Source of the DNA: Escherichia coli
GTDB lineage: Bacteria; Pseudomonadota; Gammaproteobacteria; Enterobacterales; Enterobacteriaceae
Length of the DNA: 64,000 bases
Assembly (NCBI RefSeq): GCF_048403405.1
Contig: NZ_CP183129.1
Reading direction: 5' to 3' (one strand)
Shown here: piece by piece, positions 1 through 64,000 of the stretch
Layout of the letters: every line of letters starts with the position of its first letter
Numbering within the stretch: position 1 is the first letter of the stretch
Made by a program: the position numbers and the translations under genes
The notes under the pieces: generated by a model
Database searches by the model: none
What the model was told of the DNA's origin: nothing
What the model saw: the letters and a program-made list of their open reading frames with translations, nothing else

Positions 1-244
1 TGGAGCTTTTCGCCATGTGCTGATACAGCTGGCGATAGTCGTGCGCCATGGTATCCAGTAATTCCGCGCTGCGGGCAAAGTGGCTAACCAGCTCTTCGCG
101 ATACTCGTCCAGTTCAGCTTTATTCTTTTCCAGTTCGTACTGCAACGCCTGTTGCTGGCGTAGTTTACGATTACCAAAACGCATGGCCACAGCACCAATA
201 ATGATGCCGACGACTAACCCAATTAGCGCATATTCCCAGGTCAT
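1..244 (-). CDS. zapG: Partial cell-division protein ZapG (YhcB), N-terminal part; gene continues beyond window start
   Basis: Reverse-strand translation from ATG (rc of cat at 242-244) gives MTWEYALIGLVVGIIIGAVAMRFGNRKLRQQ..., matching YhcB/ZapG N-terminus; runs off the window edge. Confidence 0.85.
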   Translation of the reverse strand, partial: MTWEYALIGLVVGIIIGAVAMRFGNRKLRQQQALQYELEKNKAELDEYREELVSHFARSAELLDTMAHDYRQLYQHMAKSS

Positions 245-437
245 GAACATCTCCCGTTGTCTTTTGTTTCCGTAGGGTGTTGGCTTCAGGCTCCATGCCT
301 GCGGCTGATTATGCCACTATAACCGTTAATTCCACAGAAGTGGAATCCCGACTGCATATCGCGTAGTGTAGAACGGCCTTTTTTTCGTCAACCGTGAACA
401 ACGGCGCACCGATTATTCAAGGAATAACAATAAGATC

Positions 438-1565
438 ATGCAAAGCATTACCCCAACATCGCAATACCTGAAGGCGCTCAATGAAGGCAGCCATCAACCC
501 GACGACGTTCAAAAAGAGGCCGTCAGCCGCCTGGAAATTATTTATCAGGAACTCATCAATAGCACGCCTCCAGCCCCCAGGACGAGTGGGCTAATGGCGC
601 GGGTCGGTAAGCTGTGGGGTAAACGCGAAGACACAAAGCATACGCCAGTGCGTGGCTTATATATGTGGGGCGGTGTAGGACGCGGGAAAACCTGGCTGAT
701 GGACCTTTTCTATCAAAGCCTGCCGGGAGAGCGGAAACAGCGTCTGCACTTTCACCGTTTTATGCTGCGGGTGCACGAAGAGCTGACCGAATTACAAGGC
801 CAAAGCGATCCGCTGGAAATTATTGCCGATCGCTTTAAAGCAGAAACTGACGTGCTCTGTTTTGACGAATTTTTTGTTTCTGATATTACCGACGCCATGC
901 TACTTGGCGGCCTGATGAAAGCCCTGTTCGCTCGCGGAATAACGCTGGTAGCGACGTCAAATATTCCGCCGGACGAACTTTATCGAAATGGCCTGCAACG
1001 TGCGCGTTTTTTGCCTGCAATCGATGCTATTAAACAGCATTGTGATGTAATGAACGTGGACGCTGGTGTTGATTATCGACTGCGTACACTCACTCAGGCG
1101 CATCTGTGGCTTTCGCCCCTCAACGATGAAACCCGGGCGCAAATGGATAAACTATGGTTGGCGCTGGCGGGGGCGAAACGAGAAAATTCACCGACATTAG
1201 AAATCAACCATCGGCCATTGGCGACAATGGGCGTCGAGAACCAGACGCTGGCGGTCTCTTTTACTACGCTGTGCGTCGACGCCCGCAGTCAGCATGACTA
1301 TATTGCGCTCTCACGCCTCTTTCATACGGTCATGTTGTTTGATGTACCAGTTATGACGCGGTTGATGGAGAGCGAAGCGCGACGTTTTATTGCGCTGGTG
1401 GATGAGTTTTACGAGCGCCATGTCAAATTAGTGGTGAGTGCAGAAGTGTCGCTGTATGAAATTTATCAGGGTGAGCGGCTGAAGTTTGAGTTCCAGCGTT
1501 GCCTGTCACGTCTGCAAGAGATGCAAAGCGAAGAGTATCTGAAGCGCGAGCATTTAGCGGGTTAA
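438..1565 (+). CDS. zapE: Cell division AAA-ATPase ZapE (YhcM)
   Basis: 375-aa ORF with Walker A motif GGVGRGKT; recognised sequence and length of ZapE; synteny upstream of rplM. Confidence 0.93.
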   Translation: MQSITPTSQYLKALNEGSHQPDDVQKEAVSRLEIIYQELINSTPPAPRTSGLMARVGKLWGKREDTKHTPVRGLYMWGGVGRGKTWLMDLFYQSLPGERKQRLHFHRFMLRVHEELTELQGQSDPLEIIADRFKAETDVLCFDEFFVSDITDAMLLGGLMKALFARGITLVATSNIPPDELYRNGLQRARFLPAIDAIKQHCDVMNVDAGVDYRLRTLTQAHLWLSPLNDETRAQMDKLWLALAGAKRENSPTLEINHRPLATMGVENQTLAVSFTTLCVDARSQHDYIALSRLFHTVMLFDVPVMTRLMESEARRFIALVDEFYERHVKLVVSAEVSLYEIYQGERLKFEFQRCLSRLQEMQSEEYLKREHLAG

Positions 1566-1696
1566 AACCTGCCACAAATCACAAAAAGGGGTCGATCTTT
1601 GACCCCGACTTCTCTATAATCCTGCGACCCCACGTTACAAGAAAGTTTTTTTCCCAAAACTTTTTGTGTGCTGGCATAGGCTATTCGAAGGGGTAG

Positions 1697-2212
<516 letters not shown>

Positions 2213-2224
2213 TCGGGATTATAG

Positions 2225-2620
<396 letters not shown>

Positions 2621-2652
2621 TTGGCTTCTGCTCCGGCAGAAAACAATTTGCG

Positions 2653-2679
2653 AAAAAACCCGCTTCGGCGGGTTTTTTT
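2653..2679 (+). terminator. Rho-independent terminator of rplM-rpsI operon
   Basis: GC hairpin aaaaaacccgcttcggcgggttttttt followed by T-run directly after rpsI stop. Confidence 0.85.
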
Positions 2680-3014
2680 ATGGCTAAATTCTGAATCAGC
2701 GTAAAAAATGGAAAGTTGCTTTTTGCTGCCGTCTGACAGACAGGCAAAACAAAAACCACATCGCCAATAAGGGACTAAGTCAACTATTTCAGACTAAAGC
2801 GCATCTCTTTTTCCCCATTTCCGGCATCGACTCACCACAAAGGTCGCAAAATCTGGTAAACTATCATCCAATTTTCTGCCCAAATGTCGGGTATTGCTCA
2901 TTTTTTGTTTGATTTTCGAACAAAGAGAGTCGTTCCTTACTGGGTAACACAACTTCTGACTGGCCACCTGGTGGCTGGTAGCAGTAAAAATTCTGACTAT
3001 ACCTGGAGGTTTTC

Positions 3015-3653
3015 ATGGCTGTCGCTGCCAACAAACGTTCGGTAATGACGCTGTTTTCCGGTCCTACTGACATCTATAGCCATCAGGTCCGCATTGTGCT
3101 GGCTGAGAAAGGTGTAAGTTTCGAGATCGAACACGTGGAAAAGGACAATCCGCCTCAGGATCTGATTGACCTCAACCCGAATCAGAGCGTTCCGACCCTG
3201 GTGGATCGTGAGCTGACCCTGTGGGAATCTCGCATCATTATGGAATATCTGGATGAGCGTTTCCCGCATCCGCCACTGATGCCTGTTTACCCGGTAGCTC
3301 GCGGTGAAAGCCGTCTGTACATGCATCGCATCGAAAAAGACTGGTACACGCTGATGAACACCATCATCAACGGTTCAGCTTCTGAAGCAGATGCCGCACG
3401 TAAGCAACTGCGCGAAGAACTGCTGGCGATTGCGCCGGTCTTCGGTCAGAAGCCGTACTTCCTGAGCGATGAGTTCAGCCTGGTCGATTGCTACCTTGCT
3501 CCGCTGCTGTGGCGTCTGCCGCAACTGGGCATCGAGTTCAGCGGCCCGGGTGCGAAAGAGCTGAAAGGCTATATGACCCGCGTCTTTGAGCGTGACTCTT
3601 TCCTTGCTTCTTTAACTGAAGCAGAACGTGAAATGCGTCTGGGCCGGAGTTAA
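3015..3653 (+). CDS. sspA: Stringent starvation protein A (GST-fold RNA polymerase-associated protein)
   Basis: 212-aa ORF MAVAANKRSVMTLFSG...; recognised SspA sequence and length. Confidence 0.95.
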   Translation: MAVAANKRSVMTLFSGPTDIYSHQVRIVLAEKGVSFEIEHVEKDNPPQDLIDLNPNQSVPTLVDRELTLWESRIIMEYLDERFPHPPLMPVYPVARGESRLYMHRIEKDWYTLMNTIINGSASEADAARKQLREELLAIAPVFGQKPYFLSDEFSLVDCYLAPLLWRLPQLGIEFSGPGAKELKGYMTRVFERDSFLASLTEAEREMRLGRS

Positions 3654-3658
3654 TCTGT

Positions 3659-4156
3659 ATGGATTTGTCACAGCTAACACCACGTCGTCCCTATCTGCTG
3701 CGTGCATTCTATGAGTGGTTGCTGGATAACCAGCTCACGCCGCACCTGGTGGTGGATGTGACGCTCCCTGGCGTGCAGGTTCCTATGGAATATGCGCGTG
3801 ACGGGCAAATCGTACTCAACATTGCTCCGCGAGCTGTCGGCAATCTGGAACTGGCGAATGATGAGGTGCGCTTTAACGCGCGCTTTGGTGGCATTCCGCG
3901 TCAGGTTTCTGTGCCGCTGGCTGCCGTGCTGGCTATCTACGCCCGTGAAAATGGCGCAGGCACGATGTTTGAACCTGAAGCTGCCTACGATGAAGATGCC
4001 AGCATCATGAATGATGAAGAGGCATCGGCAGACAACGAAACCGTTATGTCGGTTATTGATGGCGACAAGCCAGATCACGATGATGACACTCATCCTGACG
4101 ATGAACCACCGCAGCCACCACGTGGTGGTCGACCAGCATTACGCGTTGTGAAGTAA
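3659..4156 (+). CDS. sspB: ClpXP specificity-enhancing adaptor SspB
   Basis: 165-aa ORF with acidic C-terminal tail ending GGRPALRVVK; 5 bp downstream of sspA. Confidence 0.95.
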   Translation: MDLSQLTPRRPYLLRAFYEWLLDNQLTPHLVVDVTLPGVQVPMEYARDGQIVLNIAPRAVGNLELANDEVRFNARFGGIPRQVSVPLAAVLAIYARENGAGTMFEPEAAYDEDASIMNDEEASADNETVMSVIDGDKPDHDDDTHPDDEPPQPPRGGRPALRVVK

Positions 4157-4160
4157 TACT

Positions 4161-4193
4161 AAAACAGGCCCTGGCGGCCTGTTTTGTCTTTTT
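4161..4193. terminator. Bidirectional terminator hairpin between convergent sspB and dcuD
   Basis: aaaacaggccctggcggcctgttttgtcttttt: GC stem flanked by A-run and T-run. Confidence 0.75.
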
Positions 4194-4199
4194 AATGAC

Positions 4200-5567
4200 T
4201 TAATAAAATAGCGTGATTGTGGCAATCATATTCACCACGAAACCGACTGCCATGGGGATCGCTGTCCGCTTCACTACCGCAAAAGGCGAAACGCCTGCAA
4301 TTCCTGACGTAACGACCACCACCGCAGTAATCGGCGAAACAGCGCGCGCTAGCGTCGTGGCAAAATGCATCGGCATAATCATTACAACCGCTGGCACATG
4401 TAGTCCGGCTGCGATATTCGGAATAAGACTGGCAAATGACATAAACGGCGCATTGCCTGAGCCCATCACAATGGCACAAATGGCAATGACCAGCGCCATA
4501 ATAATCATCACGCCAATACCGCCCAGACCAGAATGCTCCGCACCCCTGATAACCGCATCGACAGTGCCAATCGTCGTTAAGCCTTTCGCAAATATTTCAC
4601 CCGCGACCACCAGCGTTACCACGTTGGCAAACTGCGTACCCATGCCGTCAAAAAACGCCTGCACATCATCCATTGTTTCACGCAAGTTATGCTTGCGGAA
4701 GAACTCAACAAACATCGTCACCGTCAAACTCAGTAACATCACCACCACCAGATGCAGTTCTGACTGCATCAGCCCGACGTGGGCAAGGAACAGCGAGCCG
4801 AGCATCAGGATTAACGGCATCACCGGTAAAATGGCGTAATAGAGCGGTGGGACATTATCGAGAGCTTTTTGCTCTGCCTGTTCGTGATTGATATTTTTAT
4901 CTTTTTTGTCGAAAGCGCGTTGCACGAAAAAGTGGGAGATCGCCACCGAGATAATGACGCAAGAGGCGACCGGAAGCTGGTAGTGGAAGAAGTAAGTGGC
5001 AATTTTCATTCCTGCGACCTGGGCAGCAAAAATGGAGTTCGTTTCCAGAATCCCCCACTCAATGGACATCGTGGTTGCGATAACCGCCACCGCAGAGAGG
5101 CGACTTACTCCCAGACTCACCAGCGTCGGAAATAAGGTGACCATCAGCAACATACCCAGACCGGAGGCGCTGGTAATAAACTGCGCCATGATTTGGCCGA
5201 TGACGTAAGTTGCCGACAGAATAATATACGGCGAGCGAATGAGTTTTAACGGGCGGCTTAACAAGCTCACCATCGCGCGACTTGCCCCTATGCGCTCCAT
5301 ATAGCGGGCATAACCGCCCACTGCCATAATCGACAGCCCCAATCCGGCAATGCGGTTGGACAGCATGCGCAGGATTTCATTATAAATATCGACGATCAAG
5401 TAGCCGCTGCTTTTGGCGGGATCGAGCACACCACCGAACCCTAACCAGACACCGCACATCATCAGGAAGATACCTGCGACAGCCAGCACCACCTGAGGTT
5501 TGTAGTTTTTCAGGATCAAATAGCCCATCGTAATTAATACGATGACAGATATAATTATGCCGAACAT
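4200..5567 (-). CDS. dcuD: Putative anaerobic C4-dicarboxylate transporter DcuD (DcuC family)
   Basis: Multi-pass membrane protein; internal ATG at 5567 gives 455 aa starting [25 protein letters not shown]; ORF track start at 5585 is 6 codons longer. Confidence 0.9.
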
Positions 5568-5946
5568 TGTTGAACTCCGTGTCAAAAGAAAACGGTCAAT
5601 CCCATAAACGGCAGATTGAAAACAATGATGTTATATTTTTTGCAAGGCTATTTATGGTGCGGATGTCGTGTTTTTAATTGTAGGTGAGGTGATTTTTCAT
5701 TAAAAAATATGCGCTTATGATTATTTTGTAAGAACACATTCATAATATTCATAATGCTCGTGAATAGTCTTATAAATAATTCAATCGGGATGTTTTTATC
5801 TGCGTTACATTAATTTTTCACAATAGTTAATTATTCCGTTAATTATGGTAATGATGAGGCACAAAGAGAAAACCCTGCCATTTTCCCCTACTTTCAATCC
5901 TGTGATAGGATGTCACTGATGATGTTAATCACACTGACCTTACAGA

Positions 5947-6738
5947 ATGGGCCTTATGAACGCATTTGATTCGCAAACCGAAGATTCTTCACCTGCAATT
6001 GGTCGCAACTTGCGTAGCCGCCCGCTGGCGCGTAAAAAACTCTCCGAAATGGTGGAAGAAGAGCTGGAACAGATGATCCGCCGTCGTGAATTTGGCGAAG
6101 GTGAACAATTACCGTCTGAACGCGAACTGATGGCGTTCTTTAACGTCGGGCGTCCTTCGGTGCGTGAAGCGCTGGCAGCGTTAAAACGCAAAGGTCTGGT
6201 GCAAATAAACAACGGCGAACGCGCTCGCGTCTCACGTCCTTCTGCGGACACCATCATCGGCGAGCTTTCCGGCATGGCGAAAGATTTCCTTTCTCATCCT
6301 GGCGGGATTGCCCATTTCGAACAATTACGTCTGTTCTTTGAATCCAGCCTGGTGCGCTATGCGGCTGAACACGCCACCGATGAACAAATCGATTTGCTGG
6401 CAAAAGCACTGGAAATCAACAGTCAGTCGCTGGATAACAACGCGGCATTCATTCGCTCAGACGTTGATTTCCACCGCGTTCTGGCGGAGATCCCCGGTAA
6501 CCCAATCTTCATGGCGATCCACGTTGCCCTGCTCGACTGGCTGATCGCCGCACGTCCAACCGTGGCTGATCAGGCTCTGCACGAGCATAACAACGTTAGC
6601 TATCAACAGCATATTGCGATCGTTGACGCGATCCGCCGCCACGATCCCGATGAAGCCGATCGCGCGTTGCAATCGCATCTCAACAGCGTCTCTGCTACCT
6701 GGCACGCCTTCGGTCAGACCACCAACAAAAAGAAATAA
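5947..6738 (+). CDS. nanR: GntR/FadR-family repressor of sialic acid catabolism NanR
   Basis: 263-aa ORF with N-terminal winged HTH (GntR type) and FCD-like C-terminal domain; directly upstream of nanA. Confidence 0.93.
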
Positions 6739-6801
6739 TGCCACTTTAGTGAAGCAGATCGCATTATAAGCTTTCTGTATGGGGTGTTGCTTAATTGATC
6801 T

Positions 6802-6824
6802 GGTATAACAGGTATAAAGGTATA
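6802..6824 (+). promoter_or_regulatory. NanR operator: three direct GGTATA repeats in the nanA promoter
   Basis: GGTATAACAGGTATAAAGGTATA, with hexamers at 6802-6807, 6811-6816 and 6819-6824, about 40 bp upstream of nanA ATG; matches the described NanR operator architecture. Confidence 0.85.
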
Positions 6825-6859
6825 TCGTTTATCAGACAAGCATCACTTCAGAGGTATTT

Positions 6860-7753
6860 ATGGCAACGAATTTACGTGGCGTAATGGCCGCACTCCTGAC
6901 TCCTTTTGACCAACAACAAGCACTGGATAAAGCGAGTCTGCGCCGCCTGGTTCAGTTCAATATTCAGCAGGGCATCGACGGCTTATACGTGGGTGGTTCG
7001 ACCGGCGAAGCCTTTGTACAAAGCCTTTCCGAGCGTGAACAGGTACTGGAAATCGTCGCCGAAGAGGCGAAAGGCAAGATTAAACTTATCGCCCACGTCG
7101 GTTGCGTCAGCACCGCCGAAAGCCAACAACTTGCGGCATCGGCTAAACGTTATGGCTTCGATGCCGTCTCCGCCGTCACTCCGTTCTACTATCCTTTCAG
7201 CTTTGAAGAACACTGCGATCACTATCGGGCAATTATTGATTCGGCGGATGGTTTGCCGATGGTGGTGTACAACATTCCAGCCCTGAGTGGGGTAAAACTG
7301 ACCCTGGATCAGATCAACACACTTGTTACATTGCCTGGCGTAGGTGCGCTGAAACAGACCTCTGGCGATCTCTATCAGATGGAGCAGATCCGTCGTGAGC
7401 ATCCTGATCTGGTGCTCTATAACGGTTACGACGAAATCTTCGCCTCTGGTCTTCTGGCGGGCGCTGATGGTGGTATCGGTAGTACCTACAACATCATGGG
7501 CTGGCGTTATCAGGGCATTGTTAAGGCGCTGAAAGAAGGCGATATCCAGACCGCGCAGAAACTGCAAACTGAGTGCAATAAAGTCATTGATTTACTGATC
7601 AAAACGGGCGTATTCCGCGGCCTGAAAACGGTCCTGCATTATATGGATGTCGTTTCTGTGCCGCTGTGCCGCAAACCGTTTGGTCCGGTAGATGAAAAAT
7701 ATCTGCCAGAACTGAAGGCGCTGGCCCAGCAGTTGATGCAAGAGCGCGGGTGA
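6860..7753 (+). CDS. nanA: N-acetylneuraminate lyase
   Basis: 297-aa [23 protein letters not shown]...; DapA/NAL-family TIM-barrel lyase. Confidence 0.96.
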
Positions 7754-7861
7754 GTTTTTTCCCCTCGCTCGCCCCTACCGGGTGAGGGGAAATAAACGCA
7801 TCTGTACCCTACAATTTTCATACCAAAGCGTGTGGGCATCGCCCACCGCGGGAGACTCACA

Positions 7862-9352
7862 ATGAGTACTACAACCCAGAATATCCCGTGGTATCGCCAT
7901 CTCAACCGCGCACAATGGCGGGCATTTTCCGCTGCCTGGTTGGGATATCTGCTTGACGGTTTTGATTTCGTTTTAATCGCCCTGGTACTCACCGAAGTAC
8001 AAGGTGAATTCGGGCTGACGACGGTGCAGGCGGCAAGTCTGATCTCCGCAGCCTTTATCTCTCGCTGGTTCGGCGGCCTGATGCTCGGCGCTATGGGTGA
8101 CCGCTACGGGCGTCGTCTGGCAATGGTCACCAGCATCGTTCTCTTCTCGGCCGGGACGCTGGCCTGCGGCTTTGCGCCAGGCTACATCACCATGTTTATC
8201 GCTCGTCTGGTCATCGGCATGGGGATGGCGGGTGAATACGGTTCCAGCGCCACCTATGTCATTGAAAGCTGGCCAAAACATCTGCGTAATAAAGCCAGTG
8301 GTTTTCTGATTTCCGGCTTCTCTGTGGGGGCCGTCGTTGCCGCTCAGGTCTATAGCCTGGTGGTTCCGGTCTGGGGCTGGCGTGCGCTGTTCTTTATCGG
8401 CATTTTGCCAATCATCTTTGCTCTCTGGCTGCGTAAAAACATCCCGGAAGCGGAAGACTGGAAAGAGAAACATGCTGGTAAAGCACCAGTACGCACGATG
8501 GTAGATATTCTCTACCGTGGTGAACATCGCATTGCCAATATCGTAATGACACTGGCGGCGGCTACTGCGCTGTGGTTTTGCTTCGCCGGTAACCTGCAAA
8601 ATGCCGCGATCGTCGCTGTTCTTGGGCTGTTATGCGCCGCAATCTTTATCAGCTTTATGGTGCAAAGTACGGGCAAACGCTGGCCAACGGGCGTAATGCT
8701 GATGGTGGTCGTGTTGTTTGCTTTCCTCTACTCATGGCCGATTCAGGCGCTGCTGCCAACGTATCTGAAAACCGATCTGGCTTATAACCCGCATACTGTC
8801 GCCAATGTGCTGTTCTTTAGTGGCTTTGGCGCGGCGGTGGGATACTGCGTAGGTGGCTTCCTCGGTGACTGGCTGGGAACCCGCAAAGCGTACGTTTGTA
8901 GCCTGCTGGCCTCGCAGCTGCTGATTATTCCGGTATTTGCGATTGGCGGCGCAAACGTCTGGGTGCTCGGTCTGTTACTGTTCTTCCAGCAAATGCTTGG
9001 ACAAGGGATCGCCGGGATCTTACCGAAACTGATTGGCGGTTATTTCGATACCGACCAGCGTGCAGCGGGCCTGGGCTTTACCTACAACGTCGGCGCATTG
9101 GGCGGTGCACTGGCCCCAATCATCGGCGCGTTGATCGCTCAACGTCTGGATCTGGGTACTGCGCTGGCATCGCTCTCGTTCAGTCTGACATTTGTGGTGA
9201 TCCTGCTGATTGGTCTGGATATGCCTTCCCGCGTTCAGCGTTGGCTGCGCCCGGAAGCATTGCGTACTCATGACGCTATCGACGGCAAACCATTTAGCGG
9301 TGCCGTGCCATTTGGCCGCGCCAAAAACGATTTAGTCAAAACCAAAAGTTAA
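7862..9352 (+). CDS. nanT: Sialic acid:H+ symporter (MFS)
   Basis: Internal ATG at 7862 gives 496 aa [19 protein letters not shown]...; multiple TM segments; ORF track start 7832 is an upstream extension. Confidence 0.94.
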
Positions 9353-9399
9353 TCCTGTTGCCCGGTCTCTATACCGGGCCTTTCGCTAAGGGAAGATGT

Positions 9400-10085
9400 A
9401 TGTCGTTACTTGCACAACTGGATCAAAAAATCGCTGCTAACGGTGGCCTGATTGTCTCCTGCCAGCCGGTTCCGGACAGCCCGCTCGATAAACCCGAAAT
9501 CGTCGCCGCCATGGCATTAGCGGCAGAACAGGCGGGCGCGGTTGCCATTCGCATTGAAGGTGTGGCAAATCTGCAAGCCACGCGTGCGGTGGTGAGCGTG
9601 CCAATTATCGGGATTGTGAAACGCGATCTGGAGGATTCTCCGGTACGCATCACGGCCTATATTGAAGATGTTGATGCGCTGGCGCAGGCGGGCGCGGACA
9701 TTATCGCCATTGACGGCACCGACCGCCCGCGTCCGGTGCCTGTTGAAACGTTGCTGGCACGTATTCACCATCACGGTTTACTGGCGATGACCGACTGCTC
9801 AACGCCGGAAGACGGCCTGGCATGCCAAAAGCTGGGAGCCGAAATTATTGGCACTACGCTTTCTGGCTATACCACGCCTGAAACGCCAGAAGAGCCGGAT
9901 CTGGCGCTGGTGAAAACGTTGAGCGACGCCGGATGTCGGGTGATTGCCGAAGGGCGTTACAACACGCCTGCTCAGGCGGCAGATGCGATGCGCCACGGCG
10001 CGTGGGCGGTGACGGTCGGTTCTGCCATTACGCGTCTTGAACACATTTGTCAGTGGTACAACACAGCGATGAAAAAGGCGGTGCT

Positions 10086-10089
<4 letters not shown>
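9400..10089 (+). CDS. nanE: N-acetylmannosamine-6-phosphate 2-epimerase
   Basis: Internal ATG at 9400 gives 229 aa [22 protein letters not shown]...; follows nanT. Confidence 0.94.
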
Positions 10090-11422
<1,333 letters not shown>

Positions 11423-11441
11423 AACTTAGTTCGTTTTAAAG

Positions 11442-11466
11442 ATTCTGCAGACACTGTCTGCAGAAT
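11442..11466. repeat. Perfect 25-bp palindrome centred between the convergent nanQ and yhcG stop codons
   Basis: ATTCTGCAGACA-C-TGTCTGCAGAAT; same core (CAGACA-N-TGTCTG with AATTC-type arms) as the three palindromes inside yhcG. Confidence 0.8.
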
Positions 11467-11481
11467 TCGAAACCGCTGAAA

Positions 11482-12609
11482 TTAACGGCGTCTATAGCCT
11501 TCCTCTAGCACCGCCTGTGTTCGAACGAGTTCATCCGCGAGTCGTTTTTCATCAGGTAGTTGCATCTTATATTCGCTCGCCAGAACGGTGTTAGGCAAAC
11601 CAGCCAGTGCATAATACGCTTCGCCGGCTCCTTTCTCTGCACAGAGAACCAGACCGATGGGCGGATTTTCATCCGGTAGTGTCCAGTGCTCTTTGGCGTA
11701 GTTGAGATACATATTCATCTGTCCGGCATCGCTATAGCTGAATTTGCCCACTTTTAGATCGACGATTAGCAGGCAGCGTAAACGGCGGTGGAAAAACAGC
11801 AGATCGACACGAAACCAGTTGTCATCAATGCGTAACCTTCGCTGTCGACCAACAAAGGCAAAATCATCCCCAAGTTCCAGCATGAAATCCATCAGGTGGT
11901 TGATCAGCGCCTCCTCAAAATCAGATTCTGAGTATTCATCTTTCAACTCCAGAAATTCGAGCACAAAGGGATCGCGTATCGCCTGTTGCGGAAGAATATG
12001 CATCTCGGCAGGAGCGTGTTGTTGCAGCATGGCTGATTTATCATGTGACAGTAGTGTTCGCTCATAAAATTGGGTCGCAATTTGCCGCTCTAGCTGGCGG
12101 ACAGACCAACCACAGCGGAGCGTTTCTTTTTCATAAAAGCTGCGGGCGTCAGCGTTTTTAACGGAAAGTAGACGGACGTAGGTGGACCAGGGCAGGGGGA
12201 AAGATTTGGCAGACAGCGTCTGCCAAATCTTTGCCGATGGGAATTCTGCAGACGGTGTCTGCGGCATTCCCAATGGTGTTAATTCGCCAGACACTGTCTG
12301 GCGAATTTCAACATGTTGAAAAAAGAGGTAAAAAAGCCTCATTTGGCGTAAGTTTTTTGCAGAGAACCCACGCTTATACCTTAGACTTAAATCCTTTGAT
12401 AGTCGCTTGATTAGCTGCGCACCATACGCAGCCCTGGCCTCGCCACCTTGTTCAAATTCGACAATTCGTCGGCCAATTTCCCAGTATGTCGCGGTCATCA
12501 GCGCGTTAACGCTACGTACCGTTTCCGTCCGGGCGCTATCGACCAGGTGAATAATACCGTCGTGGATTTGCTGGTAGCCTGTTGAGGTTCTCTCTGAGAG
12601 CGATTCCAT
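11482..12609 (-). CDS. yhcG: DUF1016 / PD-(D/E)xK nuclease-fold protein YhcG
   Basis: 375-aa ORF; C-terminal region ...FAFVGRQ...RVDLLFFHRRLRCLLIVDLKVGKF...ENPPIGLVLC resembles restriction-endonuclease-like fold of the YhcG family; convergent with nan operon. Confidence 0.85.
   Translation of the reverse strand: MESLSERTSTGYQQIHDGIIHLVDSARTETVRSVNALMTATYWEIGRRIVEFEQGGEARAAYGAQLIKRLSKDLSLRYKRGFSAKNLRQMRLFYLFFQHVEIRQTVSGELTPLGMPQTPSAEFPSAKIWQTLSAKSFPLPWSTYVRLLSVKNADARSFYEKETLRCGWSVRQLERQIATQFYERTLLSHDKSAMLQQHAPAEMHILPQQAIRDPFVLEFLELKDEYSESDFEEALINHLMDFMLELGDDFAFVGRQRRLRIDDNWFRVDLLFFHRRLRCLLIVDLKVGKFSYSDAGQMNMYLNYAKEHWTLPDENPPIGLVLCAEKGAGEAYYALAGLPNTVLASEYKMQLPDEKRLADELVRTQAVLEEGYRRR
12200..12307. 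repeat. Three tandem 39-bp units, each containing a 27-33 bp palindrome, in-frame inside yhcG
   Basis: Palindromes at 12200-12232 (perfect 15-bp arms), about 12241-12269 (imperfect) and 12281-12307 (perfect 13-bp arms); centres spaced exactly 39 bp; encode 13-aa units QTVSGELTPLGMP / QTPSAEFPSAKIW / QTLSAKSFPLPWS on the minus strand. Confidence 0.85.
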
Positions 12610-12792
12610 TATCTGTCCCTTTATATGGCGCTGTGTTGAATAATGGAATCAGCTATACGCCGGGCATCTGCCGGTAACAATCCAGATGTGCGTATTACAT
12701 TGGTTTTCTTCAGATTATGCGAGGCGCTTTCCAGTACGAAAGGAGAATTTCAGCGCCGACTCTTTTCTGAGGAGGCGGCGCTGGGACAGAGC

Positions 12793-14223
<1,431 letters not shown>

Positions 14224-17200
14224 TTACTGCGCCTGCACGCGCAACTCTGCTGCGCTACGACTACGGTGACCCAGCAGTGCTTTTACATCACTGGACTTCG
14301 GTTTAACCAGCGCAAATTTAGTGGCGAAGGTTGACCAGTTCGCCAGAATCTCTTCACCGCGCTGAGAACCGGTATGCTGAACATGCTCGGTGATAAGACC
14401 GCGCAGATGCTCTTCATGGATCGCCAGATCGTCAACGCTTAAGACCTCGACCAGTTCCGGGTTAACGCGTTTGCGGAAATCGCCGCTTTCATCGAGAACG
14501 TAAGCGAAGCCGCCGGTCATGCCCGCGCCGAAGTTAACGCCGGTTTTACCCAGAATACAGACAATACCGCCCGTCATATATTCACAGCCGTTGTCGCCAA
14601 TGCCTTCTACCACGGTGATAGCACCGGAGTTACGCACGCCGAAACGTTCACCCGCGCGGCCTGCGGCATACAGACGACCTCCGGTCGCGCCATACAGGCA
14701 GGTGTTGCCGATAATGCTTGCTTCATGGCTGCGGAAGGCTGAGCCAACCGGAGGACGAATGGCGATTAAGCCGCCCGCCATGCCTTTACCGACATAGTCG
14801 TTGGCATCACCGGTCAGGTACAGTTCCACGCCGCCCGCGTTCCACACACCGAAGCTCTGGCCTGCGGTGCCGTTGAAGTACGCTTTGATCGGATCGGCTG
14901 CCAGACCCTGATCGCCGTGCGTCTGGGCGATATAGCCTGAAAGCGACGCGCCGACAGAACGGTCGGTGTTGCGAATATCGAACCAGAAGGTTTTGCTCTG
15001 ACGCTCATCGACAAACGGTTTTGCCTGTTGCAGCAACTGTGCGTTCAGCAGGCCGTTATCAAACGGCGGGTTGTTTTCGGTACAGTAGAGCGCCTTACCT
15101 GGATGCGGCTCAGCGGTCTCCAGCAGTTTCGACAGCGCCAGTTTCTGCTGTTTGGCGGTGAAACCGTCCAGCTCTTTCAGCAGGTCGGTGCGACCAATCA
15201 GATCCACCAGACGCGTTACCCCCAGCTGTGCCATCAGCTCGCGGGTTTCACGGGCGATAAACTCAAAGTAATTAGTCACCTTGAACGGCAGGCCGTGATA
15301 GTGATTCTTACGCAGTTTGTCATCCTGAGTTGCTACACCCGTCGCGCAGTTGTTCAGGTGGCAAATACGCAGATATTTACAGCCGAGCGCCACCATCGGA
15401 CCGGTGCCGAAGCCGAAGCTTTCTGCGCCGAGAATCGCCGCTTTGATGATATCGACACCCGTTTTCAGGCCGCCATCGACCTGCAAACGAATTTTATGAC
15501 GCAAGCCGTTGGCAACCAGCGCCTGCTGGGTTTCCACCAGACCGAGTTCCCACGGACAGCCTGCGTATTTCACCGATGAAAGCGGGCTTGCGCCGGTGCC
15601 GCCGTCATAGCCTGCGATGGTGATTAAATCGGCATAAGCTTTCGCCACACCGGTCGCGATGGTGCCTACTCCCGGTTCGGACACCAGCTTCACGGAGATC
15701 ATCGCTTTCGGGTTAACCTGCTTGAGGTCGAAAATCAGCTGCGCTAAGTCCTCGATAGAGTAGATATCGTGGTGCGGCGGCGGGGAGATCAGCGTCACTC
15801 CGGGCACCGAATAGCGCAGTTTGGCGATGTAAGGCGTGACTTTATCGCCCGGTAACTGACCGCCTTCGCCCGGCTTCGCGCCCTGGGCGACTTTAATCTG
15901 AATGACGTCGGCATTGACCAGATACGCCGGAGTAACCCCAAAGCGACCAGAAGCCACCTGCTTGATGCGCGACACTTTGTTAGTGCCATAGCGCGCCGGA
16001 TCTTCGCCGCCTTCACCGGAGTTAGAGTTGCCGCCGATGCTGTTCATCGCTTCCGCCAGCGCCTCGTGGGCTTCCGGGCTTAACGCGCCGATAGACATCG
16101 CAGCGGTATCGAAGCGTTTAAACAGTTCGCTTGCCGGTTCAACATCCGCAATGTTGACCGCGTTTTCACCCGGCGTAATTGCCAGCAGATCGCGCAGCGT
16201 GGTTGCCGGACGCTCATTAACCAGCTTCGCGTATTCCTGATAGTCGCTGTACTCGCCGCTTTGTACCGCCTGTTGCAGCGTGCGCACCACGTCCGGGTTG
16301 TAGGCATGGTATTCGCCGCCGTGGACGTATTTCAGCAGGCCGCCCTGGCTGATGGGCTTACGCGCCAGCCAGGCACGTTTCGACAGATTCAGCAGATCCT
16401 GCTGGAAGTCTTCAAAGCTCGCCCCACCAATGCGACTGACCGCCCCCTGGAAGCACAGGCCCACGACATCATCGTGTAGACCGACCGCTTCAAACAGTTT
16501 CGAGCAGCGGTAAGAGGCGATGGTGGAAATGCCCATTTTGGACATGATTTTGTACAAGCCTTTGTTGATGCCGTTACGGTAGTTGAGCATCACGGTACGA
16601 TAATCTTTGGCAATCGCGTGGGTGTCTACCAGGCGGCCCAGCGTTTCATAGGCAAGGTACGGATAAATAGCCGTCGCACCGAAGCCCAGCAACACGGCGA
16701 AATGGTGCGGATCGCGGGCGCTGGCGGTTTCGACGATGATGTTGGCATCGCAACGCAAGCTTTGATCGACCAGACGGGTCTGGATCGCGCCAACCGCCAT
16801 CGGGGCTGGAACCGGCAGGCGATCTTTAGCGATATTCCTGTCGGAGAGCACCAGCAACACGGTGCCGCTACGTACCATTTTTTCAGCTTTGTCGCACAGC
16901 TCTTTGACCGTCGCTTCGAGCGTGGTTTTGGTGACGTCAAAGGTGATATCCAGTGTATCTGCGCGGTAGTGCTCCTCTTTCATCGTCGTGAGCTGTTTGA
17001 AATCGGAGTAGAGCAGAATCGGCGATTTAAAACTTAAACGGTGCGCCTGGCCCTCTGCTTCACAGAAGACGTTCATTTCACGACCAATGCTGGTGGCGAG
17101 CGACATAACATGCGCTTCACGCAGCGGGTCGATTGGCGGGTTAGTCACCTGGGCAAACTGCTGGCGGAAGTAGTCGTAAATAATGCGCGGCTGACTGGAG

Positions 17201-18684
17201 AGCACGGCGAATGGGGTGTCGTCGCCCATCGAACCGACCGCTTCCTGACCGTTTTCGCCCAGTACGCGAATTACGGAGTCCAGCTCTTCCGCGCTGTAGT
17301 TAAACTGTTTCTGGTAACTGGCAAGTGTGTCGTCGTCCAGTTCGCGGCTACCTACTTCTTCATCGGGCAGATCTTCAAACGGTACCAGTCGGCGGACGTT
17401 TTTCTCCATCCACTCTTTATATGGATGGCGGCTTTTCAGATCGTCATCGGTTTCTGCCGAGTGCAGAATACGCCCACTGCGGGTGTCGATAACCATCAGT
17501 TCGCCTGGCCCGACGCGGCCTTTTTCGACCACTTCGTCAGGCTGGTAATCCCAGATACCGACTTCAGAGGCGCAGGTGATGAGCTTATCTTTGGTGATGA
17601 CGTAGCGCGCCGGACGCAGACCGTTACGGTCGAGGTTACAGGCGGCAAAACGACCGTCAGACATCACGATGCCTGCCGGGCCATCCCACGGCTCCATATG
17701 CATGGAGTTAAAGTCAAAGAAGGCGCGCAGTTCCGGGTCCATATCCGGGTTGTTCTGCCAGGCAGGTGGGACTAATAGACGCATGGCACGGATGATATCC
17801 ATCCCGCCTGCCAGCAGGAGTTCCAGCATGTTATCCATCGAACTGGAGTCAGAGCCGGTTTCGTTGACGAACGGCGCGGCGTCGTGCAGGTCAGGGATCA
17901 GCGGCGTCTGGAATTTATAGGTACGCGCACGCGCCCATTGGCGGTTACCGGTGATGGTGTTGATTTCACCGTTATGCGCCAGGTAGCGGAACGGCTGCGC
18001 CAGCGGCCAGCGCGGTACGGTGTTAGTGGAGAAGCGCTGGTGGAACAGGCAAATGGCCGATTCCAGACGCAGGTCCGCAAGATCCAGATAAAAGCGCGGC
18101 AGATCCGCCGGCATACACAGACCTTTATAAATATTGACCAGATTCGACAGGCTACAGACGTAGAAGTCTTTGTCGGCTTCGAGACGCTTTTCAATGCGGC
18201 GGCGGGCGATAAACAGACGGCGCTCCATATCGCGCGGACGCCAGCCTGCCGGGGCGTTCACAAAAATTTGCTCAATGCGTGGCAGAGAGGAGAGGGCGAT
18301 TTCACCCAGCACGCCTTCGTTAGTGGGGACATCACGCCAGCCCACAATCGACAACGTTTCGCGTTGCAGCTCTTCTTCAACGATGCGGCGTGCGGCAGCA
18401 GCGAGTTCAGGATCTTTATTCAGGAAGAGCATCCCGACAGCGTAGTTTTTTGCTAAACGCCATCCGCGCTCCTGCGCAACGATGCGAAAAAAGCGATCCG
18501 GTTTTTGTAACAGCAAGCCGCAACCGTCACCGGTTTTACCATCGGCGAGAATCGCGCCACGGTGCTGCATGCGGGCCAGTGCGTGTATAGCAGTACGCAC
18601 TACCTTGTGGCTAGGTTCGCCTTCTATGTGGGCGATCAGGCCGAAACCACAGTTATCCCTCTCAAGGGATTTATCGTACAACAT
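14224..18684 (-). CDS. gltB: Glutamate synthase (NADPH) large subunit
   Basis: Long ORF with N-terminal amidotransferase Cys (…[12 protein letters not shown]), FMN and 3Fe-4S domains; start placed at [11 protein letters not shown] (1486 aa); the ORF track extends to 18792 through in-frame upstream codons. Confidence 0.95.
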
Positions 18685-19358
18685 ATCGTGAACCTCCCCC
18701 AGGCTCTGCGGGAACCCCACTTCCGAACCGCTGCGCACGGGCACAGAAAGAGCGTGGCGACGGGGTTTGCGTGTCATACGCGCGCCTCGCATTCGCCCCC
18801 TTGTTGTCCTTTTCGCATCGGTTAATACGGTGAAGAGGGGATCTCAATTACTGCATAAATATGATGAGCAGGCTGCTCATCCAGAAAGCTTCCAGCGGAT
18901 TTCCAACTTATCGGGAAAGCTGATACAGGTCAAATGGCAAGCTTATTGGTACAGAAATGTGCTTTAGCGCAAAATTCTTTATTAATTAGCTGAAATTAAA
19001 ATGGATTTTCTCTTTAAGGCTAAAAGGGGAGTCGTTAGAGAAACTGCCAATTCCTGACTGTCATAAAGGCGTGTTAACCCTTATCCTGCCTTGAACTGAC
19101 GAGAAAACCAGCATTTTATACTGCCTTAATTGTTAATGGCATTTTATGCTACTGTTTTTGCCTAAAATCTATAAGGAGATAAAAAAATCTGACACAAGAT
19201 AAGCAAAAATGATTTATGTGATCATGCATGAAATTTCGGTAATTTTGATTGATTATGCAGTTGATAAAAGCAGGCCGGGACGATTGATCCAGGTCATCGC
19301 CGAATTGAGCTAAAAATGGCAGGCTTTGGCCTCTTTTCAAGGCGCGGTCTATCAGATT
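18685..19358. promoter_or_regulatory. AT-rich divergent control region of gltBD and yhcC
   Basis: About 670 bp non-coding AT-rich spacer between divergently oriented gltB and yhcC; expected location of the gltB promoter; individual factor sites not resolved here. Confidence 0.5.
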
Positions 19359-20288
19359 ATGCAGTTACAGAAATTAGTCAATATGTTTGGTGGTGATCTC
19401 ACCCGTCGTTATGGGCAAAAGGTGCATAAGCTGACGCTGCACGGCGGTTTTAGCTGCCCTAACCGTGACGGTACCATCGGGCGTGGCGGCTGCACATTCT
19501 GTAATGTTGCCTCGTTTGCCGATGAAGCGCAGCAACATCGTTCTATTGCCGAACAACTGGCGCACCAGGCGAATTTAGTTAACCGCGCTAAACGCTATCT
19601 GGCCTACTTTCAGGCGTATACCAGCACCTTTGCGGAAGTTCAGGTGCTGCGTTCTATGTATCAGCAGGCGGTGAGCCAGGCCAATATTGTTGGTTTGTGT
19701 GTTGGTACCCGCCCGGACTGCGTGCCGGATGCGGTGCTGGATCTGCTTTGCGAATATAAGGACCAGGGTTACGAAGTGTGGCTGGAGCTGGGGCTACAAA
19801 CCGCCCACGACAAAACGCTGCATCGCATCAATCGCGGTCATGATTTTGCCTGCTATCAGCGCACGACGCAGTTGGCGCGTGAGCGCGGGCTGAAGGTGTG
19901 TTCTCACTTAATTGTCGGCCTGCCTGGCGAAGGGAAGGCTGAATGTTTGCAAACGCTGGAGCGAGTGGTTGAAACCGGCGTGGACGGCATAAAGCTGCAT
20001 CCGCTGCATATAGTAAAAGGCAGCATTATGGCGAAAGCCTGGGAAGCGGGGCGTTTGAACGGTATTGAACTGGAGGATTACACGCTCACTGCCGGAGAAA
20101 TGATTCGCCATACGCCACCGGAAGTGATCTACCACCGCATTTCCGCCAGCGCCCGTCGCCCGACGTTGCTTGCTCCGCTGTGGTGCGAAAATCGATGGAC
20201 GGGAATGGTCGAGCTGGATCGTTATCTGAATGAACATGGCGTACAGGGATCGGCGCTGGGACGTCCGTGGCTACCTCCAACGGCGTAG
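19359..20288 (+). CDS. yhcC: Radical SAM family protein YhcC
   Basis: ATG at 19359 gives 309 aa MQLQKLVNMFGG...; CxxxCxxC-type cysteine motif (CPNRDGTIGRGGCTFC); ORF track start 19326 is an upstream extension. Confidence 0.9.
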   Translation: MQLQKLVNMFGGDLTRRYGQKVHKLTLHGGFSCPNRDGTIGRGGCTFCNVASFADEAQQHRSIAEQLAHQANLVNRAKRYLAYFQAYTSTFAEVQVLRSMYQQAVSQANIVGLCVGTRPDCVPDAVLDLLCEYKDQGYEVWLELGLQTAHDKTLHRINRGHDFACYQRTTQLARERGLKVCSHLIVGLPGEGKAECLQTLERVVETGVDGIKLHPLHIVKGSIMAKAWEAGRLNGIELEDYTLTAGEMIRHTPPEVIYHRISASARRPTLLAPLWCENRWTGMVELDRYLNEHGVQGSALGRPWLPPTA

Positions 20289-20383
20289 GCCATTGAGGGG
20301 AATTCCGCATTTCTCACACAATTTATAACGTAACTGTCAGAATTGGGTATTATTGGGGCAGGTTGTCGTGAAGGAATTCCCTA

Positions 20384-22720
20384 ATGAAGCAAATTCGTCT
20401 GCTGGCGCAGTATTATGTTGACCTGATGATGAAGTTAGGTCTGGTGCGCTTCTCAATGTTGCTGGCGCTGGCCCTCGTCGTTCTTGCCATTGTGGTACAA
20501 ATGGCGGTAACCATGGTGCTGCATGGTCAGGTCGAAAGCATTGATGTTATTCGTTCTATCTTCTTTGGTTTGCTGATTACGCCGTGGGCGGTCTACTTTC
20601 TATCGGTGGTCGTCGAGCAACTGGAGGAGTCACGACAACGTCTGTCACGACTGGTGCAAAAACTGGAGGAGATGCGCGAGCGCGATTTGAGCCTCAACGT
20701 TCAGTTAAAAGATAATATTGCCCAGCTAAATCAGGAAATCGCCGTTCGTGAAAAAGCGGAAGCAGAACTGCAGGAAACCTTCGGCCAACTGAAAATTGAA
20801 ATTAAAGAGCGCGAAGAGACACAAATTCAGCTCGAACAGCAATCCTCATTCTTACGTTCCTTCCTTGATGCTTCACCCGACCTGGTTTTTTATCGTAACG
20901 AAGATAAAGAGTTTTCCGGCTGTAACCGCGCGATGGAGCTGCTGACCGGAAAAAGCGAAAAACAACTGGTTCACCTGAAACCTGCTGATGTTTACTCACC
21001 GGAAGCCGCTGCGAAAGTCATTGAAACCGATGAAAAGGTGTTCCGTCATAATGTGTCACTGACCTATGAGCAGTGGCTGGATTATCCCGACGGGCGCAAA
21101 GCCTGTTTTGAAATCCGTAAAGTGCCGTACTACGACCGCGTGGGTAAACGTCACGGTTTGATGGGTTTTGGTCGCGACATTACCGAGCGTAAGCGGTATC
21201 AGGATGCGCTTGAACGCGCCAGCCGCGACAAAACGACGTTTATTTCCACCATCAGTCACGAATTGCGTACACCGCTGAATGGTATCGTCGGCCTGAGCCG
21301 CATTCTGCTGGATACCGAACTCACCGCCGAGCAGGAAAAATATCTCAAAACCATCCATGTTTCGGCCGTCACGCTCGGGAATATCTTCAACGATATTATC
21401 GACATGGATAAGATGGAACGGCGTAAGGTCCAGCTTGATAATCAGCCGGTTGATTTCACCAGCTTCCTTGCCGATCTGGAAAATCTCTCCGCATTGCAGG
21501 CGCAACAAAAAGGATTGCGCTTTAATCTGGAGCCTACGCTGCCATTACCGCATCAGGTCATTACCGACGGGACGCGTTTACGGCAGATCCTGTGGAATCT
21601 CATCAGTAACGCCGTCAAATTCACCCAGCAAGGCCAGGTTACCGTGCGCGTGCGCTACGATGAAGGCGATATGCTGCATTTTGAAGTGGAAGACTCTGGT
21701 ATCGGCATTCCGCAAGATGAGCTGGATAAAATCTTCGCCATGTATTACCAGGTGAAAGACAGTCATGGCGGTAAACCTGCCACTGGCACCGGTATTGGTC
21801 TGGCCGTTTCTCGTCGTCTGGCGAAAAATATGGGCGGCGATATTACGGTTACCAGCGAACAGGGCAAAGGTTCAACCTTTACGTTGACGATCCACGCACC
21901 GTCGGTAGCAGAAGAGGTCGATGATGCGTTTGATGAAGACGATATGCCTTTACCGGCGCTGAATGTGCTGCTGGTGGAAGACATTGAACTGAACGTGATT
22001 GTCGCGCGTTCTGTGCTGGAAAAATTAGGTAACAGCGTTGATGTCGCCATGACCGGCAAGGCGGCGCTGGAGATGTTTAAACCGGGCGAATACGACCTGG
22101 TATTGCTGGATATTCAGTTGCCAGATATGACCGGGCTGGATATCTCTCGTGAACTGACGAAGCGTTATCCGCGCGAGGATTTACCGCCGCTGGTGGCCTT
22201 AACCGCTAACGTGCTGAAAGACAAGCAAGAGTACCTCAATGCTGGAATGGATGATGTGCTGAGTAAGCCGCTTTCTGTTCCGGCGCTAACCGCGATGATC
22301 AAGAAATTCTGGGATACCCAGGATGATGAGGAGAGTACGGTGACGACAGAAGAGAACAGTAAATCAGAAGCATTGCTCGATATTCCCATGCTGGAACAGT
22401 ATCTCGAACTTGTAGGACCGAAGCTGATCACCGACGGGTTAGCGGTGTTTGAGAAGATGATGCCGGGCTATGTCAGCGTGCTGGAGTCGAATCTGACGGC
22501 GCAGGATAAAAAAGGCATTGTTGAGGAAGGACATAAAATTAAAGGTGCGGCGGGGTCAGTGGGGTTACGCCATCTGCAACAGCTGGGTCAGCAAATTCAG
22601 TCTCCTGACCTTCCCGCCTGGGAAGATAACGTCGGTGAATGGATTGAAGAGATGAAAGAAGAGTGGCGTCACGACGTAGAAGTACTGAAAGCGTGGGTGG
22701 CAAAAGCCACTAAAAAATGA
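20384..22720 (+). CDS. arcB: Aerobic respiration control sensor histidine kinase ArcB
   Basis: 778-aa ORF with N-terminal TM segments, PAS, HisKA/HATPase, receiver and HPt domains; recognised ArcB sequence. Confidence 0.96.
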   Translation: MKQIRLLAQYYVDLMMKLGLVRFSMLLALALVVLAIVVQMAVTMVLHGQVESIDVIRSIFFGLLITPWAVYFLSVVVEQLEESRQRLSRLVQKLEEMRERDLSLNVQLKDNIAQLNQEIAVREKAEAELQETFGQLKIEIKEREETQIQLEQQSSFLRSFLDASPDLVFYRNEDKEFSGCNRAMELLTGKSEKQLVHLKPADVYSPEAAAKVIETDEKVFRHNVSLTYEQWLDYPDGRKACFEIRKVPYYDRVGKRHGLMGFGRDITERKRYQDALERASRDKTTFISTISHELRTPLNGIVGLSRILLDTELTAEQEKYLKTIHVSAVTLGNIFNDIIDMDKMERRKVQLDNQPVDFTSFLADLENLSALQAQQKGLRFNLEPTLPLPHQVITDGTRLRQILWNLISNAVKFTQQGQVTVRVRYDEGDMLHFEVEDSGIGIPQDELDKIFAMYYQVKDSHGGKPATGTGIGLAVSRRLAKNMGGDITVTSEQGKGSTFTLTIHAPSVAEEVDDAFDEDDMPLPALNVLLVEDIELNVIVARSVLEKLGNSVDVAMTGKAALEMFKPGEYDLVLLDIQLPDMTGLDISRELTKRYPREDLPPLVALTANVLKDKQEYLNAGMDDVLSKPLSVPALTAMIKKFWDTQDDEESTVTTEENSKSEALLDIPMLEQYLELVGPKLITDGLAVFEKMMPGYVSVLESNLTAQDKKGIVEEGHKIKGAAGSVGLRHLQQLGQQIQSPDLPAWEDNVGEWIEEMKEEWRHDVEVLKAWVAKATKK

Positions 22721-22832
22721 CCCCGGCTAGACCGGGGTGCGCGAATACTGCGCCAACACCAGGGAAATCTTGGCTGCGCCGTAAATTATTATGATGAGTT
22801 ACAAGGGCACAGCACTGTTTTTCAGGCTGCAC
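22712..22832 (-). ncRNA. arcZ: Hfq-dependent small RNA ArcZ (SraH/RyhA), convergent with arcB and overlapping its 3' end
   Basis: Minus-strand sequence ...CCUGAAAAACAGUGCUGUGCCCUUGUAACUCAUCAUAAUAAUUUACGGCGCAGCCAAGAUUUCCCUGGUGUUGGCGCAGUAUUCGCGCACCCCGGUCUAGCCGGGGUCAUUUUUU recognised as ArcZ; the terminator U-run overlaps the arcB stop codon; the 5' end is approximate. Confidence 0.85.
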
Positions 22833-22949
22833 GCAGTTAAGATAGCAAAACTTAAATGATTTGTTACATGAATCAGTTAAATGTGTGATGCGTAGCATTT
22901 TTATTAAAAAAATTAATGTGTTTCAGTCAATTGCGAAAGGATGATCACA

Positions 22950-23603
22950 ATGAAGAAAATTGGCGTAATTCTGAGCGGATGCGGCGTCTATGACGGTTCT
23001 GAAATTCATGAAGCGGTGTTGACGTTGTTAGCTATTTCACGCAGCGGTGCGCAGGCGGTCTGCTTTGCACCGGATAAGCAGCAGGTTGATGTTATCAACC
23101 ATTTAACGGGCGAAGCGATGACGGAAACGCGCAATGTGCTGATTGAAGCGGCACGAATAACGCGCGGTGAAATCCGTCCTCTGGCCCAGGCCGATGCCGC
23201 TGAACTGGATGCGTTGATTGTGCCGGGGGGTTTTGGCGCGGCGAAGAATTTAAGCAATTTTGCCAGTCTTGGTAGCGAATGCACCGTTGACCGTGAATTA
23301 AAGGCGCTGGCACAAGCGATGCATCAGGCCGGAAAACCGCTTGGTTTTATGTGTATTGCCCCGGCGATGCTGCCGAAAATTTTCGATTTCCCGCTGCGTT
23401 TGACCATCGGTACTGATATCGATACCGCAGAAGTGCTGGAAGAGATGGGCGCGGAGCATGTGCCGTGTCCTGTCGATGATATCGTGGTTGATGAAGACAA
23501 TAAGATTGTCACCACCCCGGCATATATGCTGGCGCAGAACATTGCAGAAGCGGCGAGCGGCATTGATAAGCTGGTTTCCCGCGTGCTGGTCCTGGCGGAA
23601 TGA
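22950..23603 (+). CDS. elbB: DJ-1/PfpI-family glyoxalase-like protein ElbB
   Basis: ATG at 22950 gives 217 aa [21 protein letters not shown]...; ORF track start 22941 is 3 codons upstream. Confidence 0.9.
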
Positions 23604-24328
23604 GTAAAAGCCGCTTAACGGTGTTTAGTTTCGTTCGCCGTTTTCTTCTGCGGTTAATGGTTGTCCTCGCCGTTTTCTGGGGCGGGGGCATTGCGTTGTT
23701 TAGCGTTGCGCCTGTTCCTTTCTCTGCGGTAATGGTCGAGCGGCAAGTCAGCGCCTGGCTGCATGGCAATTTTCGTTACGTGGCACATTCTGACTGGGTC
23801 AACATGGATCAAATCTCGCCGTGGATGGGACTGGCGGTGATTGCCGCAGAAGATCAGAAGTTTCCTGAGCACTGGGGCTTTGATGTCGCTTCCATTGAGC
23901 AAGCCCTGGCGCACAACGAACGCAATGAAAACCGTATTCGCGGTGCGTCGACGATTTCTCAGCAGACAGCCAAAAATCTCTTTTTATGGGATGGGCGCAG
24001 CTGGGTTCGAAAAGGGCTGGAAGCCGGATTAACGCTGGGGATAGAAACTGTCTGGAGCAAAAAGCGTATCCTGACGGTTTACCTGAATATCGCCGAATTT
24101 GGCGACGGTGTGTTTGGCGTCGAAGCTGCGGCACAACGTTATTTCCACAAACCCGCGAGCAAACTTACCCGCTCGGAAGCTGCATTACTGGCAGCTGTAT
24201 TACCTAATCCACTTCGTTTCAAAGTCTCCGCGCCATCGGGCTACGTGCGTGGCCGTCAGGCGTGGATTTTACGGCAGATGTATCAGTTAGGCGGTGAGTT
24301 GTTTATGCAACAGCACCAGCTTGATTAA
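23600..24328 (+). CDS. mtgA: Monofunctional peptidoglycan glycosyltransferase
   Basis: 242-aa ORF with N-terminal membrane anchor and transglycosylase motifs (…[12 protein letters not shown]…); overlaps elbB stop by 4 bp. Confidence 0.93.
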
Positions 24329-24957
24329 GCTTCGCGCGAAGTGAGGGCCAGCATTTTGCTCTCACGAGGTTGCAGATCTTTCTGCAGGGCAATAGCCAGC
24401 GCCGGTTGGGTGATAAATCGTTTCCATAACCGCTCTTGCTTACGCAGACAACACCACTTCGACCAGGTTGCCAGTGGAATCAATGTGCTTTCACCAATGT
24501 TGTCGCAGACGACGGGGATAACCTCTGACTCACTGATGCGATGACAGAGGATATTCTGCGGCTTCAGCGACATCGTCACGATACGGTTATCCTGCAAATA
24601 ACGCTTCAGCTGTTTCAGTAACTGGCGCAGTTGTGCAACGTCTTCTTCGTAACGGCATTGTTCAGCAAATTCGGTCAGCGTAATGGAGGGCTTGCCGTCA
24701 AAATCTGCAATCACATCGTAGACATAACCGGTTCCGCAATCCGTCTCAACGGTACCGTGATAGCGCGGTATTCCACTCCAGTCTTTTAACCGGCGACCAA
24801 GATGCGCGTAGTACTTTAACTCACGGCGGATCTCTTTATCGCCACCATCGCCACGATGGTAGACAATCTTGATACAGCGTTGGGCATCTTCCGGATGCGC
24901 ATAACATTTCCGATGTCTTCCGGTGCCCAGGGGACTTTGTTCAGATAAGCGAATCAT
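24325..24957 (-). CDS. yrbL: PhoP-regulated protein YrbL
   Basis: Internal ATG at 24957 gives 210 aa [28 protein letters not shown]...; ORF track start 25014 is an upstream extension. Confidence 0.85.
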
Positions 24958-25007
24958 GCCATCTCCTGGAAATATTTTCTGATGATCTCCAGTATGGTCG
25001 ATTAACT

Positions 25008-25024
25008 TAAACAAAACCTAAACA
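25008..25024 (-). promoter_or_regulatory. Putative PhoP box upstream of yrbL
   Basis: On the yrbL strand reads TGTTTAGGTTTTGTTTA (direct hexamer repeat with 5-nt spacer), 50-67 bp upstream of the yrbL ATG; matches the PhoP box consensus. Confidence 0.55.
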
Positions 25025-25170
25025 ATGCCTCTTAAGGTTTTCTTAAGGTTCTTCTGAAAGTGAAAAGCGCACAAAATGTACAAATGACGTTGATTGAGAA
25101 CGATTTGAGTACGTGATTTTCTTATTGTCGGGGGGAGTTTGAAGGGAGTTGTATGTCAAAGTGATGAAGA

Positions 25171-25443
25171 TTAATCTTCATCAAAACCAGAATTAAAGAG
25201 GGCGATAACGGCGGCCAGTGCTTCCTCTTCCTGTGGACCGGTCGCTTCAACTTCAATCTGCCGTCCTTTGGCAGAATCCAACATCAGCAGCGCAATAACG
25301 CTGTTGGCTTCAGCCTCGGTGCCTTCGTCATTACGTAACAGCACTTCAGCGTCAAAACCCTGCATTAATTCAAACAGCTTCATTGCAGGCCGGGCATGCA
25401 TGCCCAGCTTGTTTGTGATTTCAACAGTTTGCTTGACGGTCAT
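25171..25443 (-). CDS. ptsO: Phosphocarrier protein NPr (nitrogen PTS)
   Basis: 90-aa HPr-like [28 protein letters not shown]... with active-site His; overlaps rapZ stop. Confidence 0.95.
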
Positions 25444-26294
25444 GGTTTACGTTTTTCCAGCGTACGATGGCGTGACTGGACGTTTTTACCGCGCGAGCGG
25501 AAGTAGTCTGCCAGTTGCTCTGCAATATACACCGAACGGTGCTTCCCGCCGGTACAACCAATGGCGACCGTCAAGTAGCTACGGTTGTTGGTTTCCAGCA
25601 TAGGCAACCATAGCTCAAGATAGCTTCGCGTCTGGTAGATAAAATTGTGTACTTCTGTGTGGCGGTCGAGAAACGCGGCGACGGGTTTATCAAGACCTGT
25701 CATTGGACGCAGTTTCGGATCCCAGTGCGGGTTCGGCAAGAAGCGCACGTCAAAGACGTAATCTGCATCGATAGGGATACCGTGTTTGAAGCCGAAAGAC
25801 TCAAAGACCATGGTCAGTTCGCGTTCACGTTTACCCAGCAGACGGGTACGCAGCATTTCAGCCAGCTCGTGAACGGACATTTCTGAGGTATCGACAATCA
25901 GATCCGCTCGCGAACGCAGAGGTTCCAGCAAATCGCTTTCTTTGTCGATAGCACTTTCCAGCGACAGGTTTTTGCTTGAAAGCGGATGCAGTCGGCGCGT
26001 GTCACTGTAACGACGAATTAAGGTATTACGGTCGGCATCCAGGAACAGTAGTTGCGGTGAGAAAGCGTCAGGCAGGTTACTCATCGCCTGTTCGAATATT
26101 TCTGGTGACTCCGGCATATTACGAACATCAATGCTGACGGCGGCAGAAATCTCGCGATCGGCCAGAGTTCGAGCCAGATCGGGTAACAACACTACGGGAA
26201 GGTTATCCACGCAGTAAAAACCCATATCTTCCAGCGCACGCAGGGCGACAGATTTACCTGAACCTGAACGTCCGCTGACGATCATCAGTACCAT
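25440..26294 (-). CDS. rapZ: RNase adaptor protein RapZ (YhbJ)
   Basis: 284-aa ORF with Walker A GRSGSGKS; recognised RapZ sequence. Confidence 0.95.
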
Positions 26295-26339
26295 GTACTG
26301 TTTCTCCTCACAACGTCTAAAAGAGACATTACCGAATAA

Positions 26340-26831
26340 CTACGCTTCATCCGGAGTACCTTCGGTATCCGTAATGATTTGATACAGCTCTTCATCGCTC
26401 TGGGCTGCGCGTAAACGGCGGCAGATGGTTTTGTCCGCCAGACGTTTCGCCACCAGCGACAGAGTATGCAGGTGCGTTTTAGTTTGGTCTGCCGGCACCA
26501 GCAGGGCAAAAAGTAAGTCCACCGGTTGGTTGTCGATGGCATCGAAAGCTATAGGCGTTTCGAGCTGAACGAAAACGCCAACGGCGCGCAGAGTATCTTC
26601 TTCCAGTTTGCCATGCGGAATGGCAATACCATTGCCGATACCGGTACTGCCCATTTTTTCCCGCGTCAGGATAGCTTCAAAAACCACCTGAGGCGGTAGG
26701 CTAAGTTGTTTCGCCGCCAGCTCGCTGATGATTTCCAGGGCGCGTTTTTTGCTCTGACAGTGGACGCGGCTTCGCGTACATTCCCTGTTAAGAACACTGC
26801 TAAGCTGTAGAGTTGTATCATTATTTGTCAT
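26340..26831 (-). CDS. ptsN: Nitrogen-PTS EIIA-Ntr
   Basis: ATG at 26831 gives 163 aa MTNNDTTLQLSSVLNREC...; ORF track start 26855 is an upstream extension. Confidence 0.93.
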   Translation of the reverse strand: MTNNDTTLQLSSVLNRECTRSRVHCQSKKRALEIISELAAKQLSLPPQVVFEAILTREKMGSTGIGNGIAIPHGKLEEDTLRAVGVFVQLETPIAFDAIDNQPVDLLFALLVPADQTKTHLHTLSLVAKRLADKTICRRLRAAQSDEELYQIITDTEGTPDEA

Positions 26832-26948
26832 AATTTCACCTAAGAACCTGCCCACTCAAACAGTGGAACAGGCTCGGAGCATTAACCGTACAAATGGCCC
26901 GTTGTGCCGCACAACAGGCCGCCATGCACATGCTAATTGCCCGGACAA

Positions 26949-27236
26949 TTAGTGTTGTTTCAGTTTATCTTTATGTTTGGTCAACTGGCGTGCCAGCTTA
27001 TCAATTAAGCCATCAATGGCAGCGTACATGTCCTGACCTTCCGCGCTGGCATGAATTTCACCACCGTTTACATGCAGTGTTGCATCTGAGGTGTGGGTGA
27101 CTTTCTCCACTTTCAGAACAACATAGACCTGGTTGATTCGGTCAAAATATTGCTCAAGTTTGGCAAATTTGGCTGTAACAAATTCGCGCAGTGCCTCGGT
27201 GATCTCGACGTTATTTCCGGTAATGTTGAGCTGCAT
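26949..27236 (-). CDS. hpf: Ribosome hibernation promoting factor
   Basis: ATG at 27236 gives 95 aa MQLNITGNNVEITEALREFV...KHKDKLKQH; the ORF track start 27320 would overlap rpoN 3' end. Confidence 0.93.
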   Translation of the reverse strand: MQLNITGNNVEITEALREFVTAKFAKLEQYFDRINQVYVVLKVEKVTHTSDATLHVNGGEIHASAEGQDMYAAIDGLIDKLARQLTKHKDKLKQH

Positions 27237-27258
27237 AGTGTCTTCCTTATCGGTTGGG

Positions 27259-28692
27259 TCAAACGAGCTGTTTACGCTGGTTTGACGGCGGAATGGATAA
27301 AGACTCTCGGTACTTCGCAACAGTGCGGCGTGCCACCATGATACCTTGTTCCGACAGCAAAGAGGTTAACTTGCTGTCGCTCAACGGTTTCGCTGGGTTT
27401 TCCGCCGCGATTAATTTCTTCACCAGCGCACGAATCGCCGTGGAGGAAGCTTCGCCGCCGCCCTCGGTATTGACGTGACTGGAAAAGAAATACTTCAGTT
27501 CAAAAATGCCTCGTGGACTATGCAGGTATTTTTGCGTGGTCACGCGAGATATCGTCGATTCATGCATTTCGACAGCCTGGGCGATATCGGCCAGTACCAT
27601 CGGTTTCATATATTCTTCGCCTTGCTCAAAGAAGGCTTGCTGCTGTTCAACGATACAGCGACTCACGCGCAGTAGCGTATCGTTACGGCTTTCCAGACTC
27701 TTGATCAACCATTTGGCATCCTGCAGATTGCTGCGGATAAACTGGCTGTCACCATCGTTACGCGCGTTATTGCACATCGAGGCGTAGTGCTGGTTGATTT
27801 GCAGACGCGGAATGCTGTCACTGTTGAGTTCTACCGTCCAGTGACCGTTATGCTTACGCACCAGCACATCTGGAATGACATACTCAGGTTCGCCAGTCTG
27901 GATCGACTGCCCGGGGCGCGGATCGAGCGACTGGATCAGATTGACGGCTTCTTTCAGCACATCTTCTTTCAGACGCGTGACGCGCATTAAAGTGCGGAAG
28001 TCGTGATTGGCTAACAGATCGAGATGATCGCTAATGATCAGTCTGGCCTCTTCCAGCCACGGCGTGGTCTTATCGAATTGGGAGAGTTGGATCAGCAGAC
28101 AGTCACGCAGATCTTTTGCCGCCACACCGACCGGATCAAACCGTTGGATCCGCTTAAGGACGGCTTCAACTTCGTCGATGTCGATCTCTTCATCGCCCAT
28201 ACTTTCGAGAATATCTTCCAGCGGGACAGTCAGATAACCGGTGTCATCAACGGCATCGACGATAGAGGTAGCAATGGCGCGGTCAGTATCGGAAAACGGT
28301 GTCAGCTCGACCTGCCACATCAGGTAATCCTGCAAGGTCTGCGTCGTTTCGCCCTGATAGACCGGCAGCTCGTCGTCAATGTAGTCACCGCTGGTGCCGG
28401 ATGGTGTACCAGCGGTGTAAATGGTGTCCCAACTGGCATCGAGCGGCAGCTCTTCCGGCATCTCTTTTTGTTCGAGCGCGTCGGCGGTGTCCAGAGTTTC
28501 ACTGTCTTGCGTTTCGCGGGTGTCGATTTCTTCATGAGTGTCGATTTGCTCAAGCAGCGGATTACTCTCCAGCGCCTGCTGTAGCTCCTGCTGAAGTTCC
28601 AGCGTCGACAACTGCAACAGACGAATTGCCTGTTGGAGCTGTGGCGTCATCGCCAGTTGTTGGCTAAGCCTGAGTTGCAAACCTTGCTTCAT
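27259..28692 (-). CDS. rpoN: RNA polymerase sigma-54 factor
   Basis: 477-aa ORF with Gln/Leu-rich N-terminus and C-terminal RpoN box region ([10 protein letters not shown]); recognised sequence. Confidence 0.97.
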
Positions 28693-28739
28693 GTTCAGAA
28701 TCGTACTCTCCTGCTAAAACGTCGCAAACTTCTACCCTA

Positions 28740-29465
28740 TCAGAGTCTGAAGTCTTCCCCAAGGTATACACGCTTAACGTGTTCGTCTTGTAAGATTTCT
28801 GTAGGCGTGCCGTGGGCGATCAAATGCCCCTGACTGACGATATAAGCGCGTTCACAAACCGCCAGTGTTTCACGCACGTTGTGGTCAGTGATCAGTACGC
28901 CCAGGCCGCTGTCGCGCAGGTGCTCAATGATGCGTTTAATGTCGATAACCGAGATCGGGTCAACCCCGGCAAACGGTTCGTCGAGCAGAATAAATTTCGG
29001 ATTCGCAGCCAGTGCGCGGGCAATTTCTACACGGCGACGTTCACCCCCGGAGAGTGACTGCCCCATGCTGTCACGCAGGTGCTCAATGTGAAACTCTTCC
29101 ATCAGCTCGTTCGCGCGGTCTTCACGTTGTTCAGCAGACAAGTCGTCACGAATTTGCAGTACCGCCATCAGGTTATCGTAAACGCTGAGGCGACGGAAAA
29201 TGGAGGCTTCCTGCGGCAGATAGCCGATACCGCGGCGCGCGCGTGCATGCAGAGGCAGCAGACTGATATCGTCATCATCAATAATGATGTTGCCCGCATC
29301 GCGCGGCACAATGCCTACAACCATGTAGAAAATGGTGGTCTTACCGGCACCGTTTGGCCCCAGCAGACCGACAATTTCCCCGGAGTTGACGGTCAGGCTG
29401 ACGTCTTCTACCACGCGACGGCCTTTATAGGCTTTTGCAAGGTTCTTTGCAGTTAATGTTGCCAT
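28740..29465 (-). CDS. lptB: LPS export ABC transporter ATPase LptB
   Basis: 241-aa ORF with Walker [13 protein letters not shown] signature LSGGERRR, Walker B ILLDEP. Confidence 0.96.
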
Positions 29466-29471
29466 AACGAA

Positions 29472-30029
29472 TTAATTACCCTTCTTCTGTGCCGGGGTCT
29501 GGCCTTTGTTGTTTTTGTCCTGCAGCTGCGACGGCACCAGAACGGTGGTTACGCGCTTACCTTTGTCGCTGAAAGCCTGCATTTTCTGCTCTTTCACCAG
29601 GTAAGTGATCTTATCGCCCTTAATGTTGCTATCGACCTGCTGCAGATAAGCATTACCCGTCAGAACGACAAAATCTTTTGCCAGTTCGTAGTGCATCTGG
29701 GAAGCGTGACCTTCAACGGGTTTACCATTGTCCTGCATCTGGTAGAACGTTGCCGGTTTACCGTAGCCGTCAATCACTTCTTTACCTTGTTCGCCGCCCG
29801 GACGGGTAACGACCACTTTGTCGGCATTAATTTTGATGGTGCCCTGGGTGACGATGACATTACCGGTAAAGGTAACCACGTTGCCTTGCATATCAAGAGA
29901 TTGCTGGTCCGATTCAATATGGATCGGCTGATCAGTGTCTCCGGTTACGGCAAATGCCGGAATGCTGGCGGCCAGAAGTGAGCTGGCAAGCACAAGATTA
30001 AGGCTGAGTTTGTTTGTTTTGAATTTCAT
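29472..30029 (-). CDS. lptA: Periplasmic LPS transport protein LptA
   Basis: ATG at 30029 gives 185 aa MKFKTNKLSLNLVLASSLLAASIPAFA... with signal peptide; overlaps lptC 3' end. Confidence 0.93.
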   Translation of the reverse strand: MKFKTNKLSLNLVLASSLLAASIPAFAVTGDTDQPIHIESDQQSLDMQGNVVTFTGNVIVTQGTIKINADKVVVTRPGGEQGKEVIDGYGKPATFYQMQDNGKPVEGHASQMHYELAKDFVVLTGNAYLQQVDSNIKGDKITYLVKEQKMQAFSDKGKRVTTVLVPSQLQDKNNKGQTPAQKKGN

Positions 30030-30573
30030 AGGATGTTCTAACCTTTTCAATCAGCTCGGCGTTCTTGCTGCGTAAGTTGCCGCGCATTTTCAGACCGCTG
30101 GAGTTAAATGTTGTTCCGTATAACGTGACGAGGTCTTCAGAGGTAACATCCTGCGTCACCAGATTGATCTGCGCGTTATCCGTCGTGATTCTGCGAAGTT
30201 GAGAGTCCGGCACAAGTGCGTTGACTTCAACGTGTCCATATAAATAGAGCATCCGGTCATTGGTCAGCTTGGCTTTATCTGCTTTTACGGACCATGTCGG
30301 GATTTTATCCTTATCAAACGTGGTAAGTACCGGCTGCGTAAACCACGAAACGGCCTGATCGGAATAATATTCAACGTGTTGAGCAATCAATCGATAGCTT
30401 AGTGCCCCTTCTGGGTTATAGACGAGCGTGTCCGTATGCTCGCTTTTATAGGTGGGATCATTGTTGTTGACGACCACCTGGGCGGTATCGTCTTTTTCGG
30501 CCATATTAATGCCGATCATCACCAGAACCGCCAGTGATAGCACAATGATAACCCAACGTCTGGCTTTACTCAT
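29998..30573 (-). CDS. lptC: Inner-membrane LPS transport protein LptC
   Basis: 191-aa ORF with single N-terminal TM helix; overlaps kdsC stop by 4 bp. Confidence 0.93.
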   Translation of the reverse strand: MSKARRWVIIVLSLAVLVMIGINMAEKDDTAQVVVNNNDPTYKSEHTDTLVYNPEGALSYRLIAQHVEYYSDQAVSWFTQPVLTTFDKDKIPTWSVKADKAKLTNDRMLYLYGHVEVNALVPDSQLRRITTDNAQINLVTQDVTSEDLVTLYGTTFNSSGLKMRGNLRSKNAELIEKVRTSYEIQNKQTQP

Positions 30574-31136
30574 ATCGATTGCCCTTTGGCTTCATCCAGT
30601 TTGCCCTGCGCCAGGAGTAATAAGTCGCAAACTTCTCGCACTGCGCCACGACCGCCAGCAATGCGCGTCACGTAATCGGCGCGCGGGATCAACAGTGGAT
30701 GCGCATCGGCCACGGCGACGCTTAAACCCACTTTTTCCATTACCGGCCAGTCGATGAGATCATCGCCGACATAAGCCACATTTTCCGGGGCAATCGCCAG
30801 TTTTTCCAGCAGATCGCTAAAGGCGATCAGTTTGTTTGACTGCCCCTGATACAAGTGAGTGATCCCCAATGTGGCACAACGATCTTCTACCAGTTTAGCC
30901 TTTCGCCCGGTAATGATAGCGACTTCAATATCAGAGGTGAGCGCACAACGAATGCCATAACCGTCACGAACATTGAACGCTTTCAGCTCTTCGCCATTAT
31001 TGCCCATATAAATCAGGCCATCTGACAGTACGCCATCGACATCGAGGATCAGCAGACGAATGTTCTCTGCTTTTGCCATAACGTCGGCGCTGACAGGGCC
31101 GTAACAGGTCGCAAGCGACGCACCTGCTTTGCTCAT
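30570..31136 (-). CDS. kdsC: KDO-8-phosphate phosphatase (HAD family)
   Basis: 188-aa ORF containing HAD motif LILDVDGVL. Confidence 0.94.
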   Translation of the reverse strand: MSKAGASLATCYGPVSADVMAKAENIRLLILDVDGVLSDGLIYMGNNGEELKAFNVRDGYGIRCALTSDIEVAIITGRKAKLVEDRCATLGITHLYQGQSNKLIAFSDLLEKLAIAPENVAYVGDDLIDWPVMEKVGLSVAVADAHPLLIPRADYVTRIAGGRGAVREVCDLLLLAQGKLDEAKGQSI

Positions 31137-31156
31137 TGTTGTTTATCCTTGAATCT

Positions 31157-32143
31157 TTACACTACGCCTGCACGCAGTAAATCATGCATATGTAACACAC
31201 CGAGTAAATGGTCGCCATCGGCAACCATCACGGAGGTGATATGGCGGGACTGCATTAAGTTCAGTGCCTCAACGGCCAGAATGCCAGGGCGCACACGTAT
31301 TCCCCCCGGCGTCATCACATCGGCAATACTTAACTGACGAACATCCACGCCCATATCGAAGACACGGCGTAAATCACCGTCGGTAAAGATGCCTTCAATC
31401 ATCATATTGTCATCGCAAATGACAGTCATACCAAGATTTTTGCGGGTAACTTCCAGCAATGCGTCACGCAGACTGGCCGTTTTCTTAACATGCGGGATCT
31501 CATCGCCCGTATGCATAATATCGTTTACGCGCAGCAGAAGTTTACGACCCAGTGCGCCGCCTGGGTGTGAGAGCGCAAAATCTTCAGCAGTAAAGCCGCG
31601 TGCTTTTAACAGAGCGACAGCGAGGGCATCGCCCATAACCAGCGTGGCGGTGGTGCTGCTGGTCGGTGCCAGCCCTAACGGACAGGCTTCTTTCGCTACT
31701 TTAACACACAGATGCACATCTGCGGCGCGCGCCATGCTGCTCTCCGGACGACCGGTGATGCAGATTAACGGTACGTGAAGACGCTTAAGCACTGGAATTA
31801 AGGCCGTGATTTCGCTGGATTCACCTGAGTTAGAGATAGCAATCACCACATCCTGTGGGGTGACCATGCCTAAATCACCATGCGCGGCTTCACCAGGATG
31901 GACGAAAAATGAAGGTGTACCGGTGCTGGCAAACGTTGCCGCCATTTTGCGCCCAATATGCCCCGATTTCCCCATCCCCATGACGACAACTTTCCCTTTA
32001 CACCAGAACATCTTTTCACAGGCAAGCGTGAAATTCTGATTGATGTATTGATCAAGCTCCGCCAGGCATTCACGTTCAATCGCCAGGACTTCTTTACCTG
32101 CTTGCTGAAAGTCAAAACCCGGTTGTAACTCTACGTGCGACAT
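31157..32143 (-). CDS. kdsD: D-arabinose-5-phosphate isomerase (SIS + CBS domains)
   Basis: ATG at 32143 gives 328 aa MSHVELQPGFDFQQAGKEVL...; ORF track start 32164 overlaps yrbG. Confidence 0.93.
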   Translation of the reverse strand: MSHVELQPGFDFQQAGKEVLAIERECLAELDQYINQNFTLACEKMFWCKGKVVVMGMGKSGHIGRKMAATFASTGTPSFFVHPGEAAHGDLGMVTPQDVVIAISNSGESSEITALIPVLKRLHVPLICITGRPESSMARAADVHLCVKVAKEACPLGLAPTSSTTATLVMGDALAVALLKARGFTAEDFALSHPGGALGRKLLLRVNDIMHTGDEIPHVKKTASLRDALLEVTRKNLGMTVICDDNMMIEGIFTDGDLRRVFDMGVDVRQLSIADVMTPGGIRVRPGILAVEALNLMQSRHITSVMVADGDHLLGVLHMHDLLRAGVV

Positions 32144-32156
32144 AATGCGTTTCCAG

Positions 32157-33134
32157 TTATTCAACGAGTATTGGCGATAACCAGTACAACATCGCCAGCC
32201 ATACGATAAATCCGCCAGTTAATAATACCCCTACACCACGGCCCGATTGCGGGGAGCGCCGCCAGCACAGCAACGCAAAAATAATGCTCACCAGCAACAT
32301 CACGCTGTAGTCACGACTGTACGCCAGTGGATCAATCTCTCCTGGCGTTATCAGCGCGGGTAAACCCAACACGATGACAATATTAAAAATGTTTGCGCCA
32401 ATGATATTTCCGACAGCAATGTCGTTTTCACCTTTGCGAACCCCCGCTATTGCGGTTGCCAGTTCCGGTAAGCTGGTTCCGATAGCAATTGCCGTCAGCC
32501 CCATCGTCAACTCACTGATGGCAAAGTAATTCGCCAGCACCGTGGCGTTATCAACCACCATCCGCGTGGCCACTGGCATGATGATAAGCGCAATGCCGAG
32601 CCATAAAAACGCGACGGGCAATCCACCGTCACGCGGCAGCTCTGCAAGCTGCTCTCTGGTCAGGCTGTCAGTCCCCTGACGTTCAGCCTGACGTGCAAGT
32701 TTAACAATGAACAGCAGCCATAGCACAGCCAGAAAGAGGAGAAAGATACCATCGCTGCGACTAAGTTGTCCGTCATAGAGTACGGAACCGGCCACCACGC
32801 TGACCAACAACATTAAGGGTAATTCACGGCGCAGAACATCGGAATGGACGGTAAAAGGACGAACCAGCGCAGCCAGACCGAGGATCAGCAATATATTGAT
32901 AATGTTTGAGCCGAGGGCTGTACCAACGGCTAAATCGCGTTGTTCGTGCAGAGACGCGGCAAGCGAGACGATGATTTCTGGTAACGATGTACCAATACTG
33001 ACCACCGTCATGCCGATGATCAGCGGCGGGATGCCAAAGGTTCGGCAAAGAATAGACGCGGCAAAAACCAGGCGGTCGGCACTGTAAACGACCAAAAGTA
33101 AACCAACAATTAACAGTGCCGTAGCTAAAAGCAT
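32157..33134 (-). CDS. yrbG: CaCA-family (Na+/Ca2+ exchanger-like) inner membrane protein YrbG
   Basis: 325-aa polytopic membrane ORF with duplicated GTSLPE alpha-repeat motifs. Confidence 0.9.
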   Translation of the reverse strand: MLLATALLIVGLLLVVYSADRLVFAASILCRTFGIPPLIIGMTVVSIGTSLPEIIVSLAASLHEQRDLAVGTALGSNIINILLILGLAALVRPFTVHSDVLRRELPLMLLVSVVAGSVLYDGQLSRSDGIFLLFLAVLWLLFIVKLARQAERQGTDSLTREQLAELPRDGGLPVAFLWLGIALIIMPVATRMVVDNATVLANYFAISELTMGLTAIAIGTSLPELATAIAGVRKGENDIAVGNIIGANIFNIVIVLGLPALITPGEIDPLAYSRDYSVMLLVSIIFALLCWRRSPQSGRGVGVLLTGGFIVWLAMLYWLSPILVE

Positions 33135-33343
33135 CTAACGTCCTTTCTTCAGGTATACTCGCCGGTCCGCTGAAGATTTTCAGAAAGCCGTAACGGATTC
33201 TTAATTTTGACTTTATGCGGCTAAAAAGTAAAACAAATGCCAGCTTTCGCTAACCACGGCGGGTAATATTCTGTAAATATGTTGGGTTCAAGGTTAAATT
33301 GAGCGCCATGCTTAGAAAATCAACGCAAGACGAAGGGTGAATT

Positions 33344-34943
<1,600 letters not shown>

Positions 34944-34947
34944 GTTC

Positions 34948-35499
34948 ATGCAAACGAAAAAAAATGAAATTTGGGTGGGTATCTTTTTATTAGCAGCACT
35001 ACTGGCGGCGCTGTTTGTTTGCCTGAAGGCGGCGAACGTGACGTCCATACGTACTGAACCGATCTACACGCTTTATGCGACGTTCGATAACATTGGCGGC
35101 CTGAAAGCGCGCTCTCCGGTCAGCATTGGTGGTGTTGTTGTGGGCCGGGTGGCGGATATTACGCTGGACCCGAAAACCTATCTGCCGCGCGTAACGCTGG
35201 AAATTGAACAACGTTATAACCACATTCCTGATACCAGTTCGCTGAGCATTCGTACTTCCGGCCTGCTGGGGGAACAATATCTGGCATTAAACGTCGGTTT
35301 TGAAGACCCGGAACTGGGGACTGCTATCCTGAAGGATGGCGATACAATTCAGGACACCAAGTCTGCGATGGTGCTGGAAGATCTTATTGGTCAGTTCCTT
35401 TACGGTAGTAAAGGCGATGACAATAAGAATAGTGGCGATGCGCCAGCTGCTGCGCCAGGTAATAATGAAACCACTGAACCTGTGGGTACAACGAAATAA
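34948..35499 (+). CDS. mlaD: MCE-domain phospholipid-binding protein MlaD
   Basis: ATG at 34948 gives 183 aa MQTKKNEIWVGIFLLAALLAALFV...; ORF track start 34933 is 5 codons upstream. Confidence 0.93.
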   Translation: MQTKKNEIWVGIFLLAALLAALFVCLKAANVTSIRTEPIYTLYATFDNIGGLKARSPVSIGGVVVGRVADITLDPKTYLPRVTLEIEQRYNHIPDTSSLSIRTSGLLGEQYLALNVGFEDPELGTAILKDGDTIQDTKSAMVLEDLIGQFLYGSKGDDNKNSGDAPAAAPGNNETTEPVGTTK

Positions 35500-36152
<653 letters not shown>

Positions 36153-36153
<1 letters not shown>

Positions 36154-36446
36154 TGAGCGAGTCACTGAGCTGGATGCAGACGGGTGACACGCTGGCGCTA
36201 TCCGGAGAGCTGGATCAGGACGTTCTGCTACCGCTTTGGGAAATGCGTGAGGAAGCGGTGAAGGGGATTACCTGCATCGATCTTAGCCGTGTGTCCCGCG
36301 TGGATACGGGTGGACTGGCATTGCTGCTCCATCTTATCGATCTGGCGAAAAAGCAGGGCAACAACGTGACGCTTCAGGGGGTAAACGACAAAGTGTATAC
36401 CCTGGCGAAATTGTATAATTTGCCTGCTGATGTTCTGCCTCGTTAA
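36153..36446 (+). CDS. mlaB: STAS-domain protein MlaB
   Basis: ATG at 36153 overlapping mlaC stop (TAATG) gives 97 aa MSESLSWMQTGDTLALSGELD...; the ORF track start 36057 is an upstream extension. Confidence 0.92.
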
Positions 36447-36605
36447 ATTTTTTCAGGCCGGATATGGCGTTAACCGCCTGTCCGGCAAACCTGCCTGCAA
36501 GTCGAGCCTTGTCTGATTTATCAGCGAGGCTTTTTGCTTATTTATGCCAGCGCAACTTTGCTCTAAGATGTTTCGCTGGTTTATTAACTGATGATTGAAG
36601 ATCCC

Positions 36606-36860
36606 ATGGAAAATAATGAAATTCAGAGCGTGTTGATGAACGCTCTCTCCCTCCAGGAAGTCCACGTTTCCGGCGATGGCAGCCACTTTCAGGTTATTGC
36701 CGTGGGTGAGTTGTTTGACGGCATGAGTCGGGTTAAAAAACAGCAGACGGTCTATGGCCCGCTGATGGAATATATTGCGGATAACCGCATTCATGCTGTG
36801 TCGATCAAAGCGTATACCCCAGCGGAGTGGGCGCGCGATCGCAAACTGAACGGCTTTTGA
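36606..36860 (+). CDS. ibaG: BolA-family acid-stress protein IbaG (YrbA)
   Basis: ATG at 36606 gives 84 aa [33 protein letters not shown]... Confidence 0.92.
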
Positions 36861-36914
36861 GCTATGGGCGATTCGCCGGTAGCGGATATGAATTGTTAAC
36901 TGAGAACAAACTAA

Positions 36915-38174
<1,260 letters not shown>

Positions 38175-38221
38175 TTGTCTGAGAGCTGGCAGCCCCGTTC
38201 GCGGGGCTACCGCCAGACCAC

Positions 38222-38500
38222 TCATTTTTTCGGTTTAGTGTAGCTACGCATCAACTGTGTTCTGTCGATAAACTCATGGGTCTGCGGATCATGGTAGCGA
38301 GATGGCCAGATAATCCAGGGGTCAGTTCCCAGGGCTTTCGCAATAATCATCTCTCCTTTCGGCCAGGGGCGCGATAATGCGTTCGCCAGCGTTGAGGAAC
38401 TCAAACCATTTCTGCGAGATTCCGCCGCCATTGACGTTCCCTTCTTGCGCAAACCCGCAATGATGTCAGCGGGATGCCAGTCAATGAAATTACTTTCCAT
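38222..38500 (-). CDS. sfsB: Ner-like DNA-binding regulator SfsB (Nlp)
   Basis: 92-aa ORF MESNFIDWHPADIIAGLRKKGTSMAAESRRNGLSSSTLANAL... Confidence 0.92.
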   Translation of the reverse strand: MESNFIDWHPADIIAGLRKKGTSMAAESRRNGLSSSTLANALSRPWPKGEMIIAKALGTDPWIIWPSRYHDPQTHEFIDRTQLMRSYTKPKK

Positions 38501-38727
38501 CTTTCCTCACTCCTTAAGTTAGTCGCTTTCATTCAGAACATTTCTTCTGTCGGGCATCACTATACTCCTGATGGCGTATTGTTCTAAAAAGTTCCTGTAA
38601 AGAGTGTGAATATTCAGAATATATAAAGATACATACACTGGTTTTTCAGGCGTTATTGCGCTGAATAAGTGTTTTTATGGAACTTATTGGAATCATCCCG
38701 CGCACTGCGCGGGATGAGGGGGAGGGA

Positions 38728-39699
38728 TTAACGATCGCGTTGAACAGCAATGTGCGCGAGGCCGATGAGTGCTTCTCGCCACGGGGTGTCCGGGAGCACC
38801 TGTAACGCTGCGATGGCTTTGTCTGCTTCTTCCTCGGCACGCTGACGCGTCCATTCAAGAGATCCACAAGCGTTCATTGCTTCCAGAACCGGTTCCAGAA
38901 GATGGCGACCGTTACCCTGTTCGATGGCGGTACGAATCATCTGTGCCTGTTCTGGTGTGCCATGATGCATTGCATGCAGCAGCGGCAGCGTCGGTTTACC
39001 TTCGTTCAGATCGTCGCCGACGTTTTTACCTAACTGTTCGCCATCGGCATTGTAATCGAGTAAATCGTCGATCAACTGGAAAGCAGTGCCGAGATAGCGC
39101 CCATAATCCTGCAGGCCTTTCTCCTCCTCCGGCGTACAGCCAGCCAGAATCCCGGAACACTGCGCGGCAGCCTCAAACAGACGCGCGGTTTTGCTATAGA
39201 TAACGCGCATGTAGTTTTCTTCAGTGATGTCCGGATCGTTAACGTTCATCAGTTGCAGAACTTCACCTTCTGCGATGACGTTTACGGCTTCTGACATGAC
39301 TTCCAGCACTTTGAGCGAGCCGAGGCTGGTCATCATCTGGAACGCGCGGGTATAAATAAAATCGCCTACCAGCACGCTGGCGGCATTGCCAAATGCGGCG
39401 TTGGCGGTAGCTTTACCCCTGCGCATATCTGATTCATCCACAACGTCGTCGTGCAGCAGAGTCGCCGTGTGGATAAACTCGATCAGGGCAGCAATGGTGA
39501 CATGCGCATTTCCCTCATAGCCAACAGCTCGTGCAGCCAGTACAGCAATCATCGGACGAATACGTTTACCGCCGCCGCTGACGATGTAATAGCCTAACTG
39601 ATTGATCAGTTGGACGTCGGAATTAAGCTGCTCAAGGATTGCCGCATTAACACCCGCCATATCTTGCGCGGTTAACTCATTGATTTTTTCTAAATTCAT
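38728..39699 (-). CDS. ispB: Octaprenyl diphosphate synthase
   Basis: 323-aa ORF with polyprenyl synthase DDxxD motifs (LLHDDVVDESD and LIDDLLD). Confidence 0.96.
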   Translation of the reverse strand: MNLEKINELTAQDMAGVNAAILEQLNSDVQLINQLGYYIVSGGGKRIRPMIAVLAARAVGYEGNAHVTIAALIEFIHTATLLHDDVVDESDMRRGKATANAAFGNAASVLVGDFIYTRAFQMMTSLGSLKVLEVMSEAVNVIAEGEVLQLMNVNDPDITEENYMRVIYSKTARLFEAAAQCSGILAGCTPEEEKGLQDYGRYLGTAFQLIDDLLDYNADGEQLGKNVGDDLNEGKPTLPLLHAMHHGTPEQAQMIRTAIEQGNGRHLLEPVLEAMNACGSLEWTRQRAEEEADKAIAALQVLPDTPWREALIGLAHIAVQRDR

Positions 39700-39921
39700 C
39701 GCAAAAGCCGGGCTTTTCGCCCCGATTACCTTACTGTGAACAAAGGCAACTTAGGGTTTATGGTTAGGAATATAGGGTGATTGTACTGAAAAAATGGCAC
39801 AGATAAACGTTACCGTACAAGTTGTGTTTTTTTTCTTCGTGTATTGACTGTAGCACTTGTCAAAGGCGTGCGTTTTGCGTAATATTCGCGCCCTATTGTG
39901 AATATTTATAGCGCACTCTGA

Positions 39922-40547
<626 letters not shown>

Positions 40548-40573
40548 GTTTTTCGCGTCCCGGTAACGGATGA

Positions 40574-40602
40574 AAGCCCCGCAACACGTTGCGGGGCTTT
40601 TT
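40574..40602 (+). terminator. Rho-independent terminator after rplU-rpmA
   Basis: aaagccccgcaacacgttgcggggcttttt: GC stem plus T-run. Confidence 0.8.
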
Positions 40603-40673
40603 ACATTCGATAACCGGTAAAAATGCGCATGGTGCGACGTTAATTCGCAAATGCGCTTTGCAGGGAATACGGT

Positions 40674-41639
40674 ATGAAGCAGCAGGCAGGCATTGGCATT
40701 CTTTTGGCGCTCACCACAGCAATTTGCTGGGGGGCGTTGCCAATCGCAATGAAGCAGGTGCTGGAGGTGATGGAACCTCCGACAATCGTGTTTTACCGTT
40801 TCTTGATGGCGAGTATTGGCCTTGGTGCCATTCTTGCGGTGAAGAAGAGGTTGCCGCCATTACGCGTGTTTCGTAAGCCACGCTGGTTGATTTTGTTGGC
40901 AGTGGCGACCGCCGGGCTGTTTGGTAACTTCATCCTGTTCAGCTCATCCTTGCAATACCTGAGTCCGACCGCTTCGCAGGTGATTGGGCAACTCTCGCCA
41001 GTTGGCATGATGGTTGCCAGCGTATTTATCCTGAAAGAGAAAATGCGCAGCACTCAGGTTGTAGGGGCATTGATGCTCCTGAGCGGTCTGGTGATGTTTT
41101 TTAACACCAGTCTGGTTGAGATATTTACAAAGCTCACCGATTACACCTGGGGAGTTATCTTTGGGGTCGGTGCGGCGACGGTTTGGGTGAGTTATGGCGT
41201 GGCGCAAAAGGTTTTATTGCGTCGGCTGGCCTCACCGCAGATCCTGTTTTTACTGTACACTTTATGTACAATTGCGCTCTTCCCTCTGGCAAAGCCTGGA
41301 GTGATAGCGCAGCTTAGCCACTGGCAGCTCGCATGTTTAATTTTTTGCGGACTGAATACCTTGGTAGGATATGGCGCCCTGGCGGAAGCGATGGCTCGCT
41401 GGCAGGCAGCGCAGGTGAGCGCGATCATCACGCTCACCCCACTGTTTACGCTGTTTTTTTCAGATCTTTTATCACTGGCCTGGCCCGATTTCTTCGCCAG
41501 ACCGATGTTAAACCTTTTAGGTTATCTCGGTGCGTTTGTCGTGGTTGCGGGCGCGATGTATTCCGCCATTGGTCATCGTATTTGGGGCGGATTACGTAAG
41601 CATACAACGGTGGTATCGCAACCCCGCGCAGGCGAATGA
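40674..41639 (+). CDS. yhbE: EamA/DMT-family inner membrane transporter YhbE
   Basis: 321-aa polytopic membrane ORF; recognised synteny between rpmA and obgE. Confidence 0.9.
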   Translation: MKQQAGIGILLALTTAICWGALPIAMKQVLEVMEPPTIVFYRFLMASIGLGAILAVKKRLPPLRVFRKPRWLILLAVATAGLFGNFILFSSSLQYLSPTASQVIGQLSPVGMMVASVFILKEKMRSTQVVGALMLLSGLVMFFNTSLVEIFTKLTDYTWGVIFGVGAATVWVSYGVAQKVLLRRLASPQILFLLYTLCTIALFPLAKPGVIAQLSHWQLACLIFCGLNTLVGYGALAEAMARWQAAQVSAIITLTPLFTLFFSDLLSLAWPDFFARPMLNLLGYLGAFVVVAGAMYSAIGHRIWGGLRKHTTVVSQPRAGE

Positions 41640-42827
<1,188 letters not shown>

Positions 42828-42832
42828 TCAGC

Positions 42833-42865
42833 AAAACCCCGGCCATGCGCCGGGGTTTCTTTTTG
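42833..42865. terminator. Bidirectional terminator between convergent obgE and dacB
   Basis: aaaaccccggccatgcgccggggtttctttttg: GC stem flanked by A-run and T-run. Confidence 0.8.
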
Positions 42866-42866
42866 A

Positions 42867-44300
42867 CTAATTGTTCTGATAAATATCTTTGTACAAACGG
42901 CTTTCAAAACGCACTAACGGAATACGGCGATTACGCTGATCCGCGGGTTCTACTGCATAGCCGGAAAGATATTGCACAAACGCCATTCGTTGCCCGCTCG
43001 CCGTGGTAATGAATCCCGCCAGGTTATATACCCCCTGCAACGAGCCGGTTTTCGCTGAGACTTTGCCATCCACGCCCGCCTGATGCAGACCTGCACGGTA
43101 CTGCAAAGAGCCGTCATAGCCCGCCAGCGGCAGCATAGAGATAAAGTTAAGTTCATTGTCGTGTTGGGCTATGTATTGCAGCACCTGCATCATGGTGGCG
43201 GGGGCAATCAGGTTATGCCGCGAAAGCCCTGAACCATCGGCAATAATGGTGTTACCAATATCGACACCGGCTTGCTGGCGCAGGATCTGACGCACGGCGT
43301 CCGACCCGGCCCGCCATGTTCCAGGCACATTGAAGCGCGCATGGCCGATCATGCGGAAAACCGTATCGGCAATCATGTTGTCCGACTTTTTCAGCATAAT
43401 CTTAAGCAGATCGTGCAGCGGGGCCGACTGTTTACTGGCAACTACCGCTCCAGGTTCGTTAACCTGCGTCTGACGCAGCAGTGTTCCGCTCCAGGTGATA
43501 CCTGCCTGTTTTAACTCATCTTTCAGAATTGCTCCGGCATAGCTGGCTCCATCCTGCACGGCAAAAGCCAACGGGAGCGGCTCAGAACGTTGTGGCAGGC
43601 ATCCGGTCAGCGTAAAGCGGTTCAGGTCGCCTGGCACCACATCCAGCTCGCAATATTGCGCTTCGGCAGAACCACGGGGGAGGGTGCGTACCTGGCTGAA
43701 CATCGTAACGGGGTAATAAGATGCCACGCGTATAAAAGCCATATCACCAGGTTTTGGGGCACTGTAGAGCGAGACGGAGAAACAGTTGCGGTCAACTATG
43801 GCGGCAGCAGGCGGAGCGCTAAAGCATTGTGTCATGTCATTCCATGGCCAGCCGGGGGCTTTATCGTGGCTGGCGAAAATGGAGGTATCTATCAACACAT
43901 TGCCATCGATTTGGTTGACGCCAGATTTTTTCAAAGTCGCGACCATATTGCGAATATCCTGACGTTTTAACGTCGGATCGGCACCAAATCGCGCCACTAA
44001 GTCACCCTTAAGTACGCCGTTTTCCACATTACCTTTGGTTTCAAGCGTCGTGGTAAAACGAAAATCGGGGCCGAGTTGAATCAACGCCGCCAGTGCAGTA
44101 ATCACTTTCTGCGTACTGGCGGGCAGCGCCATCTGCTGACTGTGGTAATCAATAGCGGGGGCCGACGCGCCGACTTTTTGCACCATCAGGGCAAGGTTGG
44201 CACCAGCGGGGAGTTGAGTAATGTACTCATCAACATTTGCGGCCTGAATACTGAACGCTATACAGCTGGTCAATCCGATGATAAATCTGGAAAATCGCAT
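42867..44300 (-). CDS. dacB: D-alanyl-D-alanine carboxypeptidase/endopeptidase PBP4
   Basis: 477-aa ORF with signal peptide and SxxK active site (ASTQKVIT), SDN and KTG motifs. Confidence 0.95.
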   Translation of the reverse strand: MRFSRFIIGLTSCIAFSIQAANVDEYITQLPAGANLALMVQKVGASAPAIDYHSQQMALPASTQKVITALAALIQLGPDFRFTTTLETKGNVENGVLKGDLVARFGADPTLKRQDIRNMVATLKKSGVNQIDGNVLIDTSIFASHDKAPGWPWNDMTQCFSAPPAAAIVDRNCFSVSLYSAPKPGDMAFIRVASYYPVTMFSQVRTLPRGSAEAQYCELDVVPGDLNRFTLTGCLPQRSEPLPLAFAVQDGASYAGAILKDELKQAGITWSGTLLRQTQVNEPGAVVASKQSAPLHDLLKIMLKKSDNMIADTVFRMIGHARFNVPGTWRAGSDAVRQILRQQAGVDIGNTIIADGSGLSRHNLIAPATMMQVLQYIAQHDNELNFISMLPLAGYDGSLQYRAGLHQAGVDGKVSAKTGSLQGVYNLAGFITTASGQRMAFVQYLSGYAVEPADQRNRRIPLVRFESRLYKDIYQNN

Positions 44301-44547
44301 AATCTCGCGCTAACAACCTGGAATCGAGCCGTCATACTACGGCGCAACGCCCTATAAAGTAAACGATGACCCTTCGGGAACTTCAGGGTAAAATGACTAT
44401 CAAAATGTGAATTGTAGCTGACCTGGGACTTGTACCCGGGTCGGTATTTTTTTGCTTCTGGTCCCGGTGAGGAGTTATGCCGGGCAGGCCGAACAGCCGG
44501 GGTGGGTGAAGACTTGCCCCATCAGGAATATTCAAGAGGTATAACAA

Positions 44548-45024
<477 letters not shown>

Positions 45025-45067
45025 GAATTACCCAATACTCAAGATGTTGATGTATTGTAAAGAAAGG

Positions 45068-45094
45068 AAAAAGGCCGCTATGCGGCCTTTTATC
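45068..45094 (+). terminator. Rho-independent terminator after greA
   Basis: aaaaaggccgctatgcggcctttta: GC stem plus T-rich tail. Confidence 0.75.
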
Positions 45095-45179
45095 AACGAA
45101 CAGAGCGTGGCATTTTGCTCTCCTGCCTGCGGAAAACCCCTCGTTTTACACAGCAAATGTGTGTAACTTTAGGATAATC

Positions 45180-45473
45180 TTAGCGTGGCAGCGAGATTTT
45201 ACGTTCTTTAGTTGGGCGATAAAGCACCAGCGTTTTACCGATGACCTGTACATTACAGGCGCCGGTTTCGCGCACGATAGCTTCCACGATCAAGGTTTTA
45301 GTTTCGCGATCTTCGGTGGCGATTTTCACCTTGATGAGTTCATGGTGCTCTAACGCTTGTTCAATCTCGGCCAGCACCCCTTCGGTCAAACCATTACTGC
45401 CAAGCAGAACAACTGGCTTGAGCGGATGTGCCAGACCTTTCAGGTGCTGTTTTTGTTTAGTACTCAGATTCAT
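45180..45473 (-). CDS. yhbY: CRS1/YhbY RNA-binding protein (ribosome assembly factor)
   Basis: 97-aa ORF MNLSTKQKQHLKGLAHPLKPVVLLGSNGLTEGV... Confidence 0.93.
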   Translation of the reverse strand: MNLSTKQKQHLKGLAHPLKPVVLLGSNGLTEGVLAEIEQALEHHELIKVKIATEDRETKTLIVEAIVRETGACNVQVIGKTLVLYRPTKERKISLPR

Positions 45474-45598
45474 CGTATTTTTTGCTTACGTTGGGATTGA
45501 AAACGGATCATTCTACCGCCATCTCCCATATATCACCAAATAGGCGCGTAAAAATTTACGCAATTGGTTACGATGAGTTATCCCAATGGGAAAGTTAA

Positions 45599-46228
45599 AT
45601 GACAGGTAAGAAGCGTTCTGCCAGCTCCAGCCGCTGGCTTCAGGAACACTTTAGCGATAAATATGTTCAACAGGCACAGAAAAAGGGGTTACGTTCCCGT
45701 GCCTGGTTTAAACTTGATGAAATACAGCAAAGTGACAAACTCTTTAAACCGGGAATGACGGTTGTCGACCTTGGTGCTGCGCCGGGTGGTTGGTCACAAT
45801 ATGTGGTCACCCAAATTGGCGGCAAAGGCCGTATCATCGCTTGCGATCTTTTACCTATGGATCCTATCGTTGGTGTGGACTTTCTTCAGGGCGATTTTCG
45901 TGATGAACTGGTGATGAAAGCACTGCTGGAGCGCGTTGGCGACAGCAAAGTCCAGGTTGTCATGTCCGATATGGCACCAAACATGAGCGGAACACCGGCG
46001 GTGGATATCCCCCGTGCCATGTATCTGGTGGAACTGGCGCTAGAAATGTGTCGTGATGTATTAGCGCCAGGTGGCAGTTTTGTAGTGAAGGTGTTCCAGG
46101 GCGAAGGTTTCGATGAGTATCTAAGGGAAATTCGCTCCCTGTTTACGAAGGTCAAAGTTCGTAAGCCGGACTCTTCTCGCGCACGTTCGCGGGAAGTGTA
46201 TATTGTAGCGACCGGGCGTAAACCCTAA
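45599..46228 (+). CDS. rlmE: 23S rRNA 2'-O-ribose U2552 methyltransferase
   Basis: 209-aa ORF with SAM-binding motif [14 protein letters not shown]; divergent from yhbY and upstream of ftsH. Confidence 0.96.
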
Positions 46229-46327
46229 CCGGGAGATTTCAGACGAAAGTTTGAAAGATGCTGGATATAGAGTATCCTGACGCTGTTTTTAACACAGTTG
46301 TAATAAGAGGTTAATCCCTTGAGTGAC

Positions 46328-48262
46328 ATGGCGAAAAACCTAATACTCTGGCTGGTCATTGCCGTTGTGCTGATGTCAGTATTCCAGAGCTTTGGGCCCA
46401 GCGAGTCTAATGGCCGTAAGGTGGATTACTCTACCTTCCTACAAGAGGTCAATAACGACCAGGTTCGTGAAGCGCGTATCAACGGACGTGAAATCAACGT
46501 TACCAAGAAAGATAGTAACCGTTATACCACTTACATTCCGGTTCAGGATCCGAAATTACTGGATAACCTGTTGACCAAGAACGTCAAGGTTGTCGGTGAA
46601 CCGCCTGAAGAACCAAGCCTGCTGGCTTCTATCTTCATCTCCTGGTTCCCGATGCTGTTGCTGATTGGTGTCTGGATCTTCTTCATGCGTCAAATGCAGG
46701 GCGGCGGTGGCAAAGGTGCCATGTCGTTTGGTAAGAGCAAAGCGCGCATGCTGACGGAAGATCAGATCAAAACGACCTTTGCTGACGTTGCGGGCTGCGA
46801 CGAAGCAAAAGAAGAAGTTGCTGAACTGGTTGAGTATCTGCGCGAGCCGAGCCGCTTCCAGAAACTCGGCGGTAAGATCCCGAAAGGCGTCCTGATGGTC
46901 GGTCCTCCGGGTACCGGTAAAACGCTGCTGGCGAAAGCGATTGCAGGCGAAGCGAAAGTTCCGTTCTTTACTATCTCCGGTTCTGACTTCGTCGAAATGT
47001 TCGTCGGTGTGGGTGCATCCCGTGTTCGTGACATGTTCGAACAGGCGAAGAAAGCGGCACCGTGTATCATCTTTATCGATGAAATCGACGCCGTAGGCCG
47101 CCAGCGTGGCGCAGGCCTGGGCGGTGGTCACGATGAACGTGAACAGACTCTGAACCAGATGCTGGTTGAGATGGATGGCTTCGAAGGTAACGAAGGTATC
47201 ATCGTTATCGCCGCGACTAACCGTCCGGACGTTCTTGACCCGGCGCTGCTGCGTCCTGGCCGTTTCGACCGTCAGGTTGTGGTTGGCTTGCCAGATGTTC
47301 GCGGTCGTGAGCAGATCCTGAAAGTTCACATGCGTCGCGTACCATTGGCACCCGATATCGACGCGGCAATCATTGCCCGTGGTACTCCTGGTTTCTCCGG
47401 TGCTGACCTGGCGAACCTGGTGAACGAAGCGGCACTGTTCGCTGCTCGTGGCAACAAACGCGTTGTGTCGATGGTTGAGTTCGAGAAAGCGAAAGACAAA
47501 ATCATGATGGGTGCGGAACGTCGCTCCATGGTGATGACGGAAGCGCAGAAAGAATCGACGGCTTACCACGAAGCGGGTCACGCGATTATCGGTCGCCTGG
47601 TGCCGGAACACGATCCGGTGCACAAAGTGACGATTATCCCACGCGGTCGTGCGCTGGGTGTAACTTTCTTCTTGCCTGAGGGCGACGCAATCAGCGCCAG
47701 CCGTCAGAAACTGGAAAGCCAGATTTCTACGCTGTACGGTGGTCGTCTGGCAGAAGAGATCATCTACGGGCCGGAACATGTTTCTACCGGTGCGTCCAAC
47801 GATATTAAAGTTGCGACCAACCTGGCACGTAACATGGTGACTCAGTGGGGCTTCTCTGAGAAATTGGGGCCACTGCTGTACGCGGAAGAAGAAGGTGAAG
47901 TGTTCCTCGGCCGTAGCGTAGCGAAAGCGAAACATATGTCTGATGAAACTGCACGTATCATCGACCAGGAAGTGAAAGCACTGATTGAGCGTAACTATAA
48001 TCGTGCGCGTCAGCTTCTGACCGACAATATGGATATTCTGCATGCGATGAAAGATGCTCTCATGAAATATGAGACTATCGACGCACCGCAGATTGATGAC
48101 CTGATGGCACGTCGCGATGTACGTCCGCCAGCGGGCTGGGAAGAACCAGGCGCTTCTAACAATTCTGGCGACAATGGTAGTCCAAAGGCTCCTCGTCCGG
48201 TTGATGAACCGCGTACGCCGAACCCGGGTAACACCATGTCAGAGCAGTTAGGCGACAAATAA
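46328..48262 (+). CDS. ftsH: ATP-dependent zinc metalloprotease FtsH
   Basis: ATG at 46328 gives 644 aa [20 protein letters not shown]...; AAA Walker A GPPGTGKT and zinc motif HEAGH. Confidence 0.97.
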
Positions 48263-48293
48263 GTTCCCGCATCAGATGACTGTATTTGTACCG

Positions 48294-48326
48294 AAAACCC
48301 CGGGGCGTGCTCCGGGGTTTTTTCTT
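48294..48326 (+). terminator. Rho-independent terminator after ftsH (likely partial, folP follows)
   Basis: aaaaccccggggcgtgctccggggttttttctt: GC stem plus T-run. Confidence 0.75.
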
Positions 48327-48351
48327 ATCAATTCATACCAGGGATAACACC

Positions 48352-49200
48352 ATGAAACTCTTTGCCCAGGGCACTTCACTGGACCTTAGCCATCCTCACG
48401 TAATGGGGATCCTCAACGTCACGCCTGATTCCTTTTCGGATGGCGGCACGCATAACTCGCTGATAGATGCGGTGAAACATGCGAATCTGATGATCAACGC
48501 TGGCGCGACGATCATTGACGTTGGTGGCGAGTCCACACGCCCGGGGGCGGCGGAAGTTAGCGTTGAAGAAGAGTTGCAACGTGTTATTCCTGTGGTTGAG
48601 GCAATTGCTCAACGCTTCGAAGTCTGGATCTCGGTCGATACATCCAAACCAGAAGTCATCCGTGAGTCAGCGAAAGTTGGCGCTCACATTATTAACGATA
48701 TTCGCTCCCTTTCCGAACCAGGCGCTCTGGAGGCTGCTGCAGAAACCGGTTTGCCGGTTTGCCTGATGCATATGCAGGGAAATCCAAAGACCATGCAGGA
48801 AGCCCCGAAGTATGACGATGTCTTTGCGGAAGTGAATCGCTATTTTATTGAGCAAATAGCACGTTGCGAGCAGGCGGGTATCGCAAAAGAGAAATTGTTG
48901 CTCGACCCCGGATTCGGTTTCGGTAAAAATCTCTCCCATAACTATTCATTACTGGCGCGCCTGGCTGAATTTCACCATTTCAACCTGCCGCTGTTGGTGG
49001 GTATGTCACGAAAATCGATGATTGGGCAGCTGCTGAACGTGGGGCCGTCCGAGCGTCTGAGCGGTAGTCTGGCTTGTGCGGTCATTGCCGCTATGCAAGG
49101 CGCGCATATCATTCGTGTTCATGACGTCAAAGAAACCGTAGAAGCGATGCGGGTGGTGGAAGCCACTCTGTCTGCAAAGGAAAACAAACGCTATGAGTAA
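48352..49200 (+). CDS. folP: Dihydropteroate synthase
   Basis: ATG at 48352 gives 282 aa [32 protein letters not shown]...; ORF track start 48286 is an upstream extension. Confidence 0.95.
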
Positions 49201-50530
49201 TCGTAAATATTTCGGTACCGATGGGATTCGTGGTCGTGTAGGGGATGCGCCGATCACCCCTGATTTTGTGCTTAAGCTGGGTTGGGCCGCGGGTAAAGTG
49301 CTGGCGCGCCACGGCTCCCGTAAGATCATTATTGGTAAAGACACACGTATTTCTGGCTATATGCTGGAGTCAGCACTGGAAGCGGGTCTGGCGGCTGCCG
49401 GTCTTTCCGCGCTCTTCACTGGCCCGATGCCAACACCGGCCGTGGCTTATCTGACGCGGACTTTCCGCGCAGAGGCTGGGATTGTGATATCTGCATCGCA
49501 TAACCCGTTCTACGATAATGGCATTAAATTTTTCTCTATCGACGGCACCAAACTACCGGATGCAGTAGAAGAGGCCATCGAAGCGGAAATGGAAAAAGAG
49601 ATCAGCTGTGTTGATTCGGCAGAACTGGGTAAAGCCAGCCGTATCGTTGATGCTGCGGGTCGCTATATCGAGTTTTGCAAAGCCACGTTCCCAAACGAAC
49701 TTAGCCTCAGTGAACTGAAGATTGTGGTGGATTGTGCAAACGGTGCGACTTATCACATCGCGCCGAACGTGCTGCGTGAACTGGGAGCGAACGTTATCGC
49801 TATCGGTTGTGAGCCGAACGGTGTAAACATCAATGCCGAAGTGGGGGCTACCGACGTTCGCGCGCTCCAGGCCCGTGTGCTGGCTGAAAAAGCGGATCTC
49901 GGTATTGCCTTTGACGGCGACGGCGATCGCGTGATTATGGTTGACCATGAAGGCAATAAAGTCGATGGCGATCAGATCATGTATATCATCGCGCGTGAAG
50001 GTCTTCGTCAGGGCCAGCTGCGTGGTGGCGCTGTGGGTACATTGATGAGCAACATGGGGCTTGAACTGGCGCTGAAACAGTTAGGTATTCCATTTGCGCG
50101 CGCGAAAGTGGGTGACCGCTACGTACTGGAAAAAATGCAGGAGAAAGGCTGGCGTATCGGTGCAGAGAACTCCGGTCATGTGATCCTGCTGGATAAAACC
50201 ACTACCGGTGACGGTATCGTTGCTGGCTTGCAGGTGTTGGCGGCGATGGCGCGTAACCATATGAGCCTGCACGACCTTTGCAGCGGCATGAAAATGTTCC
50301 CGCAGATTCTGGTTAACGTGCGTTACACCGCAGGTAGCGGCGATCCGCTGGAGCATGAATCAGTCAAAGCTGTGACCGCAGAAGTTGAAGCGGCGCTGGG
50401 TAGCCGTGGACGTGTGCTGTTGCGTAAATCCGGCACCGAACCGTTAATTCGCGTGATGGTGGAAGGCGAAGACGAAGCGCAGGTGACTGAATTTGCACAC
50501 CGCATCGCCGATGCAGTAAAAGCCGTTTAA
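49193..50530 (+). CDS. glmM: Phosphoglucosamine mutase
   Basis: 445-aa [20 protein letters not shown]... with active-site serine motif SASHNP; overlaps folP stop. Confidence 0.97.
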
Positions 50531-50548
50531 AGCGTTAGATAACTGGCT

Positions 50549-50576
50549 AAAAAGGCGGCGATTGTCGCCTTTTTTC
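50549..50576 (+). terminator. Rho-independent terminator after glmM
   Basis: aaaaaggcggcgattgtcgcctttttt. Confidence 0.8.
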
Positions 50577-50757
50577 TCGGCGAACACATCGGTTTTGCTG
50601 TTTTTTTCCGCAGTTGATACAATGCGATAAAATTGCCCTTGCGAAGGTCATTCGCTTTGGTTAGTATTCACACCCGCTTCAGTGGGAAAGATTAAAAACT
50701 CCCGCTTTATTGGTTGAAGCATTGGTACGCGGCAACTCCGCAAGGAACAGGTTGATT

Positions 50758-51090
50758 ATGTACGAAGCTCTTTTGGTAGTTTTCCTTATTGTGGCAATTG
50801 GCCTTGTTGGTCTGATCATGCTGCAGCAAGGTAAAGGCGCTGATATGGGAGCCTCCTTCGGAGCAGGCGCTTCCGCTACGCTGTTTGGTTCAAGTGGTTC
50901 TGGTAACTTCATGACCCGCATGACGGCGCTGCTGGCAACGTTATTCTTCATCATCAGTCTGGTACTGGGTAACATCAATAGCAACAAAACCAATAAAGGT
51001 AGCGAATGGGAAAACCTGAGTGCGCCGGCCAAAACCGAACAAACTCAGCCAGCTGCTCCGGCTAAGCCGACCAGCGATATCCCGAACTAA
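50758..51090 (+). CDS. secG: Protein-export membrane protein SecG
   Basis: ATG at 50758 gives 110 aa MYEALLVVFLIVAIGLVGLIMLQQGKGADMGASFG...; the ORF track start 50710 is an upstream extension. Confidence 0.95.
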   Translation: MYEALLVVFLIVAIGLVGLIMLQQGKGADMGASFGAGASATLFGSSGSGNFMTRMTALLATLFFIISLVLGNINSNKTNKGSEWENLSAPAKTEQTQPAAPAKPTSDIPN

Positions 51091-51104
51091 AAAGTAGTAT
51101 CCGT

Positions 51105-51191
51105 GCCGAGGTGGTGGAATTGGTAGACACGCTACCTTGAGGTGGTAGTGCCCAATAGGGCTTACGGGTTCAAGTCCCGTCCTCGGTACCA
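51105..51191 (+). tRNA. leuU: tRNA-Leu (anticodon GAG)
   Basis: 87-nt sequence GCCGAGGTGGTGGAATTGGTAGACACGCTACCTTGAGGTGGTAGTGCCCAATAGGGCTTACGGGTTCAAGTCCCGTCCTCGGTACCA with long variable arm and CCA end; 15 bp after secG. Confidence 0.95.
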
Positions 51192-51199
51192 AATTCCAG

Positions 51200-51234
51200 A
51201 AAAGAGACGCTGAAAAGCGTCTTTTTTCGTTTTG
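51200..51234 (+). terminator. Rho-independent terminator after secG-leuU
   Basis: aaaagagacgctgaaaagcgtcttttttcgtttt. Confidence 0.85.
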
Positions 51235-51647
51235 GTCCTGATCTGAGGAATGGTTGTCAGGTATCTGTATCTCGTCCAGTTGCTTTACTCGTAGCTGGTA
51301 CTTTGAAACGATGGTGCCGGTACGCCTTAGTTATAAACTTTTCCCTTCTGCTGACATAATTGGCACTTTATTGTGTCAACTCCAGTTCCGGTACGAATAC
51401 GGATATGTTTACTTCTCGATAAACCATCCTGCTCCTGTCAGTATAACTACTGATGGCTACGTTCTGCGTAATGTTTAGAGACGCATTGATAATGTTATTT
51501 AATTACTGAGAACAATGGCCGCATCATTTAAAAAGAAAAAACTAACAGTGTTTCGGTCTGATATGGATCAGAGTTGAAAAACATGTCTGATATAAAATTG
51601 AACATTGTTGATAATTGTTTATATTGGTTGTGAACTTGGATTTCTGG

Positions 51648-53273
51648 ATGACAGTATTCAACAAATTTGTTAGAAGTTTTAAATCTCATTGGTTGTTGTA
51701 TCTTTGTGTTATTGTTTTTGGTATTACGAACTTAGTCGCCTCTTCCGGAGCGCATATGGTTCAGCGATTGCTGTTCTTCGTTCTGACCATCCTGGTTGTT
51801 AAACGTATATCATCCCTTCCGCTTCGCCTGCTTGTTGCCGCACCATTTGTGTTACTGACAGCGGCAGACATGAGTATTAGCCTCTATTCATGGTGTACCT
51901 TTGGTACAACTTTCAATGATGGATTTGCGATTAGCGTGCTGCAGAGTGATCCGGATGAAGTTGTCAAAATGCTGGGGATGTATATCCCTTATCTATGTGC
52001 TTTTGCCTTTTTATCCCTTCTTTTTTTGGCAGTAATAATAAAATATGATGTTTCCTTGCCGACGAAAAAAGTGACAGGAATATTATTGCTGATTGTCATT
52101 TCGGGCAGTTTATTTTCCGCTTGTCAATTTGCTTATAAAGATGCAAAAAATAAAAAAGCGTTCAGTCCATATATACTAGCGTCGCGATTTGCTACCTATA
52201 CGCCGTTTTTCAATCTCAATTATTTTGCTTTAGCAGCGAAAGAGCATCAAAGATTACTCTCAATTGCAAACACGGTGCCATATTTTCAATTATCAGTCAG
52301 GGATACAGGTATTGATACCTACGTGTTGATTGTGGGGGAGTCTGTACGTGTCGACAATATGTCTTTGTATGGATACACACGCTCTACGACACCGCAAGTC
52401 GAAGCACAAAGAAAACAGATCAAACTGTTTAATCAAGCAATAAGCGGTGCACCTTACACTGCGCTGTCGGTTCCCCTTTCTTTAACTGCTGATTCTGTTT
52501 TGAGTCATGACATTCATAATTACCCGGACAACATTATTAATATGGCTAATCAAGCAGGATTTCAGACTTTCTGGCTAAGCTCGCAATCCGCTTTTCGGCA
52601 GAATGGTACAGCAGTTACCAGTATCGCCATGCGCGCCATGGAAACAGTCTATGTCAGAGGATTTGATGAATTGTTGTTGCCGCATTTATCGCAAGCGTTA
52701 CAGCAAAAGACGCAGCAAAAGAAACTGATTGTTCTTCATTTAAATGGAAGCCATGAACCGGCTTGTAGCGCCTATCCGCAATCCAGCGCCGTGTTTCAAC
52801 CGCAGGACGATCAGGATGCCTGCTATGACAACTCCATTCATTACACAGATAGTTTGCTAGGTCAGATTTTTGAATTATTAAAAGATCGCCGCGCCTCGGT
52901 CATGTATTTTGCCGACCACGGCCTGGAACGCGACCCTACGAAGAAGAACGTCTATTTTCATGGAGGCAGGGAGGCCAGCCAGCAGGCATATCATGTCCCG
53001 ATGTTTATCTGGTATAGCCCCGTTCTTGGGGATGGCGTTGATCGTACAACGGAAAACGATATCTTTTCCACTGCGTACAATAATTACCTTATTAATGCGT
53101 GGATGGGGGTAACAAAGCCGGAACAGCCGAAAACGCTGGAGGAAGTGATTGCACACTATAAAGGAGACTCACGGGTTGTGGATGCAAACCATGATGTTTT
53201 CGATTATGTGATGCTCAGAAAGGAGTTTACAGAGGATAAGCAAGGTAACCCCACCCCTGAAGGGCAGGGTTGA
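51648..53273 (+). CDS. yhbX: Putative phosphoethanolamine transferase / sulfatase-family inner membrane protein YhbX
   Basis: ATG at 51648 gives 541 aa MTVFNKFVRSFKSHWLLYL...; N-terminal TM helices plus C-terminal sulfatase-like domain; strongly AT-rich relative to flanks. Confidence 0.85.
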   Translation: MTVFNKFVRSFKSHWLLYLCVIVFGITNLVASSGAHMVQRLLFFVLTILVVKRISSLPLRLLVAAPFVLLTAADMSISLYSWCTFGTTFNDGFAISVLQSDPDEVVKMLGMYIPYLCAFAFLSLLFLAVIIKYDVSLPTKKVTGILLLIVISGSLFSACQFAYKDAKNKKAFSPYILASRFATYTPFFNLNYFALAAKEHQRLLSIANTVPYFQLSVRDTGIDTYVLIVGESVRVDNMSLYGYTRSTTPQVEAQRKQIKLFNQAISGAPYTALSVPLSLTADSVLSHDIHNYPDNIINMANQAGFQTFWLSSQSAFRQNGTAVTSIAMRAMETVYVRGFDELLLPHLSQALQQKTQQKKLIVLHLNGSHEPACSAYPQSSAVFQPQDDQDACYDNSIHYTDSLLGQIFELLKDRRASVMYFADHGLERDPTKKNVYFHGGREASQQAYHVPMFIWYSPVLGDGVDRTTENDIFSTAYNNYLINAWMGVTKPEQPKTLEEVIAHYKGDSRVVDANHDVFDYVMLRKEFTEDKQGNPTPEGQG

Positions 53274-53280
53274 TGTCGAA

Positions 53281-54639
<1,359 letters not shown>

Positions 54640-54674
54640 TTAATTAACTGATGATGAGCCTGGATTTCCGCTCT

Positions 54675-54710
54675 CACTGAATTTTTATGCAAAATAAATG
54701 AGTTTTCATT
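54675..54710 (-). promoter_or_regulatory. Putative tandem ARG boxes (ArgR operator) upstream of argG
   Basis: On the argG strand: AATGAAAACTCATTTATT and TTGCATAAAAATTCAGTG, two adjacent 18-bp ARG-box-like palindromes (TGAAT...ATTCA type) 50-85 bp upstream of the ATG. Confidence 0.45.
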
Positions 54711-54971
54711 TAATCATCTTTTATCGGAGACAGGAAGAGTTTAGTGTGTTTTTTGTAAAATAATGCGCTTAAGGGAGAGCAGGAGAAGGCAAAAGTATTC
54801 AACAAATGAAAGTGAACCGGATATTCATTCACGTGATTAGCAATAAACGTTGACAAAATGTGGCATGGATCACTATAATGCCTGCAGATTTTACGTCCCG
54901 TCTCGGTACACCAAATCCCAGCAGTATTTGCATTTTTTACCCAAAACGAGTAGAATTTGCCACGTTTCAGG

Positions 54972-55048
<77 letters not shown>

Positions 55049-55170
55049 CTTTCCCTTAGAGTCCTTTTTCAAATATACTGTGAAGACTTCGGCCTTCGTA
55101 GTGGGATTTGAAAAAATCCTTCTGGAAAGTGCTCCAGACCGCAGTTGCGGTTATAGGGTTCAGTTATATA

Positions 55171-55196
55171 AAGCCCCGATTTATCGGGGTTTTTTG
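55171..55196 (+). terminator. Hairpin plus U-run in metY-rimP leader (partial terminator/attenuator)
   Basis: aagccccgatttatcggggttttttg. Confidence 0.65.
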
Positions 55197-55254
55197 TTAT
55201 CTGACTACAGAATAACTGGGCTTTAGGCCCTTTTTTTATGTCTTGGGGGTGGGC

Positions 55255-55707
55255 TTGTCCACATTAGAGCAAAAATTAACAGAGATGATTACTGCGCCAG
55301 TTGAGGCCCTGGGTTTTGAACTGGTTGGCATCGAATTTATTCGCGGTCGCACATCCACACTGCGCATCTATATTGATAGTGAAGATGGCATCAATGTTGA
55401 TGATTGTGCTGATGTGAGCCACCAGGTAAGTGCTGTGCTGGATGTTGAAGATCCCATCACCGTTGCTTATAACCTGGAAGTCTCCTCACCGGGTCTCGAT
55501 CGCCCACTGTTCACGGCTGAACACTACGCCCGTTTCGTCGGAGAAGAGGTGACTCTGGTTCTCCGCATGGCGGTACAAAACCGTCGTAAATGGCAGGGCG
55601 TTATCAAAGCGGTAGACGGTGAAATGATCACAGTTACCGTCGAAGGTAAAGATGAAGTGTTCGCGCTGAGTAATATCCAGAAGGCGAACCTGGTTCCCCA
55701 CTTTTAA
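55255..55707 (+). CDS. rimP: Ribosome maturation factor RimP
   Basis: UUG start at 55255 gives 150 aa (M)[24 protein letters not shown]...; the ORF track's 55243 start is 4 codons upstream. Confidence 0.9.
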
Positions 55708-55734
55708 TAGTCTGGATGAGGTGAAAAGCCCGCG

Positions 55735-57222
<1,488 letters not shown>

Positions 57223-57246
57223 TAAACTGTAGCAGGAAGGAACAGC

Positions 57247-59919
57247 ATGACAGATGTAACGATTAAAACGCTGGCCGCAGAGCGACAGACCTCCGTGGAA
57301 CGCCTGGTACAGCAATTTGCTGATGCAGGTATCCGGAAGTCTGCTGACGACTCTGTGTCCGCACAAGAGAAACAGACTTTGATTGACCACCTGAATCAGA
57401 AAAATTCAGGCCCGGACAAATTGACGCTGCAACGTAAAACACGCAGCACCCTTAACATTCCTGGTACCGGTGGAAAAAGCAAATCGGTACAAATCGAAGT
57501 CCGCAAGAAACGCACCTTTGTGAAACGCGATCCGCAAGAGGCTGAACGCCTTGCAGCGGAAGAGCAAGCGCAGCGTGAAGCGGAAGAGCAAGCCCGTCGT
57601 GAGGCAGAAGAATCGGCTAAACGCGAGGCGCAACAAAAAGCTGAACGTGAGGCCGCAGAACAAGCTAAGCGTGAAGCTGCTGAACAAGCGAAACGTGAAG
57701 CTGCGGAAAAAGACAAAGTGAGCAATCAACAAGACGATATGACTAAAAACGCCCAGGCTGAAAAAGCCCGCCGTGAGCAGGAAGCTGCAGAGCTCAAGCG
57801 TAAAGCCGAAGAAGAAGCGCGTCGTAAACTCGAAGAAGAAGCACGTCGCGTTGCTGAAGAAGCACGTCGTATGGCGGAAGAAAACAAATGGACTGATAAC
57901 GCGGAACCGACTGAAGATTCCAGCGATTATCACGTCACTACTTCTCAACATGCTCGCCAGGCAGAAGACGAAAGCGATCGTGAAGTCGAAGGCGGCCGTG
58001 GCCGTGGTCGTAACGCGAAAGCTGCGCGTCCGAAGAAAGGCAACAAACACGCTGAATCAAAAGCTGATCGTGAAGAAGCACGCGCAGCAGTACGTGGCGG
58101 TAAAGGCGGAAAACGTAAAGGTTCTTCGCTGCAGCAAGGCTTCCAGAAGCCTGCTCAGGCCGTTAACCGTGACGTAGTGATCGGCGAAACCATCACCGTT
58201 GGCGAACTGGCGAACAAGATGGCGGTTAAAGGCTCTCAGGTCATCAAAGCGATGATGAAACTGGGCGCAATGGCAACCATCAACCAGGTTATCGATCAGG
58301 AAACCGCACAGCTGGTTGCTGAAGAGATGGGCCACAAAGTTATCCTGCGTCGTGAAAACGAGCTGGAAGAAGCGGTAATGAGCGACCGTGACACGGGTGC
58401 AGCGGCTGAACCGCGCGCGCCGGTTGTGACCATCATGGGTCACGTTGACCACGGTAAAACCTCTCTGCTGGACTACATTCGTTCAACGAAAGTGGCCTCT
58501 GGCGAAGCGGGCGGCATTACCCAGCACATTGGTGCATACCACGTTGAAACTGAAAACGGCATGATCACCTTCCTGGACACCCCGGGGCACGCCGCGTTTA
58601 CTTCAATGCGTGCTCGTGGTGCGCAGGCAACGGACATCGTAGTCCTGGTTGTTGCTGCCGACGACGGCGTAATGCCGCAGACCATCGAAGCAATCCAGCA
58701 CGCGAAAGCGGCGCAGGTTCCGGTGGTCGTTGCAGTGAACAAGATCGATAAACCAGAAGCCGATCCGGATCGCGTTAAGAACGAACTCTCCCAGTACGGC
58801 ATCCTGCCGGAAGAGTGGGGCGGTGAAAGCCAGTTCGTACATGTGTCTGCGAAAGCGGGTACTGGTATCGATGAGCTGCTGGACGCTATCCTGCTGCAGG
58901 CGGAAGTTCTGGAACTGAAAGCGGTACGTAAAGGCATGGCGAGCGGTGCGGTTATCGAATCCTTCCTCGATAAAGGTCGTGGTCCGGTTGCTACCGTTCT
59001 GGTACGTGAAGGTACTCTGCACAAGGGCGATATCGTTCTGTGTGGCTTCGAATACGGTCGTGTTCGTGCGATGCGTAACGAACTGGGTCAGGAAGTGCTG
59101 GAAGCGGGTCCGTCCATTCCGGTGGAAATCCTCGGCCTGTCCGGCGTTCCGGCTGCGGGTGATGAAGTTACCGTTGTACGTGACGAGAAGAAAGCGCGTG
59201 AAGTTGCACTCTATCGTCAGGGTAAATTCCGCGAAGTTAAACTGGCGCGTCAGCAGAAATCTAAACTCGAGAACATGTTCGCCAACATGACCGAAGGCGA
59301 AGTTCACGAAGTGAATATCGTCCTGAAGGCAGACGTACAGGGTTCTGTGGAAGCTATCTCCGACTCCTTGCTGAAACTGTCTACTGACGAAGTTAAAGTG
59401 AAGATCATCGGTTCTGGCGTAGGTGGTATCACCGAAACCGACGCTACCCTGGCTGCGGCGTCCAACGCCATCCTGGTTGGCTTCAACGTACGTGCTGATG
59501 CCTCTGCACGTAAAGTAATTGAAGCGGAAAGCCTGGATCTGCGTTACTACTCCGTCATCTATAACCTGATCGACGAAGTGAAAGCGGCAATGAGCGGTAT
59601 GCTGTCTCCGGAACTGAAACAACAGATTATCGGTCTGGCGGAAGTTCGTGACGTATTCAAATCACCGAAATTTGGTGCCATCGCAGGTTGTATGGTTACC
59701 GAAGGTGTGGTTAAACGTCACAACCCGATCCGCGTTCTGCGCGACAACGTGGTTATCTACGAAGGCGAGCTGGAGTCCCTGCGCCGCTTCAAAGATGACG
59801 TTAACGAAGTCCGTAACGGTATGGAATGTGGTATCGGCGTTAAGAACTACAACGACGTCCGCACTGGCGATGTGATCGAAGTATTCGAAATCATCGAAAT
59901 CCAACGTACCATCGCTTAA
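57247..59919 (+). CDS. infB: Translation initiation factor IF-2
   Basis: 890-aa ORF with charged Ala/Glu/Arg/Lys-rich N-terminal region and GTPase motifs GHVDHGKTS and DTPGH. Confidence 0.97.
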
Positions 59920-59930
59920 GGTTGTCTGGG

Positions 59931-60010
59931 TTGTAGGCCGGATAAGGCTTTTACGCCGCATCCGGCAGCCGTTGCCTGATGCGACGCTCGCGCGTCTTAT
60001 CAGGCCTACA
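59931..60010. repeat. REP (palindromic unit) elements in infB-rbfA spacer
   Basis: Two REP-like palindromes: GTAGGCCGGATAAGGC...GCCGCATCCGGCA and GCCTGATGCGACGCTCGCGCGTCTTATCAGGCCTAC. Confidence 0.85.
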
Positions 60011-60077
60011 CAGCCCTTTCCACCTGAGATTAATTTTAAAAGGGGCTATGGCCCCTTTTTTGTCAGGAGAATTTATT

Positions 60078-60479
60078 ATGGCGAAAGAATTTGGTCGCCC
60101 GCAGCGCGTAGCGCAGGAAATGCAAAAAGAGATCGCTCTCATCCTGCAGCGTGAAATTAAAGATCCTCGTCTGGGCATGATGACCACCGTTTCCGGTGTC
60201 GAAATGTCTCGCGACCTGGCGTATGCCAAAGTATATGTAACGTTCCTCAACGACAAAGATGAAGACGCGGTTAAAGCGGGCATCAAAGCGCTGCAGGAAG
60301 CTTCTGGTTTCATCCGCAGCCTGCTGGGGAAAGCGATGCGCCTGCGTATCGTGCCGGAACTGACCTTCTTCTACGACAACTCGCTGGTTGAAGGGATGCG
60401 CATGTCAAACCTGGTGACCAGCGTGGTCAAACATGACGAAGAACGTCGTGTTAACCCGGACGACAGCAAGGAGGACTAA
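60078..60479 (+). CDS. rbfA: Ribosome-binding factor A
   Basis: ATG at 60078 gives 133 aa [31 protein letters not shown]...; ORF track start 59979 runs through the REP region. Confidence 0.95.
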
Positions 60480-61423
60480 TGAGTCGTCCTCGTCGTCGCG
60501 GTCGCGACATTAACGGCGTGTTGTTGCTGGATAAACCGCAGGGTATGTCCAGCAACGATGCGCTGCAAAAAGTGAAACGGATTTATAACGCCAACCGTGC
60601 TGGGCATACCGGTGCGCTGGACCCGCTGGCAACTGGCATGTTGCCAATTTGCCTCGGGGAAGCGACGAAGTTTTCCCAGTATCTGCTGGACTCCGACAAA
60701 CGCTATAGGGTGATTGCGCGTCTTGGACAGCGTACCGATACGTCTGACGCCGACGGACAAATCGTTGAAGAACGTCCGGTAACCTTTAGTGCAGAGCAAC
60801 TGGCGGCGGCGCTGGATACTTTCCGTGGCGATATCGAACAGATCCCTTCGATGTATTCAGCACTGAAATACCAGGGCAAAAAACTGTACGAATATGCGCG
60901 TCAGGGCATTGAAGTACCGCGTGAAGCGCGCCCGATTACCGTTTATGAATTGCTGTTTATTCGCCACGAAGGCAATGAGCTGGAGCTGGAAATTCACTGC
61001 TCAAAAGGCACTTATATCCGCACCATCATTGATGACCTGGGTGAAAAACTCGGTTGTGGCGCGCATGTTATTTACCTGCGTCGTCTGGCGGTAAGTAAAT
61101 ATCCGGTTGAACGGATGGTGACCCTGGAACATCTGCGTGAACTGGTTGAACAAGCCGAACAGCAGGATATTCCAGCCGCGGAGTTACTTGATCCATTACT
61201 GATGCCAATGGACAGTCCAGCTTCGGACTACCCGGTGGTGAATCTTCCGTTAACGTCTTCTGTTTACTTCAAAAATGGTAACCCGGTTCGTACATCCGGT
61301 GCGCCGCTGGAAGGACTGGTTCGCGTTACAGAAGGTGAGAACGGCAAGTTTATCGGTATGGGCGAAATTGACGATGAAGGCCGCGTCGCGCCTCGTCGCC
61401 TGGTGGTTGAATACCCGGCGTAA
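60479..61423 (+). CDS. truB: tRNA pseudouridine-55 synthase
   Basis: 314-aa ORF with catalytic motif [12 protein letters not shown]; start overlaps rbfA stop (TAATG). Confidence 0.96.
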
Positions 61424-61475
61424 TGTTAACCGTCTTGCGATAACAGGTCGCTACGAGTAGAATACTGCCGCTTAA

Positions 61476-61841
<366 letters not shown>

Positions 61842-61856
61842 TTCTTGCGAGTTTCA

Positions 61857-61887
61857 GAAAAGGGGGCCTGAGTGGCCCCTTTTTTCA
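61857..61887 (+). terminator. Rho-independent terminator after rpsO
   Basis: gaaaagggggcctgagtggccccttttttc. Confidence 0.85.
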
Positions 61888-61935
61888 AGCTGACGGCAGC
61901 AATTCACTGGAAACTAATGTATTGTTGCTATGAAT

Positions 61936-62032
61936 GATCTTCCGTTGCAGAGGTTCGCGCGGCTAATGAGAGGCTTTACCCACATTGGGCTGGGTTAGGG
62001 TTGTCATTAGTCGCGAGGATGCGCAGAAGATC
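61936..62032 (+). promoter_or_regulatory. pnp 5' leader long imperfect stem-loop (candidate RNase III autoregulatory processing site)
   Basis: Inverted segments GATCTTCCGTTGCAGAGG ... CGCGAGGATGCGCAGAAGATC flanking about 60 nt in the rpsO-pnp spacer; the location matches the known pnp autoregulatory leader; pairing was not computed. Confidence 0.5.
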
Positions 62033-62086
62033 GGGTATTAACACCAGTGCCGTAAGGTACTGTCTAAGAAAGAGAAAGGATATTAC

Positions 62087-64000
62087 ATTGCTTAATCCGA
62101 TCGTTCGTAAATTCCAGTACGGTCAACACACCGTGACTCTGGAAACCGGCATGATGGCTCGTCAGGCTACTGCTGCTGTTATGGTTAGCATGGATGACAC
62201 CGCGGTATTCGTTACCGTTGTTGGTCAGAAAAAAGCCAAACCAGGTCAGGACTTCTTCCCACTGACCGTTAACTATCAGGAGCGTACCTACGCTGCTGGT
62301 CGTATCCCGGGTAGCTTCTTCCGTCGTGAAGGCCGCCCAAGCGAAGGCGAAACCCTGATCGCGCGTCTGATTGACCGCCCGATTCGCCCGCTGTTCCCGG
62401 AAGGCTTCGTCAACGAAGTTCAGGTTATCGCCACCGTGGTTTCTGTTAACCCGCAGGTTAACCCGGATATCGTCGCGATGATTGGTGCTTCCGCAGCACT
62501 GTCTCTGTCTGGTATTCCGTTCAATGGTCCGATTGGTGCTGCCCGCGTAGGTTACATCAATGACCAGTACGTACTGAACCCGACTCAGGACGAGCTGAAA
62601 GAGAGCAAACTGGATCTGGTTGTTGCCGGTACTGAAGCCGCTGTACTGATGGTTGAATCTGAAGCTGAACTGCTGAGCGAAGACCAGATGTTGGGCGCAG
62701 TAGTGTTCGGTCATGAACAACAGCAGGTTGTCATTCAGAACATCAATGAACTGGTGAAAGAAGCCGGTAAACCGCGTTGGGACTGGCAGCCGGAGCCGGT
62801 AAACGAAGCGCTGAACGCGCGCGTTGCTGCACTGGCTGAAGCTCGTCTGAGCGATGCTTACCGCATCACCGACAAACAAGAGCGTTATGCGCAGGTTGAT
62901 GTCATCAAATCTGAAACCATCGCGACGCTGCTTGCTGAAGATGAAACCCTGGACGAAAACGAACTGGGTGAAATTCTGCACGCTATCGAGAAAAACGTTG
63001 TTCGTAGCCGCGTACTGGCAGGCGAACCGCGTATCGACGGTCGTGAAAAAGATATGATTCGTGGTCTGGATGTGCGTACTGGCGTGCTGCCGCGTACTCA
63101 CGGTTCTGCGCTGTTCACCCGTGGTGAAACTCAGGCGCTGGTTACCGCAACGCTGGGTACTGCACGTGACGCGCAGGTTCTTGATGAACTGATGGGCGAA
63201 CGTACTGACACCTTCCTGTTCCACTACAACTTCCCTCCGTACTCCGTAGGCGAAACCGGCATGGTCGGTTCTCCGAAGCGTCGTGAAATTGGTCACGGTC
63301 GTCTGGCGAAGCGCGGCGTGCTGGCAGTCATGCCGGATATGGACAAATTCCCGTACACCGTACGTGTTGTGTCTGAAATCACTGAATCCAACGGTTCCTC
63401 TTCTATGGCTTCCGTGTGCGGCGCGTCTCTGGCGCTGATGGACGCAGGTGTGCCGATCAAAGCTGCTGTTGCGGGTATCGCAATGGGTCTGGTGAAAGAA
63501 GGCGACAACTACGTTGTACTGTCTGACATTTTGGGCGACGAAGATCACCTGGGCGATATGGACTTCAAAGTTGCGGGTTCCCGCGACGGTATCTCTGCAT
63601 TGCAGATGGATATCAAAATTGAAGGTATCACCAAAGAGATCATGCAGGTTGCGCTGAACCAGGCTAAAGGTGCGCGTCTGCATATCCTGGGCGTAATGGA
63701 ACAGGCGATCAACGCGCCGCGTGGCGATATCTCTGAGTTCGCTCCGCGTATCCATACCATCAAGATCAACCCGGACAAGATCAAAGACGTTATCGGTAAA
63801 GGCGGTTCTGTTATCCGTGCTCTGACCGAAGAAACTGGCACCACCATCGAAATCGAAGATGACGGTACTGTGAAAATCGCAGCGACCGACGGCGAGAAAG
63901 CGAAACATGCTATTCGTCGTATCGAAGAGATCACTGCAGAAATCGAAGTGGGCCGCGTCTACAATGGTAAAGTGACCCGTATCGTTGACTTTGGCGCATT
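62087..64000 (+). CDS. pnp: Polynucleotide phosphorylase, N-terminal 638 codons; gene continues beyond window end
   Basis: UUG start at 62087 giving (M)[30 protein letters not shown]...; open frame to window end with no stop, so it is absent from the ORF track. Confidence 0.93.

Follow-up and report, generated by a model that had tools for sequence, protein, structure and literature searches.

The DNA analysed here is a 64,000-nucleotide (64-kb) stretch from Escherichia coli, hereafter the window, annotated through a 100%-identical E. coli genome (strain TUM14771). Within it, the gene yhbX lies between the tRNA gene leuU and the core gene argG. The features that define the locus are as follows:

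50758-51090, + strand: secG, a conserved core gene of the left flank, annotated in the identical genome, with synteny kept across Enterobacteriaceae
51105-51191, + strand: leuU, tRNA-Leu(GAG), detected by ARAGORN and Rfam (tRNA, 52.8 bits)
51199-51228, + strand: intrinsic terminator of secG-leuU, from a terminator scan (13-pair stem and T-run)
51234-51235, no strand: left islet breakpoint, where homology stops right after ...GCGTCTTTTTTCGTTTT
51235-51647, + strand: upstream region of yhbX peculiar to the type-1 allele, unalignable to the type-2 and type-3 upstream regions
51648-53273, + strand: yhbX coding sequence, annotated as 541 aa from ATG
51684-52136, + strand: N-terminal membrane domain of YhbX (residues 13-163), about five TM helices according to hydropathy and the AF2 helices
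52317-53045, + strand: periplasmic sulfatase-fold catalytic domain of YhbX (residues 224-466, Pfam PF00884)
53244-53280, no strand: right junction between yhbX and argG, defined by comparison with E. fergusonii, the HTH allele and outgroups
53281-54624, - strand: argG, core gene of the right flank

The borders of the variable DNA are sharp. The leuU terminator, whose hairpin can be read on either strand, closes the conserved DNA on the left and is present in all alleles and in the outgroups. Right behind this terminator, homology among the type-1 yhbX, type-2 yhbX, HTH and remnant alleles (see below) breaks off: the alignment to E. fergusonii stops at window position 51233, and three other locus sequences diverge at the same point. 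The leuU-yhbX spacer (51192-51647) is 456 bp long and includes weak sigma-70-like matches at 51587-51625, found in a promoter scan upstream of yhbX. Its 74-aa ORF (51254-51478) has no Pfam match, and no structured RNA was detected in the spacer, as Rfam at E ≤ 1 reported only two tRNAs and the rimP leader. An alternative TTG start at 51615 would extend YhbX to 552 aa; the annotated N-terminus is alignable to the E. fergusonii-type protein from residue 1. On the right, a C-terminal extension of 9-10 codons reads through a degenerate hairpin, and 7 bp separate its end from the argG stop; residues 535-541 have AF2 pLDDT below 50. The ancestral argG terminator is absent from this junction, and comparison across alleles and genera revealed that the last two argG codons (53284-53289) here encode ...GQ before the stop, as opposed to the ancestral ...[A/V/G]K.

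Composition sets this DNA apart from its surroundings. With a GC content of 0.421, the interval 51192-53273 is the lowest of any 2082-bp stretch in the window, where the lowest non-overlapping stretch has 0.473 and the mean is 0.520 (sd 0.022). Likewise, none of the other 46 annotated genes has a GC as low as that of yhbX itself (0.432, z = -3.66; gene mean 0.518, sd 0.023). Both GC3 (0.430 vs the gene mean of 0.550, and equal to that of rpmA) and GC1 are low, with z about -2.5, whereas GC2 is ordinary (0.373 vs 0.392). The gene also has a low local codon-adaptation index (0.565; gene mean 0.701; z = -2.0), with comparable values in three other genes of the window, sfsB, yrbG and yhbE. GC climbs along yhbX: the membrane part has 0.37-0.41, the C-terminal third 0.47-0.49. 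The preliminary description had called both the gene and its upstream DNA much more AT-rich than their neighbours and had proposed windowed GC and codon usage as a check. The check bore this out for the gene and for the interval as a whole, but not for the spacer: its GC of 0.382 falls inside the range of the other intergenic regions in the window (0.375-0.53), so that the gene, rather than the spacer, is the real outlier. These values show the yhbX islet to be compositionally foreign. The high-affinity H-NS motif occurs in it at four sites with at most 2 mismatches, or 1.9 per kb compared to 1.2 per kb in the window.

The view of YhbX as a membrane protein with a sulfatase fold, of the phosphoethanolamine-transferase type, was confirmed. 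Residues 224-466 match PF00884 (Sulfatase) with E = 4e-56; this was the sole Pfam report at E ≤ 0.01, the N-terminal domain of EptA and EptB (PF08019) being undetected. Nevertheless, the fold of the YhbX membrane domain superposes on those of EptA and MCR-1 in a Foldseek comparison of the AF2 model. That model has a pLDDT of 92.4 and yields full-length matches to 5FGN and 9NWW (TM-score about 0.63), and also to 6A82. Residues E231, T271, H369, D423, H424 and H438 align with the catalytic residues of both EptA and EptC, T271 (codon 52458-52460) taking the position of the nucleophile, and all six are invariant or at least 90% conserved among 40 diverged relatives. YhbX therefore displays both the TM plus sulfatase-fold architecture and the threonine nucleophile and zinc ligands of the family.

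Its relationship to characterized members is distant. EptC (CptA, YijP), which transfers phosphoethanolamine to heptose I of the LPS core, likewise has five TM helices, a periplasmic sulfatase-fold domain, a threonine nucleophile and the metal ligands. Among solved structures it is the closest to YhbX in sequence (5ZZU, E = 5e-24), and it is also a top structural match (6A82). However, the two are only about 22-25% identical, and eptC, a core gene, lies at a different chromosomal location. The lipid A enzymes EptA/PmrC and MCR-1 match the full-length YhbX fold (NmEptA 5FGN, MCR-1 9NWW), and YhbX keeps equivalents of NmEptA E240, T280, H383, D452, H453 and H465, but identity drops to 18-20%. 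Genes for mcr and YhbX-type genes are both found on mobile elements. By pairwise similarity, YhbX falls into the same branch as OpgE (YbiP), whose target is not lipid A but a periplasmic glycan, the osmoregulated periplasmic glucans, with about 29% identity over the catalytic domain; this kinship is also seen in PMC4013655. Curated NCBIfam models give a consistent picture. YhbX scores 155.6 bits with the generic phosphoethanolamine-transferase domain model (cut-off 500), 142.4 with CptA (404), 122.8 with EptA (561), 103.1 with EptB (493) and 125 with a second CptA model (900); the EptA models together span 94-123 bits against cut-offs of 561-660, and the MCR models 30-71 against 1075-1250. Since YhbX scores far below the cut-off in every case, including every EptA, EptB and CptA model, we assign it to a separate subfamily. 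Its acceptor, anticipated not to be obvious, indeed does not appear to be deducible from sequence.

What occupies the leuU-argG site varies within the species. Among 5426 complete E. coli genomes, 5178 (95.4%) carry type-1 yhbX, the allele of the window, 237 (4.4%) an XRE-HTH gene, 9 (0.2%) the E. fergusonii-type (type-2) yhbX and 1 a decayed remnant. These four mutually exclusive states cover 5425 of the 5426 genomes. At least 80% of the yhbX interval is matched in one place in 5166 genomes, while type-1 yhbX with its upstream region is unmatched in 248 (4.6%). Several further candidates were discarded. The cargo in LR883965 (a hypothetical protein, IS1 and a truncated XRE gene) is not a third kind: here IS1 interrupts the HTH gene. 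What seemed to be a YhbX fragment with 74% identity at this site turned out to be an artefact of a bisulfite-converted E. coli assembly rather than a diverged orthologue (C-to-T changes make up 471 of the 485 mismatches, and just 2 gaps occur in the alignment). The cluster list included further fragments with 68-95% identity; those with a name are truncated E. coli products, and the remainder are short and unnamed.

Beyond E. coli, the site is kept but its content is not. An outgroup scan with ArgG listed loci from genera other than Escherichia, Salmonella and Klebsiella; the contexts in Salmonella, C. koseri and E. fergusonii came from exact-protein look-ups. Neither set includes E. albertii, E. 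marmotae or any of the cryptic clades. The order nusA-rimP-metY-argG-leuU-secG-glmM is preserved in at least 14 non-Escherichia Enterobacteriaceae loci. None of the 14 syntenic loci listed has a YhbX homologue between leuU and argG: the gap (117-570 bp) is empty in 10, and 4 (Kluyvera, Pluralibacter and two other taxa) harbour unrelated cargo of 1.7-3.6 kb. Conserved flanks, alternative cargo within the species and other cargo in related genera make leuU-argG a replacement hot spot where several alleles alternate, as opposed to a simple insertion into an empty site. The XRE-HTH gene is also found there in Salmonella and C. koseri, syntenic with the E. coli HTH allele, and this allele, like the outgroups, retains the ancestral ArgG C-terminus and terminator. 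Because the HTH allele combines the ancestral argG end with this wider synteny, yhbX appears to be the derived state, which arose within Escherichia. The HTH gene, whose synonymous divergence is near saturation (pS 0.70-0.77), may alternatively have invaded the site repeatedly instead of being its original occupant.

The diverged yhbX alleles point to more than one source. Type-2 yhbX sits at the same leuU-argG site, yet types 1 and 2 differ with pS 0.746 (dN/dS 0.05), whereas ten flanking genes have pS of 0.04-0.22. Saturation between the E. coli and E. fergusonii-type alleles within near-identical flanks shows them to be separately sourced alleles drawn from one gene pool. Compared in 500-bp windows, the nine type-2 E. 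coli genomes are 96-100% (mostly at least 99%) identical to E. fergusonii through about 6.5 kb of either flank, and their folP-glmM allele was found in only 16 of 5425 E. coli. Type-3 YhbX, 65% identical, resides on integrase islands at pheU and pheV, adjoining a P4-type integrase and tRNA-Phe, and also on plasmid CP057032.1. The same gene pool is therefore also in circulation on pheU/pheV integrase islands and a plasmid. The nearest relatives outside Escherichia were recovered by a 50%-cluster search, plain protein searches being dominated by near-identical E. coli entries. They are 42-48% identical (Buttiauxella, Pectobacterium, Mixta and Microvirgula, one of them a betaproteobacterium), and each is a lone gene in a different genomic context.

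These data bear directly on whether yhbX was acquired at all. In principle, it might be an old, vertically inherited gene of Enterobacteriaceae that has mostly been lost, its AT-richness reflecting membrane-protein amino acids and weak expression. The ordinary GC2, the near-host GC of the C-terminal third, the near-fixation in E. coli (95%) and purifying selection are all compatible with such a history, and the syntenic HTH gene indicates that AT-rich genes can last long at this site. Yet GC3 and GC1 are both low, no homologue is present at the 14 syntenic outgroup loci listed, and the outside relatives, a betaproteobacterium included, are 42-48% identical and lie in unrelated contexts. Moreover, it is the HTH allele that comes with the ancestral site architecture, and synonymous sites are saturated between the E. 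coli and E. fergusonii-type genes, with flanks at 0.04-0.22. Vertical inheritance is thus already largely refuted, and we consider it extremely improbable. The preliminary description had instead taken the locus for a horizontally acquired islet and named GC and codon statistics like those of the neighbours, together with universal vertical conservation in the family, as what would speak against it. Composition, absence from the outgroup loci listed and the alternative alleles all favour acquisition, and yhbX is not conserved vertically at leuU-argG across the family as sampled by those loci.

In our preferred reading, which we hold to be likely, yhbX and its upstream region constitute a 2.0-kb single-gene replacement islet extending from the leuU terminator (51234) to the last argG codons (53284). 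A horizontally acquired yhbX would have displaced, in Escherichia, an older regulator-like gene between tRNA-Leu and argG, and alleles would come and go through recombination in the conserved flanks rather than by tRNA-directed integration. Small E. coli core-genome islets beside tRNAs similarly have fixed flanks, alternative or diverged cargo and atypical composition. Unlike that class, the yhbX islet has just one gene, its borders lack an integrase, att repeats and IS, and it is peculiar in that the right border cuts into the last argG codons and removes the argG terminator.

The position directly 3' of a tRNA gene had suggested a classic landing site. The adjacency itself is real: leuU ends at 51191, the islet starts at 51235, its GC is 0.42 vs 0.52 and its presence is variable. 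The other hallmarks of a tRNA island, att repeats and an integrase, are missing, and no original insertion signature of any kind (att repeat, IS or integrase) was found for the islet in the 64-kb window. In particular, the direct repeat of the leuU 3' end expected downstream of yhbX does not exist: the last 25 nt of leuU have no second copy in the 64 kb at up to 3 mismatches, and no repeat families touch 51150-51191. There is no integrase ORF or remnant either, tblastn with a P4-type integrase against 51101-53400 yielding only a chance match of 16 residues (E = 2). The islet could conceivably be the decayed remnant of an island once inserted at the leuU 3' end by a P4-type integrase, with integrase, att sites and other cargo lost later. 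The 456-bp distance of yhbX from the tRNA gene fits this scenario, as do the 65%-identical type 3 carried beside a P4-type integrase and tRNA-Phe at pheU and pheV, the phosphoethanolamine-transferase-type genes described at the pheU, pheV and selC insertion sites (PMC6174562), and another such pseudogene of K-12, yjgX, next to an integrase at tRNA-Leu leuX. The latter was rejected as a type-3 YhbX; at only about 30% identity, yjgX belongs to another subfamily. Type-3 YhbX and yjgX both exemplify family cargo beside P4-type integrases at tRNA genes, in contrast to the yhbX of the window, which has neither integrase nor att site. Apart from the unrepeated leuU end and the lack of any integrase-like coding remnant in the islet, homology between alleles breaks past the leuU terminator and not inside the tRNA, yhbX points away from the tRNA whereas the type-3 transferase converges on its integrase, and the allele import actually observed spans long homologous flanks. 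We therefore regard an island remnant as unlikely; the tRNA is a genuine neighbour whose causal role in the acquisition is not shown, and the landing-site part of the original idea did not hold.

Whatever its route of arrival, yhbX shows signs of being maintained. According to substitution patterns (pN/pS 0.07 against K-12), the gene is evidently under purifying selection. YhbX is without an established function (PMC4013655), and our literature search found neither a functional study of yhbX (b3173) nor any link to polymyxin resistance. A gene without established phenotype or activity in the literature found might be a functionless relic on its way to pseudogenisation, and some genomes do have IS1 or IS3 insertions inside it (four examples), truncated products are deposited in databases (e.g. 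a 147-aa fragment on 88 contigs), and 248 complete genomes lack type-1 yhbX together with its upstream region. On the other hand, pN/pS of 0.07 within E. coli and dN/dS of 0.05 between types, catalytic residues kept across the 40 diverged relatives, an interval intact over at least 80% in 5166 of 5426 genomes and a confident structure model (pLDDT 92) are hard to reconcile with decay, making a relic very unlikely.

We favour an active enzyme. YhbX is predicted to reside in the inner membrane with its catalytic domain in the periplasm, where phosphoethanolamine would be moved from phosphatidylethanolamine onto Thr271 at a zinc site formed by E231, D423, H424, H369 and H438. The group would then be handed to an envelope acceptor other than those of EptA, EptB, EptC and OpgE, most likely a glycan or protein of the periplasm or the surface. 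In a K-12 opgE mutant, in which yhbX is present, all phosphoethanolamine on periplasmic glucans is lost (PMC3818809); hence YhbX provides no backup for OpgE under those conditions. The gene is probably poorly expressed under laboratory conditions. The argG-yhbX pair is among the convergent overlapping transcript pairs reported in PMC12288877, and it may be the loss of the argG terminator that causes the two transcripts to overlap. PADLOC defence models gave no match for YhbX and weak HTH-level matches for the alternative HTH gene.

Overall, yhbX is a known, uncharacterised E. coli gene, and its surroundings represent an ordinary small genomic islet, a tidy single-gene one at a core-genome hot spot. 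As such, it exemplifies that tRNA adjacency alone does not imply integrase-mediated insertion. A bolder and rather unlikely idea is that leuU-argG is a miniature replacement island, where frequency-dependent selection keeps 65-70%-identical, synonymously saturated YhbX alleles and the unrelated HTH gene, exchanged through the flanks. If that were true, YhbX would decorate an exposed envelope structure recognised by phages or host defences, comparable to O-antigen loci. As a further layer of this idea, convergent transcription in the absence of the argG terminator might tie yhbX expression to arginine biosynthesis in an inverse manner. The phosphoethanolamine-transferase family includes the colistin-resistance enzymes EptA and MCR, and yhbX is one of its last members in E. 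coli K-12 without a known acceptor. To this our analysis adds an Escherichia-specific derived replacement, purifying selection, alleles on islands and a plasmid, and a subfamily of its own. Taken together, these points give yhbX the look of a genuine accessory gene of the envelope, not of a relic, and reduce what an experiment must cover to find its acceptor.

The yhbX gene of this window and its own upstream DNA (51192-53273) form a replacement islet at a hot spot of the core genome. The whole window belongs to the E. coli chromosome; it matches strain TUM14771 at 100% identity and K-12 at about 98%, and its orientation is the reverse of K-12's. As the preliminary description had it, yhbX lies directly 3' of a tRNA gene, leuU ending at 51191 and the interval beginning at 51192.

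Features of the leuU-argG region (window coordinates)
51105-51191: leuU, tRNA-Leu(GAG), ending one base before the interval start
51199-51228: intrinsic terminator 3' of leuU
456 bp: leuU-yhbX spacer
51648-53273: yhbX, 541 aa, its stop codon being the interval end
53281-54624: argG, convergent with yhbX

The GC content of the interval (0.421) is the minimum among 2082-bp stretches of the 64-kb window (mean 0.520, sd 0.022); the runner-up, non-overlapping 2-kb stretch lies at about 3930-6010 (GC 0.473). The claim that yhbX is more AT-rich than its neighbours is borne out by the gene itself, which has the lowest GC among 46 annotated genes (0.432 vs a mean of 0.518 in the others, sd 0.023, z -3.66), reduced GC1 (0.494 vs 0.610, z -2.5) and GC3 (0.430 vs 0.550, z -2.5), and a GC that climbs from 0.37-0.41 where the membrane domain is encoded to 0.47-0.49 by the 3' end. 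Codon usage agrees (local index 0.565 vs 0.701 in other genes, z -2.0), a low index being common to yhbX, sfsB, yrbG and yhbE. The spacer does not share in this distinction: its GC of 0.382 is normal for intergenic DNA of this window (range 0.375-0.53). Beyond argG, Rfam places the rimP leader (RF01770, 102 bits) at 55137-55237, ahead of rimP-nusA-infB, its expected position in that operon.

Across 5426 complete E. coli genomes, mutually exclusive states of the site cover 5425, and all have the same left breakpoint, homology stopping directly after the leuU terminator.

Occupants of the leuU-argG spacer in E. coli
Type-1 yhbX (the allele of this window) with upstream region: 5178 genomes (95.4%)
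XRE-HTH gene, 317 aa, on the argG strand: 237 genomes
E. fergusonii-like allele (99.1% identity to that of E. fergusonii): 9 genomes
270-bp remnant of a diverged HTH gene: 1 genome

Type-1 yhbX diverges from that of K-12 much as neighbouring genes do (pS 0.072), and by its pN/pS of 0.07 is under purifying selection.

The nusA-rimP-metY-argG-leuU-secG-glmM order was recovered by an ArgG genome scan in at least 14 non-Escherichia Enterobacteriaceae loci. Presence and absence across the family fit an acquired gene: among the matches listed, none of 14 such syntenic loci codes for a homologue of YhbX; the gap between argG and leuU measures 117-570 bp in 10 of them, and unrelated cargo of 1.7-3.6 kb fills it in 4. 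The HTH gene has homologues in Salmonella enterica and Citrobacter koseri, 71-73% identical, in the same position and orientation and with a GC of 0.39-0.40 vs 0.53 in the flanks.

Alternative occupant (coordinates of the comparison loci)
L005, 1539-2492: E. coli 2013C-3033
L097, 5001-5960: Salmonella
L099, 5001-5960: C. koseri

This occupant encodes 317-319 aa (GC 0.37-0.40), with an N-terminal XRE-type HTH and an uncharacterised C-terminal part; homologues 52-73% identical occur in many Gamma- and Betaproteobacteria, an unusually high conservation for a protein without known function. In Citrobacter youngae and C. werkmanii (L006 and L007, 9962-13836), about 3.9 kb of extra DNA separates secG and glmM, 227 bp apart in E. 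coli; this gap is apparently a further variable spot close to the first.

The right junction bears on the order of events. In the HTH allele ArgG ends ...NKVK-stop, followed by the hairpin AAAGGCCGC-AAAT-GCGGCCTTTTTTT, and Citrobacter, Kluyvera, Superficieibacter and Salmonella have the same architecture. In Phytobacter ArgG ends ...NKAK-stop, and junction comparison found no hairpin of this type just downstream. In the type-1 allele ArgG ends ...NKGQ-stop, and the argG terminator is absent when alleles and genera are compared; in the window, at 53274-53289, 7 bp separate the yhbX and argG stops without an intervening terminator, and the final two argG codons read GQ-stop vs A/V/G then K-stop in outgroups and HTH-allele E. 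coli. On the simplest reading, the HTH gene with an intact argG terminator is the older occupant, and yhbX would then be derived, having replaced it inside Escherichia. In type 1, an additional base ahead of the former TAA may have led to a 9-10-codon read-through of the degenerate hairpin, and the inter-stop sequences of types 1 and 2 (motif GGGCAGGG, 2-5 nt, then TTGATGT) may be homologous; both points are suggestive only. Loss of the terminator implies convergent overlapping argG/yhbX transcription, and the pair is indeed among the convergent overlapping genes of an RNA-seq survey (PMC12288877).

Diverged YhbX alleles
Type 1: 541 aa; the allele of this window; between leuU and argG, 95.4% of E. 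coli
Type 2: 531 aa; 70% identical to type 1; same site; genome with the protein NCBI-named E. fergusonii
Type 3: 534-557 aa; 65% identical to type 1; beside a P4-type integrase and tRNA-Phe, at pheU and pheV

Whether types 1 and 2 differ by separate sourcing or by fast evolution has a decisive test in the flanks, which favours separate sourcing. Synonymous divergence between the two is saturated (pS 0.746, dN/dS 0.05), whereas ten genes flanking the site in the same genomes have pS of 0.04-0.22 and protein identity of 99-100%; the types therefore separated long before their host genomes did. Over about 6.5 kb per side, the nine type-2 E. coli genomes show 96-100% identity (mostly >=99%) to the locus of E. 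fergusonii in 500-bp windows, and of 5425 E. coli genomes just 16 have the E. fergusonii-type folP-glmM allele. The long high-identity flanks and this rare allele show type 2 to have been imported as a long tract, evidently by homologous recombination. Core genes adjoining the hot spot have deep allelic splits of their own within E. coli: pS among the flanking genes peaks at glmM (49193-50530), the folP-glmM segment divides the collection into groups 90-95% and 95-99% identical to the E. fergusonii-type allele, and at the argG 3' end (53281-53800) identity to the window drops to 90-95% in 929 genomes.

Of the 5426 E. coli genomes, 634 carry type-3 DNA. The gene (L093 and L094, 5668-9964) has an Ail/Lom-family outer-membrane protein gene on one side and the integrase with tRNA-Phe on the other, in islands at two chromosomal sites, on the dsbD-cutA side (pheU) and the yqgA-speC side (pheV). 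A 64%-identical copy sits on the 62-kb plasmid CP057032.1 (L086), which also conserves part of the upstream region, including a small ORF. In K-12 W3110 (L096, 3086-7457), tRNA-Leu (leuX), an integrase and IS2 accompany a frameshifted phosphoethanolamine-transferase pseudogene; it is only about 30% identical to YhbX, so a second subfamily of these enzymes is also island cargo. Beyond these types, the 50%-identity cluster of YhbX is isolated. The nearest others, at 42-48%, have members from Buttiauxella, a Pectobacterium, Mixta gaviniae and the betaproteobacterium Microvirgula, and relatives in Providencia and Proteus are about 35% identical. In all three contexts inspected, Buttiauxella, Mixta and Microvirgula, the relative is a lone gene in a differing neighbourhood, AT-rich against its own flanks in Buttiauxella. 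One apparent diverged YhbX (L090, Logan SRR3359616) was rejected as bisulfite-converted E. coli DNA: it aligns collinearly to window 45650-55001 (82.6% identity), its mismatches are almost all C to T, and its translations enter the protein collection as spurious 'diverged' proteins. The plasmid collection, for its part, includes whole chromosomes filed as plasmids, e.g. NZ_OL790696.1 (4.8 Mb).

Low GC, alternative occupants, absence of YhbX from the 14 listed syntenic outgroup loci and diverged alleles together uphold the earlier proposal of a horizontally acquired islet. The accompanying hint, that the adjacent tRNA gene served as landing site, is not supported: a search of the window found no repeat of the leuU 3' end or other flanking repeat, and a search of the islet no integrase remnant. 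An ancient origin by tRNA-directed integration is therefore unlikely.

The description of YhbX as a sulfatase-fold membrane protein of the phosphoethanolamine-transferase type is confirmed. Pfam finds a single Sulfatase domain (residues 224-466, E = 4e-56), and hydropathy predicts about five transmembrane helices in residues 13-163. NCBIfam matches are to phosphoethanolamine-transferase models only, every score being far under the curated cut-off: generic domain model, 156 bits (500); CptA, 142 (404); EptA, 123 (561); EptB, 103 (493); MCR families, 30-71 (1075-1250). When YhbX is aligned with EptC of E. coli and EptA of Neisseria, E231, T271, H369, D423, H424 and H438 fall on the metal ligands and the Thr nucleophile, and the catalytic residues are invariant or nearly so among 40 relatives with identities down to 23%. 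The AlphaFold2 model (pLDDT 92.4, pTM 0.90) best matches full-length NmEptA (5FGN), full-length MCR-1 (9NWW) and, for EcEptC, the catalytic domain (6A82); its matches to LtaS-type enzymes, to YejM/PbgA and to true sulfatases are far poorer. From residues, modelled fold and sub-cut-off scores, YhbX is equipped with all that phosphoethanolamine-transferase catalysis requires, yet stands outside every characterised orthologue group. Some NCBI entries carry conflicting names ('phosphate starvation-inducible protein PsiE', 'arylsulfatase', 'outer membrane protein') at odds with the domain evidence.

Fold, predicted membrane topology, catalytic residues, purifying selection and allele distribution are thus established for YhbX. 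By analogy with EptA, MCR-1 and EptC, phosphatidylethanolamine would be the donor, a Thr271-phosphoethanolamine intermediate would form at the periplasmic zinc site, and the phosphoethanolamine would then pass to an envelope acceptor. The lipid A, Kdo and heptose acceptor sites are assigned to EptA, EptB and EptC. Periplasmic glucan is assigned to OpgE because its phosphoethanolamine is absent in a K-12 opgE mutant despite retained yhbX (PMC3818809). YhbX is unlikely to act on any of these sites. That its substrate is not obvious from sequence still holds, and the literature found establishes no function (PMC4013655).

yhbX was a known, annotated gene before this analysis, and a feature of this type is ordinary. 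New are the apparently ancestral HTH gene at the site, the xenologous alleles sharing one position and the type-3 copies on mobile DNA, which refine the picture of yhbX as an acquired islet rather than overturn it.

Follow-up and report, generated by a model that had tools for sequence, protein, structure and literature searches.

The rimP and pnp genes of the Escherichia coli region analyzed here, which begin at positions 55255 and 62088, are very likely ordinary protein-coding genes that are translated from UUG initiation codons. Positions are those of the window, i.e., the whole 64,000-nt stretch of DNA that was analyzed. Both UUG starts are already known and are found in curated annotation, and they represent no new biology. 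An earlier note on this DNA had described them as a known annotation pitfall and not as a novelty, and annotation, comparative data, Shine-Dalgarno analysis and a published pnp toeprint all agree with that description.

Genomic setting and comparison with K-12

The window is E. coli DNA. Positions 54900-55800 match strain 7/2 and others at 100% identity, and at least 80% of this region is carried by 5,424 of 5,426 complete genomes. The gene order across the region is metY, the rimP leader, rimP, nusA, infB, rbfA, truB, the S15 leader, rpsO, SraG and pnp. The earlier note treated these as one “metY-pnp operon”, but they form two classically separate units, metY-rimP-nusA-infB(-rbfA-truB) and rpsO-pnp. 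The nusA start is at 55735, 28 nt past the rimP stop codon, with rimP directly upstream, and this rimP-nusA order is common to relatives at 48-66% identity.

The K-12 rimP gene (b3170, NP_417639.6) is 453 nt long and starts with TTGTCCACA; it has the same start codon and the same 150-aa length as the rimP gene of the window. The 60-nt upstream regions are identical, and the coding sequences differ at only two third-codon positions. K-12 pnp (b3164, NP_417633.4), a UUG-initiated, autoregulated PNPase gene of 2136 nt that starts with TTGCTTAAT, has a start that is matched by that of the window. The TTG, the Shine-Dalgarno sequence and the 5′ UTR are the same, with 1 base different in the 100 nt upstream and 27 nucleotide differences over the 1913 nt that lie inside the window. 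As in the known system, the SraG antisense RNA and the S15 leader are found upstream of pnp. PGAP annotates both genes of strain 7/2 at the same TTGs (rimP as WP_001300397.1), and the K-12 RefSeq annotation agrees.

The metY gene for initiator tRNA-Met (CAU) is at 54972..55048 on the plus strand, as found by ARAGORN, the Rfam tRNA model and comparison with K-12. Window position 55018 (position 47 of the gene) is G here and A in K-12; from metY up to the rimP start, the two sequences are otherwise identical. Judged by its sequence, the metY gene of this strain is that of tRNA-fMet1 and not the minor tRNA-fMet2 of K-12.

The rimP start

The rimP initiation codon is TTG (UUG) at 55255..55257 on the plus strand, as the earlier note had it; it is the K-12 RefSeq and PGAP start, and the window sequence, conservation and a profile match point to the same codon. 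The coding sequence, 55255..55707 (+), consists of 150 aa and a stop codon (453 nt; stop at 55705-55707) and is identified by K-12 and PGAP annotation, Pfam and NCBIfam. The product scores 265.1 bits against NCBIfam NF000927 (cut-off 162), with residues 1-150 aligned to profile positions 1-151, and it displays the RimP_N (PF02576, 100.8 bits) and RimP_C (PF17384, 83.8 bits) domains. E. coli RimP chains in the PDB (7AFI and others) begin with MSTLEQ, although this represents the sequence chosen by the depositors and is not a measurement.

The Shine-Dalgarno sequence of rimP, GGGGGUG at 55245..55251 (+), forms a predicted anti-Shine-Dalgarno duplex of -13.2 kcal/mol, and there is a 5-nt spacer between the GGGGG core and the TTG. 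The motif is conserved in 80/80 related loci, with the variant GGAGGUG in two of the species. More than one Shine-Dalgarno register is possible within the G run. Four in-frame start candidates are present, TTG 55243, GTG 55249, TTG 55255 and ATG 55285. Of these, TTG 55255 alone is preceded by a Shine-Dalgarno sequence; pairing at the other three is -2.4, -2.0 and -2.1 kcal/mol, respectively.

Orthologous rimP loci from 80 different Enterobacteriaceae species were aligned. The codon aligned to TTG 55255 is TTG in all 80, and the residues that follow it are nearly invariant. Third-position (synonymous) variation is 0.25 bits in codons 2-10 vs 0.86 bits in codons 11-150, a reduction that is expected near a start codon. 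Synonymous variation is also low in codons 41-50 (55375-55404; 0.20 bits) and in codons 131-150 (55645-55704; 0.34-0.45 bits), while most other parts of the gene show approximately 1.0-1.2 bits. The 3′ low-variation patch coincides with the reported sites of a cold-inducible promoter, P3, and of ribosome binding for nusA.

The closest competitor is GTG 55249, two codons upstream, which would give a 152-aa protein that begins MGLSTLEQ. This codon is likewise invariant in the 80 Enterobacteriaceae loci, it is the start chosen in 19 of the 120 best database RimP cluster representatives, and in cyaA GUG gives approximately twice the expression of UUG (PMC5499595). However, GTG 55249 is invariant because it is situated inside the GGGGGUG Shine-Dalgarno sequence, and it has no such sequence upstream of itself. 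In addition, the codon between it and the TTG changes non-synonymously (GGC, GGT, GCC, GCG and GAC in the 80 loci, i.e., G, A and D; D, E and V in database proteins), in contrast to the nearly invariant residues past the TTG. As both codons are invariant, the 80 closest loci cannot separate them, and more distant homologues were therefore sought in a search of 1.84 billion representative proteins, followed by inspection of the DNA of seven at 48-66% identity. Among 133 diverse near-full-length RimP representatives, the predicted N-terminus is at the exact offset of the E. coli TTG in 46 and within 3 residues of it in 97.

At the DNA level, the TTG is still found in relatives as distant as 52% in protein identity. 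In the relative at 66% identity (L085), an in-frame TGA stop is found immediately 5′ of the aligned TTG and separates it from the codon aligned to the GTG. In two others (L089 and L090, at 52% and 53% identity) the aligned TTG is the first ATG, GTG or TTG past a stop codon, and in a fourth (L086, 56%) it is found behind GGGAG and a further 5 nt. The aligned codon is GTG in L088 (55%) and ATG in L091 (48%), four codons past a stop in each. The N-terminus of L083/L084 (58%) is ambiguous, as the aligned TTG follows a GGAG but an ATG is present four codons upstream, directly past a stop. From these alignments, the start position is fixed by in-frame stops or the lack of another start codon in four of the relatives, and L085, L088, L089, L090 and L091 all speak against an upstream start. 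The codon aligned to GTG 55249 reads GCA, GTT, GAT or GTA in the distant relatives, none of them a start codon, and translation of rimP from GTG 55249 is thus very improbable. Even less probable are the two starts that simple rules would give, TTG 55243 of the mechanical open reading frame list (154 aa) and ATG 55285, the first in-frame ATG (140 aa). Besides their weak pairing to the anti-Shine-Dalgarno sequence, both are already contradicted by the comparative data. Five of the 80 loci have CTG in place of TTG 55243. The longest-ORF extension is 2, 4, 10, 20 or 49-55 codons depending on the species and therefore does not represent conserved coding sequence. A start at ATG 55285 would remove ten residues that are conserved and correspond to positions 1-10 of the NCBIfam profile.

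Curation, homology and comparison thus make TTG 55255 very likely the rimP start. Direct RimP N-terminal or start-site profiling data were not found in the start-site and N-terminomics papers searched, among them the TetRP study, Salmonella riboproteogenomics and Giess et al., and a full-text literature search for rimP with UUG or TTG returned the PIRT-Seq paper only. The “known N-termini” of the earlier note is therefore a wording that holds for PNPase, for which there is a toeprint (PMC5029454), but for RimP it is stronger than the support from curation, homology and comparison.

The rimP leader

The gammaproteobacterial rimP leader (Rfam RF01770) is found at 55137..55237 on the plus strand with a cmscan score of 102 bits, vs a gathering score of 47, and the match ends 18 nt ahead of the rimP TTG. 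A terminator scan shows two terminator-like hairpins, at 55170-55193 and at 55218-55230, the latter followed by a T tract at 55231-55237. Leader terminators t1 and t2, which are sites of NusA-linked control, have been placed in the region of both hairpins (PMC6511841). The leader is near-invariant across 63 distinct leader sequences. Folding of the RNA from 55137-55300 yields the two terminator hairpins and no convincing structure that sequesters the rimP Shine-Dalgarno sequence or start codon.

A leader open reading frame, CDS115 (55080-55226), has been reported by PIRT-Seq (PMC12350097). It covers the two terminators of the leader, and 28 nt separate its end from the rimP TTG. The CDS115 frame is fused to rimP in Klebsiella and others and results in database proteins of 205-209 aa. 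CDS115 was considered as a conserved coding region that might explain extended RimP forms, and this was rejected: variation shows no codon periodicity (0.85/0.91/0.93 in the N-terminal part), and in the 63 distinct leaders the lengths differ in non-multiples of 3 and conservation is confined to the terminators. From the alignments, the “conserved peptide” looks like a by-product of conservation at the RNA level. It should be noted that the rejection concerns conservation and not translation of the open reading frame.

A 9-codon, out-of-frame mini-ORF at 55238-55267 (ATG TCT TGG GGG TGG GCT TGT CCA CAT TAG) overlaps both the Shine-Dalgarno sequence and the initiation codon of rimP. Of the 80 species, 75 retain the ATG of the mini-ORF (ACG in three, ATT in two), and it has no preceding Shine-Dalgarno sequence.

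The pnp start

The UUG start of pnp is established. The TTG is at 62088..62090 on the plus strand, as shown by the window sequence, annotation, conservation and the toeprint in PMC5029454. The earlier note had the codon right but its coordinate, 62087, is one base off, as 62087-62089 reads ATT. The TTG is followed by CTT AAT CCG ATC, and the translated sequence begins (M)LNPIVRKF. The first 637 codons are present in the window (62088..64000, +; TIGR03591 and Pfam), and the gene runs off the window end. The S1 domain, the 3′ part of the gene and the stop codon lie beyond position 64000. Against TIGR03591, a model of the PNPase family (TIGR03591 / NF008805), the translated portion scores 1012 bits (cut-off 525), and the Pfam domains found are RNase_PH, in two stretches, PNPase and KH_1.

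The pnp Shine-Dalgarno sequence AAAGGA is at 62075..62080 (+) and has a 7-nt spacer, an anti-Shine-Dalgarno duplex of -5.4 kcal/mol and support from conservation. The comparison includes 52 loci that extend into pnp. All 52 have TTG as the pnp start, and an AAGG core is found at the Shine-Dalgarno position in 52/52 (AAGGA in 47 and AAGGG in 5) with a spacer of about 7 nt. The remaining UTR is variable. In 23 of the 52 loci, no other possible start lies between a stop codon and the TTG. The SraG antisense sRNA is opposite the pnp 5′ UTR, at 61858..62029 on the minus strand (Rfam RF00082, 162 bits; K-12 annotation; PMC5029454), and the K-12 annotation carries it to window position 62073, 15 nt short of the TTG.

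Fontaine et al. mapped a 30S/tRNA-fMet toeprint 15 nt from the pnp UUG (PMC5029454). In the same work, a TTG-to-TGA mutant served to block pnp translation, and SraG pairing was found to prevent formation of the initiation complex on pnp (PMC5029454). The remaining candidate is ATG 62019, which is in frame 23 codons upstream and would give a 734-aa protein. The frame is open in E. coli, and the chain sequences of PDB entries 3CDI and 3CDJ include residues from this extension. However, the upstream stretch carries indels and, in 35 of 52 related loci, in-frame stops within the 23 codons; the toeprint is on the UUG; PNPase has 711 aa in current K-12 and PGAP annotation; and most of the other PDB chains of E. 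coli PNPase, e.g., 3GCM, 3H1C and 7OGK, start with the residue of the UUG codon. A start at ATG 62019 is already refuted by the comparison of loci and by the toeprint, and the probability left to it is negligible. The 3cdi_A and 3cdj_A sequences have a Leu at the UUG codon in addition to residues encoded by the 5′ UTR (window 62070-62090), and this extension may derive from an older, longer pnp gene model that started at ATG 62019.

Other starts and elements in the window

An internal in-frame GTG of infB, the start of IF2-beta, is found at 57718..57720 on the plus strand (K-12 annotation; the codons were confirmed in the window sequence). It is followed by the internal start ATG 57739-57741, that of the third annotated infB product, and K-12 RefSeq has three nested infB coding sequences. 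The infB GUG is a third non-AUG start of the region and was absent from the earlier note. It is similar to the rimP and pnp UUGs in that it is ignored by simple ORF rules, and it is in the same transcription unit as rimP. However, it is an internal second start that gives a shorter isoform, and not the sole start of a gene.

The PGAP start of ftsH is ATG 46328 (644 aa). An in-frame TTG, 46319, is found three codons upstream (window 46319-46330), and 8 nt ahead of this TTG there is an AAGAGG Shine-Dalgarno sequence. A ftsH UUG start that is missing from GenBank records was reported in the TetRP study (PMC4909307). With ftsH, the window may contain three genes that start at UUG.

The longest open reading frame of rbfA (59979-60479, 166 aa, from ATG 59979) reads through the upstream terminator hairpin (AAAAGGGGCTATGGCCCCTTTTTT). 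In the annotation, rbfA starts at ATG 60078 (133 aa), behind an AGGAG Shine-Dalgarno sequence; the pitfall is the same as that of rimP, but with an AUG start. In the infB-rbfA intergenic region, an Rfam match to naRNA4 (RF02564, a nucleoid-associated ncRNA) is found at 59936-60006, with 78.7 bits vs a gathering score of 59.5.

Extent of the annotation pitfall

The earlier note stated that a longest-ORF caller misplaces the rimP start and misses pnp, and both are seen in the mechanical list of open reading frames: rimP is given as 55243..55707 (154 aa, TTG start), and pnp is absent because the gene runs off the window end. The problem with pnp would persist if the stop codon were supplied. Its frame is open from 61938, such that the longest-ORF rule leads to TTG 62001 and the first-ATG rule to ATG 62019. 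In rimP the longest-ORF rule misses the conserved TTG in 80/80 species, and the first-ATG rule is wrong in every one of them.

Public sequences show the consequences. Among the best 120 RimP cluster representatives, the TTG position is the start in 60, whereas 38 have a spurious extension of 10-69 residues that comes from the non-coding leader, e.g., a peptide translated from the T tract of the terminator and the Shine-Dalgarno sequence. The residues encoded by the 5′ UTR in the 3CDI and 3CDJ PNPase chains are listed in the PDB. The practical value of the present observations is thus in annotation quality, as longest-ORF and first-ATG rules give wrong N-termini for rimP and pnp. The starts of rimP, pnp and rbfA are best anchored on the Shine-Dalgarno sequence and conservation, and not on ORF length.

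Discussion

Initiator fMet-tRNA reads UUG in the ribosomal P site, and at rimP and pnp it would read the UUG as methionine. In both genes the Shine-Dalgarno sequence would set the 30S subunit on the UUG. At rimP this would be the strong, G-rich GGGGGUG, 5 nt upstream and just past the second leader terminator, and at pnp AAAGGA, 7 nt upstream and within a 5′ UTR that is controlled by RNase III, PNPase and SraG. IF3 treats AUG, GUG and UUG as canonical starts (PMC5499595).

The UUG of rimP, its Shine-Dalgarno sequence, which is G-rich and unusually strong, the terminator T tract 7 nt upstream and codons 2-10, with almost no synonymous change, might together represent a conserved translational control module and not a passively weak start, but this is considered unlikely. 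If true, the module could tie RimP synthesis to terminator read-through. Alternatively it could link RimP synthesis to the state of the 30S subunit or the initiation machinery; the operon encodes initiator tRNA, IF2 and RbfA.

E. coli has approximately 4,300 genes, with a figure of 3% for UUG starts. In a post hoc calculation, the probability of two UUG starts among the 7 protein genes is ~0.007-0.017 at a genome-wide UUG usage of 2-3%. A total of 81 UUG starts had previously been annotated (PMC4909307). Two UUG starts among seven genes is mildly unusual and brings no new mechanism. The mere presence of a TTG triplet carries no weight. Together with the invariance of the codons (80/80 in rimP and 52/52 in pnp), the P value places the use of UUG as a start in these two genes beyond chance.

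Other conserved non-AUG starts are found in gammaproteobacteria: UUG in cyaA, GUG in tufA and hupB, and AUU in infC (PMC5499595). As in rimP and pnp, a single gene retains a rare start codon over many genera, which suggests selection and not drift. The infC gene differs, however, as its AUU is a proven target of IF3 autoregulation, whereas the known controls of pnp (RNase III, PNPase and SraG) act on the 5′ UTR and not on codon identity (PMC5029454).

Conserved non-AUG starts of this type have a 2- to 6-fold effect on yield (PMC5499595). In cyaA, expression from UUG, GUG and AUG is in the ratio 1:2:6, and replacement of the lacZ AUG by GUG or UUG lowers translation 2- to 3-fold (PMC5499595). 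The conservation of UUG across genera suggests that a lowered yield has been selected. The conserved UUG probably holds translation of RimP and PNPase below the level that an AUG would give.
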